A stretch of 59,633 nt of DNA from the IMG/VR virus record IMGVR_UViG_3300023184_000136, positions 1-59,633 of that record; one strand, given 5' to 3'. A model generated the notes under the pieces. The model saw only the letters and a list, made by a program, of their open reading frames with translations. It had not been told where the DNA came from and made no database searches. Shown piece by piece: positions 1 through 59,633 of this stretch. The position numbers and the translations under genes were made by a program. This stretch comes from a virus. Taxonomy: Duplodnaviria > Caudoviricetes. Within the stretch, counting starts at the first letter, position 1. Every line of letters starts with the position of its first letter.

Positions 1-1
1 A

Positions 2-2569
2 AATACCCCAAGTGAAACTCCAACAAACACGCCAAGCGAAACGCCTACAAATACACCAACCAATACTGAAACTCCAACTAATACTCCAAGCGAAACTCCA
101 ACAAACACGCCAAGCGAAACGCCTACAAACACACCAACCCAAACTAACACACAAACACAAACAGCCACAACAACTAATACACCTACGCCAACACTTACTC
201 CGACAGTGACTCAAACACCGGGACTAACAACTCAATTCCAAGATTGTAGTGATGGTGTTATTTTTAGATTCCATAACGGAGCTCTACCAACGACAACAGG
301 ATTTACTTATAATATTACTGGTGGAAATGACTTTGTTGGATGTGCAACAATAGTTCCAACTACGGGTGAAGGTCCATTATATGACGGTACAGGTGTTATA
401 TTCACACAAACAACTGGATGTGGTGACCCCGTATGTCCAAGAACAAGTCAATCGCCATCTTTATTATCTGAATGTTCAACAGGTCAGGTAGTATACTTTA
501 ATGTTGATACTGACACTGCTTTCGTAGGTGCCGTATATCTTGTTAGTGGTCATTGTTATTCATTTATTGAGTTCTCAGGACCAGGTGGAGAGTATGTGCC
601 AGGTCCATCATACAGTAGATGTGTGGATTGTATACCTGTGCCTGTTACACCAACACCTTACCCATCACCAACAAATACGCCAACGGTTTCATTAACACCA
701 TCAGCATGTTCGACAACCTATTGTTTTAGTACAACAGATTCTGTTCTATCGGGTTATAGTGGAAATTATACTTATACAGGTTCTTACAATGGAAGGTCGA
801 CTTTTATTGGAGACGGAACATCAGTAGGGTTTATCTATTATAATAATACTTCTTGGTGTTTAAGTACTTCAGTAGGAGGAACTTGTTTATATCAAGGAGC
901 TTCCCCTTGTTACTTTAGTTGCCCTGATTTCCCATCAAACGTATTTTATACTGGACCATGTGTAACACCAACACCAACTCCAATTAACTGTAGTATTTTT
1001 GACTTTAATGCATATTTTGATTGTGATTGGGAACCAATACCAACGCCAACTCCAACCGTCCCATGTGACGATGTTAATTTTGATTTATTAACGATTGGAG
1101 TAACACCGACACCAACACCATCGAAAAATTGTTCTGGTAAATCAGTTGTTTTCAGTTTGAGTGGATTTACAACACAACCTACGCCAACGCCAAGTAATAC
1201 ACCAACAGTTACTTTAACAAGAACTGTAAACGTTGCTAATTCTATTAGTTATGTAATACTTGATGAAACATTTAGTTGTACATCAGCTAAAGTCTTAATT
1301 GATTGTTCAAATGGTGATGAGGTTTATGTATGTGGTACATTGGCATTAAGTGGAACACCGGCAACTATCGGTACTGTTCTATTGGTTGATTTGGATGATG
1401 ATACAAGAAGATGTGTTATCTATGATAGAGATGATTCCAATATTTCATCAAACGTAAATGTCAATGAGGTTATTGCGTTGTATAATGAATGTGGATTCTG
1501 TAATGTTGTTCCAACACCGACTCCTACGGTTACTCAATCTCCAACAGCAACAAACACGAGCACACCAACACAAACACCGACAAATACTGCAACACCGACT
1601 TTAACACCATCACCAACATCAACAAACGGAACAACACCACCTCCAACGCCAACACAAACAACAACAATGACTCCAACCAATTCACCAACACATACAATTA
1701 CACCAACACCTTCTGTAACACCAAACTATGTTTATGTTTATGAAAGTTGTTCACCAATATCTTATGGTAGTCCATTGAATACTCAGGTTATTCAAAATGA
1801 AAGAGTTTCTTTCACAAACGTACAAGGAACAATATTCAAAGATAGTGTAGGGAATTGTTGGAATTATCAAGGTAGATTTGATTCCGATTATATTGCACCT
1901 CCAACAGTTAATGCCGTTAGTTATGAAGGTAACTATTTCAGTGGAGGTCCTACAACAGTTTACCCAACATGTCAAGATTGTCAGATAATACCAGTAGTGG
2001 CGTGTGAATACATTTACTTCAATGCTGTAAGATGTGATAACGGACAAAGTGTTGTTGTTGCGGCTTGTAACCTTGGTACAGGTGTATCTCTAAATTCTGG
2101 TGGATTTGATTTAGGTACATTAACTCTTACGCCAACAGTTGGTCAAACACATTCAGTATCTGTACCAAACGGAGATGATTATTGTGTTATCTTAAGTTCA
2201 GTTACAACTTCGGTAGCTAACCCTAAATTAATAGGAACTCCGGCTTGGTCCACATATACATGTTCAACATGTCCAATTTATAAAACATATTATGTAAATG
2301 CTTGTGACGGAAGTGCTCAAAATGTTTTAATATATGCACCTTCAAATTCGGTAACATTATCAGTTGGAACAGCGGTGAGCGTTGATATTAGCACAACTTG
2401 TTATACTATTATAAGCTACGAAGGAATCCAAACAGAGGTTTACTTATTACCTGGAATAACACCACAATTGTCTCAGTCATTCGTTACTTGTCAAGAATGT
2501 TTTGACGCGTTTGCAAGTCAAGGTGGTGGAGGTGGAGGAGACACTGGTGGAGGAGGTTCAAGTTCATAA
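2..2569 (+). CDS. Thr/Pro-repeat, Cys-rich putative virion surface/structural protein (5' truncated by window)
   Basis: The frame of ORF 206..2569 is open from base 2 ([15 protein letters not shown]...). PT/TPT linkers alternate with Cys-rich modules. Confidence 0.75.
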
Positions 2570-2572
2570 TGT

Positions 2573-3220
2573 ATGACAACATTTAACAAGACAGCTAATC
2601 TACATCAATACTTTCATTATCAAAGAGGTAGTGTTCATACAGGAACTGCTTGGAATAGACCATCGTACAAATCCATCAAAGATTTTTTCACAGTTATAAG
2701 TCAAGAGACGAATATCTTATCAAAATATGATGTTTATTTAATGGGAGGAATTCTATATGACTTCAAAGAAACTTGGGACGTTGATTTATGTTTAACAGGA
2801 GACATAACAAGTTATGAAGACCTTGAAAATGATATGAACTTAATGTATGACTTAGCGTTAAATCATTTCAAATTACTTTTAGATATTCAATGGTATGAGA
2901 AACCATTACCTGTTATTACTTATGAAGAAATAACTTCAAAAAATTTTGTTCATCATAAACTAAAATACATTAAAACGACATATATCAAGAAAGAAATAGG
3001 TCAAGAAGTAACCGAATTTGATGTTAGAGATAATGAAGGTGTGACAAAATTAACCGAATATTTGGTTAAAGGATATCATGAAGAATATCCGGGAACCAAA
3101 GAAAAAGTAATTAATAGAATAAAAAACAACCCTAATAGAGTATTAAAATCAGTATTTGATGTTAAAACATTTTTAACAACAGACGAACAATATTTTATTA
3201 ATAATACAAATAGAGTTTAA
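2573..3220 (+). CDS. Pol-beta-superfamily minimal nucleotidyltransferase-like protein
   Basis: Motif VYLMGG...TWDVDL (hG[GS]...DhD), plus a later LLDIQ third Asp. Confidence 0.55.
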   Translation: MTTFNKTANLHQYFHYQRGSVHTGTAWNRPSYKSIKDFFTVISQETNILSKYDVYLMGGILYDFKETWDVDLCLTGDITSYEDLENDMNLMYDLALNHFKLLLDIQWYEKPLPVITYEEITSKNFVHHKLKYIKTTYIKKEIGQEVTEFDVRDNEGVTKLTEYLVKGYHEEYPGTKEKVINRIKNNPNRVLKSVFDVKTFLTTDEQYFINNTNRV

Positions 3221-3222
3221 AG

Positions 3223-3230
3223 TATTTATA
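3223..3230 (+). promoter_or_regulatory. TATTTATA putative phage late promoter
   Basis: 3 nt before ATG 3234. The same motif recurs before many structural genes. Confidence 0.5.
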
Positions 3231-3233
3231 GTT

Positions 3234-3452
3234 ATGGCAGTACAAGTTACAATCAGTGGTATTACAGGAACTTCCCCTTATGACATTTACATATGTCAGT
3301 CAGGAGGAACAGGTTGTTTTTATATTACAACCACCTCAACAATACCTTATGTATTTGACATACCAGCACCCAATAACACATCGTTATCGTATATGTTAAA
3401 AATAAAAGATGGGGATGGTTGTACATTTAATGCCATAGCGAACGTATCATGA
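3234..3452 (+). CDS. small beta-rich structural protein, paralog of the N-terminus of the next gene
   Basis: VQVTISGITGTSPYDIYIC...PYVFDIP...KIKDGDGC matches QVTITSVTANTPVEIYYC...PYTFDVP...KIIDTQGC in 3449..4096. Confidence 0.7.
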   Translation: MAVQVTISGITGTSPYDIYICQSGGTGCFYITTTSTIPYVFDIPAPNNTSLSYMLKIKDGDGCTFNAIANVS

Positions 3453-4096
3453 GTCAACAAGTTACAATAACATCGGTTACTGCGAATACCCCTGTAGAAA
3501 TTTATTATTGTGATTCTACTAGTGGGTCTTGTGTTTATGTCCAAACCGTATCAACTTTTCCATATACCTTTGATGTACCTGACCCATATGACACTGAAGA
3601 CTTTGTTATTAAAATCATTGACACCCAAGGATGTATTGACGGAGATATAATCTATATTACACCAACACCAACACCCTCAATTACGCCAAGTCAAACAATC
3701 ACACCTACAGTTACAACAACACCAACTAATACACCATCTCACACTCCAACGACAACACCAACAATTACAGTAACATCAACAGTGACTCCAACAATTACAC
3801 CAACTCCATCAGTAACTCCTGTTCTTTACTATCATGCCAAAGGCCAAAACACATACGTAACATCAGGAGATTGTTGCGGAGATATAATAACTTCAACATA
3901 TTATTACACTTATTTAAGTGATGGTAATACAGTACCTGTGGTTGGAATTAAAGTTTATACTACGCAAGTTTCAGGAGTACTTTATAATCCTTTTAATGGT
4001 AATAATAGATATATTAAAATGATTTGGAATGGAAGTAATTATGCTGTTAGAATTGATATTGTAGGGAACATTGTTGATTTTAGTTTGTGTTCTTAA
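3449..4096 (+). CDS. Thr/Pro-repeat structural protein
   Basis: Central TPTPTPSITP linker between two small beta domains; ATGA overlap with the previous gene. Confidence 0.75.
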   Translation: MSQQVTITSVTANTPVEIYYCDSTSGSCVYVQTVSTFPYTFDVPDPYDTEDFVIKIIDTQGCIDGDIIYITPTPTPSITPSQTITPTVTTTPTNTPSHTPTTTPTITVTSTVTPTITPTPSVTPVLYYHAKGQNTYVTSGDCCGDIITSTYYYTYLSDGNTVPVVGIKVYTTQVSGVLYNPFNGNNRYIKMIWNGSNYAVRIDIVGNIVDFSLCS

Positions 4097-4157
4097 ACAT
4101 TAATCTATACAAAATATTCTAAAATCTTATACTTATAGGATATAATAAATTCAATTA

Positions 4158-6143
4158 ATGGCGACAACAACTCCAACACCAACTCCATCAGTCACACCAA
4201 TATTTTGTGGTAGTGGTGTTACAACTGGTGGTTATTATTATACCGATTGTTGCGGCAACTTTGTTCAAGGTGCTGACGCCAATGTTATTGTTAGTTTAGA
4301 TTATACAAAACCAAGTAATGGTGTTACTAAGCTGAACGTTATTGCGACAACATCTTGTCCAACACCCACTCAAACTCCAACACCAACTAATACACCAACA
4401 ACAACAAATACGCCAAGTGTTACTCCAACACAAACTCATACGCCAACAACTACAATAACTCAATCACCTACCCCTTCTAATGCTGCCGCTTACAGGTTAA
4501 AAAATGACTGTGATGTGTTCACATTGTTTGACATGGGAATAAGATGTCAAGTATTGAAACAACCATCTTCAAATGGAACTTTTGATGGTATATTAACATT
4601 AAGAGTTACAGGTGGAACAGCTCCATATTCATATTATTGGTCAGGAGGTCAAAGAACTCAAACTTTGAGAAATATACCTGCGGGTAATTATCCAATCACA
4701 GTTGTTGATTATTACGGTGATTATACCGCATCAACAATATGTAGTATTTTTGCACCTAGCCCAACTCCGACAACAACAAATACACCAAGTCCAACACTTA
4801 CACCATCACCAACATGGCCGAACTTGTGTTTAATTGTAACATATGCGACACAAGCTTATGGACCTTATCAATTTGTGATAAGTGGAAGTCAAAATGGAAG
4901 ACCACAATGGACTTCAGGTTCATTGGTGCTTGGATGGTCAACAAGAAACTTAAGATGGGAAATTCAGGGTTGGACGAATACTGTTGGATTACCTGTAAGT
5001 ACAGACCCATCAAACATACCGGTAAGTTCATGGTCAATCGCAGGAGGAGTAGGAACACAACCTTCAATCTCAATGACACAAGGAACTTGTCCATCTTACT
5101 TACCTTTATCAACTAACGTAGTGGCAACAAATACATCATGTAGCGGAACACTTAACTGTAATGGTTCAATTAGTGTTACAACAATGGGTGGAGTACCTCC
5201 GTACATCTATTCAATTAATAATGGAAACACTTATCAATCAAGTAACGTATTTAATGGTTTATGTCAAAATACTTACACTGTGATAATAAAAGACTCTCTT
5301 AACAATAGTCAAACTCAAGTTGTTCAAGTAGGATTTGATTCGGCACCAACAACATATGCAATTACAACTGTTCTTGATAGAATTGAATTAATTGCTGGAA
5401 ACACTCAAATTGCTTATTGGTATGTGGATGTTCAACCACCAATTACTGACGGCTCAATTGTGAACTTTGACTTGAATGTAAGTATTAGTAAGAACTACAA
5501 TCAACCTGGTGAAGGTAGTATTGTTAGTGATATAACAGTTGCTCAAAATGAAGTATCTCAATATCCATCATCAACATCATCAATTACAACAACTTCACCA
5601 AGACCTTATTGTAGTCCTTATGAAACAATCAATATTAATGATGTTCAAGTTTACTCATTACAAGTTAGTAAGGATATTAAAGTTTCTGGTACATCAACAT
5701 CAAGTTTACAAATTACAAATGGACAGGTTGGGGCTAATGGTTGTGTAACTAAGTTAGACCAAACAATATTAACTTCAGTTTCAACTTCAATTATTGATGG
5801 TTGTTTATGTTGTACAATAACGGATGATGATATACCACAAGGTATACAAAACCATAATATACAATATGGTCAAAATGTGGACCAACAACCTTTAGATTAT
5901 ACAGTGGTGGCTGCGGGTGTTGGTTATACCCAATCAGAAGCTTGTGGAGACTATAACCTTAATCCAATAAGATATGTTAATGGACCTTCATTCCAAACTG
6001 GACTTGGTTTATATGGTGGAAATCCTTCACACCCACGTTTGTTGACTCAATACCCATATTGTACTGACGGTTCGGGAAGATTATATGAATTAAACAACGG
6101 AATTATTGGGCAAGAAATTGGTTATAGTTGCAGTAGTTATTAA
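4158..6143 (+). CDS. Thr/Pro-repeat protein with SprB-like repeats (putative adhesin/virion appendage)
   Basis: GGTAPYSYYWS and NGSISV...GGVPPYIYSINNG...YTVIIKDS resemble Flavobacterial SprB repeats; PT linkers. Confidence 0.7.
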   Translation: MATTTPTPTPSVTPIFCGSGVTTGGYYYTDCCGNFVQGADANVIVSLDYTKPSNGVTKLNVIATTSCPTPTQTPTPTNTPTTTNTPSVTPTQTHTPTTTITQSPTPSNAAAYRLKNDCDVFTLFDMGIRCQVLKQPSSNGTFDGILTLRVTGGTAPYSYYWSGGQRTQTLRNIPAGNYPITVVDYYGDYTASTICSIFAPSPTPTTTNTPSPTLTPSPTWPNLCLIVTYATQAYGPYQFVISGSQNGRPQWTSGSLVLGWSTRNLRWEIQGWTNTVGLPVSTDPSNIPVSSWSIAGGVGTQPSISMTQGTCPSYLPLSTNVVATNTSCSGTLNCNGSISVTTMGGVPPYIYSINNGNTYQSSNVFNGLCQNTYTVIIKDSLNNSQTQVVQVGFDSAPTTYAITTVLDRIELIAGNTQIAYWYVDVQPPITDGSIVNFDLNVSISKNYNQPGEGSIVSDITVAQNEVSQYPSSTSSITTTSPRPYCSPYETININDVQVYSLQVSKDIKVSGTSTSSLQITNGQVGANGCVTKLDQTILTSVSTSIIDGCLCCTITDDDIPQGIQNHNIQYGQNVDQQPLDYTVVAAGVGYTQSEACGDYNLNPIRYVNGPSFQTGLGLYGGNPSHPRLLTQYPYCTDGSGRLYELNNGIIGQEIGYSCSSY

Positions 6144-6157
6144 AAAAGAAAAAAGAA

Positions 6158-6165
6158 TATTTATA
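6158..6165 (+). promoter_or_regulatory. TATTTATA putative late promoter
   Basis: 4 nt before ATG 6170. Confidence 0.5.
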
Positions 6166-6169
6166 AACA

Positions 6170-8383
6170 ATGGCATACATTATAAAAAATACGGCAGGAT
6201 TAATTAACACAAGACTTACTGATGTAGGTAGAAGAAACTTATCTCAGGGAAACTTTAATATTTCATATTTCCAAATCGGAGATAGTGAAGTATCTTATTC
6301 TGCGGTGACTAACTATAACCAAGTTAACAATAATATTTTAATGCCAGCGTTTAATGCTCAGAACGATACTGGTTCACCACAGTCAAACAAAGAAAATATT
6401 AAATATCCTTATTATGTTAGTGGACAAAAAGGTAATACCTATGGTCTTCCTTTTATGGATAGTGCGGTACAATCAGTTTATAACTCTGCGGGACCTAAAG
6501 GATTTTTTACAACAGGAGGAACTCAAGGAGCTTGGACGGCTCAAACAGCTTCAGCATATACTGTAACATCTAACTATACTGTTGATATGTTAACATTAAC
6601 AGGTCAAACTACAATCAATATTAATTTAGATTTATCAGTATGTTCACCTTCATCTGGAACTCCATCAGTTAATGACTTTATTACATTGTTTTTAGACGGA
6701 TATGGAGGATGTGGTGATTTTGGGACTTATCCAATTTTGACTTATAGAATTCAAGATATTACACCATCTACTGGAACTTCTGCAACAACGGTTTGGACTC
6801 TAACTTTAGATAGAAGTGTACCTAATTATTCATTTTTAACTGGAGGTACTAAAGACGCTCGAGCGCTAATCTATCCATCAGGAATGACCGCGTTATACGA
6901 TTCGATAACACCGGCACCTTATTGGCAGACAGACACACTTAACTTCGAATCACCTTGTGATGTTGTTAATAGAGAAAATACTTTGATATGGAATATGAAT
7001 ATTCCTTGGTCAGTAAATCCAGCAGGATTAGATAATAATGCATGGGAGGGATACAACCAATTTGGTTCGGTAAGTTATATTGGAACTAAAGAATATTTGG
7101 GATATCAAGAACCAAGTGGACAAACAGACACAAGCCAAGTTTATTACTATAACTCTTTCGATGAGAAAGTTATTGTTACACCAAAACAACAAAAAGCTAT
7201 TGCAATTATTCACTACACTAATCAAGACATTGATAATGTGTACGGTGAGAAATTTGCAACAGTACCATATGACCCACAAAATCCAAATGACAATACTGGA
7301 TTAGCTAGACATCTAAAATTGACTTTACCTACACTAATGTGGCACAAATCAACAGGAAGTTCAATTGGAGAAACGTTTTGGATTGACCCACCAAATTACG
7401 ATTTGTGTTATCCTTATTACATAAAATCTGCGGTTAATACAGATATGAATGACCCTGGTATTAGATATTACCATCTATGGGATACAAACCCTGATGACAA
7501 TGGTAATCTTAACAGGATTGGTAAAGTGTTCCCTGACCAACAAACAATTGTTGTTGATGATGAAGAGGTTGTTGCAGCACTTTCAAACAAAGCCAACAGA
7601 AATTGGACATTACCAGCACCTAAATTATCGTTATTAACACCAAATACTTGTTATACTAACAACTCAACGGCAACAGGTTTATTCTCAGCAACAACACAAG
7701 CGATGTGGGTTACATATAGATTTGATTCTACTGCGTTTACTCAGTCATTACATTGTAATTACTATTCTTATATTAAAGCTGATTCAACTGTCACTGCAAA
7801 CACACAGAACGTGGCTGTTAGATTTGGTCCTGAATTCTCATTCTTGAATCCTAGTTTTCAAACTAATTTAACAGGATATACCGCTAACTCAATTAAATTA
7901 TTGTGTCAGATAGTTTCAGGTGATACACAACCAAATCCAATTTTATGGAGAGAGATTGATATTACAAGTGAAATTAGTGGTTCATCAATAAACAATTATT
8001 TAACGATGAGTGGTTTGACTGGAACTACATTCCAAATTTCAAAGTCAGAATATGATTCGGCACCTTACTATGACTTAAGTGATTACATTGATTTAACACC
8101 TTTAAATGACACTGATGTATTGAATTTCGGCGATGAATATTACTATTATGGGAATTTCGAAACTGACATTTCCGCAACCATTTATGAGATGAGATATCTC
8201 ATTACACTTGGGCGTAATCAGTTCACCAACACATCAAATCCGACATGGACTTCAGGAACAACTTCATATGTAACTGAAATTGGCCTTTACGATACAAATA
8301 AAGACCTTATTGTTATATCTAAACTACAGTCTCCTGAATTAAGACAAGGTATTCAGCAATACGTAGTCAAATTGGATTTCTAA
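6170..8383 (+). CDS. tail/baseplate structural protein (tail-collar DUF3751-like termini)
   Basis: N-terminal LTDVGRR...YFQIGDSE and C-terminal YVTEIGLYD...LIVISKL resemble tail-collar fibre motifs. Confidence 0.6.
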   Translation: MAYIIKNTAGLINTRLTDVGRRNLSQGNFNISYFQIGDSEVSYSAVTNYNQVNNNILMPAFNAQNDTGSPQSNKENIKYPYYVSGQKGNTYGLPFMDSAVQSVYNSAGPKGFFTTGGTQGAWTAQTASAYTVTSNYTVDMLTLTGQTTININLDLSVCSPSSGTPSVNDFITLFLDGYGGCGDFGTYPILTYRIQDITPSTGTSATTVWTLTLDRSVPNYSFLTGGTKDARALIYPSGMTALYDSITPAPYWQTDTLNFESPCDVVNRENTLIWNMNIPWSVNPAGLDNNAWEGYNQFGSVSYIGTKEYLGYQEPSGQTDTSQVYYYNSFDEKVIVTPKQQKAIAIIHYTNQDIDNVYGEKFATVPYDPQNPNDNTGLARHLKLTLPTLMWHKSTGSSIGETFWIDPPNYDLCYPYYIKSAVNTDMNDPGIRYYHLWDTNPDDNGNLNRIGKVFPDQQTIVVDDEEVVAALSNKANRNWTLPAPKLSLLTPNTCYTNNSTATGLFSATTQAMWVTYRFDSTAFTQSLHCNYYSYIKADSTVTANTQNVAVRFGPEFSFLNPSFQTNLTGYTANSIKLLCQIVSGDTQPNPILWREIDITSEISGSSINNYLTMSGLTGTTFQISKSEYDSAPYYDLSDYIDLTPLNDTDVLNFGDEYYYYGNFETDISATIYEMRYLITLGRNQFTNTSNPTWTSGTTSYVTEIGLYDTNKDLIVISKLQSPELRQGIQQYVVKLDF

Positions 8384-8385
8384 TT

Positions 8386-8988
8386 ATGGCAAAAAATATA
8401 GTAAAAGATTCACCCAAAATTCTTGGGTTGGATGTATCGACAAAGACTATCGGATGGGCACTATTTGACATCGATAGTAAGAGCTTATTGGAATTAACTC
8501 ACGTTTCTCCAAGACCTAAACCAACAACTGATAGCAAAATTGAAGAACTATTACTTAAGAGTGGTGTGTTCAGAAACAAGCTTGAGGCATATGTTGGTAT
8601 GGGTATTACCAAAGTAATCATCGAAGAACCATTATTAAACTCAAATAACGTATGGACTGTAGGTACTCTCATGAGATACAACACATTGATTTGTAAAGAA
8701 ATCTATGATGTATTAGGAGTTATCCCTGAGTTCATTTCAACATACAATTCAAGAAAATTCGCATTCCCACATCTTGTTCAACCAAACGATAAAGGTAAAT
8801 ACGTCCTATTCGGTGGTTTTGAAAAAGATGCCGACAAGAAAGTCATCATATGGGAATTGGTTGCAAAAAGAGAACCTCAAATCACTTGGCAATATACCAA
8901 GAACAATACCCTCAAGAAAGAAAACTATGACCAAACAGATGCTTATTGTGCTACTTTAGGTTATATGAAATTTAAAGAAATTTGGTAG
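8386..8988 (+). CDS. RuvC-like Holliday junction resolvase
   Basis: RNase H-fold acidic motifs ILGLDVST..IGWA, IIEEP, DQTDAY. Confidence 0.8.
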   Translation: MAKNIVKDSPKILGLDVSTKTIGWALFDIDSKSLLELTHVSPRPKPTTDSKIEELLLKSGVFRNKLEAYVGMGITKVIIEEPLLNSNNVWTVGTLMRYNTLICKEIYDVLGVIPEFISTYNSRKFAFPHLVQPNDKGKYVLFGGFEKDADKKVIIWELVAKREPQITWQYTKNNTLKKENYDQTDAYCATLGYMKFKEIW

Positions 8989-9004
8989 TTTAAACTATTC
9001 TACG

Positions 9005-9012
9005 TATATTTG
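9005..9012 (+). promoter_or_regulatory. Bacteroidetes-type -7 promoter element TATATTTG
   Basis: Matches TAnnTTTG; 6 nt before ATG 9019. Confidence 0.55.
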
Positions 9013-9018
9013 TCTTCT

Positions 9019-9378
9019 ATGGCAAGATATATTATAGAAGATATTGAAACTAAAGGAATTAAGAAGTCACTCAAAAAGTGGGGTGAAATACCTATTAATA
9101 CAGAATATTTGGACGGAGTCATTAAAATCAACAATTATAGAAAATATACTTGGGCTGAAGAAGTTGATATAATTTTTGAAGGAAAAATATCTGTCAGAGT
9201 GGGGGTTGAGAATAGAACGTGGTATACCACCTCAATATTAAAAAAATATAGTATTTCAAAAGTTAAACTTAACAGATTTTTAAGGAAAAATTCTTTATTT
9301 GAAGTTAAAACAAGGATGAAATATTTTGGTGTTGAGATAAAAGATTATTACAATATAACAAAAATTAAATGGGAATAA
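9019..9378 (+). CDS. hypothetical protein
   Basis: ORF 9010..9378; ATG 9019 preferred because it lies downstream of the promoter element. Confidence 0.7.
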   Translation: MARYIIEDIETKGIKKSLKKWGEIPINTEYLDGVIKINNYRKYTWAEEVDIIFEGKISVRVGVENRTWYTTSILKKYSISKVKLNRFLRKNSLFEVKTRMKYFGVEIKDYYNITKIKWE

Positions 9379-9397
9379 TATGATTATATTTGCTTAC

Positions 9398-9550
9398 ATG
9401 TGGGTTGTTGGTTTGTTATTGGTAACCCTATTTATGATAGTGGCTGGAGTTGTTGAAAAGAATTTCAACGAATCTCATCCTGTGAAGAAGTGGTGGAGAC
9501 GCAATATTATTGCGCCAGACCCATATGATAAAACACCGTATAATGACTGA
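9398..9550 (+). CDS. small membrane protein (50 aa, absent from ORF track)
   Basis: MWVVGLLLVTLFMIVAGVV...KKWWRRNIIAPDP; preceded by TATATTTG at 9385-9392; overlaps the primase start. Confidence 0.6.
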   Translation: MWVVGLLLVTLFMIVAGVVEKNFNESHPVKKWWRRNIIAPDPYDKTPYND

Positions 9551-10457
9551 TGAAGTTGATTTATTAGTTGAACTCTTAACTGATGTCTTAGGTAAACCAC
9601 ATCAGCACTATGGGTCAAAAGGTCAGATATCTTTTGACTGTCCGGCTTGTGCTGCTGAGAAAGGTTTGGAAGAGGGTGATGGTAAGGGTAACTTGGAAAT
9701 TAACTACGGTAAACACGTATACAAGTGTTGGGCTTGTGGTGAATTATATGGTACACACGGTCCACTCGGTAAACTATTTGATAAGTACGGAACCAAAAAA
9801 CAGAAGAAGGTCTATGACCTAATCAAACCTGAGGAGTTGAAACAGGAGGACATCAAACGTCCTCGACTAAGACTACCCGAAGGATATACCCAATTCAAAG
9901 AATCTAACCCAAGATTTATACCTCATATCGAGGCTTATAATTATCTGGTCTCAAGAGGTATCACAGATGACATTATAGAACGATTTAAGATAGGTTATAC
10001 CGCAGTTGGGGATTATGCCTACCGAATCGTTGTCCCGTCTTATAACACAGAAAACACCCTAAATTACTTCGTTGCAAGGGCTTGGGTACCCAAAAAGATG
10101 AAATACAAGAACCCTCCTGTGCCCAAGGATGAAATTATTTTTAATGAAAGTGCTATAGATTGGAAAAAAAACGTATATTTGTGCGAAGGAGTATTTGATT
10201 CGTTCTTTTTAACTAACCCAATAGTGATGTTGGGGAAGAAAATGAGTAAGTTGTTGTTTGAGACGTTATACAACAAAGCTGAAGCGAATATCATCATCTG
10301 TACAGATGGAGATGCGTGGACAGACGGATTGAAACTTTACCACGAGTTAAATGGTGGGAGATTATACAACAAGATTAAAATCATCAAGTTGCCTAATGAC
10401 AAAGACGTTTGTGATTTAAGGGGACAAATTGACGAGTATTATTATGAAATTAAGTAA
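9543..10457 (+). CDS. dnaG: DNA primase (Zn-finger + TOPRIM)
   Basis: CPAC...CWAC zinc finger, YLVSRGI, LCEGVFD and DGD TOPRIM motifs; ATG 9543 preferred. Confidence 0.9.
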   Translation: MTDEVDLLVELLTDVLGKPHQHYGSKGQISFDCPACAAEKGLEEGDGKGNLEINYGKHVYKCWACGELYGTHGPLGKLFDKYGTKKQKKVYDLIKPEELKQEDIKRPRLRLPEGYTQFKESNPRFIPHIEAYNYLVSRGITDDIIERFKIGYTAVGDYAYRIVVPSYNTENTLNYFVARAWVPKKMKYKNPPVPKDEIIFNESAIDWKKNVYLCEGVFDSFFLTNPIVMLGKKMSKLLFETLYNKAEANIIICTDGDAWTDGLKLYHELNGGRLYNKIKIIKLPNDKDVCDLRGQIDEYYYEIK

Positions 10458-11292
10458 CATCGCACAAGAAATCAGAGAGTTAGTTAAAACAAGACAACAA
10501 GAACTTGGATTGACCTTTGAAGAAGACAAACACATCTACACAATGAATGGAAGGAAAGATTATCCTTCAGTTTCTAAAGTCCTCAAACAATTTTACACAG
10601 AGTTTCCATCAGAAGAAATATCTTATCACAAAGCGGGTGGTGACCCACAAAAACAACAACAATTACTTGACGAGTGGGCAGCAGCTGGTGAATACTCAAC
10701 CAATATGGGTAGTAGAGTTCACTATGTGTTGGAGAAGAATGTTATTGAACGTAACGGAAATTACAAAGAAGTGAGACAACCTATCTTTGATTGTGATTTA
10801 ACCCAAATGATGAAGGGTGATGCAATGATTAATGCCGGTAAGAAGTATGTTGATTTAATGGAAGAGAGAGGTGCCGTTCTATTAGATACGGAGATGGTTC
10901 TTGGTGACCCTGAATTGGGGTATACAGGACAACCCGATAAAATATGGTTGATGATGAACAGAGCAAAAACAGAATTTGGATTTGTTGTTACCGATTGGAA
11001 GACTAATAAGAAAAAGAATTTTCAAGAGACAGGTTATACTAAAAGATTAAAAGACCCATTTGGTAAGTTCCCTGATACCGCCTTAGGTCACTACTACCTT
11101 CAATTACCTTTATATGCTAAATTACTTTTAAAGATGTTACAGGGCACCAAATATGCCGATGTTAAGTTATTAGGATGTGTTATCACTCACTTATCAGATG
11201 AAGCTCAATTTGAAGAATTTAAAGTACCTCAAGAGATTGTTAACACTGTCTTAGACATGGATATTAAAAAATATTTGATAAGTAAGAAGTAA
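10444..11292 (+). CDS. PD-(D/E)XK exonuclease (Cas4/RecB-like)
   Basis: YPSVS, GSRVH, GQPD...VTDWKT, HYYLQLPLY. Confidence 0.85.
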   Translation: MKLSNIAQEIRELVKTRQQELGLTFEEDKHIYTMNGRKDYPSVSKVLKQFYTEFPSEEISYHKAGGDPQKQQQLLDEWAAAGEYSTNMGSRVHYVLEKNVIERNGNYKEVRQPIFDCDLTQMMKGDAMINAGKKYVDLMEERGAVLLDTEMVLGDPELGYTGQPDKIWLMMNRAKTEFGFVVTDWKTNKKKNFQETGYTKRLKDPFGKFPDTALGHYYLQLPLYAKLLLKMLQGTKYADVKLLGCVITHLSDEAQFEEFKVPQEIVNTVLDMDIKKYLISKK

Positions 11293-11324
11293 TTGATTAT
11301 ATTTTAAACAATAAAAAAGAGAAT

Positions 11325-11564
11325 ATGCAAGATTTACAAAGACCTAAAATTAATCTAAGAGATTGTCCGACTATCAAATGTGAAAGTTGTGGTAGTATCT
11401 ATTTTAGAGAGGTTATTTATCTTAAGAAAGTATCTAAGATAATGACGGGGGATTCTGAGGATACAACAGTACCGTTCCCAATTTATAAGTGTGACGATTG
11501 TGGTCACATAAACGAAGGATTCAATCCTTTTGAAGGTTTAAAAACTATAACAGATGGAGAATAA
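11325..11564 (+). CDS. zinc-ribbon protein
   Basis: CESCG...CDDCGH. Confidence 0.75.
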   Translation: MQDLQRPKINLRDCPTIKCESCGSIYFREVIYLKKVSKIMTGDSEDTTVPFPIYKCDDCGHINEGFNPFEGLKTITDGE

Positions 11565-11703
11565 ATTCATGAAATTTTGGAAAAAATTCGGTCCTTACCT
11601 ATTAATTGGTACCGGTATCAGTCAATTCATAGTGTTTGAAAATTGGGCTGTAGGCTCCTTATTTATGATTTTAGGATTTATATTAATGACCGACAATGAT
11701 TAA
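11554..11703 (+). CDS. small two-TM membrane protein (49 aa, absent from ORF track)
   Basis: MENKFMKFWKKFGPYLLIGTGISQFIVFENWAVGSLFMILGFILMTDND fills the gap and overlaps both neighbours. Confidence 0.55.
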   Translation: MENKFMKFWKKFGPYLLIGTGISQFIVFENWAVGSLFMILGFILMTDND

Positions 11704-12475
11704 AAGATTAATACATTTTTCTGATTTACATATCAGATTGTTTAAGGACCACGACTTGTATCGTAGCGTCCTTGAAACAGCATTAAAGGAGTGGGAGACA
11801 CTACGACCTGACCGAATAGTATTCACAGGTGACTTGGTGCACTCCAAGAATCAAATGACACCCGAGTTGGTGGAGTTTGTTGCGTGGGTGTTAACTGAGT
11901 GTGCGAAGATTGCGAAGACCGTTGTTATCATTGGTAACCACGACTTCCTTGAAAACAACAACACTCGTCTTGATGCGTTGACTCCTGTTATTGATTCATT
12001 GAAGAACGATAACATATCTTATTATAAGAGTAGAGGTGTGTATGAGGATGAGAACATCAATTGGTGTGTCTATTCATTAATGGACCACAATATTCCTCCT
12101 GACGTTCAAAAGTCAGATAAAATAAACATAGGATTATTCCACGGACCAGTTCAAGGTTTGTATACTGACATCGGATACAAGTTTGAAGATGGATTTGATG
12201 TGAGCAAGTTCAAAGGATGCGATTTGGTTCTTTGTGGTGATATCCATAAACGACAAATATTTGATATCCCAAATGGCAAAAAGGCATATATGGTCGGTTC
12301 TACCATACAACAGAACTTCGGTGAGACAATTAGAAAACACGGCTATGGCGTATATGAAGTTGAAAAAGACGAGTATACTTTTGTGGATTTACCTAATCCT
12401 AAACCTTTTCTTTCTTTTTACATTAATTCGATTGAGTGTTTAGAGAAAGGAACTGAAAAATTGGTTAACTACTAA
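11696..12475 (+). CDS. sbcD: SbcD/Mre11-like metallophosphoesterase nuclease subunit (short)
   Basis: SDLH, GDLVH, GNHD, FHG and GDIH motifs; SbcC lies nearby. Confidence 0.88.
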   Translation: MIKRLIHFSDLHIRLFKDHDLYRSVLETALKEWETLRPDRIVFTGDLVHSKNQMTPELVEFVAWVLTECAKIAKTVVIIGNHDFLENNNTRLDALTPVIDSLKNDNISYYKSRGVYEDENINWCVYSLMDHNIPPDVQKSDKINIGLFHGPVQGLYTDIGYKFEDGFDVSKFKGCDLVLCGDIHKRQIFDIPNGKKAYMVGSTIQQNFGETIRKHGYGVYEVEKDEYTFVDLPNPKPFLSFYINSIECLEKGTEKLVNY

Positions 12476-12476
12476 A

Positions 12477-13286
12477 ATGGAAGTCAAACTTACTCTCACC
12501 AATTCCGAACATAAAGATTTAATTTCTTTCTGTAATCTGAATGATTTATTGGTAAGTCAAGTTGTCAAGGATTCCTTTACAACTGGATTCAATATCGAAA
12601 GGTATGGTCTCCTGAATGCAGGTAATGAGGTTAAAGAGAAAGAGGTTATTAAGGAAGTAATCAAGTATGTTGAGGTTCCTGTGGTAGAAGAGAAAGAGGT
12701 TATCAAGATTGAATATGTTGAAGTACCTGTTGAGAAGATTGTAACCAAAGAAGTAATAGTTGAGAAGATTGTTGAGGTAATTAAAGAGGTTCCAGTAGAC
12801 AGAGTTGTTGAAAAAATCGTTGAAATAACCAAAGAAATTCCTGTTGAAAAGGTAGTTATTAAAGAGGTGATTAAGGAGATTCCTGTTGAGAAAATTGTCA
12901 CCAAAACAGAATACGTTAGTGATGATACTCAGATAAATGAACTGTTGTTAAAAATACAAGAGTTGGAAGATACACCTCCAAAGGTAGTTGAGGTAATCAA
13001 AGAAGTACCTGTGGACAGAGTGGTGATACAGGAGAAGATAGTTGAAACTATTAAGGAAGTGGCTGTTGAGGTAATCAAAGAGGTGATAGTGGAGAAAGAA
13101 GTAGGCGGGGTGGATAAGAGTAAGTTAGATGCTCTCCAAGCTACCGTTCAAAAGATAAGAGCCGACAATCTTGAAAAGGATAGATTGATAAAAGAATATG
13201 AGAAGACAATTCAAGATATTCAAAAATTCCAAGAGAATAAACAAGCGGTTTATCTCAGCGGGTCAAACTTAAATAAAACATTATAA
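12477..13286 (+). CDS. V/E/K/I/P repeat protein (EVPVEKIV repeats) with C-terminal coiled coil
   Basis: Many VIKEVPVEKIV-type repeats. Confidence 0.75.
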   Translation: MEVKLTLTNSEHKDLISFCNLNDLLVSQVVKDSFTTGFNIERYGLLNAGNEVKEKEVIKEVIKYVEVPVVEEKEVIKIEYVEVPVEKIVTKEVIVEKIVEVIKEVPVDRVVEKIVEITKEIPVEKVVIKEVIKEIPVEKIVTKTEYVSDDTQINELLLKIQELEDTPPKVVEVIKEVPVDRVVIQEKIVETIKEVAVEVIKEVIVEKEVGGVDKSKLDALQATVQKIRADNLEKDRLIKEYEKTIQDIQKFQENKQAVYLSGSNLNKTL

Positions 13287-13486
13287 TGGGAGAAATCGAA
13301 TGGGGTAAATGTGAGATTTGTGATAACGAAGGTCAGCTACATCGCAAGTATTATATGTACGGGATTAAATGTGAATGTTGTAGTAATGAACACTTCGAAA
13401 TTGTGTGGCATTGTGGGAACTGTGAACCCAAAGACCCAGGGGTTAGAAAAATCCAATTAAGTAACGAATTAAAACACAAAATATGA
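13286..13486 (+). CDS. small Cys-rich zinc-binding protein
   Basis: CEIC, CECC, HCGNC. Confidence 0.65.
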   Translation: MGEIEWGKCEICDNEGQLHRKYYMYGIKCECCSNEHFEIVWHCGNCEPKDPGVRKIQLSNELKHKI

Positions 13487-13836
13487 TAACACAATTAATT
13501 TTATGGATGCTAATGGCTTATGGAATGAGCAATATCCTTGTTTACGGGAGCATTTTCAACGGACCAAGAAATTACATTTTCAATGAAGCTGACCATGGTG
13601 TCGGATTCCTTAATGGATTTTTTGTATTTCTTAAGGATATGTTGAAATGTATGATGTGTACTCCAACGTGGGTTGGATTCTTTTTCGGAATTTTCTTATA
13701 TTCACCTGTACACGAAATGCTCGGGGTAACAAAGATTATCTCATGGTTTTTTGATGGTATGTTGGCATCAGGTTCAGTATGGGCAATTAATTCAATAATA
13801 GAATGGTTTGAAGAGAACCGACCAAAAAAACAATAA
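13483..13836 (+). CDS. membrane protein, DUF1360-like
   Basis: Hydrophobic helices and LKCMMCTPTWVG (CxxC..W). Confidence 0.6.
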   Translation: MITQLILWMLMAYGMSNILVYGSIFNGPRNYIFNEADHGVGFLNGFFVFLKDMLKCMMCTPTWVGFFFGIFLYSPVHEMLGVTKIISWFFDGMLASGSVWAINSIIEWFEENRPKKQ

Positions 13837-13837
13837 A

Positions 13838-14005
13838 ATGGGTAAGAACGAGAAAGAACACCGCAAGAAAGTTGCGGCAAGAAACTTAAAGTTAAAGGCG
13901 GAACAAAGCGCGTTCCAAAAATTATTCAATGAGTCTATGAAGACTCAGATTGAAGAAATGAAAAAGAAAGATGCTGCGGCGTCTGGTCTTACAGTAAAAC
14001 AATAA
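13838..14005 (+). CDS. small basic hypothetical protein
   Basis: MGKNEKEHRKKVAARN...; ATG 13838 directly follows the upstream stop. Confidence 0.65.
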   Translation: MGKNEKEHRKKVAARNLKLKAEQSAFQKLFNESMKTQIEEMKKKDAAASGLTVKQ

Positions 14006-14007
14006 AA

Positions 14008-16386
14008 ATGAAATGGGATTTATTCAATCCAATTCCTGAGTATAACTACGCATATATGTCAACAAAATTAGATATATCTACTTTGGAGAACCCGAACATA
14101 CAAGTAATATGGGAGGACACTCCGGATAACTTCACACAAGAAAGAATCAAGTCTGTTAAACAATATTTTAACAAGAAGTATAGCACAACGAACGTTAATG
14201 TTATTACTAAGGTTAAGATGACTGAGGAGACACAACAGACCATCGATGTTGCTGTGAATATCATGGACAAGAACTACCAGAACGAATTGATTAAGTCTCT
14301 TCTTGAAGGTAAACAACAAGACCAATACTACGACCAAGTGATGAACATCGACCTTTCGGTTGAGAACAGAATGATGGCTAACGAGGTAGAGGTGACTCCA
14401 TTCAAGAGATGGTACATCAAGAAGATTGAGTTCAGTAACTTCTTATCCTATGGTGAGAATCAGGTTATTGACTTCGACAAGTGTGATGGTATCACCGTGG
14501 TTGAATCAGACCCTCCAAACTTTGGAGGTAAGACGGTATTGACCGTTGACTTGTTATTATTCTTATTCTTCAACACGACAACCAAGACACAGAAAGCCGA
14601 GGAAATCTTCAACAGATTCACAGACAAGAATTCGGTATCGGTTAAGGGTGACATCATCATTGATGGTGAGGAGTATATTATTGCTCGTAAGATTGAAAGA
14701 AAGAAATCTAAAGCTGGTGAATGGAATGTTAAGACTGAGTTGGACTTCTTCAAGAAGTTAGCTGATGGTCAATTGCAGAACTTTACAGGGGAGCAAAGAC
14801 GTGAGACTGAGAACTTTATCAAGACATCTATTGGAGACATGGATGACTTCCTAATGACCATTGTAACGACAGCGTCAAACCTTGAAGACTTGTTGGAGGC
14901 AAAACCTACAGCTCGTGGTCAGGTGTTGAGTAGATTCTTAGGTCTTGAATTCTTGAAGAAGAAGGAAGAGACAGGTAAAGAAATATTTGCTGAGTTCTCA
15001 AAGGGAATGATGTCCAATGTGTATAACACGGAGTCATTGAAACAGGATAATGAAACCAATAGAGAAGAGATAACAAGACTTGAAAATGAGACTGAGGAAT
15101 CAACCTTAAAGGTTCAAGACGTGGATAAGAGATTACAAAAGGGTCAGGATTATAAGGATGAGTTATTGAAGTCCAAGTTCTCTGATTTGGACCAAGAGTT
15201 GATTGTGTTGAATCCAATCAAACTTCAATCAGACATCAGTGACTTTGAGTCTAGTAGTGAAAGAATCAAAGGACAAATCAAGGATATTAAAATCGTTGAA
15301 CCTAAAGAGTTCTATCACGAAGACAAACACGATGAGGTTAAGGGTGAGTTGAAACGAGTTGCTGGTGAGTTAATCCTTGCACAGAAACAAGTTAGCGACA
15401 TCCAAGAACTTATTAAAAAATATGGAGATGGGATTCAATGTGAGCACTGTGGAATCAAATTAAGGGAAGCGGCTCTCACAAAGAAAAAGATTGATGAGTT
15501 GAAGGATTGGGAGAAGAAAGTTAAAGACCTTGATAAAGAACAAACCAAACTTGAGAAGAAAGAAGAATCATTCACTCAACTTAAGAAAGACTTTGATGAA
15601 TATGAGAGAAACAAACTAATCAAGGAGAAGTATGAACTGTCGTTGGAATCCAATGATTTGAAATTGGGACAAGCTAAAGACAAACTTAAGAGATACCAAG
15701 AGGTTCAAGATAAGATTAAGAAGAACAATGAGGTGGATGCTCAGTTGGTTAAAGCCGGTCTTCGTATTGACGAGTTGATTAATGAGAAGAGAGGGTACGA
15801 AAGAATTCAATCAAGTAATGCAACTCAAATCAAAAACCTTGAAGGTCGTATCGAGAAGAACAACGATATCATCCTCAGAATTGCTGAAGAGTTTGAACGT
15901 GAGAAGATTTATAAAATCTACGTTGATGTCTTCGGTAAGAACGGAATCAGTAAGATTATTATGAAGACAATGATGCCATTGATTAACTCTGAACTTCAGA
16001 GATTACTTCAGGACTCTTGTTTCTTCAACTTGGAGATTCGTATTAACGACAAGAACGAGGTTGACTTTATTATGATTGACAACGGAACAGGTATTGAAAA
16101 ACCAATGACCGCTGGCTCAGGGTATGAGAAAACCGTGGGAGCGTTGGCTATCAGAGCGGTACTTGCTAAGGTATGTTCACTTCCAAAACCTAATATATCA
16201 GTATATGATGAGACGTGGGGTAAGGTGTCTAACGATAATCTTGAGATGGTTGGGGACTTCTTCATGAAGTTGAAGGATTACTTTGAAAAAATATTTGTCA
16301 TATCACATAATCCTTTAATATCAAATTGGGCGGATAACGTAGTCCATATTACAAAAACCGAAAATGTATCAAAAGTCTCACAATAG
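14008..16386 (+). CDS. sbcC: SbcC/Rad50 SMC-family ATPase with N-terminal extension
   Basis: FSNFLSYG, Walker A NFGGKT, zinc hook CEHC, coiled coils, GSGYEK signature, Walker B VYDE, H-loop ISH. Confidence 0.92.
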   Translation: MKWDLFNPIPEYNYAYMSTKLDISTLENPNIQVIWEDTPDNFTQERIKSVKQYFNKKYSTTNVNVITKVKMTEETQQTIDVAVNIMDKNYQNELIKSLLEGKQQDQYYDQVMNIDLSVENRMMANEVEVTPFKRWYIKKIEFSNFLSYGENQVIDFDKCDGITVVESDPPNFGGKTVLTVDLLLFLFFNTTTKTQKAEEIFNRFTDKNSVSVKGDIIIDGEEYIIARKIERKKSKAGEWNVKTELDFFKKLADGQLQNFTGEQRRETENFIKTSIGDMDDFLMTIVTTASNLEDLLEAKPTARGQVLSRFLGLEFLKKKEETGKEIFAEFSKGMMSNVYNTESLKQDNETNREEITRLENETEESTLKVQDVDKRLQKGQDYKDELLKSKFSDLDQELIVLNPIKLQSDISDFESSSERIKGQIKDIKIVEPKEFYHEDKHDEVKGELKRVAGELILAQKQVSDIQELIKKYGDGIQCEHCGIKLREAALTKKKIDELKDWEKKVKDLDKEQTKLEKKEESFTQLKKDFDEYERNKLIKEKYELSLESNDLKLGQAKDKLKRYQEVQDKIKKNNEVDAQLVKAGLRIDELINEKRGYERIQSSNATQIKNLEGRIEKNNDIILRIAEEFEREKIYKIYVDVFGKNGISKIIMKTMMPLINSELQRLLQDSCFFNLEIRINDKNEVDFIMIDNGTGIEKPMTAGSGYEKTVGALAIRAVLAKVCSLPKPNISVYDETWGKVSNDNLEMVGDFFMKLKDYFEKIFVISHNPLISNWADNVVHITKTENVSKVSQ

Positions 16387-16397
16387 TGGGACTTTTT
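16371..16397 (+). terminator. intrinsic terminator
   Basis: AAAAGTCTCAC-aata-GTGGGACTTTTT. Confidence 0.7.
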
Positions 16398-16414
16398 CAT
16401 GTGAATAACTTTTA

Positions 16415-16446
16415 TTTGGTGGATTGAAATGGGTTCCATATCTTTG
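16415..16446 (+). promoter_or_regulatory. Bacteroidetes sigma70 promoter (TTTG-N20-TATCTTTG)
   Basis: Full -33/-7 consensus, with the same spacing as the promoters at 58255, 58563 and 58744. Confidence 0.75.
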
Positions 16447-16474
16447 TATTCACAAACAAATAAACAAATACAAT

Positions 16475-17029
16475 ATGAAAAAAATCCTTATGGTCGCAAT
16501 CGCCTTAATTGCAACGGTTTCAACTTTCGCTCAAAAACAAATCACTTACAATGAAATGAAAACTTTCAGCAAAGGAGCTTTTGAAGCTGCAGATTTTGAT
16601 TCTTATGTTGGTGCTGACGGTCATACTTATAAAATAGGTGATACATTAAAACTTGGTCGACCATCATCAAACAAAACATTTGCATTTATTGATGAAGGTA
16701 ATGTATTAGTTACCCCAACTCCAACAACTGCTAGTTCTAGTGGTACAAATTCAATTATCAAAAGAATTTATGTTGGTGGAAGTAAAAGAATGGGTTTTAG
16801 AATTTATTTTGTTGGTAAAGGGATATGTGGAATGTGTCCACAATATTACATTAATGTTGAAGAAGCTATGGCAGTTGGTGAATTAAAATCTTTCGGAATG
16901 AGTAGAGAAGATGCTATTGCAAAACTTAAAGAACAAAAAGATTTGTTAGATTTGGGGATGATTACCAAAGAACAATTTGAAAAAATTAAAACAGAACTCA
17001 CACCAATCGTGATGAAGTCATTACAATAA
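16475..17029 (+). CDS. exported protein with C-terminal SHOCT domain
   Basis: Signal peptide MKKILMVAIALIATVSTFA-Q; C-terminus LKEQKDLLDLGMITKEQFEKIK. Confidence 0.75.
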   Translation: MKKILMVAIALIATVSTFAQKQITYNEMKTFSKGAFEAADFDSYVGADGHTYKIGDTLKLGRPSSNKTFAFIDEGNVLVTPTPTTASSSGTNSIIKRIYVGGSKRMGFRIYFVGKGICGMCPQYYINVEEAMAVGELKSFGMSREDAIAKLKEQKDLLDLGMITKEQFEKIKTELTPIVMKSLQ

Positions 17030-17035
17030 GATTTG

Positions 17036-17083
17036 AACCCTCACCCTCAACGGTGGGGGTTTTTAATTACAAAGATATTTATT
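17036..17083 (+). repeat. terminator + TATTTAT promoter junction, copy 1
   Basis: AACCCTCACC-ctcaac-GGTGGGGGTTTTT, then TATTTATT at 17076. Confidence 0.7.
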
Positions 17084-17088
17084 GTGAG

Positions 17089-18270
17089 ATGAAAGAATTG
17101 ATTAGACATATATTGTACAACCATATTAACGAACAAAGAGGAGGAGGTAATAAATTAGATACTCAAAAATTCATTGAAAGGGCAAAAGAAATTCATGGAA
17201 ATAAATTTGATTATTCTAAAGTAAATTATGAGGGAATGAGAATTCCTGTTGAAATCATTTGTCCAATACATGGTAAAACAATCCAAACACCTTTGGACCA
17301 TTTAAGAGGCAGTGGATGTAGTAAATGTGGTAATGAATTAAAAAAATATATTAGACTGAAACCTGTTGAGGAGTTTTTGAAACAAGCAAAGGAAGTTCAT
17401 GGGGACAAATATGATTATTCTAAAGTTGATTATAAAAATACAGAAACTAAAGTTAAAATAATATGTCCGATACATGGAGAATTTTTACAATCACCACACA
17501 GTCATTTGGGTGGTAAGGGATGTCCTAAATGTTCAGGTAAAAATCAAACAGAGGACGATTTTATTAGAAAGGCTCAAGAAGTTCATGGAAATAAGTATGA
17601 TTATTCACAATTGAATTTCAAAAATATGTCATCTCCTGTAACAATTATCTGCCCAATTCATGGTAAATTTACTCAAAATGTTGGCCATCACTTAAATGGT
17701 CATGGATGTTTTGAATGTGGAAACGAAAAGAAAATAGAAAACAGAAGAATGTCCATTGATGATTTTGTTAAACAATCACAGGAAATTCATGGGGACAAAT
17801 ATGACTATTCAAAAACTGAAAATGTTAAATTAAACAAAGATTTAACTACAATTATATGTCCAGTACATGGGGAATTTTTACAATCTAGAAATTCACATTT
17901 AAGAGGTAGAGGATGCCCACTATGTAGAGAATCAAAAGGTGAAAAGTTAATAAATAATTTATTAAAACAAAATAGTGTAAATTTTAAGAGACAATATAGA
18001 TTTGATGATTGTACAAATAAGTTTGAAAAATTTTGTGTGAAATTACCATTTGATTTCTATTTACCCGATTTAAATGTTGCAATTGAGTATGACGGAGTCC
18101 AACATTTTGTTCCATCATTTGGCCCCCGTTCATTTGAAATTACTCAAAGAAACGATAAATTTAAAAACAATTATTGTCGTAAAAAAAATATTAAACTAAT
18201 AAGAATACCTTATACTTGGGATGCTGAAAAAGTCAAAACTCAATTAATTAAAAAATTAGGAATTAAATAG
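17089..18270 (+). CDS. putative homing endonuclease: four DUF723-like Zn repeats + C-terminal PD-(D/E)XK/Vsr-like nuclease
   Basis: 4x F..xA.E.HG.KYDYSK...IICP.HG.F.Q....HL.G.GC..C; C-terminal SKGE, LPFDFYLP, IEYDGVQHF. Confidence 0.8.
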   Translation: MKELIRHILYNHINEQRGGGNKLDTQKFIERAKEIHGNKFDYSKVNYEGMRIPVEIICPIHGKTIQTPLDHLRGSGCSKCGNELKKYIRLKPVEEFLKQAKEVHGDKYDYSKVDYKNTETKVKIICPIHGEFLQSPHSHLGGKGCPKCSGKNQTEDDFIRKAQEVHGNKYDYSQLNFKNMSSPVTIICPIHGKFTQNVGHHLNGHGCFECGNEKKIENRRMSIDDFVKQSQEIHGDKYDYSKTENVKLNKDLTTIICPVHGEFLQSRNSHLRGRGCPLCRESKGEKLINNLLKQNSVNFKRQYRFDDCTNKFEKFCVKLPFDFYLPDLNVAIEYDGVQHFVPSFGPRSFEITQRNDKFKNNYCRKKNIKLIRIPYTWDAEKVKTQLIKKLGIK

Positions 18271-18313
18271 ACCCCACCCTGTGTGGGGTTTTTTATTCTA
18301 TATGGTATTTATT
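18270..18313 (+). repeat. terminator + TATTTAT promoter junction, copy 2
   Basis: GACCCCAC-cctgt-GTGGGGTTTTTT, then TATTTATT at 18306. Confidence 0.7.
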
Positions 18314-18317
18314 GTAT

Positions 18318-18767
18318 ATGAAATTCATTATAAAAGAATCACAATATCAAAGGTTATTATTAGAGAGTAACCATATGAATTTTTATGATAATTTTCCTAC
18401 TATATTGGAAGAACTATTACAAGTTCCAGAATTTAGGGAGGATTTAAAAGAACATTCATATAATAAAAATGGTTATGTTAATTGGTGGAAGAGAGCGAAG
18501 GAAGATATGCAATTTTTAATTCGTGACAAATACTGTGGGTTATTTAAACAATTGGCTAGAAAGTATAAATTTAAATTAGATGTGGATGGGTATGGCGAAA
18601 AATATTTATGTATGACGTATGGAGGGATGTTTGGAGAAGCATTTTTTCACCAACTAAGGGGAAATAGATATGTTGGTGATGATGCACCAATAGATGATGG
18701 TCCCTATGAATATGAAGGACCCCCTTGGGTTTCTGAGTTTTTTATGAAAACATTTTACGGTAAATAA
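18318..18767 (+). CDS. hypothetical protein with N-terminal IKESQ...LLES peptide
   Basis: ORF 18312..18767; ATG 18318 preferred. Confidence 0.7.
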   Translation: MKFIIKESQYQRLLLESNHMNFYDNFPTILEELLQVPEFREDLKEHSYNKNGYVNWWKRAKEDMQFLIRDKYCGLFKQLARKYKFKLDVDGYGEKYLCMTYGGMFGEAFFHQLRGNRYVGDDAPIDDGPYEYEGPPWVSEFFMKTFYGK

Positions 18768-18773
18768 AATTAT

Positions 18774-18799
18774 GACCCCACCCACCAGTGGGGTTTTTT
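18774..18799 (+). terminator. terminator, copy 3 of the ACCCCAC/GTGGGGT family
   Basis: GACCCCAC-ccacca-GTGGGGTTTTTT. Confidence 0.75.
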
Positions 18800-18865
18800 A
18801 TTTTTATCTAGCTTGATATTGACTAGATAAATTATTAATTGTATATTTTATAAAAAGTAAAGTAT

Positions 18866-19270
18866 ATGTCACCAATTGAAAAAGTAATCAAAGAAAATCA
18901 AGAAGAGTTTATGGACATGGTAATTAAGTTTGTAAACGAAAAAACTTTGACAAAACAAAAGAAAGCACCAAAAACTATTTGTCATTTCCAAGCGTTGGGA
19001 AAAACGTATGATAGTAATATTTTTGCAAGAAACTATGAAAGTTTTTTACAAGACGTTTCTAAAATAATGGAGTATGATAAATTTAAATCAATCCTTAAAG
19101 GATTTGTTAGAGAGAGTGAGAATGATTTCTCAGAATCTCATGAAGGAAAAACATCTATGATTAAATTACATAATGGAGGTGTAGCGACTTGTTATTCAGG
19201 AACCCCAAAAAAATTGGAACACATTAAAGGACTATGCGATGTTATGGGGGTTAGTTTAATAATCAAATAA
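18866..19270 (+). CDS. hypothetical protein
   Basis: 134-aa ORF downstream of TTGACT-N17-TATATT. Confidence 0.7.
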   Translation: MSPIEKVIKENQEEFMDMVIKFVNEKTLTKQKKAPKTICHFQALGKTYDSNIFARNYESFLQDVSKIMEYDKFKSILKGFVRESENDFSESHEGKTSMIKLHNGGVATCYSGTPKKLEHIKGLCDVMGVSLIIK

Positions 19271-19324
19271 TAACAAGTAAGTTGGTTTTATAAAAATTTT
19301 TATTTACATTTCTAAAAAAGAAAT

Positions 19325-19873
19325 ATGGAATCAATTAACAATCTTAAAAAGATTATCAAAGATAATTGGGGATTAATTATTAATGATTTTAATGCACATA
19401 TTGAAGAAAAGTTTGAGCAATTTTTCTTTATGTCTTATTCGGATTATTTTAAGAATAATAAAACACAAGAAATAACTAAAATAATTTCACCTGTATTCAA
19501 TGCCATATTGTGTAAAAATTTAAAGCCTTTTGGTTTTAATAGGTGTGAAAGTGATGGTTCAGATTATGTGTTTGATAACGTTTTTATTGAAGGTAAAATC
19601 ACATTATCAAAAGATAATTCTTGGACCGGTAATGGATATAAGAAAACTAGCTGGCATTTATTAATCAAGTTAGATTTGGATGAAAATGGTATGATTCGTT
19701 ATTCATTCTGTGGTTTAGTTCCATTAGATGAGTGTATTTCAGACTGGACCAAGCCAACACTTGGTAGTAATTTTAGCTCATTAAAATTTGAAAATCAGGA
19801 CTATCAAAAAATAAATATTATTAATGGTATGATTGAAAGAAAGACTAGTCTTTTATCTATTATTTTGTTATAA
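19325..19873 (+). CDS. putative type II restriction endonuclease
   Basis: DGSDYVF...FIEGKIT (PD-(D/E)xK-like); lies directly upstream of an MTase. Confidence 0.5.
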   Translation: MESINNLKKIIKDNWGLIINDFNAHIEEKFEQFFFMSYSDYFKNNKTQEITKIISPVFNAILCKNLKPFGFNRCESDGSDYVFDNVFIEGKITLSKDNSWTGNGYKKTSWHLLIKLDLDENGMIRYSFCGLVPLDECISDWTKPTLGSNFSSLKFENQDYQKINIINGMIERKTSLLSIILL

Positions 19874-19881
19874 TTATTAAT

Positions 19882-20706
19882 ATGGAATTAAATAAAATAT
19901 ACAACGAAGACTGTCTAATAACTCTATCTAACGTACCTGATAATACTATTGACCTAACTGTAACATCACCTCCCTACGATGATTTAAGAACGTATAATAA
20001 TCATATCTCAGGTATTAAAACTGAATTTAATGGATACTCTTTTGACTTTGAAAAAATTGCAAGAGAATTGTATAGAACAACTAAAGAAGGAGGAGTAGTT
20101 GTATGGGTTGTTGGAGACGGAACAGAGAAAGGAAGTGAAACAGGAACATCATTCAAACAAGCATTATTCTTCAAAGAGATTGGATTTAATATTCATGACA
20201 CAATGATTTACATGAAGAATAATTTTTCAAATCCATCTTCAAATAGATACCATCAAATTTTTGAATACATGTTTGTTTTATCTAAGGGTAAACCAAAGAC
20301 ATTCAATTCAATTAAAGATAGAAAGAATGTTTATGGTGGTCAGGTTGGTAGTTGGGGTAAGAATACTTCTCGACAAGTGGATGGAACGATGGTAGAAAGA
20401 AAGAAAAAAATCATTGAAGAGTACGGTCAAAGATATAATGTATGGACATTTAAGACATCTAAGAACGGTCAGGAGGATGAAATAGCTTATCAACACCCTG
20501 CAATATTCCCAATTCAGTTGGTTAAGGACCATATAATGAGTTGGTCAAACCCTGGTGATTTAATTTTTGACCCGTTTATGGGTAGTGGGACAACGGCAAA
20601 AGCTGCAGTTCAAACTGAAAGGTCTTACTTGGGTAGTGAACTTTCTGAGGAGTACTATGGTATTTGTTTAAAAAGATTAGAAACGATTCAAAAAGAATTA
20701 AGATAA
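19882..20706 (+). CDS. DNA amino-methyltransferase, beta class (N4-C/N6-A)
   Basis: TSPPY precedes HPAIFP and DPFMGSGTT. Confidence 0.92.
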   Translation: MELNKIYNEDCLITLSNVPDNTIDLTVTSPPYDDLRTYNNHISGIKTEFNGYSFDFEKIARELYRTTKEGGVVVWVVGDGTEKGSETGTSFKQALFFKEIGFNIHDTMIYMKNNFSNPSSNRYHQIFEYMFVLSKGKPKTFNSIKDRKNVYGGQVGSWGKNTSRQVDGTMVERKKKIIEEYGQRYNVWTFKTSKNGQEDEIAYQHPAIFPIQLVKDHIMSWSNPGDLIFDPFMGSGTTAKAAVQTERSYLGSELSEEYYGICLKRLETIQKELR

Positions 20707-20768
20707 ATTAACAGATGCTAGTTATTACTAGTTTTTCTTAATATTGACGATATTTATTAATGAATATC

Positions 20769-20810
20769 AATCCCATCCGCATCTCGCAAGAGTTATGTGA
20801 TGGGATTTTT
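20769..20810 (+). other. long hairpin in the 5' leader of the beta-barrel gene
   Basis: AATCCCAT...CTC-GCAA-GAG...ATGGGATT followed by a T-run. Confidence 0.55.
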
Positions 20811-20836
20811 ATTTATAAACATTAAACAAAACGAAA

Positions 20837-21286
20837 ATGAAGAAAAAATTTTTGTTAGTTTTTGCTCTCGTAAGTTCGTTAGTAGTGTTTGGACAAGACC
20901 ACAAAAAGGGATGGGATGTCTCAGTGGGACCAACATTATTCGTACCGATGGCAAAAACTGTTGATTGGAACTCCAAAGCTTATGGAGAAACCGTGAAATT
21001 TCACAAAGAAAACATGGTGGTAACTGTGGGTTTTATGCAGGATAAGAACAACTTTGTTGTTGCTCCTGTATTAATTGGAGGTCGAAAGCATCTTAATCAT
21101 AACCTACAACTAGGTCTTGATGCGGGTGTTACTTTTTTCCATGGTCAAAAGGGACAATTTACATACGTTCCTTCCCTTGGTTACAAGATAAACAAAAAAT
21201 GGTGCTTAGAACAATCACTTCTAAGGACTGTAAAAGATGGTAAGACAACCAACCGAGTAGGGTTAGGGTTGCTTTATAATCTTTAA
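20837..21286 (+). CDS. small outer-membrane beta-barrel protein
   Basis: Signal peptide, alternating amphipathic strands, C-terminal GLGLLYNL. Confidence 0.7.
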   Translation: MKKKFLLVFALVSSLVVFGQDHKKGWDVSVGPTLFVPMAKTVDWNSKAYGETVKFHKENMVVTVGFMQDKNNFVVAPVLIGGRKHLNHNLQLGLDAGVTFFHGQKGQFTYVPSLGYKINKKWCLEQSLLRTVKDGKTTNRVGLGLLYNL

Positions 21287-21310
21287 AGTCAAAAAAAACA
21301 AAAAATTCAT

Positions 21311-21418
21311 ATGGAGCAATTCGAATTTTTATGGCATTGGCACTTCTTATTAGGAGTACTTGTCGGAATTGTGGTGGGACCACATGTTCACAAGCTTATT
21401 TCAAAATTTAAGAAATAA
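21311..21418 (+). CDS. 35-aa membrane peptide (absent from ORF track)
   Basis: MEQFEFLWHWHFLLGVLVGIVVGPHVHKLISKFKK, between an A-rich leader and a terminator. Confidence 0.5.
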   Translation: MEQFEFLWHWHFLLGVLVGIVVGPHVHKLISKFKK

Positions 21419-21421
21419 GAG

Positions 21422-21451
21422 AAAAAGCCCCTGATTATTCAGGGGTTTTTT
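21422..21451 (+). terminator. intrinsic terminator
   Basis: AAAAAGCCCCTGA-ttat-TCAGGGGTTTTTT. Confidence 0.75.
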
Positions 21452-21483
21452 GTTTATATGAGTTTATTGTGTATATTTGCTCC

Positions 21484-21963
21484 ATGCAGATATTCCTACC
21501 ATACAACGACTTTAGAAAATCCCTTAGAGTGTTGGACAATAAACGATTGGGTAAACAACGTGTTGAGACTTATCAGATTATATCTGCCATCACTCGTAGA
21601 CCAAAGTTGGATGGAACTCCTTATAAGGGTTGGTTGAACCATCCTTGTACCATTATGTGGAAGGATTATGTTCCAGCCCTTAAGTTGTATTTGAATTATT
21701 CAATTGACGAGTGGATTGCACGAGGATTCAAAAACACAATGAATATGGAATCATTTGAGGAAGATATTGTATATCCTCATTGGTTTGGTAATGAGAAGTT
21801 TCATTCCTCACATAGAGCCAACCTATTAAAAAAAGAACCTGACTTTTATAATCAATATGGGTGGACTGAAGACCCATTAAATCCATATGTTTGGATGGAC
21901 AAAGAAAATAAATGGTATGAACAACATTCAGGAGTAAAAGGAAGAGTATATTATGAACAGTAA
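21484..21963 (+). CDS. pyrimidine-dimer DNA glycosylase (DenV/MSMEG_6728-like)
   Basis: MQIFLPY..F......LD.KRLGKQRVE, GW.NHP...MW, HSSHRANLL.K; TATATTTG at 21472. Confidence 0.8.
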   Translation: MQIFLPYNDFRKSLRVLDNKRLGKQRVETYQIISAITRRPKLDGTPYKGWLNHPCTIMWKDYVPALKLYLNYSIDEWIARGFKNTMNMESFEEDIVYPHWFGNEKFHSSHRANLLKKEPDFYNQYGWTEDPLNPYVWMDKENKWYEQHSGVKGRVYYEQ

Positions 21964-22444
21964 AGAACTATTAGCGTTTATTAAACAACACTCGGACAAT
22001 CCGTTGGAGTTGTTGGTTGAAACATTGAATGACTTCAAAAACGAGAAAGGGTTTGAACAGGACTTGTTAACTCCTGGTTTCTTGAAGGAGTGGCAAATAT
22101 CTGAATTGCTTAATCACATATGTCATAAGACCAAACATGGAGCTGATGCAACCAATCAAGAAGGTACTGAGAACTATGAATATTTAAGTTGTAAGGACGG
22201 AGGTTCATTCCAATTGGATAGAATCCATAAGGATAACCTTCACCGTATTGAACGTAATACCAAGTTCTTTTTTGCATTATATGATAAGGAAAATGGATTG
22301 AAGTGTTCAAAGATTTGGTCAATTGATGCTACCGTTGTATTGGAGGAAGCTAAGGTTAAAATTGCCAAGATGAAGGAAAGTTCCAACCACATTGGATTCT
22401 CTCAAAGTTGGGTGGAAGAACACGGTATGGTAGTTTATAGTTAA
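21953..22444 (+). CDS. restriction-endonuclease-like protein (degenerate PD-(D/E)XK)
   Basis: HGADA...NYEYLS pattern. Confidence 0.4.
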   Translation: MNSKELLAFIKQHSDNPLELLVETLNDFKNEKGFEQDLLTPGFLKEWQISELLNHICHKTKHGADATNQEGTENYEYLSCKDGGSFQLDRIHKDNLHRIERNTKFFFALYDKENGLKCSKIWSIDATVVLEEAKVKIAKMKESSNHIGFSQSWVEEHGMVVYS

Positions 22445-22514
22445 AAAATATAAAAAAATAATCAGTATTTGTACTGATTTTAAAAATAAAAGAATACCTT
22501 CGTAAAAATAATAT

Positions 22515-23039
22515 ATGATAATGAAAAAATACTTTTTGATTTTGTTCGGAGAATTTGAATCCGAAGAATTTTGTAAAGATGTTGCGTTAACAATTGCACC
22601 ACTTGTGGATTCACCACAATTAAAGTTTCAACATAGTAATGGTGGATTATTATTCCATTTCGCCAGTGAGGTGGACCAAGTTGAAATGTATGAGTTCCTT
22701 TCTATTTCATTCTTTGGTCTTGTGACTTCGTTCATTTTGACAGAGAATACTGACAATTTGTCACTTTATATGCCTGAGGATGCGAAAACACACCTATTAG
22801 ATTTGGAAAACGCGAGTGGTGATATATCTATTAATATGGACTTATCTAAACCAAATTTCTTTGAGGATGAGTTTGAAGAAGACGATGAAGATGATTTTAT
22901 GGCACTAGTTTTGAACAGAGTTAAAGATAAAGTAAAGAAGCCATCCTTGGACCAGTTATTGGAAAAGGTTGGAAACAAAGGGGTTGAATCATTAACACCA
23001 TTTGAAAAAGATACGTTGGATGCGTATAGTAAAAATTAA
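22515..23039 (+). CDS. hypothetical protein with DUF6576-like C-terminus
   Basis: LDQLLEKVGNKGVESLTPFEKDTL resembles the short domain found on Bacteroidetes rhomboids. Confidence 0.6.
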   Translation: MIMKKYFLILFGEFESEEFCKDVALTIAPLVDSPQLKFQHSNGGLLFHFASEVDQVEMYEFLSISFFGLVTSFILTENTDNLSLYMPEDAKTHLLDLENASGDISINMDLSKPNFFEDEFEEDDEDDFMALVLNRVKDKVKKPSLDQLLEKVGNKGVESLTPFEKDTLDAYSKN

Positions 23040-23041
23040 TT

Positions 23042-23839
23042 ATGAGAGAAAAAGCAGTAATACCAATTAACCAAGACGAGATTGCAAGTTATTTAAAAGA
23101 CATTCGAAAGTTAACTGTAATGACGGTTGAAAGAGAACGTGAACTTGCAGATAGAATGTTATCGGGAAACATTACCGATGAAGAAAAGGCGGAGATAAAG
23201 AAGGAGATACTTGAAGGTAACCTTCGTTTCGTTATCACCGTGAGTAAACAATATCAAAACCAAGGGTTGGACTTCCCTGATTTGATTGCCGAAGGAAACT
23301 ATGGTTTGTTGAAAGCCATCGAGAACTTTGATTGGTCCAAGAAATTAAGATTTATATCTTATGCCGTTTGGTGGGTTCGTCAATCCATCCTGCAATCTCT
23401 TAATGAGAATGCAAGAACCATTCGTCTTCCCGTGAATGTGGTACAAGAGTTACAGAAAGCTAAGAAAGAGTTAGATAGAGAGGGTGTTGAATTACCTGAT
23501 AAGTTTGTTAACCTACCTTATACTGTTAACTTGGATTCACCTTTAAATGAAGATGGAGACACTTTGATGGACGTATTGAATAATCCTAACGCTGAGTGGG
23601 CTGATTCCAACTTGACTACTGAACAGACTTTGAAAGATAAGTTATTGGGTATGTTGGATGTATTGGATGAGAGAGAAAGAATTATCGTGGAGGATTATTT
23701 TGGACTATCTGGCTCAACAAGAACCTTGGAAGATATAGGTAATGACTTCGACTTAACGAAGGAAAGGGTACGACAGATTAAGGAAAAAGCTCTCAGAAAA
23801 CTGAGAAATGAGACGGGTTCTCTGTTCGATTATATGTAA
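23042..23839 (+). CDS. rpoD: RNA polymerase sigma70 factor (Bacteroidetes RpoD-like)
   Basis: NLRFVITVSKQYQNQG, DLIAEGN, RFISYAVWWVRQSI, region 4 LTKERVRQIKEKAL. Confidence 0.93.
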   Translation: MREKAVIPINQDEIASYLKDIRKLTVMTVERERELADRMLSGNITDEEKAEIKKEILEGNLRFVITVSKQYQNQGLDFPDLIAEGNYGLLKAIENFDWSKKLRFISYAVWWVRQSILQSLNENARTIRLPVNVVQELQKAKKELDREGVELPDKFVNLPYTVNLDSPLNEDGDTLMDVLNNPNAEWADSNLTTEQTLKDKLLGMLDVLDERERIIVEDYFGLSGSTRTLEDIGNDFDLTKERVRQIKEKALRKLRNETGSLFDYM

Positions 23840-23847
23840 AATTAGTT

Positions 23848-23876
23848 AAAGGGTGTATTTATTCAATACACCTTTT
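23848..23876 (+). terminator. intrinsic terminator
   Basis: AAAGGGTGTATT-tattc-AATACACCTTTT. Confidence 0.65.
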
Positions 23877-23908
23877 ATATTTTAGGGTGTGTATTAAAAT
23901 TAAAAATT

Positions 23909-24190
23909 ATGAAAAAATTTATAGAAAACAACTTTACGGTTATTGTATTAGTAATTGCTCTTTTAACATTCTTTAAAGGATGCGGTGACACAAGAGAGTT
24001 ATCAAAGATTAAAAAAGAAATTACAGCAATCAAAGATTCAACTTATACTAAAGGTGAGTTGGATAGAGAACTTAAGATTTCGGGTCTTGAATCAGAAAAA
24101 AGAATGATTCAGGCGACTGACAGAAAATTATTAGATGTTAGAAGACAAACTGAAATTGAAGAAGAGATAAAAAGACTAAACAAAAAATAG
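23909..24190 (+). CDS. membrane-anchored coiled-coil protein (possible lipoprotein, lysis region)
   Basis: N-terminal TM followed by FKGCG. Confidence 0.6.
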   Translation: MKKFIENNFTVIVLVIALLTFFKGCGDTRELSKIKKEITAIKDSTYTKGELDRELKISGLESEKRMIQATDRKLLDVRRQTEIEEEIKRLNKK

Positions 24191-24191
24191 A

Positions 24192-24908
24192 ATGAATTGG
24201 TTTCAAAAAAACTTTAAAACGATAATCTATATTGCGTTTTTGGTTCCAATCCTAACTGTTGCGGGAGTATCAATTTCTCACGTAACAAAATGGTATGGTT
24301 TATCTAACCCGTTTAGTTGGGCGATATATCTATCAGTTGGTATCGAAATAGCTGCGTTATCGGCATTGGCTGCGATTTCTGCAAAAATGGGTAAAAAAGT
24401 TTACTTCCCATTTGGTATCGTAACCCTAATTCAATTTATTGGTAACATATTCTTTGCTTATCAATACATTGATGTTAACAGTCAGTCCTTCAAAGATTGG
24501 GTGGACATGGTTGACCCTATTGTTAGTTTGTTGGGTGTTGATTCAGGAGACCCTGTTGGTCATAAAAGATTCTTGGCATTATTTGCTGGTGGTATGTTAC
24601 CTATTATCTCTTTATCTTTCCTACATATGTTGGTAAAATTTGAAGAGGAAGATAAGAATACTGATTTATTGGTTAAAGATATTAATATTGATTTGTTAAG
24701 TACTGAGGCCGGTAAAAAAGAAGCTGAATTCTTTGAAGAAAAACTTAATCCAACTGACGAAGAACTTAGAATATTGGAGGAAGAATTACGAAAAATTAAC
24801 GAAAAGAAATTTGGTAATTTGGTTGAACAATACGAACCAATGGAAGAAATACCAGAAAAAATAATTCCAGAAAAAAAAATCCTTACTTACACTAGAAGAG
24901 ATGCTTGA
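24192..24908 (+). CDS. multi-TM membrane protein (holin candidate)
   Basis: About four TM helices and an acidic tail; directly upstream of the amidase. Confidence 0.5.
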   Translation: MNWFQKNFKTIIYIAFLVPILTVAGVSISHVTKWYGLSNPFSWAIYLSVGIEIAALSALAAISAKMGKKVYFPFGIVTLIQFIGNIFFAYQYIDVNSQSFKDWVDMVDPIVSLLGVDSGDPVGHKRFLALFAGGMLPIISLSFLHMLVKFEEEDKNTDLLVKDINIDLLSTEAGKKEAEFFEEKLNPTDEELRILEEELRKINEKKFGNLVEQYEPMEEIPEKIIPEKKILTYTRRDA

Positions 24909-25506
24909 TATAATAAAATATGGAAATTTTAAATCGGTAGGTAAACAAAAAAAGAAGAGACAAATAATCTTATGTCATACGTCAAGGGAGGTTGAGGAAT
25001 ACTTAGCCTCCCTTAAATTTAGGTATAATGGAAAGTACGATAAGATACCTAACTATATTGTAACAACAGAAGGTAAAGTCATTCAACTACTTGACGATAT
25101 ATCTTATTCAAATTATTTCACTGAGCAAAACATTAACAGGAACTCTGTTGTTGTTTGTTTAGAAAATTTGGGATGGTTGGAAAAGAAACCACTAACCAAC
25201 TATTATATTAACTGGAAAGGGAGTATTTATAATAAACAGGTTTACGAAAAAAAGTGGAGAGATTTCTTTTTCTGGCAACCTTACACAACAAGTCAAACGG
25301 AAACAACAGGTGAATTGTGTAACCAAATAATTGAATCTCTTAACTTGGAAAGAAAGTTCATAGGACATAATACCAAGGTTGAAGGTGTTAGTAGATTTGG
25401 AGGTATCGTATCCAAAAGTAATTTTGATACTGCATTCACTGACTTGAACCCATCTTTCAATTTCGAAACTTTTACAAAATTTATAGAACATGAGCAACTT
25501 GCATAA
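24901..25506 (+). CDS. N-acetylmuramoyl-L-alanine amidase (Amidase_2-like endolysin)
   Basis: IILCHT, NYIV...G.VIQ, N.NSVVVCLE, IGH, DLNPSF. Confidence 0.72.
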   Translation: MLDIIKYGNFKSVGKQKKKRQIILCHTSREVEEYLASLKFRYNGKYDKIPNYIVTTEGKVIQLLDDISYSNYFTEQNINRNSVVVCLENLGWLEKKPLTNYYINWKGSIYNKQVYEKKWRDFFFWQPYTTSQTETTGELCNQIIESLNLERKFIGHNTKVEGVSRFGGIVSKSNFDTAFTDLNPSFNFETFTKFIEHEQLA

Positions 25507-26092
25507 TGAAAGATACGATGAGATTAAATCTCTTCTAAAGAAATCAAGAATGTTAATGGAGCAAACAACAGATGAAGCTCCACCCAACATTGCCGCAGAT
25601 ATCGAACAAAAAATAGACCAAGACAATCAAGAGTACGAGACTGCAAATGATGTTGAAACAGACAACGACAATGAAGGTTCTAATGAACAACCTACAGCCA
25701 AAGATAAAGTACAAAAGTACAGAATCTCTGGTGGTATCTTAGCTCTTCACGGAAAAAGCAAAACTGATACTGACATCACTACTGATGATAAATTAGCCTT
25801 CCAAGAAACAATGGATGAATTTGTTAATGAGGTTTCTGACCTTGTTGACTTCAACACGTTAAATGTGTATCCAAATAATGTTGATTGGTCGGGTAAAATC
25901 ATTGATTCAGATTTAGATTTTACTTTCACAATCGGAGAAAATAGTGGAATCTATGTTGATGGAGAAATGTTAAAGGTTGACGAAAGCTTCTTACAATTAT
26001 TAAATAAACTTCAACAATACTATCAAAAATTCAAATCCAAGTGGTCAAGAATTTTAGCTAGTAGGAAAAAAACAAGAGAAACAAATGATTAA
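25490..26092 (+). CDS. hypothetical acidic protein (possible head protein)
   Basis: 200-aa ORF; N-terminal ...SRMLMEQ. Confidence 0.7.
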   Translation: MSNLHNERYDEIKSLLKKSRMLMEQTTDEAPPNIAADIEQKIDQDNQEYETANDVETDNDNEGSNEQPTAKDKVQKYRISGGILALHGKSKTDTDITTDDKLAFQETMDEFVNEVSDLVDFNTLNVYPNNVDWSGKIIDSDLDFTFTIGENSGIYVDGEMLKVDESFLQLLNKLQQYYQKFKSKWSRILASRKKTRETND

Positions 26093-26438
26093 TTTCCTTA
26101 AAAAGAACTACAAAACAATTGCAAAAGTCTTAGTTGGACTATTCCTATTGTATTGGGTAATATTCGTTTTAACTCCAAGAGTTGGAATGGATGCGTTAGA
26201 GAAAGCAAAGATTGATTCATTAAACAACACTATCAAAGAACTTTACAAAGAACAACAAAAATTAGATAGTGCAATTGAAGGATATAATGAAAAGATTGAT
26301 GAGGTTGACAACCACATCGACAAAATAAAAGGTCAAAAAACAATCGTAAAAGAAATATACCATGAAGAAATTAATCGCGCTGGTAACTATACTGAGCCTC
26401 AGCTTGACAGCTTTTTCTCAGCAAGATACCACAATTAA
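26085..26438 (+). CDS. TM + coiled-coil protein (i-spanin-like)
   Basis: N-terminal TM and heptad-rich body; 77-nt overlap with the next gene. Confidence 0.55.
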   Translation: MINFLKKNYKTIAKVLVGLFLLYWVIFVLTPRVGMDALEKAKIDSLNNTIKELYKEQQKLDSAIEGYNEKIDEVDNHIDKIKGQKTIVKEIYHEEINRAGNYTEPQLDSFFSARYHN

Positions 26439-26772
26439 AACTAAATGTTTACCCGTTAGTGTTTTCAAACTAATTGCTAAAGATTTATTATCTGGTGATT
26501 CTGCTAAAGCTGAATTGAAATTGGCAGAACAAAACATTGTAAGCCTTGAAAGTAAAGTAGGTTTAAAAGATAGTGTTATTAACACAATGAAAGTTAAAGA
26601 AACTAACTACGTTAAAATCATTGATACACAAAATGAAAAATATAATGTGTTAGATGGATATTCTAAAAGATTAGAATGGGATTTGAAGAAAGAGAAAGTA
26701 AAAGGTAAATTCAAGTCAATTTTAGGGACTGGTATGATTGCAGTATTAACATTTTTCTTAATAACAAAATAA
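26362..26772 (+). CDS. signal peptide + coiled coil + C-terminal TM (spanin-partner-like)
   Basis: MKKLIALVTILSLSLTAFS-Q; C-terminal ILGTGMIAVLTFFLI. Confidence 0.55.
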   Translation: MKKLIALVTILSLSLTAFSQQDTTIKTKCLPVSVFKLIAKDLLSGDSAKAELKLAEQNIVSLESKVGLKDSVINTMKVKETNYVKIIDTQNEKYNVLDGYSKRLEWDLKKEKVKGKFKSILGTGMIAVLTFFLITK

Positions 26773-27017
26773 TGGCACTTACATCTTCAGAAAAAAATGA
26801 AATAGAGGTTATTGTACGTAAAGAGATTAAAAACTTTATGGGTAATAGCACTGTTAAACAATTTGAGGATAAACTTATGGATAGAATCCAAAAGGATATC
26901 AAAAAAGGTAAGTTGGAAGGTGATATTAAAGATATCACATTAAGAATGTTCCGTGAGTTCTATCAGTTCATGTGGATGAATAGAAGTTATTGGGAACCAA
27001 GATTAAAGAACGCTTAA
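26772..27017 (+). CDS. hypothetical protein
   Basis: 81-aa ORF coupled to its neighbours. Confidence 0.7.
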   Translation: MALTSSEKNEIEVIVRKEIKNFMGNSTVKQFEDKLMDRIQKDIKKGKLEGDIKDITLRMFREFYQFMWMNRSYWEPRLKNA

Positions 27018-27018
27018 C

Positions 27019-27639
27019 ATGGGAAAAATCGGTGATTTATTTAAAAACAAGTTAGCAAAGGCGTATAACGAACCAGGAATACAAATCAATGCTTCAACAA
27101 TGAAAGACTTTTCAAATTACACTCGTAATTTAAAAGAGAAAGAGGAAACTAAAGAAGCAACGGGTTCTGGGTCAAGTGGAGCTTATTCGGCACCATTATT
27201 CGGGGGAGAAACAGACGAGTTTATTGAGAAAAGTGACAAAGAAACTCCAAAATTAGAAACAAAAGAACAAAAGAAGAAAGTAAAAAAAGTTAAAAAGGTT
27301 ACTGAAGAGGTAGAGAAAGTAGAAGCTAAAGAGGCTACAGGTTCGGGTTCAGTTGGTGGTTATGAATCACCGGCAATGTGGGCTAAATCAACTAAGAAGA
27401 AAGATTGGGGACCAAGTAGAAAACCACAAATACCTGGAGGAGGATTTGTTAAGATTAAGAAAAGATGTACTAAGTTCCCTTATTGTAATCAAGGAGATAT
27501 TAATAATCTTAAAATTACTAAAAACGAATCAGTCCAGAATGCAATTAGAAATGTATCCAAGAAAATGAAAATCAGTGAAGAGAGAATTAAAAAGATTCTT
27601 GAACAAGAGATGATTAAATTGAATAAAAGAACTAAATAA
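27019..27639 (+). CDS. putative head/internal protein with duplicated KEATGSGS.G.Y..P motif
   Basis: ETKEATGSGSSGAYSAP and EAKEATGSGSVGGYESP. Confidence 0.65.
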   Translation: MGKIGDLFKNKLAKAYNEPGIQINASTMKDFSNYTRNLKEKEETKEATGSGSSGAYSAPLFGGETDEFIEKSDKETPKLETKEQKKKVKKVKKVTEEVEKVEAKEATGSGSVGGYESPAMWAKSTKKKDWGPSRKPQIPGGGFVKIKKRCTKFPYCNQGDINNLKITKNESVQNAIRNVSKKMKISEERIKKILEQEMIKLNKRTK

Positions 27640-27663
27640 AGATATTTATAATAAAAAATTACG

Positions 27664-29424
27664 ATGAACAACTTTGAAAATAATATTGACAAAATGGTCT
27701 CAAAAATTCTTTCTGAGGAAATTGAGAAGAAATCTAAACAAATTTCTGAACAACTTGAAGAAGAATTGAGTACTGGTCAAAAAAAAATAGCTAAACAAGC
27801 TGAGCCAAAAGATAAAATTACAGGTGCGGATTTTAAGAAATTAAGAGATGCAAAGAAACATAAAGAAGAAGTTGAAGAATTCTTTTTCTCTGATGACGAA
27901 GAAGATGAATCAACTTCAGGTGATTACGAAGGAGACGAAGATGCAGAAGATGAAGCTGAAAAATTATCGGCTCAAGAACCTACGTATGTAGGTAAAGGTC
28001 TACGTAAACCAAAAATGATTGGCTCATTTGATGATGAACATGGTTGGTTTGACGAACATGACAGACAAACACATCCTGATGATTTAGAAGATTATGACGA
28101 AGAGGAGTTTCATGATGTAGATTCATTACTTGCAAAACACGGTAGAAAACAACCTTGGTTTGGACCTAACGACGGAGAAAGATTTTTTAAAAGATATCAA
28201 GATAAATTTGGTGGTAAACCATTTAGAGTTAGACTTGCAAAAGGTTTAGAAGAAGACGCTGAAACTGATGAAGGAAATGAATTTTCAGGTGCTTTAGACA
28301 ATGCTAGAAAACATCATGAAAAAAGTTTTGAAGTTGGCGGTCACAAATATCCTGTTAAAGAAGCGAAGGGTAAAAAATGTCCTAAATGTGGAATGGTTGA
28401 TTGTAAATGTAATCACAAAAAAGAAACTAAAGAATCTGAGAAAAAGTGGATTCAAAAAACAGATATGAAAAAAGGTGCATTACATAAAAAGTTAAATGTT
28501 CCTGAAGACAAGAAAATCCCAAAAACTTTATTAAACAAATTAAAAAAAGAATTAATGGCTAAAGGTGAAGGAGACAAGAAATTATCTGCGGCCGATTCAA
28601 AATTATTGAAACAAGTTAATTTGGCGTTAACTCTTAAAAGTGTAAAAGAAAATAGAAACGTTCTTTCTTTGACTGAGAATGAATTAATTGATATGATTGA
28701 GAGTTTAGTTTTAGAACAAAAAGTTAAAGACATTGCAGAAAAAGATAACATCAGTAAGAAAGAAGCAACAGGTTTAAAGAAAACTGAAAAAGTTTTAGGA
28801 AAGAATAAATCAGAGGGAGACGCATACTTCAAAGAATTGGCTAAAAAAATGACTGATTACTTAAAAGATGGTACTAAAGCAAAATATGAAATGAATCCTG
28901 AAAAATTCCCTGAAAGTAACTATCAAATGGATAAAGATGCTAAGGTTATGAAATACAATCCATCTGAGGCGGTTGAAGAATATATTGATGCTTTCTCTTA
29001 TCCGGGAATGACAAATTTAGTATATGATGAAATCAAACCTGATGATAAAAGAATTGATAAGCAATTAAAAGGAGATTCAACATTTGGTAATGCTGTTACT
29101 GATAAAGAAGGAAAAGCGTTAGGTAATGTAGTCCCAAGTAAAGTTGGTGAAAAATTCAAGAAAAACTATGATGAAAATTTATATGGTGCTGAGCAAATGA
29201 AAGCGTCTTATAAGAGACAACCACAACCTGTTGAGGTTGAGGGTAATGGTCAAACTAAAGGTTCTTTAAAATCTAAAAAAGGAGCTGACAGTCAAAGTTC
29301 AATTGCAAAGGCAAGTAAAATACTTAACACGTTAGAATCTACTGAAAACAAAGCAGAAAAACTTGTTAACGAAGATATGGAAAAAATGAAAAATTTGATT
29401 GATTATAATAGAAAAACTCAATAA
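27664..29424 (+). CDS. highly charged putative prohead core/internal protein
   Basis: E/K/D-rich with many xxE sites and internal LTENELIDMIESLVLEQ; TATTTATA at 27643. Confidence 0.6.
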   Translation: MNNFENNIDKMVSKILSEEIEKKSKQISEQLEEELSTGQKKIAKQAEPKDKITGADFKKLRDAKKHKEEVEEFFFSDDEEDESTSGDYEGDEDAEDEAEKLSAQEPTYVGKGLRKPKMIGSFDDEHGWFDEHDRQTHPDDLEDYDEEEFHDVDSLLAKHGRKQPWFGPNDGERFFKRYQDKFGGKPFRVRLAKGLEEDAETDEGNEFSGALDNARKHHEKSFEVGGHKYPVKEAKGKKCPKCGMVDCKCNHKKETKESEKKWIQKTDMKKGALHKKLNVPEDKKIPKTLLNKLKKELMAKGEGDKKLSAADSKLLKQVNLALTLKSVKENRNVLSLTENELIDMIESLVLEQKVKDIAEKDNISKKEATGLKKTEKVLGKNKSEGDAYFKELAKKMTDYLKDGTKAKYEMNPEKFPESNYQMDKDAKVMKYNPSEAVEEYIDAFSYPGMTNLVYDEIKPDDKRIDKQLKGDSTFGNAVTDKEGKALGNVVPSKVGEKFKKNYDENLYGAEQMKASYKRQPQPVEVEGNGQTKGSLKSKKGADSQSSIAKASKILNTLESTENKAEKLVNEDMEKMKNLIDYNRKTQ

Positions 29425-29463
29425 AAATTCACATTTCAAATGTATAACTTATATTCTCCATAG

Positions 29464-29934
29464 ATGAACTCTATGGAGAATTTTTTTAATTGGATGTCTA
29501 AGCCTATACCTAAAGAAGAAGTAGTGGTATGGTTCAATGTTCATAACATGAATTATGAAAAAATTGAACTGTACGGTGATATATTTAAGTCACTTAACTT
29601 TATCATTACCGATACCTACCTTGGGGAGAATGTGCTAGAAACAAAGATATTAATGTCTGAAGAAGATAATACGTTGCACTTTGATTGGTGCTGGAATAAA
29701 TTATTGGATGACTTTAAGAAAGAAAACATTATAATTAAACACGGAGGACAACATAAAGATTATCTCGAATCATTCTTTTCAGACAGTTATTATAATCAAA
29801 AAGAAGATAATATTAAGAGTGTGATTCCTGAATTTATTTCAGAAGTATTTGATATAGAAAAACCATTCAGTAAGTCAGATTTAGATATCCTGACCGAACT
29901 TTATAAACTACTAGAAAAAAATATTGAAGTATAA
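29464..29934 (+). CDS. hypothetical protein
   Basis: 156-aa ORF. Confidence 0.7.
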   Translation: MNSMENFFNWMSKPIPKEEVVVWFNVHNMNYEKIELYGDIFKSLNFIITDTYLGENVLETKILMSEEDNTLHFDWCWNKLLDDFKKENIIIKHGGQHKDYLESFFSDSYYNQKEDNIKSVIPEFISEVFDIEKPFSKSDLDILTELYKLLEKNIEV

Positions 29935-30018
29935 AAAAGCGTTGATTCTATTTACACCAGGACAAAAAAATTTATATTTCAGGTTATAACCAATAAACAA
30001 TTTTTAACATTTTAAAAG

Positions 30019-30201
30019 ATGGAAACTTTAGAGCAAATTAAAGAATTAACAGAACTTCTTTCAGTTGATTCAACAAAATTCTTCAAGGGAAATAAAAGTG
30101 CGGGTACAAGAGCAAGAAAGTCAGCACAAGAATTGAAGGCTTTACTACAAAAGTTAAGAGGAGAAATCCTTGAACACAAAAAGACAGAAGATAATGCATA
30201 A
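30019..30201 (+). CDS. histone H1-like (Hc1-family) nucleoid protein
   Basis: KFFKGNKSAGTRARKSAQELK, typical of Bacteroidetes Hc1-like proteins. Confidence 0.8.
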   Translation: METLEQIKELTELLSVDSTKFFKGNKSAGTRARKSAQELKALLQKLRGEILEHKKTEDNA

Positions 30202-30382
30202 TATTGACGCTTTATATTTTTTTATATTCGTATTCACAATATTAGTGTCATTGAAAAATGTCACAAAGTTTATAAGTGCCTTAGCACAACGTGAACCTAA
30301 ACCGTTAACGTATAGTGTTAAGGAACTTATATTCCTTGGTTTATCAATAAGTTACATATTCACATACATTTTTAAATTATGA
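30194..30382 (+). CDS. small two-TM membrane protein
   Basis: MHNIDALYFFIFVFTILV...LIFLGLSISYIFTYIF. Confidence 0.6.
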   Translation: MHNIDALYFFIFVFTILVSLKNVTKFISALAQREPKPLTYSVKELIFLGLSISYIFTYIFKL

Positions 30383-30819
30383 GTTTTTACAAAGAAATAG
30401 TACCATTTATAGATTATATCCATTCAATCAGGAAACTTAAAACTTATGTTAGTTTTGATATGGTTTTCCCAACCAAGTGGAGCATGCCGAAGAGTATGTT
30501 AGAAGAAGGTGAAACAGTTGCATTCCAAGCGGAAGACCAAAACTACAAAGGTATTTCCTTTGTTTCACAGATAGATGAACTGAATGTTTCAACAGTCCTT
30601 ACAAAAATAGCCAAAGTTATCAAACTTAACCAAGAGAGAGAACTCAAAGAAAAATTATTTAAACAGACAGTTGAACAACTCAAACAAACATTTGAGAAAA
30701 CAGATTTAGATAAACTTCAAAATCTATATTTTGATTTTGATGAGGATGACGCACCAAATTTAGATATCGATGAGCAATATGGAGACGAGCCAGAGGATGC
30801 TGAATTGGCTGGAGAGTGA
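30379..30819 (+). CDS. hypothetical protein
   Basis: 146-aa ORF with an acidic tail. Confidence 0.7.
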   Translation: MSFYKEIVPFIDYIHSIRKLKTYVSFDMVFPTKWSMPKSMLEEGETVAFQAEDQNYKGISFVSQIDELNVSTVLTKIAKVIKLNQERELKEKLFKQTVEQLKQTFEKTDLDKLQNLYFDFDEDDAPNLDIDEQYGDEPEDAELAGE

Positions 30820-30964
30820 GAAAAAAAGGGATGACTTACAAGAGAAATCCTATAAAAACAAAATCGTTAAAGAGATTAAACAATTTAAGAAGGAAGAATT
30901 TTTTCCTGTTCCTAAAGAATTAACATTATGGCAGAAGATAAAAATACTAATCCTGGGGAATTAG
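30770..30964 (+). CDS. hypothetical protein
   Basis: 64-aa ORF ending LTLWQKIKILILGN; overlaps both neighbours. Confidence 0.55.
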   Translation: MSNMETSQRMLNWLESEKKRDDLQEKSYKNKIVKEIKQFKKEEFFPVPKELTLWQKIKILILGN

Positions 30965-31161
30965 AGAAACTAGCATTAATTGCTGAGTCAGTACAAACTT
31001 TGTTCAGTGGTAAAGGTACTATTATATTTGAGCTACCTAAGGGAGAATATTCAAGTGTGATTAATCACTTTAGAGAAATTGATAGAAACCACAAACAATT
31101 TTCAATAGACATCTCAGGAACTGAGTTCCATTTTATTTTAATGGAGGAGAGTAAGTCGTAA
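30928..31161 (+). CDS. hypothetical protein
   Basis: 77-aa ORF. Confidence 0.6.
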   Translation: MAEDKNTNPGELEKLALIAESVQTLFSGKGTIIFELPKGEYSSVINHFREIDRNHKQFSIDISGTEFHFILMEESKS

Positions 31162-31780
31162 ACTTTCTGTAAAGGACTTTCTTATCATATCCTTTGGATT
31201 CTAACAAACTATACATATATTTTCTTTGAGGGGTTGAGTAATCTTTGATAAAAAGACAATCACCCCTTTTTATTTTATGGAAGTGATTAGATAAACAATC
31301 TATAAATCTGGAAGATTCGATTTCATTTTTACACGAGAACAAATTAACAACATCATCGTTCTGAACAACAATCTTATTATTAAGAACAGACACCATCTTC
31401 AACCCATCAGATTTCAAATACTTCTTTATAAACTCTTGAGTGAATATTTTTTTATTGATTTGAATATCAAATAAAGATTCTTCTTTTTTAAATTGAGTTA
31501 TTTTAAACAATGTCATACCTTCTTCATCGAGTTTAACCTTTTTACTTCGACCCATTTCATCGGTCATATAAACTGGAACAAGTTGCCTTGAGCTCAACTC
31601 AATAATACCAATCTCATATTGAGACAGTTGTCCATTTTCAACTACCACATCAAAGATAACATCATTAGACTCCGCCAATTTTTTTTCATAAAACTGAGTT
31701 GCCTTCTTTAAAGTTACAAACTTCTTTATTATCTTTTTCTTTAGTTTATTCTTAAACAATACTACAAAGTAGTTTACCAT
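31133..31780 (-). CDS. hypothetical protein
   Basis: ATG 31780 (MVNYFVVLFKN) avoids overlap with dnaJ. Confidence 0.7.
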   Translation of the reverse strand: MVNYFVVLFKNKLKKKIIKKFVTLKKATQFYEKKLAESNDVIFDVVVENGQLSQYEIGIIELSSRQLVPVYMTDEMGRSKKVKLDEEGMTLFKITQFKKEESLFDIQINKKIFTQEFIKKYLKSDGLKMVSVLNNKIVVQNDDVVNLFSCKNEIESSRFIDCLSNHFHKIKRGDCLFIKDYSTPQRKYMYSLLESKGYDKKVLYRKFTTYSPPLK

Positions 31781-31782
31781 AT

Positions 31783-32709
31783 ATGAAAGATTATTACAAA
31801 ATACTGGAAGTTGAAGAGCAATCGTCAGAAGATGACATAAAAAAAAGTTATCGAAACCTTTCAAAAAAGTATCATCCTGATGTAAACCCTGGTGGTGAAG
31901 AGATGTTTAAAGACATTGCCGAGGCGTATGAAGTGTTAGGTAATAAAGACAAACGTGCACAGTATAATAACCGAAAGAGTAATCCCTACGGTGGAACACC
32001 ATTTGAAGATTTATTCACTCAAATGTTTAACCAACGAAATCAGCAACAGCAACAACATTTCAGAAGAAAGTCTGCTCCTGACAAAGTTATAAAGGTTCAG
32101 ATATCACCTATAGAGTCTTATAAGGCTTCAGTCAAAACCGTTAACTATTTTAGAGAACAAGGGTGTAGTGTTTGTAAAGGAACTGGTGGTGATACTAATA
32201 CTTGTGGTACTTGTGGAGGAGCGGGATTCCAACTAAAAACATTTGGAACAGGATTTATGGTTCAACAAGTAAGAACTGCATGTCCTTCTTGTAATGGTAG
32301 AGGAAGCATAATCATCAACAAATGTCATCACTGTTCAGGTAAAGGTACCAAGACGGCAACACAAGAGATTAGAGTGAACATTCCATATGGTGCCGATGAC
32401 GGTCAGTTCCTTAAGTTACAAAATTTGGGTGACTTCAGTAACGGTGAGTACGGAGACTTAGTTTTACAAATAGAAATGACTCCGACAGACGGATATGAAA
32501 AAATGAATAATGATTTAATTTATAATCTATATTTGAACTTAGAACAATTACAACAAGATAAGTTTAACATTCCACATCCAGATGCAGACCTTATGATGTC
32601 TGCGCCAGCAACGTTCGATACCTCCAAACCATTAAGATTAAGAGGTAAAGGATATAGCGGTGGAGATATGTATGTAAAACTTCATGTGAAGTTTGAGAGA
32701 ACTACTTAA
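31783..32709 (+). CDS. dnaJ: DnaJ chaperone
   Basis: J-domain with HPD, four CxxCxGxG repeats and a C-terminal domain. Confidence 0.93.
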   Translation: MKDYYKILEVEEQSSEDDIKKSYRNLSKKYHPDVNPGGEEMFKDIAEAYEVLGNKDKRAQYNNRKSNPYGGTPFEDLFTQMFNQRNQQQQQHFRRKSAPDKVIKVQISPIESYKASVKTVNYFREQGCSVCKGTGGDTNTCGTCGGAGFQLKTFGTGFMVQQVRTACPSCNGRGSIIINKCHHCSGKGTKTATQEIRVNIPYGADDGQFLKLQNLGDFSNGEYGDLVLQIEMTPTDGYEKMNNDLIYNLYLNLEQLQQDKFNIPHPDADLMMSAPATFDTSKPLRLRGKGYSGGDMYVKLHVKFERTT

Positions 32710-32848
32710 AGTAATTAATTATTTCTTTAACTATTTGATAGGTTCCATAGCATGATGAGAACAACATATAGAAACCAAAGAGTATAGTTCCAACTTGAAA
32801 TTTCCCTGGTCCTTTTTGTTTACAGGTCTGACATTCTTTTTCTGACAT
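32702..32848 (-). CDS. 48-aa CxxC + TM peptide (absent from ORF track)
   Basis: MSEKECQTCKQKGPGKFQVGTILFGFYMLFSSCYGTYQIVKEIINYFK. Confidence 0.5.
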   Translation of the reverse strand: MSEKECQTCKQKGPGKFQVGTILFGFYMLFSSCYGTYQIVKEIINYFK

Positions 32849-33071
32849 ATTTATAAGTATGATTAGTGAACAAATTATTAAAAGAGTCCTTTATCAATTT
32901 CTTGATGAAAAGGAATCAGGTAAATTTAAGAAACCTCGCAAGTATAGTCAATCTTATTGTAAATCTACACCTTGTAATAAGATGGGTTTCACACAGAAAG
33001 CCTCTTGTAGACCATACAAAAATTGTTATAAGTAAATTTGCTTTTTTAATTTTTTTTATTATACTTCTAAT

Positions 33072-33911
33072 ATGTTAAGTTATATCGGAGGTAAATCAAA
33101 AATTGGGAAATGGATAGTTCCATTATACCCACAAGACATGGAAACATATGTAGAAACATTCGGAGGAATGTTTTGGTGTTTCTTTAATATGGATTTGAGT
33201 CAATACCCAAATCTTAAGAAAGTTGTGTACAACGACTTCAACCCATTAAATTATAATTTGTTTCGGTGTGTTCAAAATCCAACTGAACTAAAAAGAGCAA
33301 TGGACGCAATTCCTGTTCAACAAGTTGGGGTTACTGTCACTCCTCCTGAAATGAAGGAACAATTTGTTGCATTCCAAAAAGAATTGTTTGGTAGTGGTTT
33401 TACAATAAACTACCCTGACTATGAGGTAGCCGCCAAATACGCGTACGTCCTCACACAGGTCTTTTCAGGTAGTAAGCCTGAGACATCTTCATTTATAGAT
33501 TTAAAAGGGAACTACAAGTCTAAATTCATCACATTTAGGGATAAATTATCAAAACCTGCATGGATTACACATTTTGATAAAATAACTCATGTTGAAAATT
33601 TAGATTTTGAAGATGTTATTAGAAAATATGATTCACCAACAACTTACATTTATTTAGACCCTCCATATTGGAAGACCGAGAATTATTATAATAATCATGA
33701 TTTTGACCGTGAAGACCACGAAAGACTGGCAAATGTTCTTAGTGGAGTTCAGGGTAAATTTAGTTTATCATATTACGATTTTCCGTTATTACATGATTGG
33801 TTTCCTGAGAATCAGTATAGGTGGGAACGTAAACAATTTGCTAAAGCGGCTGCTGCGAAAAAAAATGTCAAACAAAATATGGCTGAAGAGCTGTTGATAT
33901 TGAATTATTAG
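33072..33911 (+). CDS. Dam/D12-class DNA adenine methyltransferase
   Basis: YIGGKS, YVETFGG, VYND, YLDPPY. Confidence 0.9.
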   Translation: MLSYIGGKSKIGKWIVPLYPQDMETYVETFGGMFWCFFNMDLSQYPNLKKVVYNDFNPLNYNLFRCVQNPTELKRAMDAIPVQQVGVTVTPPEMKEQFVAFQKELFGSGFTINYPDYEVAAKYAYVLTQVFSGSKPETSSFIDLKGNYKSKFITFRDKLSKPAWITHFDKITHVENLDFEDVIRKYDSPTTYIYLDPPYWKTENYYNNHDFDREDHERLANVLSGVQGKFSLSYYDFPLLHDWFPENQYRWERKQFAKAAAAKKNVKQNMAEELLILNY

Positions 33912-33954
33912 TTATTTTTGTATTCACAATATATTTATAATTAAATCAAAAGAG

Positions 33955-35301
33955 ATGAAGTTTACGTCGTTATTGAAGTCTGTTATATTAGAGCAATCTA
34001 AATTTGAAGTGTTATTGAACGCTTTGACAAAACCTTCTGTGGATAAAGAAGGGAAAAAAATGAAACCAAAACTTTCAAAAGAAGAGTTCTATGAGCTTAT
34101 GCAAGCTGACCCAACGACTAAATTAAACGACGTTGATTTACAAACTTCAGACCCTGAAGAGTTGAAGAAGGTTAAAGCTGGTAAGTTTACTGCTTGGATT
34201 ATTAAGAACTACTTAACTCCAAAAACTGAAAGACAGCCAGGTGAGAGAGGATATGAAGAAGAAGTAAAACAAGCTAAATTAACTTATATTGAGGACTTAA
34301 GTAAGATTACAAATGACTTAAATAAGTTTATTAGATTTAAAGATAGAATTGAAGGTGAGAGAGATTTAAACAAATTGACTCCATCTGAACTTTATGATAA
34401 GGTAAAAGATTTCTCATTAGAAAAAACTAAAGCGTCCGCTGAAGAAAAGAAGGAAGCTTCCAAAACATTTGAACACCCAGGTGGTCAAGTTATTTACAGA
34501 GGAGATGAGTGGACTGTTGTTAAAATTTCTGATAAGTCTCAATTGGGTAAAGACGCTGCTTGTTTCTATGGTGGTTACTATTTGGAACCATCTAAAGGTG
34601 AAACAAGATGGTGTACTTCAGGTCCTGGTTTAACTTATTTTGAAAGATATATTAAAGATGGTCCTCTGTATGTAATCATTAAAAATGATGATACTAGATT
34701 AGGTCAAAAATCAATGTTGCCGGCAACAAGATATCAATTCCATTTCCCATCTAACCAATTTATGGATTCTGCTGACCATTCAATTGATTTAGTTCAGTTC
34801 TTAAATGGACCAATGGCGGAATTAAAGAATTTATTTAAACCTGAGTTTGCTAAAGGATTAACTGTTGGTGGCGAGAAACTTGTTATTGATAGTTTCAGTC
34901 ACGGAGCAATTGGTAAATTTATTGCGTTATATGGATTGGATGATTTAATTGGTAACTTACCAGATACTTTAAAAGAATTCCAAATTCAAAATAGAGACAG
35001 TAAAAATAATGATGTAATCATTAACATTCCTGAAGAGATTGGAAGATTCAAAGATTTGAATATGATTCTTTTGGATAACTGTATTGATTCAATTCCTGAA
35101 GCAGTTTGTCAGTTACCTAAGTTAAGATTTATGGCGTTAATTAATAACCCTAAGTTGACTTCAATACCTGAATGTATTGCTGATTTACCAAACTTATATT
35201 TCTTGAACTTAAAAGGTTCACCAAATGTAAAAATACCTCAAGCGATATTAGCTAAGGGTGAAGATTTGGGTAATGGTATGTTGGATTTACAATCACATTA
35301 A
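33955..35301 (+). CDS. WCT-motif (PcfJ-related) domain protein with C-terminal leucine-rich repeats
   Basis: ACFYGG...TRWCTS...FERY..DGPLY; LRRs IPEEIGRFKDL, IPEAVCQLPKL, IPECIADLPNL; TATTTATA at 33932. Confidence 0.7.
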   Translation: MKFTSLLKSVILEQSKFEVLLNALTKPSVDKEGKKMKPKLSKEEFYELMQADPTTKLNDVDLQTSDPEELKKVKAGKFTAWIIKNYLTPKTERQPGERGYEEEVKQAKLTYIEDLSKITNDLNKFIRFKDRIEGERDLNKLTPSELYDKVKDFSLEKTKASAEEKKEASKTFEHPGGQVIYRGDEWTVVKISDKSQLGKDAACFYGGYYLEPSKGETRWCTSGPGLTYFERYIKDGPLYVIIKNDDTRLGQKSMLPATRYQFHFPSNQFMDSADHSIDLVQFLNGPMAELKNLFKPEFAKGLTVGGEKLVIDSFSHGAIGKFIALYGLDDLIGNLPDTLKEFQIQNRDSKNNDVIINIPEEIGRFKDLNMILLDNCIDSIPEAVCQLPKLRFMALINNPKLTSIPECIADLPNLYFLNLKGSPNVKIPQAILAKGEDLGNGMLDLQSH

Positions 35302-35312
35302 AATTGATTTAT

Positions 35313-35612
35313 ATGAGTGTTGATGTTGAAATATACATGAATAACTTGATTAAGTTTTTTAAGGAAAACCCTAAAGACTTGTTGAATCTTATCCCAAAGA
35401 ACAAAGAGGATGAGTTCTATGTCAAGATTAAAGAGGTTGCGGCTCAGAATTATGAAAAAGGTGAAGAGGCGGCACTAACTCAACCACAACTAATAGACAT
35501 TTGTAGGGTATTGAATGGTCAGGTGATTGATGAGAAGATTGAAGAAAAAGTTGAAGAATTAGATAAGAGGATTTTTATAAAATACAAAAACGGTTATATC
35601 TGTTTAAATTAA
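35313..35612 (+). CDS. hypothetical protein
   Basis: ORF 35304..35612; ATG 35313 preferred. Confidence 0.7.
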   Translation: MSVDVEIYMNNLIKFFKENPKDLLNLIPKNKEDEFYVKIKEVAAQNYEKGEEAALTQPQLIDICRVLNGQVIDEKIEEKVEELDKRIFIKYKNGYICLN

Positions 35613-35614
35613 AT

Positions 35615-35641
35615 AAGTGGGAGACATTGTCTCCCATTTTT
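35615..35641 (+). terminator. intrinsic terminator
   Basis: AAGTGGGAGAC-att-GTCTCCCATTTTT. Confidence 0.7.
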
Positions 35642-35661
35642 ATTTTCACTATATTTGCAAG

Positions 35662-37302
35662 GTGAAAGAAGAAATCTACAAGAAAAGTTTTGAGAGGTAC
35701 AGTACCACAAAGTATAAAGACTATAATAGTATTGTGCCAATAGATGGACATAATCCTGAATTTATTTTTGGTGCAACCGAAAAACATCCTGCATTCCAAA
35801 AAGAAGAATCTTGGGAAGAGGAAGAGTATTATATGAAACATTTGAAAGACCCTATGTATTCAGTTCGCAAAGAGTATACGATGATTGTGGTTGAAAAGAA
35901 TGGGGATAAGGTTAGTATAAAATTTTTTACGGGAATGATGTCTAGACGAGAGGGAAAACCTTGGTTTAAAGTAGAAAAAAATGTTGATTACATTTCAGTA
36001 AATTTAAAAACAGGGGATGTTTATAATGGGCATTTAAGAGGGTTTAATAAGAAAAAGAAATGTATTAAGAATGTAAGAAGGAATTGTTTCTTTTTGGAAC
36101 CAGCGAATAGTATTAAGTCTAAAATGAAAAATTATTTAACTCTTTTTACTAATACTGCATTTAATGAAGTTACAACCGCATTCTCGGAGTTTTTATTTCA
36201 AATTGACCAAAGGGAAAACTTTGAAAATTTGAATTATGAAGATAGACTATTTAGGTTTTATCTTAACAAAAGAGGAATCAAATATCCTAACAACTTTAAA
36301 GTTTATACAGGTGAACTGAGAGGACCTGAAATAAAAAAGATATTGAAGAAAAACGACAATAAGCTAGTCGAATCAATTATGATTAGACATAATCTTTCAG
36401 GTAAGAAAGTAAGACATGCTTTACATTTTTGTAATAAGTTAAATCTACCTTTATATGAAGTCGCAAGAAAATTATTTGGAGATGATTGGTTGAACCAAGA
36501 TAAAGAAAGTATTATATTGGATTTGTTAAATCAACCATCTTCTTTTATAAATGTACCGGCTCAGTTTACTGAATTGATTTCAAAAGAGGAGTTGAAAAAA
36601 GTTTACACACTTTTCAAACAAGTTTTCATACATGAAAATTTAGATTCAACGACCTTCGGCGACCACATAAGAATGTATGTTGAATTAAAATCATTCGGGG
36701 AACATGATTTGAAGTGGAAGTCAGTTGAAAGTAAACCTGATTTTCGTAAAGAACATTTGGATTGGACAGAGAAACTCCAACATTATAAAATGGGTAATTA
36801 CACAAGACATTATCCTGAGTATATGTATGAAATGATATCTCAACCTTCACATGCCGATTTTCATCAAGTACTTTTGGATACAAGTTCAAACTATAATGAT
36901 GAGAGTAGTTATCAGTCCAACTGTGTTAAAGGATATATTGGAAAACCAAGTTGTTTAATTATTTCTGTAAGGTATGGGAAATTTTTAGAAGAAAGGGCAA
37001 CGATTGAATATAAGTTAACTATGAACAACGGAGTAGTATATGCTGATAGAGTTCAAAGTTTGGGTAAGTTCAATCAAAAATTGGAAGATTCATGGACTAC
37101 AGTTCTATTGAAATTGGATAAACAAGTATTATCTTGTGTTAGAGACAAACGATTTGAAACTGTTAAAATAACCAAAGAGTGTAAGAACGGAGCAATTCTC
37201 AAATCTGATACTTATTGGGATAAAGAGGGTAGTCTTCGATGGACATTTAAAAACATTGACTCACAAGAATCGATTTTCCACTTTAACCTTCCATTATTAT
37301 GA
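35662..37302 (+). CDS. PcfJ-like domain protein
   Basis: C-terminal ESSYQSNCVKGY...IISVR...RATIEY...VQSLGKFN; GTG start after TATATTTG (35650). Confidence 0.72.
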   Translation: MKEEIYKKSFERYSTTKYKDYNSIVPIDGHNPEFIFGATEKHPAFQKEESWEEEEYYMKHLKDPMYSVRKEYTMIVVEKNGDKVSIKFFTGMMSRREGKPWFKVEKNVDYISVNLKTGDVYNGHLRGFNKKKKCIKNVRRNCFFLEPANSIKSKMKNYLTLFTNTAFNEVTTAFSEFLFQIDQRENFENLNYEDRLFRFYLNKRGIKYPNNFKVYTGELRGPEIKKILKKNDNKLVESIMIRHNLSGKKVRHALHFCNKLNLPLYEVARKLFGDDWLNQDKESIILDLLNQPSSFINVPAQFTELISKEELKKVYTLFKQVFIHENLDSTTFGDHIRMYVELKSFGEHDLKWKSVESKPDFRKEHLDWTEKLQHYKMGNYTRHYPEYMYEMISQPSHADFHQVLLDTSSNYNDESSYQSNCVKGYIGKPSCLIISVRYGKFLEERATIEYKLTMNNGVVYADRVQSLGKFNQKLEDSWTTVLLKLDKQVLSCVRDKRFETVKITKECKNGAILKSDTYWDKEGSLRWTFKNIDSQESIFHFNLPLL

Positions 37303-37649
37303 AACCAGAATACATACAAAATTTAGAATCAAAAGATGGCATCTTTTCAATAATGGGTTGTTATGAATTGAAAGGAGAATTCTTAAAATACTTAAGTGAA
37401 AAAAAACTATCGAGAGTATATGAAAAGGGATTAATGAATGAAAGTAATCAGGTAAAATTTGGGGAAGTAATTTTTAAAAGCCAACAAAACTTTTATTTAT
37501 TTGTTCAAATCCGAGTGATTCCACAGTCAGACACAATTTCAAATTTAACTATTTATTATAAAGCGGAACAATACAACGAATTGTATTTGTTCTTATCACA
37601 ATTATTAAAACAATATAAAAATGCAACAACTAACAACAGAACAACTTAA
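37299..37649 (+). CDS. hypothetical protein
   Basis: 116-aa ORF. Confidence 0.65.
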   Translation: MKPEYIQNLESKDGIFSIMGCYELKGEFLKYLSEKKLSRVYEKGLMNESNQVKFGEVIFKSQQNFYLFVQIRVIPQSDTISNLTIYYKAEQYNELYLFLSQLLKQYKNATTNNRTT

Positions 37650-37944
37650 ACAAAAAATGGCTAACGGTGAGGACTTCATACTAGATTTATTTGCAGTATG
37701 GTGTGGACCTTGTAAGGTTATGTTATCTAACTTAGAAAAAGTGAATGAATCTTTAATTAAAGAATCAACAGAACCTAGATACGGGATTTATAAGTACGAT
37801 ATTGATTCAGACAGAGATTTCGTAATTGAAACCTTAGGTATAAGAAGTGTACCAACAATAAAAATATTTAAGGAAGGCAAGGAAGTATTCTCTCAAGCGG
37901 GAGTAATGTCTCCAACCCAAGTACTTAGTTTAATCGAAGACTAA
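37621..37944 (+). CDS. thioredoxin
   Basis: WCGPC and GIRSVPT motifs. Confidence 0.9.
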   Translation: MQQLTTEQLKQKMANGEDFILDLFAVWCGPCKVMLSNLEKVNESLIKESTEPRYGIYKYDIDSDRDFVIETLGIRSVPTIKIFKEGKEVFSQAGVMSPTQVLSLIED

Positions 37945-38246
37945 TGAAAGATTTATCAGTAGTAGTTTATACAATGCAAGGATGTCCATTCTGTCAGGAC
38001 TTTAAAGATATGCTACAGAAAGAAGGTATTGAATTTTTTGATAGAGATATCGATAAGTACAAACAAGAGTATGATATCTTCAGTGAAATTACAAAGAATG
38101 ATATGATACCAGCTCTTCTAATCATCGAAGGAGACGATAAATCTCATGAGTCATTCTTATATGCTCCTGATAGAGACTATGACGAACTAACAGAGGCGTT
38201 AACCATTGTTAATGAACACAGGAAGAAGGTGGGGATTATTAAATAA
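37944..38246 (+). CDS. glutaredoxin-like protein
   Basis: VYTMQGCPFC, MIPA. Confidence 0.85.
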   Translation: MKDLSVVVYTMQGCPFCQDFKDMLQKEGIEFFDRDIDKYKQEYDIFSEITKNDMIPALLIIEGDDKSHESFLYAPDRDYDELTEALTIVNEHRKKVGIIK

Positions 38247-38928
38247 TAATAAAATCTTTAACCTTTTCTTTTAAGAAAGGATATTCATCAAGTGGATTAG
38301 TTACTTCAACATAACAATCCACTTTTTTTATTTCATTACTAATTGCCGAAGTGTCAAAATCAAAGACATCCAATATAGATGACCTCAAGTTTTCATCATA
38401 GTCTTCAGTATGAATATTATACACCTTAAAATCAGACTCTAACTTTTCTTTGTCCGTCGGAACTTCAAACCTTAATCCTGAGAATGGATAGTTTGATGGT
38501 ATGTTATACACAATATGTTTTGTGTAGTAATATAATAATCGACCTTGATTAAGGGAATAACCGTGAGGAAACTCTGAAACAACAATTAATTCAGAATCAT
38601 CATCAAATACCTCCTCGTTGGTGGGGTATGAACAATTATCGTTATTGAATAAAGTGAATTTATAATCTTTTTTAGATACAAATTTTTTATTGTATTCAAT
38701 CAAATCAATGGTATTCAATGATTTAAAAGAAAATTTTTCACAAAATTCATCTGACAATTTTGAAATATCTAAAGGGATGTTATAAGATGTGAGTCCTTTA
38801 ATAACATAAAAATTATTACAATCTGCAATTTGTATTATTGAATCTTCATCAGAAGGAATACTTTTAAGTATGTAATCGGCAAATAAATTTATTATAGATA
38901 TTTTACTTTTAGGTGACTTTAAATTCAT
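38239..38928 (-). CDS. degenerate S-adenosylmethionine synthetase (MetK)-like protein
   Basis: FADYILK...VIKGLTS...LDI, GRLLYYYTKHIVYNI and ILDVFDFDTSAI parallel MetK segments ISDAILD..GEIT..VDI, DRSAAYAARYVAKNIV and FFDLRPYGI. Catalytic motifs are absent. Confidence 0.5.
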   Translation of the reverse strand: MNLKSPKSKISIINLFADYILKSIPSDEDSIIQIADCNNFYVIKGLTSYNIPLDISKLSDEFCEKFSFKSLNTIDLIEYNKKFVSKKDYKFTLFNNDNCSYPTNEEVFDDDSELIVVSEFPHGYSLNQGRLLYYYTKHIVYNIPSNYPFSGLRFEVPTDKEKLESDFKVYNIHTEDYDENLRSSILDVFDFDTSAISNEIKKVDCYVEVTNPLDEYPFLKEKVKDFIII

Positions 38929-39018
38929 AAAAAAAGAATTAAATTTTAATAATCCTAATACTAATAAAAATTATCTGAAAGTTGTAGTATTCTTTTTTAC
39001 AATAATAAACTTTCGTTG

Positions 39019-39026
39019 TATTTATA
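39019..39026 (+). promoter_or_regulatory. TATTTATA putative late promoter of the collagen-fibre operon
   Basis: 19 nt upstream of ATG 39046. Confidence 0.5.
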
Positions 39027-39045
39027 GGATAACAAAACAGTTTGG

Positions 39046-42012
39046 ATGGCAAATATTATAATTTATCCCAGTAACGCAATTTCAAGACAACCTGGGAGGA
39101 TACCAAAAATAGATTTTTCAAATACCGCAACTATTACTTTACAAGTAATATCTGGGGCTACTATCCAATTTGGAACCAATGCTTTGGTGGTAAATCCAAC
39201 TCTTGGTGCAGTTTCTGCAACAACAATAAATGTTAAAGATTATTATGCTGTCACAGGAGTTCAAGTAATTAATGGTACAAGTTCATGGATTGGACCATCA
39301 ACAAACGTTTTAGGTAATACAGGAGCTCAAGGTAATACAGGAGCTCAAGGCTCAACAGGAGGAGGAGGTTCAGCAGGTGCTCAAGGTAGTACAGGGGCAC
39401 AGGGTTCAACAGGGGCACAAGGTGCAACTGGTAATACAGGTGCTCAAGGTGCTACGGGGGCTCAAGGAGCGATAGGTAATACAGGAGCGATAGGTAATAC
39501 AGGAGCACAAGGTTCAACAGGTGCACAAGGTTCGACAGGTGCTCAGGGCCAAACAGGTAATACAGGTGCTCAAGGTGCTACGGGGGCTCAAGGAGCGATA
39601 GGTAATACAGGAGCAATAGGTAATACAGGAGCCCAAGGAGGAACAGGGGCACAAGGTAGTACAGGTGCTCAAGGCCAAACAGGTAACACAGGAGCCCAAG
39701 GGTCAGGAGGTGCAACAGGAGCCCAAGGTAACACAGGAGCAATAGGTAATACAGGAGCTCAAGGAGCTGGTGGCGGAACAGGAAATACAGGAGCTCAAGG
39801 AGCGACAGGAAATACGGGTGCTCAGGGTTCAGGTGGTGGAACAGGAAATACAGGAGCTCAAGGTCAAACTGGAAATGCGGGAGCTCAGGGAGCGACAGGG
39901 AATGTAGGTACAACAGGACCTGGCGGTAATATAGGTAACACGGGAGCTCAAGGTTTAGGTGGTGGAACAGGAAATACAGGAGCTCAAGGTCAAACTGGAA
40001 ATGCGGGAGCTCAGGGAGCGACAGGGAATGTAGGTACAACAGGACCTGGAGGTAATACAGGAAATACAGGAGCTCAGGGTTCAGGAGGTGGGACAGGAAA
40101 TACAGGAGCTCAAGGGGCACAAGGAGGTGTATATGGTGTAGGCCAAGTATCATATCAAATATGGTCCGTCAATGCTGGTAATGGCAGTCTGTCTCAATAT
40201 GGTCAGTACCCTACTGATTCAACTGATTTTAACAAATGGTTTAATACCGCATATTCTAACTCAACTTTATACTCATCAGGTAATTCTACACCTGGAGTAA
40301 TTTGGGATTTTGTAGTTTGGACGACAATTACAAATGCTGGTATAACAATTCCAGCTACAGCGGGAGATTATATTGCGGTACAAACTTTTTCAACATTCAG
40401 ACCAACAGAAACTGGAACTTATACGTTTACCGCAGAATCAGACGATTCTTGCGACCTTTTTATTAACGGCACAAATGTTGCTAGTTTTTACGGTGGTAGA
40501 GGTACACCCGCATTAGGTACCACAGTGGGAACAATATCTTTAACCGCTGGAGTTAATTACTCAATGAGAGTAAGAATGCAGGAATATGCTGGTGGAGAGG
40601 GATTAAGAATATTTTGGAAAAAACCGTCTCAATCAACTGGAGGCACGTGGTATCAAAATACGGAGGAGGTTGGATTATCAGGCGCTCTTGGTCCAATAGG
40701 AGTTCAAGGAGCTCAGGGCCAAACAGGTCATCCAGGAGCTCAAGGGTCAGGAGGAGCAACGGGAGCTCAAGGTAATCCAGGTCAAACGGGTAATACAGGG
40801 GCTCAAGGAGCGGGAGGAAACGTAGGTACAACAGGACCTGGCGGTAATATAGGTAACACGGGAGCTCAAGGGTCAGGAGGAGCAACGGGAGCTCAAGGTA
40901 ATCCGGGTCAAACAGGACATCCAGGAGCTCAAGGAGCGTTAGGGGCAGGAGGACCACAAGGAGCTGGAGGAGCCACAGGAGCACAAGGTGCTCAAGGTGC
41001 TCAAGGTACTGTGGGACCACAAGGGGCACCAGGATTTCAAGGTAATAGAGGACCACAAGGACCGGGAGGACCAACAGGTGCTCAAGGTTCTCAAGGAGCT
41101 CCAGGATTTCAAGGAGGTGGAGGAGGACAAGGTTCTCAAGGAGCCACAGGACCAGGTGGTGGTACAGGACCTCAAGGTGCACAAGGAGCCACAGGACCAG
41201 GTGGTGGTACAGGACCTCAAGGTGCACAAGGTGCCGGTGGAAACGGAGGGCCAGGTGGTGGACAAGGTGCACAAGGTGCAGGTGGAAACGGAGGACCACA
41301 AGGAGCTCAAGGGTCTCAGGGTGGTTCAGGAAATAGTGGTGCTCAAGGAGCTCAAGGTCCAACAGGACCACAAGGAGCTCAAGGTCCAACAGGACCTCCT
41401 GGAATCAATTGTTATGGCGTTTATTTTTATCTAAATAATAACTGTTATTTTGCGTGTAATTATAATCAATATTATCTTTTAGGTTATCAACAATATTATA
41501 ATTATTTTGTATTTGCAACACCACACTATACAAGTTATACTAACTGTTTGAATACGAACTGTGATTTTGCTGGTCGTCAGTCAATTTACGGTAGTTATAT
41601 GAGTAATTTAATAGAATGTTGGTATGTATTTCCAACCTGTGGTGATGGAGATACTCTACAATATTATTGTTCTTATTTTTCGGATGAAGCATTAAAGACA
41701 GGTATTAAAACGCTTAAGGATGCTCTCCCTAAGTTGTTAGAACTTGAGGCGGTTGAATATGATTGGAATCAAAATCTTGGTGCTGACAAATACGATTACT
41801 TTAAAAGAAGAGGTAAATTACATACCATTGGATTAATTGCTCAAGACGTTAGAAAATATTATCCCGAAGTTGTAGGTATGCATGAAGATGGGTATTATTT
41901 TGTTGAATACCACAAATTAAATGCTGTTTTAGTTGAAGCTATAAAATCACAACAAATATTTATAGAAGATATTAAAGATGAATTAAACTTACTTGAAACT
42001 CTAATAAATTAA
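39046..42012 (+). CDS. collagen-like tail fibre 1 with PA14 domain, Cys/Tyr-rich tip and peptidase S74 chaperone
   Basis: Two long (Gly-X-Y)n tracts; PA14 motifs GTYTF...SDD..DLFING and QEYAGGE; S74 SDEALK...GLIAQDV..YPEVV. Confidence 0.85.
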
Positions 42013-44093
42013 TGGCAAACGTACTCATATATCCTCAAGGGAAAGGTGGTAACACCAATCCACACGTTTTATTTGATGATGGAACTAATAAGCTTCAAAT
42101 AAATGTTACTAACGCATTGGTTTTTTCATCTACAACGGTGTCAAGTGGTGTAACTATTGGAACAGCAAGTATTATTGTTTCAGGGTCATCGACTGCGGGT
42201 TCTACTTATGTTGGTGCAACTCAAATGATTGATGCTACAGGTGTATGGGTAGGACCAACAACAGCAATTAAAGGACTCCAAGGAGCTCAAGGTGCTCAAG
42301 GTAATACAGGTGCACAAGGTAATACAGGAGCACAAGGTGCATCAACAGGTGCTCAAGGTAATACAGGTGCTCAAGGGGGTCAAGGTGCTCAGGGAGCTCA
42401 AGGGGCTGCAACGGGAGCTCAAGGTAATACAGGAGCACAAGGAGGACAAGGTGCTCAAGGTGCACAAGGAGCCGCAACAGGAGCTCAAGGTAATACAGGA
42501 GCTCAAGGAGGAACTGGTGCTCAGGGAGCTCAAGGAGCCGCAATAGGAGCTCAAGGTAATACAGGAGCACAAGGAGGACAAGGTGCTCAAGGTGCACAAG
42601 GAGCTGCAACAGGAGCCCAAGGTAATACAGGAGCCCAAGGAGGAACTGGTGCTCAGGGAGCTCAAGGAGCTGCAACAGGAGCCCAAGGAGCTATAGGTTC
42701 TCAAGGCGCTCAAGGTTCTCAAGGTGCTCAAGGAGCTTCAACAGGAGCCCAAGGTGCCCAAGGAGCTCAAGGAGGAACAGGAGCCCAAGGTGCTCAAGGA
42801 GCTTCAACAGGAGCCCAAGGAGCCCAAGGTGCTCAAGGAGGAACAGGAGCTCAAGGTGCTCAAGGAGCTTCAACAGGAGCTCAAGGAGCTCAAGGAACTT
42901 TAGGTTTCCAAGGAGCTCAAGGTGCTCAAGGAGCCGCAACAGGAGCCCAAGGTGCTCAAGGAGCTCAAGGAGGAACTGGTGCCCAAGGAGCTCAAGGAGC
43001 CGCAACAGGAGCCCAAGGTGCTCAAGGAGCATTAGGTTTCCAAGGAGCCCAAGGTGCTCAAGGAGCCAACACAGGAGCCCAAGGTGCTCAAGGTTCTCAA
43101 GGACCAACAGGAGCACAAGGAGCACAAGGAGCTTCAACAGGTGCACAAGGAGCACAAGGAGCTTTAGGTTTCCAAGGAGCCCAAGGTGCTCAAGGTGGTA
43201 ATACAGGAGCCCAAGGTGCTCAAGGTTCTCAAGGACCAACAGGGGCTCAGGGAGCTCAAGGGGCCAACACAGGGGCTCAAGGTGCTGCAGGAGCTGGAGG
43301 ACCGCAAGGGGCTCAAGGTACTGCGGGAAGTACGGGAGCACAAGGTTCTCAAGGAGCGGTAGGCGCTCAAGGGCCTCAAGGACCAGCAAGTGGAGTTGCA
43401 GGTGCCCCTGGACCAACAGGACCAACAGGTGCTCAAGGTTCCCAAGGACTACAAGGTGGAGGAGGTGCGACAGGAGCCCAAGGAGCCCAAGGTTCAGGTG
43501 GTGGTGGTGGTGGCCAAGGTTCTCAAGGTGCTCAAGGTTCAGGTGGTGGTGGTGGTGGCCAAGGTTCTCAAGGTGCTCAAGGTTCAGGTGGTGGAGGAGG
43601 AGCCACAGGTGCACAAGGTTCTCAAGGAGGAGGAGGAGGACAAGGTGCTCAAGGTCCGGTAGGTGCTGACGGTCCACAAGGAAATACAGGACCCCAAGGA
43701 GATACGGGTAATCAAGGCCATCAAGGTCTTGCAGGACCAGGAGGACCTTCGGATATAAGACTTAAAGATAATGTTGTTAGACTTGAAAATAATTTAGATG
43801 TAATTCAAAAACTTCAAGGTGTCCTTTTTGAATGGGATGACGATAGTGTTTATTTAAGAGGTAACAAAAGTCTTCAATCCCAAGCAGCATTTTCAGGTGA
43901 TTCATTTGGGTTTATTGCTCAGGAGATGGAAAAAGTTATACCTGGAGTTGTTGATACTAATAGAGATGGGTATAAATCTATTGAATATGGTCAACTTGTA
44001 AGTTTAGGGATTGGTTCAATACAAGAACAACAAAAAAGAATAGATTCGATATTAGAAAGAATAAACAAACTTAAAGAATTAGTAAGTGGCTGA
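42012..44093 (+). CDS. collagen-like tail fibre 2 with peptidase S74 chaperone
   Basis: GAQ collagen with periodic GAAT interruptions; SDIRLK...[11 protein letters not shown]. Confidence 0.85.
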
Positions 44094-46215
44094 AGATATA
44101 ATAATAACCCCAGCGTCGGGTAAAATAGACTTTTATGATTCTGCATCCACAGTTACAACATGGGTGATAGAAACAGGTACGCTTAAATTTAAAAGAGGCG
44201 CAACTACGTATCTTTCTATGGATAATACTTATCCAAACTTCAGAGTGACTTCTGCAGATTTAAGATTAATTACATCACTTACAAACAACTCAGGAAACTT
44301 GATAGATTCAACGGGTTGGTTAGGTACAAGATATACTCAAGGTGCTCAAGGTGCTCAAGGAGGACAAGGTGCTCAGGGAGCTCAAGGTGGAACTGGAGGA
44401 CAAGGAGCACAAGGTGCTCAAGGTTCTACAGGTGCTCAAGGCTCTACAGGTGCCCAAGGAGGACAAGGAGCACAAGGAGCTCAAGGAGCAACAGGAACGG
44501 CCGGAGCTCAAGGTTCACAAGGAGGACAAGGTGCTCAAGGTGCTCAAGGTTCAACAGGAGCCCAAGGTTCACAAGGAGCTCAAGGAGGACAAGGAGCACA
44601 AGGTGCTCAAGGGGCGACAGGAACGGCCGGAGCTCAAGGTTCACAAGGAGGACAAGGTGCTCAAGGAGCCCAAGGTTCGACAGGTGCTCAAGGAGCCCAA
44701 GGTGCTCAAGGAGGACAAGGCGCTCAAGGAGCTAAGGGAGGTCAGGGAGCCACAGGAGCTCAAGGTTCACAAGGAGGTCAAGGAGCTCAAGGAGCACAAG
44801 GTGGTGGTGGAGCCACAGGAGCCCAAGGTGCTCAAGGAGGTCAAGGAGCTCAAGGAGCGCAAGGTGGTGGTGGAGCCACAGGAGCCCAAGGTGCTCAAGG
44901 TGGACAAGGAGCTCAAGGAGCTCAAGGAACTAAAGGAGGTCAAGGAGCTCAAGGTTCACAAGGTGGACAAGGAGCTCAAGGAGCACAAGGTGGTGGTGGA
45001 GCCACAGGAGCCCAAGGTGCTCAAGGAGGACAAGGTGCTCAGGGAGCTCAGGGTGGAACTGGAGGACAAGGAGCTCAAGGTTCACAAGGAGGTCAAGGTT
45101 CACAAGGAGGAGCTGGAGGCGCTGGTGCTCAAGGTTCACAAGGAGGAACAGGAGCCCAAGGTGCTCAAGGTGGACAAGGAGCTCAAGGAGCTCAAGGAGC
45201 TCAAGGTTCACAAGGAGGTCAAGGTTCACAAGGAGGAGCTGGAGGTGCTGGTGCTCAAGGTTCACAAGGAGGAACAGGAGGACAAGGTTCTCAAGGTGCT
45301 CAAGGACCTAAGGGTGTTCAAGGAGCTCAAGGTTCACAAGGAGGTCAGGGAGCTCAAGGAGGAGCTGGAGGAGCCGGAGCTCAAGGTTCACAAGGAGGAA
45401 CAGGAGGCCAAGGAGCTCAAGGTGCTCAAGGTTCCCAAGGAGGTCAAGGAGCTCAAGGAGCGACTGCTGCAACCGGTGCTCAAGGTGCTCAAGGAGCTTC
45501 ACCAACAGGACCAACAGGACCAGGAGGTGCTCAAGGTTTCCAAGGAGGACCAGGAGGGCAAGGAGCTCAAGGGTCTCAAGGACCAACAGGACCAGGTGGA
45601 GGACAAGGTGCTCAAGGAGCTCAAGGACCAACAGGACCAGGAGGTGCAACAGGAAGTCAAGGTGCTCAAGGACCAGTAGGACCGGGGGGTGCAACAGGAA
45701 GTCAAGGTGCTCAAGGACCAGTAGGACCAGGTGGAGGTCAAGGTGCTCAAGGAGCTCAAGGACCAGGAGGACCGCAAGGACCAGGAGGTAATCAAGGAGC
45801 TCAAGGACTTCAAGGTGGTGCAGGTATTCAAGGAGCTCAAGGAGCCAAAGGACCTGTCGGAGACCAAGGACCAACAGGACCACCTTCGGATATAAGATTT
45901 AAAAAGAATATTAGAAATATAGAGACACCACTTACAAAATTATTAAAAATAAGAGGAGTTGAGTTTATTTGGAAAAGACCAAATGATGATGGTGATAATA
46001 CGGTTGACATAGGATTTATTGCGCAAGAAGTTGCGGAGATATTCCCTGAATTAGTTTATAGTGGTAATAACACAACGGATTTGAAAAAAGTTAAGTATCA
46101 CGAAATAGTTTCAATTTGTCTTGAGGCGATAAAAGAACAATTTGAAGAATTAGATGAAAGTGAGACTAGATTAGAATATTTTGAAAATAGAATAAAAGAA
46201 AAGGGGTTGATTTAA
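44086..46215 (+). CDS. collagen-like tail fibre 3 with peptidase S74 chaperone
   Basis: GAQ/GGQ collagen; SDIRFK...GFIAQEV.EIFPELV. Confidence 0.85.
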
Positions 46216-46227
46216 ACCCCTTCTTTA
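46195..46227. terminator. bidirectional terminator between convergent genes
   Basis: AAGGGGTT-gattta-AACCCCTT flanked by A and T runs. Confidence 0.55.
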
Positions 46228-47057
46228 TTTAATAACATTTCTATTTCGTCTTTTGTGTTGTATAACATTGTTAAGAATCTTGGCCACATTTTAGGATTAT
46301 GTTTCTTAACTAATTCGATGTAAGTTAAATAATAAGGTTCATCTTTCTTATCAATGAGTTCTGTGGTTTGTGGATAGTCAACTGAGATATCTCCAAGAAT
46401 TTTAGATATTTTATTATCTCCGATGTTTTCATCATTTAACCTATCTAAGATATCTAATGACAATTTGGAAAGCTTCTCATTTTTTCCAAAATAGTTTACA
46501 ATATTATTTAAAGACTTAAGGAGGAATTTTTTATTTTCTACATTTTTTAATCTATTAAATCTTCTTGAGAATTCACCAACCAAAGCTTCTAAGAATTCAT
46601 TTGTGATTGCTCTAAATTCAATTGGATGACCCCAATAATCTTTATCTGACTTTTCATTATATCTTGATTGATATTTGATATTCATTTTTGTAGACTGTGA
46701 TGGGTCTGTGGCGTGTAACATTTCGTGATAGATGGTTAAGAAAAGGTTTTTCTTGGAACCATACTTTTTTGGATTCAATTGAATTACCAAATCTAACGGG
46801 TCTCTTGAACCTTTTGGTCTTGTATCTAATTCACCGAAATGAGGATATCTTGGATTGATATAAATTTGAACTAAAGCATCTGAACCATCTGAAGTTTTAA
46901 ATTGTAGTTGGTCTACTTTTGTTTTCTTATCGTATTGTTTGTTTCTATTAGACCACAACTTATTAGTTAACTCTATCAACCTTGTATAGGTTTCAGGGTC
47001 AAATCTAAATCTCTTTTGTTCTGAGATAACTGTTTCTAATATATTAATAAACTTCAT
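46212..47057 (-). CDS. HExxH zincin-like metallopeptidase
   Basis: TIYHEMLHATD...YWGHPIEFRA. Confidence 0.65.
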   Translation of the reverse strand: MKFINILETVISEQKRFRFDPETYTRLIELTNKLWSNRNKQYDKKTKVDQLQFKTSDGSDALVQIYINPRYPHFGELDTRPKGSRDPLDLVIQLNPKKYGSKKNLFLTIYHEMLHATDPSQSTKMNIKYQSRYNEKSDKDYWGHPIEFRAITNEFLEALVGEFSRRFNRLKNVENKKFLLKSLNNIVNYFGKNEKLSKLSLDILDRLNDENIGDNKISKILGDISVDYPQTTELIDKKDEPYYLTYIELVKKHNPKMWPRFLTMLYNTKDEIEMLLNKEGV

Positions 47058-47845
47058 TAGTCTAAATCAGTACTCCAATCAATTTGGAGTTTTTTTGGTT
47101 TAATTTTGTCTGCGTATTGGTCAAAGACATTTTTAAAAGGAATTTGAGCTTGTTTGATATCTTTAATCCTTCTCATGTCATCACCAATACCTGTAGATAA
47201 ATATGATTGAATCTCATCATCTACAACTTTCTCAGCATATCCCATACCAGTTATCTTCTTGGCAACTTGATTTCTTACCGATTGATTCATGTTCTCGATG
47301 TTAGAGAATTGTTTGTTTCTGTAAGCTGGAGTTGAGAACCATAGACCGTGAGCAACCTCATGGAATATTAAAGATGGGTCATCACCTGTAGATTGGTCGA
47401 TACCAATTAAGTAATAGTTATCACCACCAACAATGGCTCTTACGGTATCAACAATGCTAAACATAATTAAATCGTAGAAGTTAAGGTCAGGAATCATAGA
47501 CATACAAGATTCAATTGAATCACAAGGTATGTTATAACCAGCCCAATCTTCGTGGTATGTGAAGATGTCGTTCTTTGTTTTCTCTTTGTAGAATTTTGTG
47601 TAGTCTTGCCACTTGAATCCTTTACCTCTGAAACTATCTGAATCAGATTCATAGAACTCTTGGTAACGCATAAAAACTCTAGCTCTTAACTTATCGTTCT
47701 TAATAACAACAGCAAATATCTTCGGGTACATCTCAAACAACTCAATCTGTGATAAAATTGATTTGATGTTTGGTGGTGGAGTTTTACGTGGAGTAAAACC
47801 TCTTTGTTCCCTTAATACTTTTAATATAAGTTTATCTTTACTCAT
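47057..47845 (-). CDS. HExxH zincin-like metallopeptidase
   Basis: LIFHEVAHGLW...DDEIQSY. Confidence 0.65.
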   Translation of the reverse strand: MSKDKLILKVLREQRGFTPRKTPPPNIKSILSQIELFEMYPKIFAVVIKNDKLRARVFMRYQEFYESDSDSFRGKGFKWQDYTKFYKEKTKNDIFTYHEDWAGYNIPCDSIESCMSMIPDLNFYDLIMFSIVDTVRAIVGGDNYYLIGIDQSTGDDPSLIFHEVAHGLWFSTPAYRNKQFSNIENMNQSVRNQVAKKITGMGYAEKVVDDEIQSYLSTGIGDDMRRIKDIKQAQIPFKNVFDQYADKIKPKKLQIDWSTDLD

Positions 47846-48843
47846 TAAATGTAATCTTTAAAATACTCATTAATATTTTTATCTACTTTACGACTATCAG
47901 GGTAATCAGGTGGGTTTACAGATAAACAATCTCTGTCTTCCGCCATTATAGCTATGAAACTACCGTGGTATTCTAAAGTCCCTGAATTACCATAACCTTT
48001 ATTATTGTTTAGGTAATCATTTATATCTGTCTCAAATGCAGTCAAAGGTAACTTATTATATTGAATTTCCGTATTCTTTTTATATGGGTGGGGTTTTGTT
48101 ATCCATTCACCTGGACCTATTACATAATCTTGTAATTCGTACCATATTGAACGATAAATATCATCCTCATACGCTGAGTTATAGGATGAACTATGTATCG
48201 AGTATAATTCACTTTTTAATTCATCTAATGGGCCGTTAAGTAGTTCATTCATACTCTCTTTATCATCAACTATTCGCTTAACATTTTCCATATTAACTTC
48301 GACATAGTCAGGATGACCTTGTTCTGATGCAATTAATTGTAGTTCGTCACTCAATCCTGTAACTTCTTGACCCTCTAAAATATTAACAATATATTCTTGT
48401 AATCTTTTATCATTTTCAGGTGTAAGTTCTTCAATAACGTCGCTATAAACATCATCGGTTGTGTTATAGTAAGGTTCCCAATCGCTTTCACCATTCAAAA
48501 CAGATTCGATAGTATCTCTATCAGGTCCATTTCTATCGTTTTTACAAAACAATCTTGCCAAATCACCTCTATCATTAAGTTCCAAATATGCTTTCCCATC
48601 TTCAATTACTACATCATTCAACAAAGTTTGAATCCATTTATAATAATTTTCTCTATCGTTTTCATACAACCAAAGAAGATATTCGTTTTGCCAATATCCA
48701 CCATTATCAGCATTGTTGGGGTCAATGTCTCCCATACGGCCTCGTTTCTTCAACATATTGAAGAATGTTTGGTAGTCATTGAAGTATTTCTCAACCTCTA
48801 AGTCGTTGTTATTAAATTTTTCTATAATGTCATCTATGTCCAT
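47845..48843 (-). CDS. highly acidic hypothetical protein
   Basis: D/E/N-rich; ATG 48843 lies 4 nt after TATTTATA on the minus strand (48848-48855). Confidence 0.75.
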   Translation of the reverse strand: MDIDDIIEKFNNNDLEVEKYFNDYQTFFNMLKKRGRMGDIDPNNADNGGYWQNEYLLWLYENDRENYYKWIQTLLNDVVIEDGKAYLELNDRGDLARLFCKNDRNGPDRDTIESVLNGESDWEPYYNTTDDVYSDVIEELTPENDKRLQEYIVNILEGQEVTGLSDELQLIASEQGHPDYVEVNMENVKRIVDDKESMNELLNGPLDELKSELYSIHSSSYNSAYEDDIYRSIWYELQDYVIGPGEWITKPHPYKKNTEIQYNKLPLTAFETDINDYLNNNKGYGNSGTLEYHGSFIAIMAEDRDCLSVNPPDYPDSRKVDKNINEYFKDYI

Positions 48844-48856
48844 TACATATAAATAC

Positions 48857-48884
48857 AAAAAAAGGGACATTTTATTGTCCCTCT
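48857..48884 (-). terminator. intrinsic terminator
   Basis: AGGGACA/TGTCCCT stem with a T-run on the minus strand. Confidence 0.6.
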
Positions 48885-48908
48885 TAATAGTTTTTTTGAA
48901 TTAGGTTA

Positions 48909-49088
48909 TTATTTCACCCAACCGTTAGTGTTAGTCTTGTTAACGTTGTAGTACTTCTCAATCGTTTTCTTGATTGCTGACTTAACATCTTCGTTAACAT
49001 TTGGCTTCGCTGGTGGTGGAGCTTGTTGAACATTAGACTGTGCTGGTGGTTGACTTTCATTACCTTTATTTTTGCATCCGCATCCCAT
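48909..49088 (-). CDS. 59-aa MGCGCK protein (absent from ORF track)
   Basis: MGCGCKNKGNESQPPAQ...NGWVK; TATTTATT upstream (49117-49124) and a terminator downstream. Confidence 0.65.
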   Translation of the reverse strand: MGCGCKNKGNESQPPAQSNVQQAPPPAKPNVNEDVKSAIKKTIEKYYNVNKTNTNGWVK

Positions 49089-49175
49089 GGTATTAATTTT
49101 TTCTTTGGTTTATCATAATAAATATTATCTTTAGTGAAATATAAACTTAAAAGAATATTTATCAAATAAAACAGA

Positions 49176-50927
49176 ATGGATTTTTTAAAATTGATTAGTG
49201 AAGGTAGAATAGAACAGTTTGAAACAAAGTACGGTAAAAAGTTTTCACCTGAACAACTAAAAAGAATGAGTAAACTTATTCCACCAAAGTATTTGGATTG
49301 GGTGGGTAAAAATATCGATTCAATTAACTTTGATGAGAACTTTGATAAATTAGCTGACGCAGTTAATAAATTCGTTTCAATTGGCTCTAACTTACCTGTA
49401 ACAGATTTATATCAATATCCAAATACTACAAAATTATTTCAAGCGTTAGCTGACTACGAAAACAAAACTAGAAGAACTGTAAGAAAAGTTGAAGGTGGTA
49501 ATGTTGTTTATGATGACTCACGTTTTTTTGTTGTTAATCCTTTAACTCATGAATCATCTTGTTATTATGGAAAAGGTACAAAGTGGTGTACTGCGGCGGA
49601 ATCGAATAGCCATTTCAATCGGTACAATGAAGACGGTAAATTATTTTACGTTATTGATAAAAGTCTCCCAACCAACAACCCTGAATATAAAATAGCTATT
49701 CTTAAAAAGTTTGATGGTCTTGAATCATATTGGAACGCCCTTGATGAAAGTATAACTCATGGGTGGATTTTTGGTACAGATGAATTAAAAAAAGTTAACG
49801 AAGGTATTACCAACTATATGGAGGCCGAATATGCTGACCAATTAAAAATATTTAGAGATAAAGAGGCGGCTAAAAAAGAAAGAGATAGATTGGAAAAATT
49901 AAGACTACAAAACATATTAAACGAACAAAGAGCTGAAGCACAAGAGAGAAGAGAAAACGGAGAATGGGATTTAGGTCCCGACTGTCCTGAAGAAGGATTG
50001 AAAGCACACGCCCTTTTAGATTGGCTTGAAAGTAATGATAATGTTGAAGTTAAAACAAACGAAGATAGAATTGAGATTCAAAGATTAAAAGATGAGATTG
50101 AAAGATTAGAAAGTGAGTACGATAATAGTGAAGATGTTAGAACAGATTTGTTAGATGAAAAAGAAACTTTAGAAGATGAACTAGAGACATTAGAAAGTAG
50201 TATTGATGTTTATAATATTATTCCAACAGGTAGACATTATGATATGACTGAATTTGAGGTAATTGATTCAGATGTAGAAGGACGTAGATATGCCGTTGGT
50301 ACACAGGGCGAAGTTGATACAAGTGCTTATGATTGTGTTGATAATCTAATTGATGATATTGGGTATAATGGATTTAATCAAGGATTTGCCCGAGGATATA
50401 TTGATGAAGAAGCGGTTGCCTCTTATGCTGAAGAGGTTTATGATGATGATGTTAGAGACAACCCAGAGTCTTATTTTGATGATAGCGAAAGACAACTTTC
50501 AAGCGAACAAGATGAAAAGATAGAAATATTAGATAGTAGAATAGAACAGACTGAGGCTTTAATTGAGAGACTTGAAAATGAAATGACTGGTGATGATTCA
50601 GATATTGAGGAACAAATAGATGAACTTAATGATAGAATTACCGAATACAAAGATGAAATTGAAGAAATTGAAGCAGACCCCGAGGGTGAGTTTCCTGATG
50701 ACTTGATTAACGATAAAGTTAGTGACTTGGTTTCAGATGTAAGACGTGACCCAGAAGAGTTTATGGAAACATTTGGATTGAATTGGGAAGACTATATTGA
50801 CAAAGATGATTTCATTCAAGGAGTTATAGATTCTGATGGATATGGTTCTTGTTTAAGTAGTTATGATGGAAATTCGGATGAGGTATATGTCCAAGGACAA
50901 CTATTTTACGTAATCAGAATTGATTAA
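49176..50927 (+). CDS. WCT-motif (PcfJ-related) domain protein with acidic coiled-coil C-terminus
   Basis: SCYYGKGTKWCTAA...FNRY..DGKLF is paralogous to 33955..35301; TATTTATC at 49156. Confidence 0.7.
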   Translation: MDFLKLISEGRIEQFETKYGKKFSPEQLKRMSKLIPPKYLDWVGKNIDSINFDENFDKLADAVNKFVSIGSNLPVTDLYQYPNTTKLFQALADYENKTRRTVRKVEGGNVVYDDSRFFVVNPLTHESSCYYGKGTKWCTAAESNSHFNRYNEDGKLFYVIDKSLPTNNPEYKIAILKKFDGLESYWNALDESITHGWIFGTDELKKVNEGITNYMEAEYADQLKIFRDKEAAKKERDRLEKLRLQNILNEQRAEAQERRENGEWDLGPDCPEEGLKAHALLDWLESNDNVEVKTNEDRIEIQRLKDEIERLESEYDNSEDVRTDLLDEKETLEDELETLESSIDVYNIIPTGRHYDMTEFEVIDSDVEGRRYAVGTQGEVDTSAYDCVDNLIDDIGYNGFNQGFARGYIDEEAVASYAEEVYDDDVRDNPESYFDDSERQLSSEQDEKIEILDSRIEQTEALIERLENEMTGDDSDIEEQIDELNDRITEYKDEIEEIEADPEGEFPDDLINDKVSDLVSDVRRDPEEFMETFGLNWEDYIDKDDFIQGVIDSDGYGSCLSSYDGNSDEVYVQGQLFYVIRID

Positions 50928-50953
50928 AATTAAATTTAAAGTTATATTTTGGT

Positions 50954-51733
50954 ATGGCAAGAAAAAAGAAGATGTCGTTTAAGCTTAATCCCGAATGGTT
51001 ATTGAAGGAGCCGGTTGACTTTGAATACAACAAATATACTTTATTGGACTACTTGCAAAAGTGTGAAAAAGGTTTCGACAGGTTAGAGATATATCCTGAC
51101 TTCGTTGAGTTATCACTACATCTTGCAAACTTACAATCATTAGTTAAAGAAAATACTTTATTACTTACAAAAAAGAAATTTGAATCTTGTGATGATGAGA
51201 TTCTATTGAAAGAACTCTACCCAAAAAAACCAAGAGATTTAAGTACCGAAGAGGAAAATGAATTAGATAAAACCATCAAGTATTCGGGTAATAAACTATT
51301 CGACGCATTCAATATGGCAAAGTCAATTTGGAACATGGCTTATGATGCGGTTACCATCTCAATTAAAAAGAATAAACATTCTTTAAATGGAGGATTAGGT
51401 TACATCTTTTATTATGATAAGGAAGATGTAAAATTATATGTTTGGGAATATCAAATCAAGAAAGTCAAAGGTGATGATGTTAATAATAAAACGCACCTTA
51501 ATCTAATCTACAAAGACGAGCCGAAAGATATTACTCTTTCATCATTAATAGATACGTACTCAACGTGGAAAGATTTAGGAGACCATCATGATTTTTCAGT
51601 ATTTGAAATGAAAACAACACATAGATTCCCAATGGATGCAACCCTAATTCCAATTATGAAAAGAAAAGTGATGGCATATGTTTTCCAAGTAGTTAATTTA
51701 GAAAAGATAAAAAACTTTGACTCAGAAGATTAA
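50954..51733 (+). CDS. hypothetical protein
   Basis: 259-aa ORF (PVDFEYNKYTLLDYLQ). Confidence 0.75.
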   Translation: MARKKKMSFKLNPEWLLKEPVDFEYNKYTLLDYLQKCEKGFDRLEIYPDFVELSLHLANLQSLVKENTLLLTKKKFESCDDEILLKELYPKKPRDLSTEEENELDKTIKYSGNKLFDAFNMAKSIWNMAYDAVTISIKKNKHSLNGGLGYIFYYDKEDVKLYVWEYQIKKVKGDDVNNKTHLNLIYKDEPKDITLSSLIDTYSTWKDLGDHHDFSVFEMKTTHRFPMDATLIPIMKRKVMAYVFQVVNLEKIKNFDSED

Positions 51734-51751
51734 ATTTCCTATATTTGTTTT

Positions 51752-51973
51752 ATGGGATTTAATCAACGTTATGTAAGTTTTGAGAGATGCTATAACGCAT
51801 TAACCAATGGTGGTTTAAAAAACTATTATGGAAAAAGTGATGGACTCACTTTTGAAGATGATGAAAGTGTAAAGATATATGAACTATTCGTTCAGGGAAA
51901 AACTGATGAAGAAATTCTATCAATTATAAATAACAAAAAAAACATGGAGGAAACAACCAATGAAGTGTATTAA
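51752..51973 (+). CDS. hypothetical protein
   Basis: TATATTTG at 51740, 4 nt before the ATG. Confidence 0.65.
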   Translation: MGFNQRYVSFERCYNALTNGGLKNYYGKSDGLTFEDDESVKIYELFVQGKTDEEILSIINNKKNMEETTNEVY

Positions 51974-52208
51974 AGCATTACGAGCAGGAAAAGATGTACA
52001 AGTAGGTGACATCAAAAGAGTAGACGAAAAAACAGCCTATAACATGGTGGGTTCATCATGGGCTTACATTTCCAAAACAGAATGGAAATTATCAAGAGGT
52101 AAAAAAGTTGCTGAAGAAGTAACAGAACAATCAAGTGACCAACCAACCGAACAAGTTGAAAAGAAACCTTACAAGAAAGGTAGTAAACCTGAAAAAAATT
52201 CTAAGTAA
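51960..52208 (+). CDS. hypothetical basic protein
   Basis: 82-aa ORF coupled to its neighbours. Confidence 0.65.
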   Translation: MKCIKALRAGKDVQVGDIKRVDEKTAYNMVGSSWAYISKTEWKLSRGKKVAEEVTEQSSDQPTEQVEKKPYKKGSKPEKNSK

Positions 52209-52435
52209 TGGTACAAAATGAAATGGTAAATGGACCTGCTCATTATGGCGGGGTGGATAATCCATACGAAGTAATTAAAGTCTGCGAAGCTTGGGGATTA
52301 GATTTCGATGCGTATCTTTTCAACGTGGTTAAATATGTTGCAAGGGCTGGTAAGAAAGATGAAACAAAAGAACTTGAAGATTTGAAAAAGGCTGCATTTT
52401 ATTTAGACCGTAAAATTAAAAACTTAGAGAAATGA
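52208..52435 (+). CDS. DUF3310-family protein
   Basis: VNGPAHY, NVVKYVARAGKK, EDLKKAAFYL. Confidence 0.85.
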   Translation: MVQNEMVNGPAHYGGVDNPYEVIKVCEAWGLDFDAYLFNVVKYVARAGKKDETKELEDLKKAAFYLDRKIKNLEK

Positions 52436-52866
52436 TATATTGGTTAACAGGACAACCTGGTGCTGGTAAGACAACATTAGCCACTTGGATACAATCAAGT
52501 TTTCCCAATAAGTCTATGATTGTGGATGGGGACGACCTTCGTGAAATCTTTATTAACAAAGACTACAGCGAGGAAGGTAGACGTAAGAATATTGAGAAGG
52601 CTCAGATACTTGCCAAATTTTTACATCATAAAGGATATACTGTGATTGTATCTTTAGTATCACCTTTTAGGGACCAAAGAGAAGAATTCAAGGTAGAGAT
52701 GAAAGATGATTTAATAGAGGTATATGTACATACCCAAAATGTTAGAGGTAGAGAACAGTTTCACGTAAACTATGAAGAACCTTTAAGTCTCTTCATTGAT
52801 TGTGACACTACAGATAGTAGTGAGTATGCAACATTTTTAGAATTAAGAAGAAAATTAAAAATATAA
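52432..52866 (+). CDS. cysC: adenylylsulfate (APS) kinase
   Basis: WLTGQPGAGKTT, DGDDLR, SLVSPF...R, EVYV, YEEP. Confidence 0.85.
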   Translation: MIYWLTGQPGAGKTTLATWIQSSFPNKSMIVDGDDLREIFINKDYSEEGRRKNIEKAQILAKFLHHKGYTVIVSLVSPFRDQREEFKVEMKDDLIEVYVHTQNVRGREQFHVNYEEPLSLFIDCDTTDSSEYATFLELRRKLKI

Positions 52867-53267
52867 TGGAAAAAATTCACGTAGAAGGAGACCCGAAACT
52901 AAAGAATACTCAAGGTAAACAATATTCAATGTTTATCGGAAGATGGCAACCGTGGCATTCTGGTCACAAATGGTTAATTGACCAAAGATTAAAGGAAGGT
53001 AAAAATGTTTTGATTTGTATCAGAGATGTCAAACCTGATGAAAAAAACCCCTTTACCACTGAACAAGTTCATTCGAATATATTATTTGAATTGTTGGATT
53101 TAATTAGTGAAGGAAGAGTTGAAATTATCAAAATCCCTGACATCGAATCAGTAAACTTTGGTAGAGGAGTTGGTTATGATATTATTGAACATATACCACC
53201 AACAGAAATAAGTGAGATATCGGCAACTAAAATTAGAGAACAATTAAAACAAGAGGGAAAGTTATGA
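52866..53267 (+). CDS. HIGH-superfamily nucleotidyltransferase (NadM/cytidyltransferase-like)
   Basis: FIGRWQPWHSGH, KNPF, GRGVGY, ISATKIR. Confidence 0.8.
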   Translation: MEKIHVEGDPKLKNTQGKQYSMFIGRWQPWHSGHKWLIDQRLKEGKNVLICIRDVKPDEKNPFTTEQVHSNILFELLDLISEGRVEIIKIPDIESVNFGRGVGYDIIEHIPPTEISEISATKIREQLKQEGKL

Positions 53268-54118
53268 TAGAAGATTACATAGGGAAAGTTATTAATGGGG
53301 ATTGTATTGAAGTGATGGCGAAGATGCCAGAATCTTCTGTGGATTTAATTGTAACGTCACCACCTTATGGTGTTGGAATTGCTTACGACTCATTCAACGA
53401 CGACATTGAATTTGAACAATATAAATTATTCAGTGCTAGTTGGTTAAGAGAGGCTTATAGAGTGTTAAAAGATGACGGCAGAATTGCCTTAAACATTCCT
53501 TATGAAATTAACAGACAAGACAAAGGTGGAAGAATACTGATGGTGTCTGAACTTTGGCAAGTGATGAAGAGTATTGGTTACAAGTTTTATGGTATTGTGG
53601 ATTTAGAAGAAGATTCTCCACATAGAAGTAAGACTACTGCGTGGGGTTCATGGATGTCACCATCGGCACCTTATATCTATAACCCAAAAGAATGTGTGTT
53701 GTTGGCGTATAAAAAGACTCATATAAAAAAGATTAAGGGAGAACCTGAATGGGTTGGTGAGGTTATGGATATTGAACAGGAAGATGGGACAACAAAAAAG
53801 AAAACAATGTATCAAGATGAACATAAGAAAGAATTTATGGAGTTGGTATACGGACAGTGGGATTATTTTGCTGATACAAAACAAATGACTAAGGCAACAT
53901 TCTCAATGGATATTCCAATGAAAGCTATTAAAATTCTAACATACAGGAACGATATTGTTCTTGACCCATTTACAGGTTCTGGTACAAGTATTTGTGCCGC
54001 TGAGATTGGTGGACGTAGGTGGATAGGGATTGAATTAAGTGAGAATTATTCTAAGGTGGCGAAAGACAGAGTTCAACATTTTATTGATAAAAAGAAACAA
54101 ACTAAATTAGATTTATAA
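53264..54118 (+). CDS. DNA amino-methyltransferase, beta class
   Basis: TSPPY...ATFS...DPFTGSGTS. Confidence 0.9.
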   Translation: MIEDYIGKVINGDCIEVMAKMPESSVDLIVTSPPYGVGIAYDSFNDDIEFEQYKLFSASWLREAYRVLKDDGRIALNIPYEINRQDKGGRILMVSELWQVMKSIGYKFYGIVDLEEDSPHRSKTTAWGSWMSPSAPYIYNPKECVLLAYKKTHIKKIKGEPEWVGEVMDIEQEDGTTKKKTMYQDEHKKEFMELVYGQWDYFADTKQMTKATFSMDIPMKAIKILTYRNDIVLDPFTGSGTSICAAEIGGRRWIGIELSENYSKVAKDRVQHFIDKKKQTKLDL

Positions 54119-54120
54119 TT

Positions 54121-54146
54121 AAAGGGTCGTTATGACCCTTTTTTTT
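54121..54146 (+). terminator. intrinsic terminator
   Basis: AAAGGGTC-gttat-GACCCTTTTTTTT. Confidence 0.8.
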
Positions 54147-54181
54147 ATTTACAGGATATTTATAAGGATATTATAAATAAA

Positions 54182-55141
54182 ATGGCTGACATCGTTATAA
54201 ACAAAAAACAATTAAATTTAATCAAGGAACAACAAGTACTTAACGAGTCGTTGTTAAGCATCGAGAATGTATTAATGGCTGTTGGATTCGTACCTGTTAT
54301 TGGAGAATTGGCTGACATTGCTTTAATATGCTATTATCTTTATAAAGGTGAAAAATTATACGCGGCGTTAATGTTGATTGCTCTTATACCTACAGTTGGT
54401 GATTTTATTGTTAAACCAATTATAAAATTATTTCAAGGTAGTAGAAAAGGAGCGGTTGCGTTAAAAACTGGCGGTGTAAAATTAACTGAGTATTTAGCCA
54501 AAAATCCTGAAGCTGCTGCTAAATTTGCTAAATTAGGAAAATATGTAAAAACTCCTGCAGTTGAAAAAACAGTACAGGGGATTACAAAGGTGAACTCAAG
54601 CTTAGGTTCAAAATTAAAATCAGGATTGAGTGAAATAAGTGGAGGAAGTGTTATTGCCGGAACCAAGGCAGCTGCAAAAGAAGTTGCTGCGGGAGGTAAA
54701 TTTGGTAAAGGACTTAAGGACTATTTTCAAGGAGAAAGATTAACTAATTACTTTGTTAAACATGGTGTTGCACCTGAAACTGGAATTAAAAGATGGTGGT
54801 TGAACGTACAAGCTGGTGGAGATAGAAGAGCTGCGTTCAGAAAATTTATTAGTACTAATAATTTACTTGCTTACTTTGGAATTCCTTCTTTGACAACATT
54901 TGAAAGGAAGATGTCTGAAGATGCTGAATTTAGAAAAAAAGTTGCTGATGACCCTAAAACAAGTGACTACATTGCCAAGAATTATAATGATGACTCTAAA
55001 AAATCGTCAGAATCACAAGCATCTAACAACACGGCACAAACCACACAAACTACACCAAATAAAAACGATAACCCATTAGTAGGATTAATTGGAGGTTTGT
55101 TTAATAATCAATTAGGTAAAGCCGCCTTATCAACAATTTAA
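54182..55141 (+). CDS. putative virion/ejected membrane protein with pre-toxin TG-like hairpin
   Basis: AVGFVPVIGELADIA...AALMLIALIPTVGD; TATTTATA at 54157. Confidence 0.55.
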   Translation: MADIVINKKQLNLIKEQQVLNESLLSIENVLMAVGFVPVIGELADIALICYYLYKGEKLYAALMLIALIPTVGDFIVKPIIKLFQGSRKGAVALKTGGVKLTEYLAKNPEAAAKFAKLGKYVKTPAVEKTVQGITKVNSSLGSKLKSGLSEISGGSVIAGTKAAAKEVAAGGKFGKGLKDYFQGERLTNYFVKHGVAPETGIKRWWLNVQAGGDRRAAFRKFISTNNLLAYFGIPSLTTFERKMSEDAEFRKKVADDPKTSDYIAKNYNDDSKKSSESQASNNTAQTTQTTPNKNDNPLVGLIGGLFNNQLGKAALSTI

Positions 55142-55151
55142 AATAAAAGAT

Positions 55152-55523
55152 ATGAAAGAAGAAATAACACTCAAACTTGTCCAAATACAATTACAGTTCA
55201 AATTTTTACATTGGCAAACATTTGGAGATGCTAAACATAAAGCTTATGGAGAAATTTATGAGGCTATGGGAGGTAATATAGATAAGTTAGTAGAGGCTAT
55301 GATGGGAAAATATGGAAGAGTCCAATTTGATTCAGAATTTTCTATTATGTTCCAAGACATCTCAGCATTAAGTGTTCAAAACTTTATGGATGGAATCACT
55401 GAATTCTTAGTGGGTATGACAGAACAATTAGACCCAAAATATGATAGTGACTTATTAAACATCAGAGATGAAATTTTGGGTGACATAAATCAAACAAAAT
55501 ACAGACTTACATTAAAATATTAA
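55152..55523 (+). CDS. ferritin/Dps-like protein (DUF5856-like)
   Basis: LHWQT...AKHKA.GE.YE.....D.LVEA.MG, DLLNIRDEIL. Confidence 0.7.
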   Translation: MKEEITLKLVQIQLQFKFLHWQTFGDAKHKAYGEIYEAMGGNIDKLVEAMMGKYGRVQFDSEFSIMFQDISALSVQNFMDGITEFLVGMTEQLDPKYDSDLLNIRDEILGDINQTKYRLTLKY

Positions 55524-55524
55524 T

Positions 55525-55869
55525 ATGGCAAAAAAAGTAATACGATTGACTGAGGCTGACTTAACAAATGTCATCAAGAGAGTAATCACAGAACAAAGTG
55601 AAGAAAGAAATATCACAAGGGCTATTCAAAAGTTTTTAAACAAAACAATGAAAGCAGGATTAAGTGAAGATGGTAGAACAGGACGTAATTCTGCAACAGA
55701 AGCAGCAATTTCAAAATACCAATCTAGAATTGGAGTATATCCTTCAGATGGTACGTGGGGTCCAAACACATGGGATAAGATGCCGGAACAAGATAGAAAA
55801 TTATTGAAGGACCTTATTGCTAAAGAGGGTGGACCCGTGGATACATTTTTAAATTGGTTAGGAGTTTAA
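55525..55869 (+). CDS. peptidoglycan-binding domain protein
   Basis: IQKFLN...DGRTGRNSATEAAISKYQ...DGTWGPNT. Confidence 0.75.
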   Translation: MAKKVIRLTEADLTNVIKRVITEQSEERNITRAIQKFLNKTMKAGLSEDGRTGRNSATEAAISKYQSRIGVYPSDGTWGPNTWDKMPEQDRKLLKDLIAKEGGPVDTFLNWLGV

Positions 55870-57266
55870 TGAAAAAAATAATATCAGAATCAGGATTAAG
55901 AGACATTTCAGCTTTAAGGAAAAGATATCCTAAAGCTGAAATTTATTTTCACCAAGACTTGGACGGTGTCACAACCGCTATTGCGATGAAGAAATATCTT
56001 GAAGATAATGGTATTAAGGTTGTTGGTTCTCACATAATTCAATACGGAGATAAAGAATTTGCCGTTAAAAAGAATGATGCTAAAGGAGACGTAATGCCGG
56101 TTTTAGTTGATTTTGCTCATGGTAAACCAATGTTCAAGATACATACGGACCACCATGATAGACAAGTAGGTGCTGATAAAGACACATCAAAGTCATTCAG
56201 ACAAGCTCGTTCAAATGTTGAAACAATATCTCAAATTGTTTCTCCAAAAGATTTATTTCCAAGTTCGGATGTCCTTTTAATTAATACTGTAGACTCTGCA
56301 GATTTTGCCCGTCAGAATATTACACCTGAAGATGTTGTAAATTACCTTTTTCGTTTTGATAAAGAATTACCACTTCAAAAAAACAAAATGTTATTAGGGT
56401 TTGTTATTAACAAATTAGTTTTAGCTTTCAAAAACAGACCAGGATTTTTGGAAGGATTGGTTATGGATAGTGAGCCTTCATTAATGTCAATTCTTACTAA
56501 CATAAAGAAATGGATGAAAGAAACTAATGCCGTTGGTACAGAAGAACTTCAACATAATGCCAAAGACTATATGAAATCAATGGAAGGGGTTCCAAAAGTT
56601 GAAGATAGTATTATATCTCAATACGGAGGAGGTTCAATGTTTAAACCAGGTTCATATGACCGTTATACCCCTTTTAAGAACAATCCTGACGCTGATTTTT
56701 TAATCATGTCTTGGCCAATGGGGTTAGTTCAAGCGTCTTGTAATCCATTTAAAAAGGACAGAGAATTGAAAGGAGTTAACTTAGGTGAGATAGCTCAAGA
56801 AGTTTTGGGAAGATGGGAGTCTAAACTTAAAGAAAAGATGATTCCTTTGTCTACAGTTAAATGGGTTAGTGAAACAAGCGTTGGACCTGAAAGTATTGGA
56901 TTTACATTTCAAGACTTTAATGCCATTTATGGTGGAAAGTTTGAGAACCTACCAAACGGAGAAAAAGCGCTTAATCATATTAAAGATATGATGGAGACAC
57001 CATTCAAAGACTTACCTGAGGAACATAGAGAAATGTTAGATAAGATTAAAGTAAGTGCGTGGGATATAATTCAAGCCAATTCAGGAGGTCACAAATGTAT
57101 TACAAACATCGGAGGTTTAAGTTATTTAGGGAGAGGTACAAGACCACCTCAAGGAACATATCGTTATGACTCAAACAAAGAAGACCATCCGTACGTTAAG
57201 TTCGTGAAGATGATTGCCCAAGAATTTGAAAATAAATTAAAAGAGAAGATTCAAGAATCAAAATAA
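55869..57266 (+). CDS. DHH-family phosphoesterase
   Basis: HQDLDG, VDFAH, HTDHH, VDSAD, C-terminal GGH. Confidence 0.75.
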   Translation: MKKIISESGLRDISALRKRYPKAEIYFHQDLDGVTTAIAMKKYLEDNGIKVVGSHIIQYGDKEFAVKKNDAKGDVMPVLVDFAHGKPMFKIHTDHHDRQVGADKDTSKSFRQARSNVETISQIVSPKDLFPSSDVLLINTVDSADFARQNITPEDVVNYLFRFDKELPLQKNKMLLGFVINKLVLAFKNRPGFLEGLVMDSEPSLMSILTNIKKWMKETNAVGTEELQHNAKDYMKSMEGVPKVEDSIISQYGGGSMFKPGSYDRYTPFKNNPDADFLIMSWPMGLVQASCNPFKKDRELKGVNLGEIAQEVLGRWESKLKEKMIPLSTVKWVSETSVGPESIGFTFQDFNAIYGGKFENLPNGEKALNHIKDMMETPFKDLPEEHREMLDKIKVSAWDIIQANSGGHKCITNIGGLSYLGRGTRPPQGTYRYDSNKEDHPYVKFVKMIAQEFENKLKEKIQESK

Positions 57267-57605
57267 GTATTCAACGGTATCACCAGGTTGAATATTCAAC
57301 TCTTCGCAAGTTCCACCATCCAATTCCAAAACTATATTACCTCTACCACAATAAGATGGGCAAGGTTTTTTATTACATGGAGGACAATTGGAGTGTATAT
57401 TAACAATAACGTTATTTTTAATCATTATTATATCTAAAGGTATAATACAGTTCTTCATCCAAAAACATTGTTTCTTTCCACCCATTAAGAATAACAAACC
57501 TTCAAAAGATTTATTAAACTTTTTACCCATCATCCCAATTCTTTGGGATTTTTCATCAACAAGTGTTTTGATTTTAAAAATATTATTGTTAACTTTAACT
57601 CTCAT
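57258..57605 (-). CDS. DUF192-family protein
   Basis: GMM, GLLF, FWMKN..IPLDII, PC...PC.SY, VLEL.GG. Confidence 0.85.
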   Translation of the reverse strand: MRVKVNNNIFKIKTLVDEKSQRIGMMGKKFNKSFEGLLFLMGGKKQCFWMKNCIIPLDIIMIKNNVIVNIHSNCPPCNKKPCPSYCGRGNIVLELDGGTCEELNIQPGDTVEYLF

Positions 57606-57619
57606 AACTAATAAATACC

Positions 57620-58039
57620 ATGGATAAAAAAAGATACACAGGAATCATCGTAAAATGTGGAGATAAAATCTTACTTTGTAAAAGAAATAACTTAGGTTCA
57701 TTCCCGGGAATGTGGTCAATACCTGGAGGTAAACTTGAAGAAGATGAGACAACTCAAGAGGGTGCGAAGAGAGAATTCTTTGAAGAAACTGCGGTTGACA
57801 TCCAAGACCAAGAGTTAACTTTTGTTGGTATGATACCTCGACACACCAGAGATGGTAAGAAGATTAAAGGATTGATGTATGTGTATTTATTAAAAGTTGA
57901 TAGCCCAATTCATCCTGATTTGGTTAATGCTATCGATGGAGAAGAACACACTGAATGTGGTTATTTTTCTATTGATGAAATAACCGAAGAGAAGTCAGGT
58001 GAGTATCTTCATAAACTCGCAGAAATAGTTTTACAATGA
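57620..58039 (+). CDS. Nudix hydrolase
   Basis: Nudix box GGKLEEDETTQEGAKREFFEETA. Confidence 0.9.
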   Translation: MDKKRYTGIIVKCGDKILLCKRNNLGSFPGMWSIPGGKLEEDETTQEGAKREFFEETAVDIQDQELTFVGMIPRHTRDGKKIKGLMYVYLLKVDSPIHPDLVNAIDGEEHTECGYFSIDEITEEKSGEYLHKLAEIVLQ

Positions 58040-58152
58040 TAGTTGATGTAATAATATTCGGACTTATGGCAGTAGTAATTGTCGTTGGACTTTATGGTTG
58101 GTGGTCAATAGAGAGACAAATTAAAAAAAATATTGACGATATGGACCTTTAA
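58036..58152 (+). CDS. 38-aa membrane peptide (absent from ORF track)
   Basis: MIVDVIIFGLMAVVIVVGLYGWWSIERQ...; ATGA overlap with the Nudix gene. Confidence 0.5.
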   Translation: MIVDVIIFGLMAVVIVVGLYGWWSIERQIKKNIDDMDL

Positions 58153-58254
58153 TTGAAAAAAAGTATTACCTTTGTAAGACTTTGATGGAAATGGAGATAT
58201 TTATATTTCCACACCTGAAAAGGTGAACATCCCCAAAAAATAGTTTCATAGAAA

Positions 58255-58286
58255 TTTGGCAGTGTCAAAACTGTTGATTACTTTTG
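58255..58286 (+). promoter_or_regulatory. Bacteroidetes sigma70 promoter P1 (TTTG-N20-TACTTTTG)
   Basis: Consensus -33/-7 elements with an A-rich upstream tract. Confidence 0.75.
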
Positions 58287-58362
58287 TGAGACAACCCTAT
58301 CCCACAAGTGAAAAGATTGAGAGATTTGATTAACTTGTGGGGTTTTTTATCGGATGTTGTTT

Positions 58363-58378
58363 AGCTCTTTAAAAATTT
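58363..58378 (+). promoter_or_regulatory. boxA-like antitermination element 1
   Basis: AGCTCTTTAAAAATTT vs rrn boxA TGCTCTTTAACAATTT. Confidence 0.6.
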
Positions 58379-58447
58379 GATTACACCCGCTGGTACAACC
58401 AGCGCATGACGTGGATAGGTGACCGTGGGGAAGTGGGATTGTAATCA
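58378..58447 (+). ncRNA. unidentified small structured RNA A
   Basis: Closing helix TGATTACA/TGTAATCA and internal hairpin CGCTGGT-aca-ACCAGCG; GC-rich in an AT-rich context. Confidence 0.5.
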
Positions 58448-58458
58448 TTAAGATATAT

Positions 58459-58530
58459 CGTGAGGTAGAGCAGTGGTAGCTCGGAAGGCTCATAACCTTT
58501 AGGTCGCGAGTTCGAATCTCGCCCTCGCAA
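58459..58530 (+). tRNA. tRNA-Met(CAT), initiator (fMet) type; CCA not encoded
   Basis: Full cloverleaf, anticodon loop CTCATAA, T-loop TTCGAAT; C1:A72 mismatch and A11:U24. Confidence 0.93.
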
Positions 58531-58562
58531 CAAAAAATAGTTTAACTATTTTTAAAAAAAGA

Positions 58563-58594
58563 TTTGACGAATTGAAAAGTTCTTCATATCTTTG
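58563..58594 (+). promoter_or_regulatory. Bacteroidetes sigma70 promoter P2 (TTTG-N20-TATCTTTG)
   Basis: Consensus elements with the same spacing as P1. Confidence 0.75.
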
Positions 58595-58617
58595 AAAAAC
58601 AATCGGGTAAAACCGAA

Positions 58618-58630
58618 AGTTCTTTAACAT
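58618..58630 (+). promoter_or_regulatory. boxA-like element 2
   Basis: AGTTCTTTAACAT, preceded by the hairpin TCGG-gtaaaa-CCGA. Confidence 0.6.
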
Positions 58631-58631
58631 C

Positions 58632-58693
58632 GAGATGCAGTTAACCTGTCCCATTAGGAGTGGGAGGTGATTGAGGGTGAATAACACATCTTC
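58632..58693 (+). ncRNA. unidentified small structured RNA B
   Basis: GAGATG/CATCTT closing helix; nested CAGTTAACC/GGTGATTG and TCCCAT/GTGGGA stems. Confidence 0.45.
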
Positions 58694-58743
58694 AATGAAG
58701 AATAACGAATTCAGTTATTTTGTTAAAAAAACTTACAAAAAAG

Positions 58744-58775
58744 TTTGATTGTTTCCCAAAACATTCTTACCTTTG
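58744..58775 (+). promoter_or_regulatory. Bacteroidetes sigma70 promoter P3 (TTTG-N20-TACCTTTG)
   Basis: Consensus elements with the same spacing as P1 and P2. Confidence 0.75.
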
Positions 58776-58857
58776 TAAGACAAAAGAAGAGAAGGGGTAG
58801 TTAAGGTCCCAAGTTTACTTGGCCGTAAAGTTTTCCCTTTTCTTCTTTTTAAAAAAA

Positions 58858-58870
58858 AGTTCTTTGAATA
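58858..58870 (+). promoter_or_regulatory. boxA-like element 3
   Basis: AGTTCTTTGAATA after the long hairpin at 58782-58849. Confidence 0.55.
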
Positions 58871-58944
58871 AAAATATTGTCTGTTCAGAATGTTTGATAA
58901 TGAGACCTTCGGGTTGATTTTGAATAACAAAATGATAAGATATA

Positions 58945-59633
58945 TTGGGCGGTCTATAGTCCATAAAATAAACCATGAAAGTGGTATAAAGTGATTTGTT
59001 CTTGATTGGAACGGTTGCGGCTTCGGGAACGGAGCTCGAGTAGACAAGCGGGATATCATTCGACCTTGAGTACTGAGGGTAACACTGTAGGGAAAGTGGT
59101 TGAGTGACTAAGCGATGTGGGTCGTTTAGTTGAGGTGGGAACACCGATAAGAATAACTCGTAGAGCTGTTGTAAGAAGTATGGTCGTCCAACTATACAAT
59201 TACGGAGTTCAATATTAGAGTAGATTTAAAACCGAAAGGTAAGAGTTCGTACAGGTGGTGCTGTTGCTCTCCTTATCAGATACCTACCAAGGTGTCAGTT
59301 ATGAAGTAAACTCAAAGTATGGAGGTCGGGAGACTTCAAGGTGTAGTTCAGTATCGTCTCATTCAAAAGATGAGATGACTGGTTTGACGGACCGCTACAT
59401 CTATTATCCACAAATCACAACTTTGTTAATTAAGGTTTAACAACTTATAAATCAATAAAGGAAAAGTGTTCGTCAGTCGTGGTAGACAGGTCACTACTTA
59501 GTCATGAGTTGTTCATGGCCGTAAAGGGTCCCAAACCCGATACGATTGTTTTGAAAGTTCTCTAATCCCGCAAGGATGAGTTTGGGTGGCAACCTAGAAG
59601 AGTGATGAGTAAGAATAGAGTATATTACGACTT
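58945..59633 (+). ncRNA. large ornate structured ncRNA, GOLLD-like (3' truncated by window)
   Basis: No credible ORF; many GNRA-capped hairpins; long-range helices GTGATTTGT(58991)/ACAAATCAC(59410) and AGTCGTGGTA(59475)/TATTACGACT(59623); close to a phage tRNA. Confidence 0.7.

Follow-up and report, generated by a model that had tools for sequence, protein, structure and literature searches.

A GOLLD RNA truncated by the end of a freshwater phage contig

Does the end of this phage contig encode a member of a known family of giant RNAs or a class of its own? The window considered here, i.e. the whole 59,633-nt stretch of DNA that was analysed, is a linear IMG/VR record that is ∼20% complete according to CheckV. 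A first-pass annotation had marked 58945–59633 as a giant ornate noncoding RNA with many GNRA-capped hairpins, either of the GOLLD type or of a new class, in a Bacteroidota phage. GOLLD has been known as a family since 2009. In the available text of two structural reports (10.1101/2024.12.08.627333; PMC12990946), it is divided into a 3′ region that is conserved universally and a preceding, less conserved 5′ region, the latter of which is omitted from the Rfam model; in the structure of env-38 GOLLD, the 5′ region comprises residues 1–420 and the 3′ region residues 421–833 (10.1101/2024.12.08.627333).

The window was scanned against all 4227 Rfam families at the gathering score, and GOLLD (RF02032) and one tRNA were the only families to pass in its whole length. 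The GOLLD match is located at 59339–59633 on the plus strand with a score of 210 bits (E = 5.6e-58), compared with a gathering cut-off of 150 bits; a search in its own genome gave 207 bits at the same place. The match spans positions 1–299 of the 416 positions in the model and is flagged as cut at its 3′ end, which coincides with the contig end; therefore, 58945–59633 represents a GOLLD RNA minus the last ∼117 model positions. The Infernal check that had been proposed, using the GOLLD, ROOL, OLE, RNase P and group I/II models, thus has a simple outcome: GOLLD passes and the others do not. Within the 3′ domain (model positions ∼137–416), positions 137–299 are present and well paired, including a complete enclosing helix formed by 59475–59484 with 59623–59632, and the remainder lies beyond the contig end. 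The A/T linker followed by a second domain running off the window, as described in the first-pass annotation, is also seen in the Rfam alignment.

The 3′ domain is whole in seven of the eight relatives with a GOLLD match among the matches listed, the exception being L050, which is cut by a contig end. Counted from the GGGCGG start through the last model position, full relatives among the matches listed are ∼820–840 nt in length, and the window holds 687 nt up to the contig end. The stretch 58947–59633 is thus very probably the first ∼690 nt of a ∼820-nt GOLLD RNA of a ∼320 kb freshwater jumbo phage, probably of Bacteroidota, located downstream of a tRNA-Met and truncated only by the contig end, with the complete RNA deduced from relatives and its last ∼117 model positions absent from the window. 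It is an ordinary truncated member of an already known family, the structures of which were solved in 2024–25, and is not novel. The features of the locus are collected in Table 1.

Table 1. Features of the GOLLD locus and its immediate surroundings in the window.
Feature	Positions	Strand	Sequence	Basis or remark
tRNA-Met (anticodon CAT)	58459–58531	+		Rfam 63.7 bits (58459–58530), ARAGORN; context, not part of the RNA
Putative promoter −7 element	58859–58866	+	GTTCTTTG	Putatively assigned to the GOLLD transcript
Optional leader, ∼65–80 nt	58867–58946	+	UUCG hairpin ACC-TTCG-GGT (58905–58914)	Alignment of relatives
GOLLD 5′ domain	58947–59338	+		21 helices; beyond the Rfam model; homology, collinearity, covariation
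Helix 2		+	ACCAT-GAAA-GTGGT	Covaries in relatives
Helices 4/5		+	GCTTCG-GGAA-CGGAGC	Covary in relatives
Helix 10		+	GACTAAGCGAT/GTCGTTTAGTT	Covaries in relatives
Helix 11		+	GGTG-GGAA-CACC	Covaries in relatives
Helix 18		+	ACC-GAAA-GGT	Covaries in relatives
Helix 21		+	GAGGTC-GGGA-GACTTC	Covaries in relatives
Long conserved hairpin ending the 5′ half	59339–59403	+		Rfam model 1–62; helices 22/23
Helices 22/23		+	AGGTGTAG/CTACATCT and TCGTCTCAT/ATGAGATGA	First hairpin of the Rfam GOLLD model
A/U-rich variable linker between domains	59404–59474 (approximate)	+		Unpaired in the Rfam model; poorly conserved in the alignment
Beginning of the 3′ domain, universally conserved in GOLLD	59475–59633	+		Ends at model position 299 of 416
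Rfam 3′-domain hairpins		+	CC-GCAA-GG and GGGT-GGCA-ACCT	Rfam alignment

The Rfam model starts only at 59339, and the relationships of the preceding 5′ domain were established by sequence searches. A blastn search of 58900–59633 against 50,697 phage records found LR756502.1 (642 kb) and LR745206.1 (635 kb), both of which align via the 5′ part only (67–73% identity) and carry GOLLD (275 and 287 bits, respectively, model positions 1–416) directly after the matching stretch; blastn of a complete 3′ domain, that of L013, gave no match in the phage collection. A first search of IMG/VR for a 15-mer of the 5′ domain yielded at least 119 loci, most of which were chance occurrences; among the matches listed, ten of the 119 proved to be genuinely related to the 5′ domain (73–94% identity by blastn). 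GOLLD scored above the cut-off in eight of these ten (263–328 bits), and the other two loci among the matches listed end before the 3′ domain. A second scan with a degenerate 3′-domain pattern returned at least 120 loci, a sample that is biased towards the lineage of the window because the pattern was written from that lineage.

When nhmmer profiles were applied to the 126 loci among the matches listed, the 3′ profile was found in 124 and the 5′ profile in 108. Among the 18 loci without a 5′ match, 11 of the matches listed are cut too near the locus end to tell; the other seven have upstream room and align with the 3′ profile in its second half only, and these constitute a different GOLLD subtype. 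Since the 5′ domain type of the window occurs in 108 of the 126 loci among the matches listed, it is the common freshwater form and not a new class, and this form is plainly widespread despite the bias of the sample. The same pattern applied to one genome per prokaryote species gave 11 loci, six of which are GOLLD above the cut-off. Five of the six are Streptococcus loci with no 5′-profile match and a partial 3′ match only, and the sixth, with the 5′ domain type of the window, is on a 7.4 kb contig from a Flavobacterium MAG (metagenome-assembled genome).

The structure of the RNA was characterized using an alignment of 13 sequences, comprising the window, the ten relatives and the two huge phages. 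RNAalifold predicted 176 pairs, 89 of which show compensatory changes. In the 5′ half, which comprises 134 pairs in 23 helices, 96.8% of the alignment cells hold a standard pair, compared with 36.1–43.6% in controls in which the pairing partners were slid by 1–3 columns, and the number of pairs changed on both sides is 65 as given versus 12–25 in the slid controls. Furthermore, none of 500 column shuffles attained any of five covariation measures in the 5′ half, figures that should be read with the caveat that the sequences are related and that the structure was derived from the very alignment on which it was tested. The slid controls, together with the many pair types per position, leave little doubt about the helices, and the covariation that the first-pass annotation had asked for in homologs is present. 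The predicted fold of 58930–59400 is better than that of shuffled sequences on the plus strand (z = −3.90, 0 of 100 as good) but not on the minus strand (z = −0.89, 20 of 100 as good).

Every GNRA-capped hairpin that had been listed in that annotation is present at the place given for it, and each corresponds to a covarying helix or to a 3′-domain hairpin of Rfam; likewise, the three further stems that it had picked out proved to be the covarying helices 10 and 22/23 (Table 1). Pairing reaches 100% in helix 22 and 97.4% in helix 23, with compensatory changes in 11 of their 22 pairs, and the outer helix of 59339–59403 pairs in all 79 distinct sequences among the matches listed. The GAAA loops at 58977–58980 and 59234–59237 in the 5′ domain are invariant.

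A different result was obtained for the long-range 9-bp helix that had been thought to close the 5′ domain (GGCGGTCT, 58948–58955 with 59389–59396). Its covariation in the 13 sequences is at the level of shuffles, 298 of 500 of which reach it, and three of its eight positions pair in just 39, 41 and 30 of the 79 distinct sequences obtained from the 103 extracted among the matches listed. Helices that compete for the same positions, namely the local helix 58947–58950/58959–58962 and the outer Rfam helix, are far better paired (from 71 of 71 to 79 of 79 among the matches listed) with several pair types, and the closing helix was rejected. A reduced version, in which the loop of hairpin 1 (58951–58955) would pair with a bulge (59389–59393), was also dropped because two of its five positions pair in just 41 and 30 of the 79 sequences among the matches listed. 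With regard to coding, no open reading frame over the 5′ domain is kept open in the relatives; the minus-strand frames 58733–59059 and 58815–59144 were considered and rejected, as their longest open stretch shrinks to 32–52 codons in L050, L075, L013 and L026.

The probable boundaries of the transcript can be drawn from the flanking sequence. The putative −7 element, an imperfect match to TAnnTTTG, is conserved in all seven of the relatives that have this region, out of eight aligned among the matches listed. In L109 and L013, a TTCTTTG box is located 12–14 nt upstream of the GGGCGG start of the RNA, a spacing that fits a Bacteroidota −7 box. The leader is present in the window, L050, L055, L026 and L075 and is absent from L109 and L013, in which the box abuts the RNA; it has a blastn match in 33 of the 90 loci with 950 nt of upstream sequence among the matches listed. 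At the other end, the complete GOLLD of L109 (327.9 bits), which is 99.6% identical to the window over 59401–59633, is followed ∼45 nt past the 3′ domain by a hairpin and T-run forming an intrinsic terminator. The tRNA-Met is located upstream at a distance of 415 nt from GOLLD; a tRNA on the same strand lies upstream in nine of the ten close relatives among the matches listed, and this tRNA-Met has a blastn match in 42 of the same 90 loci.

Transcript evidence was sought in public sequencing runs containing the stretch, which come from lake, freshwater, estuary and sediment samples in 16 studies and include six RNA libraries; contigs were examined from four RNA runs of four studies. In run X15, a single 867-nt RNA contig begins at 58901 and overruns the window end by 134 nt, with just a 41-nt piece besides. 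This contig, which stops ∼23 nt short of the terminator of L109, corresponds essentially to the transcript that was predicted, the ends of which would lie near 58870 (or near 58945 after processing) and at the terminator, ∼155 nt past the window end. For X18 and X19, contig depths added up to ∼4,600–240,000 over 58960–59633 versus 0–10 over the genes at 57600–58415, where the sums include many related strains (≥85% likeness), the runs were picked for containing the stretch and the material is RNA contigs only, with possible carry-over of DNA. The variant contigs over GOLLD number 260 in X18 and 653 in X19, of which 203 in X19 are at ≥99% likeness. These values hint at a high abundance of GOLLD RNA; uncovered parts of 57600–58900 in the RNA contigs carry no weight as silence.

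The gene content of the window is that of a phage. Its frames are dense under the standard genetic code, and PHROGs matches among 58 ORFs include a primase, an exonuclease, SbcC-like and SbcD-like nuclease subunits, an HNH endonuclease, four DNA methyltransferases, a sigma factor, three collagen-like tail fibre proteins and a NUDIX hydrolase. The fibre matches are three consecutive genes at 39046–46215 (988, 693 and 709 amino acids) that contain repeated stretches and look like a tandem paralogous set, and the HNH or homing endonuclease gene (17053–18270; phrog_559, E = 2.7e-83) lies amid replication and repair genes. A complete phage of 321,139 nt with terminal repeats (G001) encodes counterparts of two window proteins (76% and 78% identity), and both genes stand in the order and spacing of the window relative to its single GOLLD. 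From this collinearity, the window therefore covers about one fifth of a similarly sized jumbo phage. No homologue of the two tested proteins was detectable in the 635 and 642 kb phages, and thus the same GOLLD form occurs in very different phages; exactly one GOLLD copy was found in each of the four large phage records searched. In tblastn searches against the phage collection, a 661-amino-acid structural-like protein gave no match and the SbcC-like protein gave four distant ones (22–28% identity).

The host can be approached through the expression signals. The −33/−7 promoter of Bacteroidota has the form TTTG-N18-21-TAnnTTTG. In the window, this type of pattern has nine matches, all on the gene strand, versus 3.2 ± 1.6 expected, and none of 100 shuffles reached nine. 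In addition, a Shine–Dalgarno-like word stands upstream of just eight of the 58 ORFs, and the form of GOLLD seen in the window is carried by the contig binned with the Flavobacterium MAG. Phages of more than 634 kb are predicted to infect Bacteroidetes in the available text of the huge-phage paper, and LR756502.1 and LR745206.1 would appear to belong to these genomes. The claim of a Bacteroidota phage is thus divided: that the DNA is from a phage is established by gene content and collinearity with the complete 321 kb phage, and that the host is a member of the Bacteroidota is probable on the indirect evidence of the promoters, the few Shine–Dalgarno motifs, the Flavobacterium MAG and the phages of more than 634 kb. 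The Flavobacterium-MAG contig (L241) also encodes a tmRNA at 3185–3587, 2.4 kb downstream of GOLLD, with the unusual tag ATSNVAVA; the tmRNA is probably phage-encoded, and the tag is uninformative on the host.

Could the 5′ part nevertheless be something new? In such a case, the first 390 nt would belong to an independent, novel RNA that happens to adjoin a GOLLD 3′ domain, and it is true that 58947–59338 lies outside the Rfam model and that a permissive Rfam scan of 58040–59000 (E up to 1) returned only the tRNA and one chance-level snoRNA (E = 0.63). However, the part outside the model is what the definition of GOLLD in the available text of the structural reports leads one to expect, i.e. 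the known variable 5′ domain, here in the same version in 108 of the 126 loci among the matches listed. In these 108 loci, both parts occur collinearly and with a constant spacing; one 867-nt RNA contig covers both, and no promoter-like or terminator-like element was found between them in the window sequence. A separate RNA is thus extremely improbable, and the new class suggested by the first-pass annotation was abandoned. Confusion with another large element (ROOL, OLE, HEARO, RNase P or a group I or II intron) has a practically negligible probability: the size, the many GNRA loops, the phage context and the neighbouring tRNA are all common with ROOL, but the 4227-family scan yielded GOLLD and one tRNA only, an intron-type ORF or flanking exon is absent and no frame is open across the domain in the relatives.

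The copy might also be GOLLD by descent but decayed or inactive. It is incomplete in the window, and among the 11 contigs in the initial set, four (the window, L050, L075 and L097) end inside GOLLD or within 10 nt of it. However, the truncation coincides exactly with the contig end, no non-canonical pair is flagged in the Rfam alignment of the present part, the nearly identical copy in L109 is complete, and RNA contigs of ≥99% likeness exist in X19. The contig ends themselves suggest that assemblies break at GOLLD because many co-occurring strain variants share its conserved segments, which explains the breaks better than decay. A decayed copy is therefore very unlikely, and a truncated GOLLD RNA remains the preferred reading.

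What such an RNA may do can be considered by comparison with the solved structures. In the available text of the report on env-38 (Kretsch et al., 10.1101/2024.12.08.627333), this 833-nt GOLLD forms a homo-14-mer with D7 symmetry and a size of 380 Å (PDB entry 9MEE), with stability at 12.5 nM; its caps are built from the 5′ domains and its rings from the 3′ domains, and the disordered linker faces the cage interior. The env-38 gene is located downstream of a tRNA-Met (10.1101/2024.12.08.627333). The RNA of the window shares with env-38 the two domains, a ∼420-nt 5′ region, a variable linker, a conserved 3′ region, an aquatic origin and the upstream tRNA-Met; the length of its relatives (∼820–840 nt among the matches listed, versus 833 nt) is similar, and the 5′ domain of its lineage has conserved GAAA loops. 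It differs in that the window copy is incomplete at its 3′ end and in that the window and some relatives have an extra leader of ∼65 nt; this comparison concerns layout, length and context, not sequence or individual helices. The GOLLD of Streptococcus agalactiae is described in the available text of PMC12990946 as a 700-nt RNA forming a 12-mer (PDB entry 9L0R), and the form in Lactobacillales prophages as shorter, without P9, P11a–c and P21b. This form belongs to the same Rfam family, and the five Streptococcus genome loci found here score 211–277 bits with tRNAs beside them; however, the 5′ profile of the window lineage is absent from all five and just the second half of the 3′ profile matches. 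ROOL is also a large ornate phage RNA found near tRNAs that forms RNA-only cages of 6- to 8-mers (available text of 10.1101/2024.12.08.627333), but its sequence and fold are unrelated, and the window contains no ROOL match at the gathering score.

By homology with the two solved GOLLDs, the RNA would be an abundant, protein-free structural RNA that self-assembles into a closed cage of 12–14 chains, in which the 5′ domains would form two caps and the 3′ domains the rings, with the linker directed inwards. The RNA represented in the window would most likely form such a cage, and its length and tRNA-Met context make it somewhat probable that its lineage corresponds to the 14-mer form of env-38. 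The functional hypotheses in the available text of both reports are the encapsulation of tRNAs or ribosomes and the storage of embedded tRNAs (10.1101/2024.12.08.627333; PMC12990946). The cage might belong to a phage module for the take-over of tRNAs and translation, holding or shielding tRNAs or ribosomal components late in infection; such a role in translation support is a speculative guess, and a doubtful one.

The locus illustrates that a giant structured RNA can be recognized from its sequence alone, although the standard Rfam model would find the same RNA, and little is added to GOLLD biology beyond genomic and expression context. This context consists of a common freshwater GOLLD form that occurs once per genome in ∼320 kb jumbo phages and in 635–642 kb phages, which probably infect Bacteroidota, and of a contig-level hint that GOLLD RNA figures prominently in RNA libraries from freshwater and estuaries. 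No paper linking GOLLD to huge or jumbo phages was found in a literature search that was thin on subscription journals and supplements, which is not proof of absence. The only part that merits a further look is the upstream cluster of small RNAs.

This cluster occupies the ∼800 nt upstream of GOLLD and consists of small units, driven by promoters, that subsets of the relatives conserve and that seem to be previously undescribed. The unit U1 (58176–58262) is a conserved motif of ∼85 nt that follows a TACCTTTG promoter box and contains an invariant ATATTTATA, a 4-bp hairpin, GAACAYCCCC and an A-run; all four pairs of the hairpin show compensatory changes in 24 distinct sequences among the matches listed. 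It has at least 45 copies in GOLLD loci (nhmmer) at varying distances from GOLLD and has no Rfam match. U2 (58255–58352) comprises a promoter match (58255–58286) and a terminator-like hairpin, CCCACAAGT...ACTTGTGGGG, with a T-run. Just 5′ of the tRNA-Met, U3 (58385–58422, within 58370–58452) has a 38-nt core, CCCGCTGGTACAACCAGCGCATGACGTGGATAGGTGAC, that is nearly invariant in 13 distinct relatives among the matches listed even where the flanks differ; it contains a GCUGGU/ACCAGC hairpin but shows no covariation (0 of 11 predicted pairs compensated).

U4 (58563–58742) begins with a perfect Bacteroidota-type promoter (TTTG, 20 nt, TATCTTTG; 58563–58594), followed by a unit of ∼140 nt that appears as its own 138-nt contig in RNA run X19 (58601–58738, depth 123, one differing letter). 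It is found in 11 of the 90 loci among the matches listed and has no Rfam match and no plausible ORF. U5 (58744–58856) consists of a promoter match (58744–58775) and a 66-nt hairpin (58783–58848) ending in a T-run; U2 and U5, each a short hairpin RNA driven by its promoter match, are each conserved in 11–12 of the 90 loci among the matches listed. It is conceivable, but quite unlikely, that GOLLD is the last gene of a conserved multi-promoter island of unannotated small RNAs (58176–58856; U1, U3, U4 and U5) in freshwater Bacteroidota jumbo phages, and that at least one of these RNAs represents a new structured class in phages and works with the cage as cargo, assembly factor or regulator. The occurrence of the 10-mer GGCCGTAAAG and of GGTCCCAA in both the U5 hairpin (58806–58832) and the GOLLD 3′ domain (59518–59535) was judged to be due to chance because the copy in U5 changes in the relatives and the copy in GOLLD does not.
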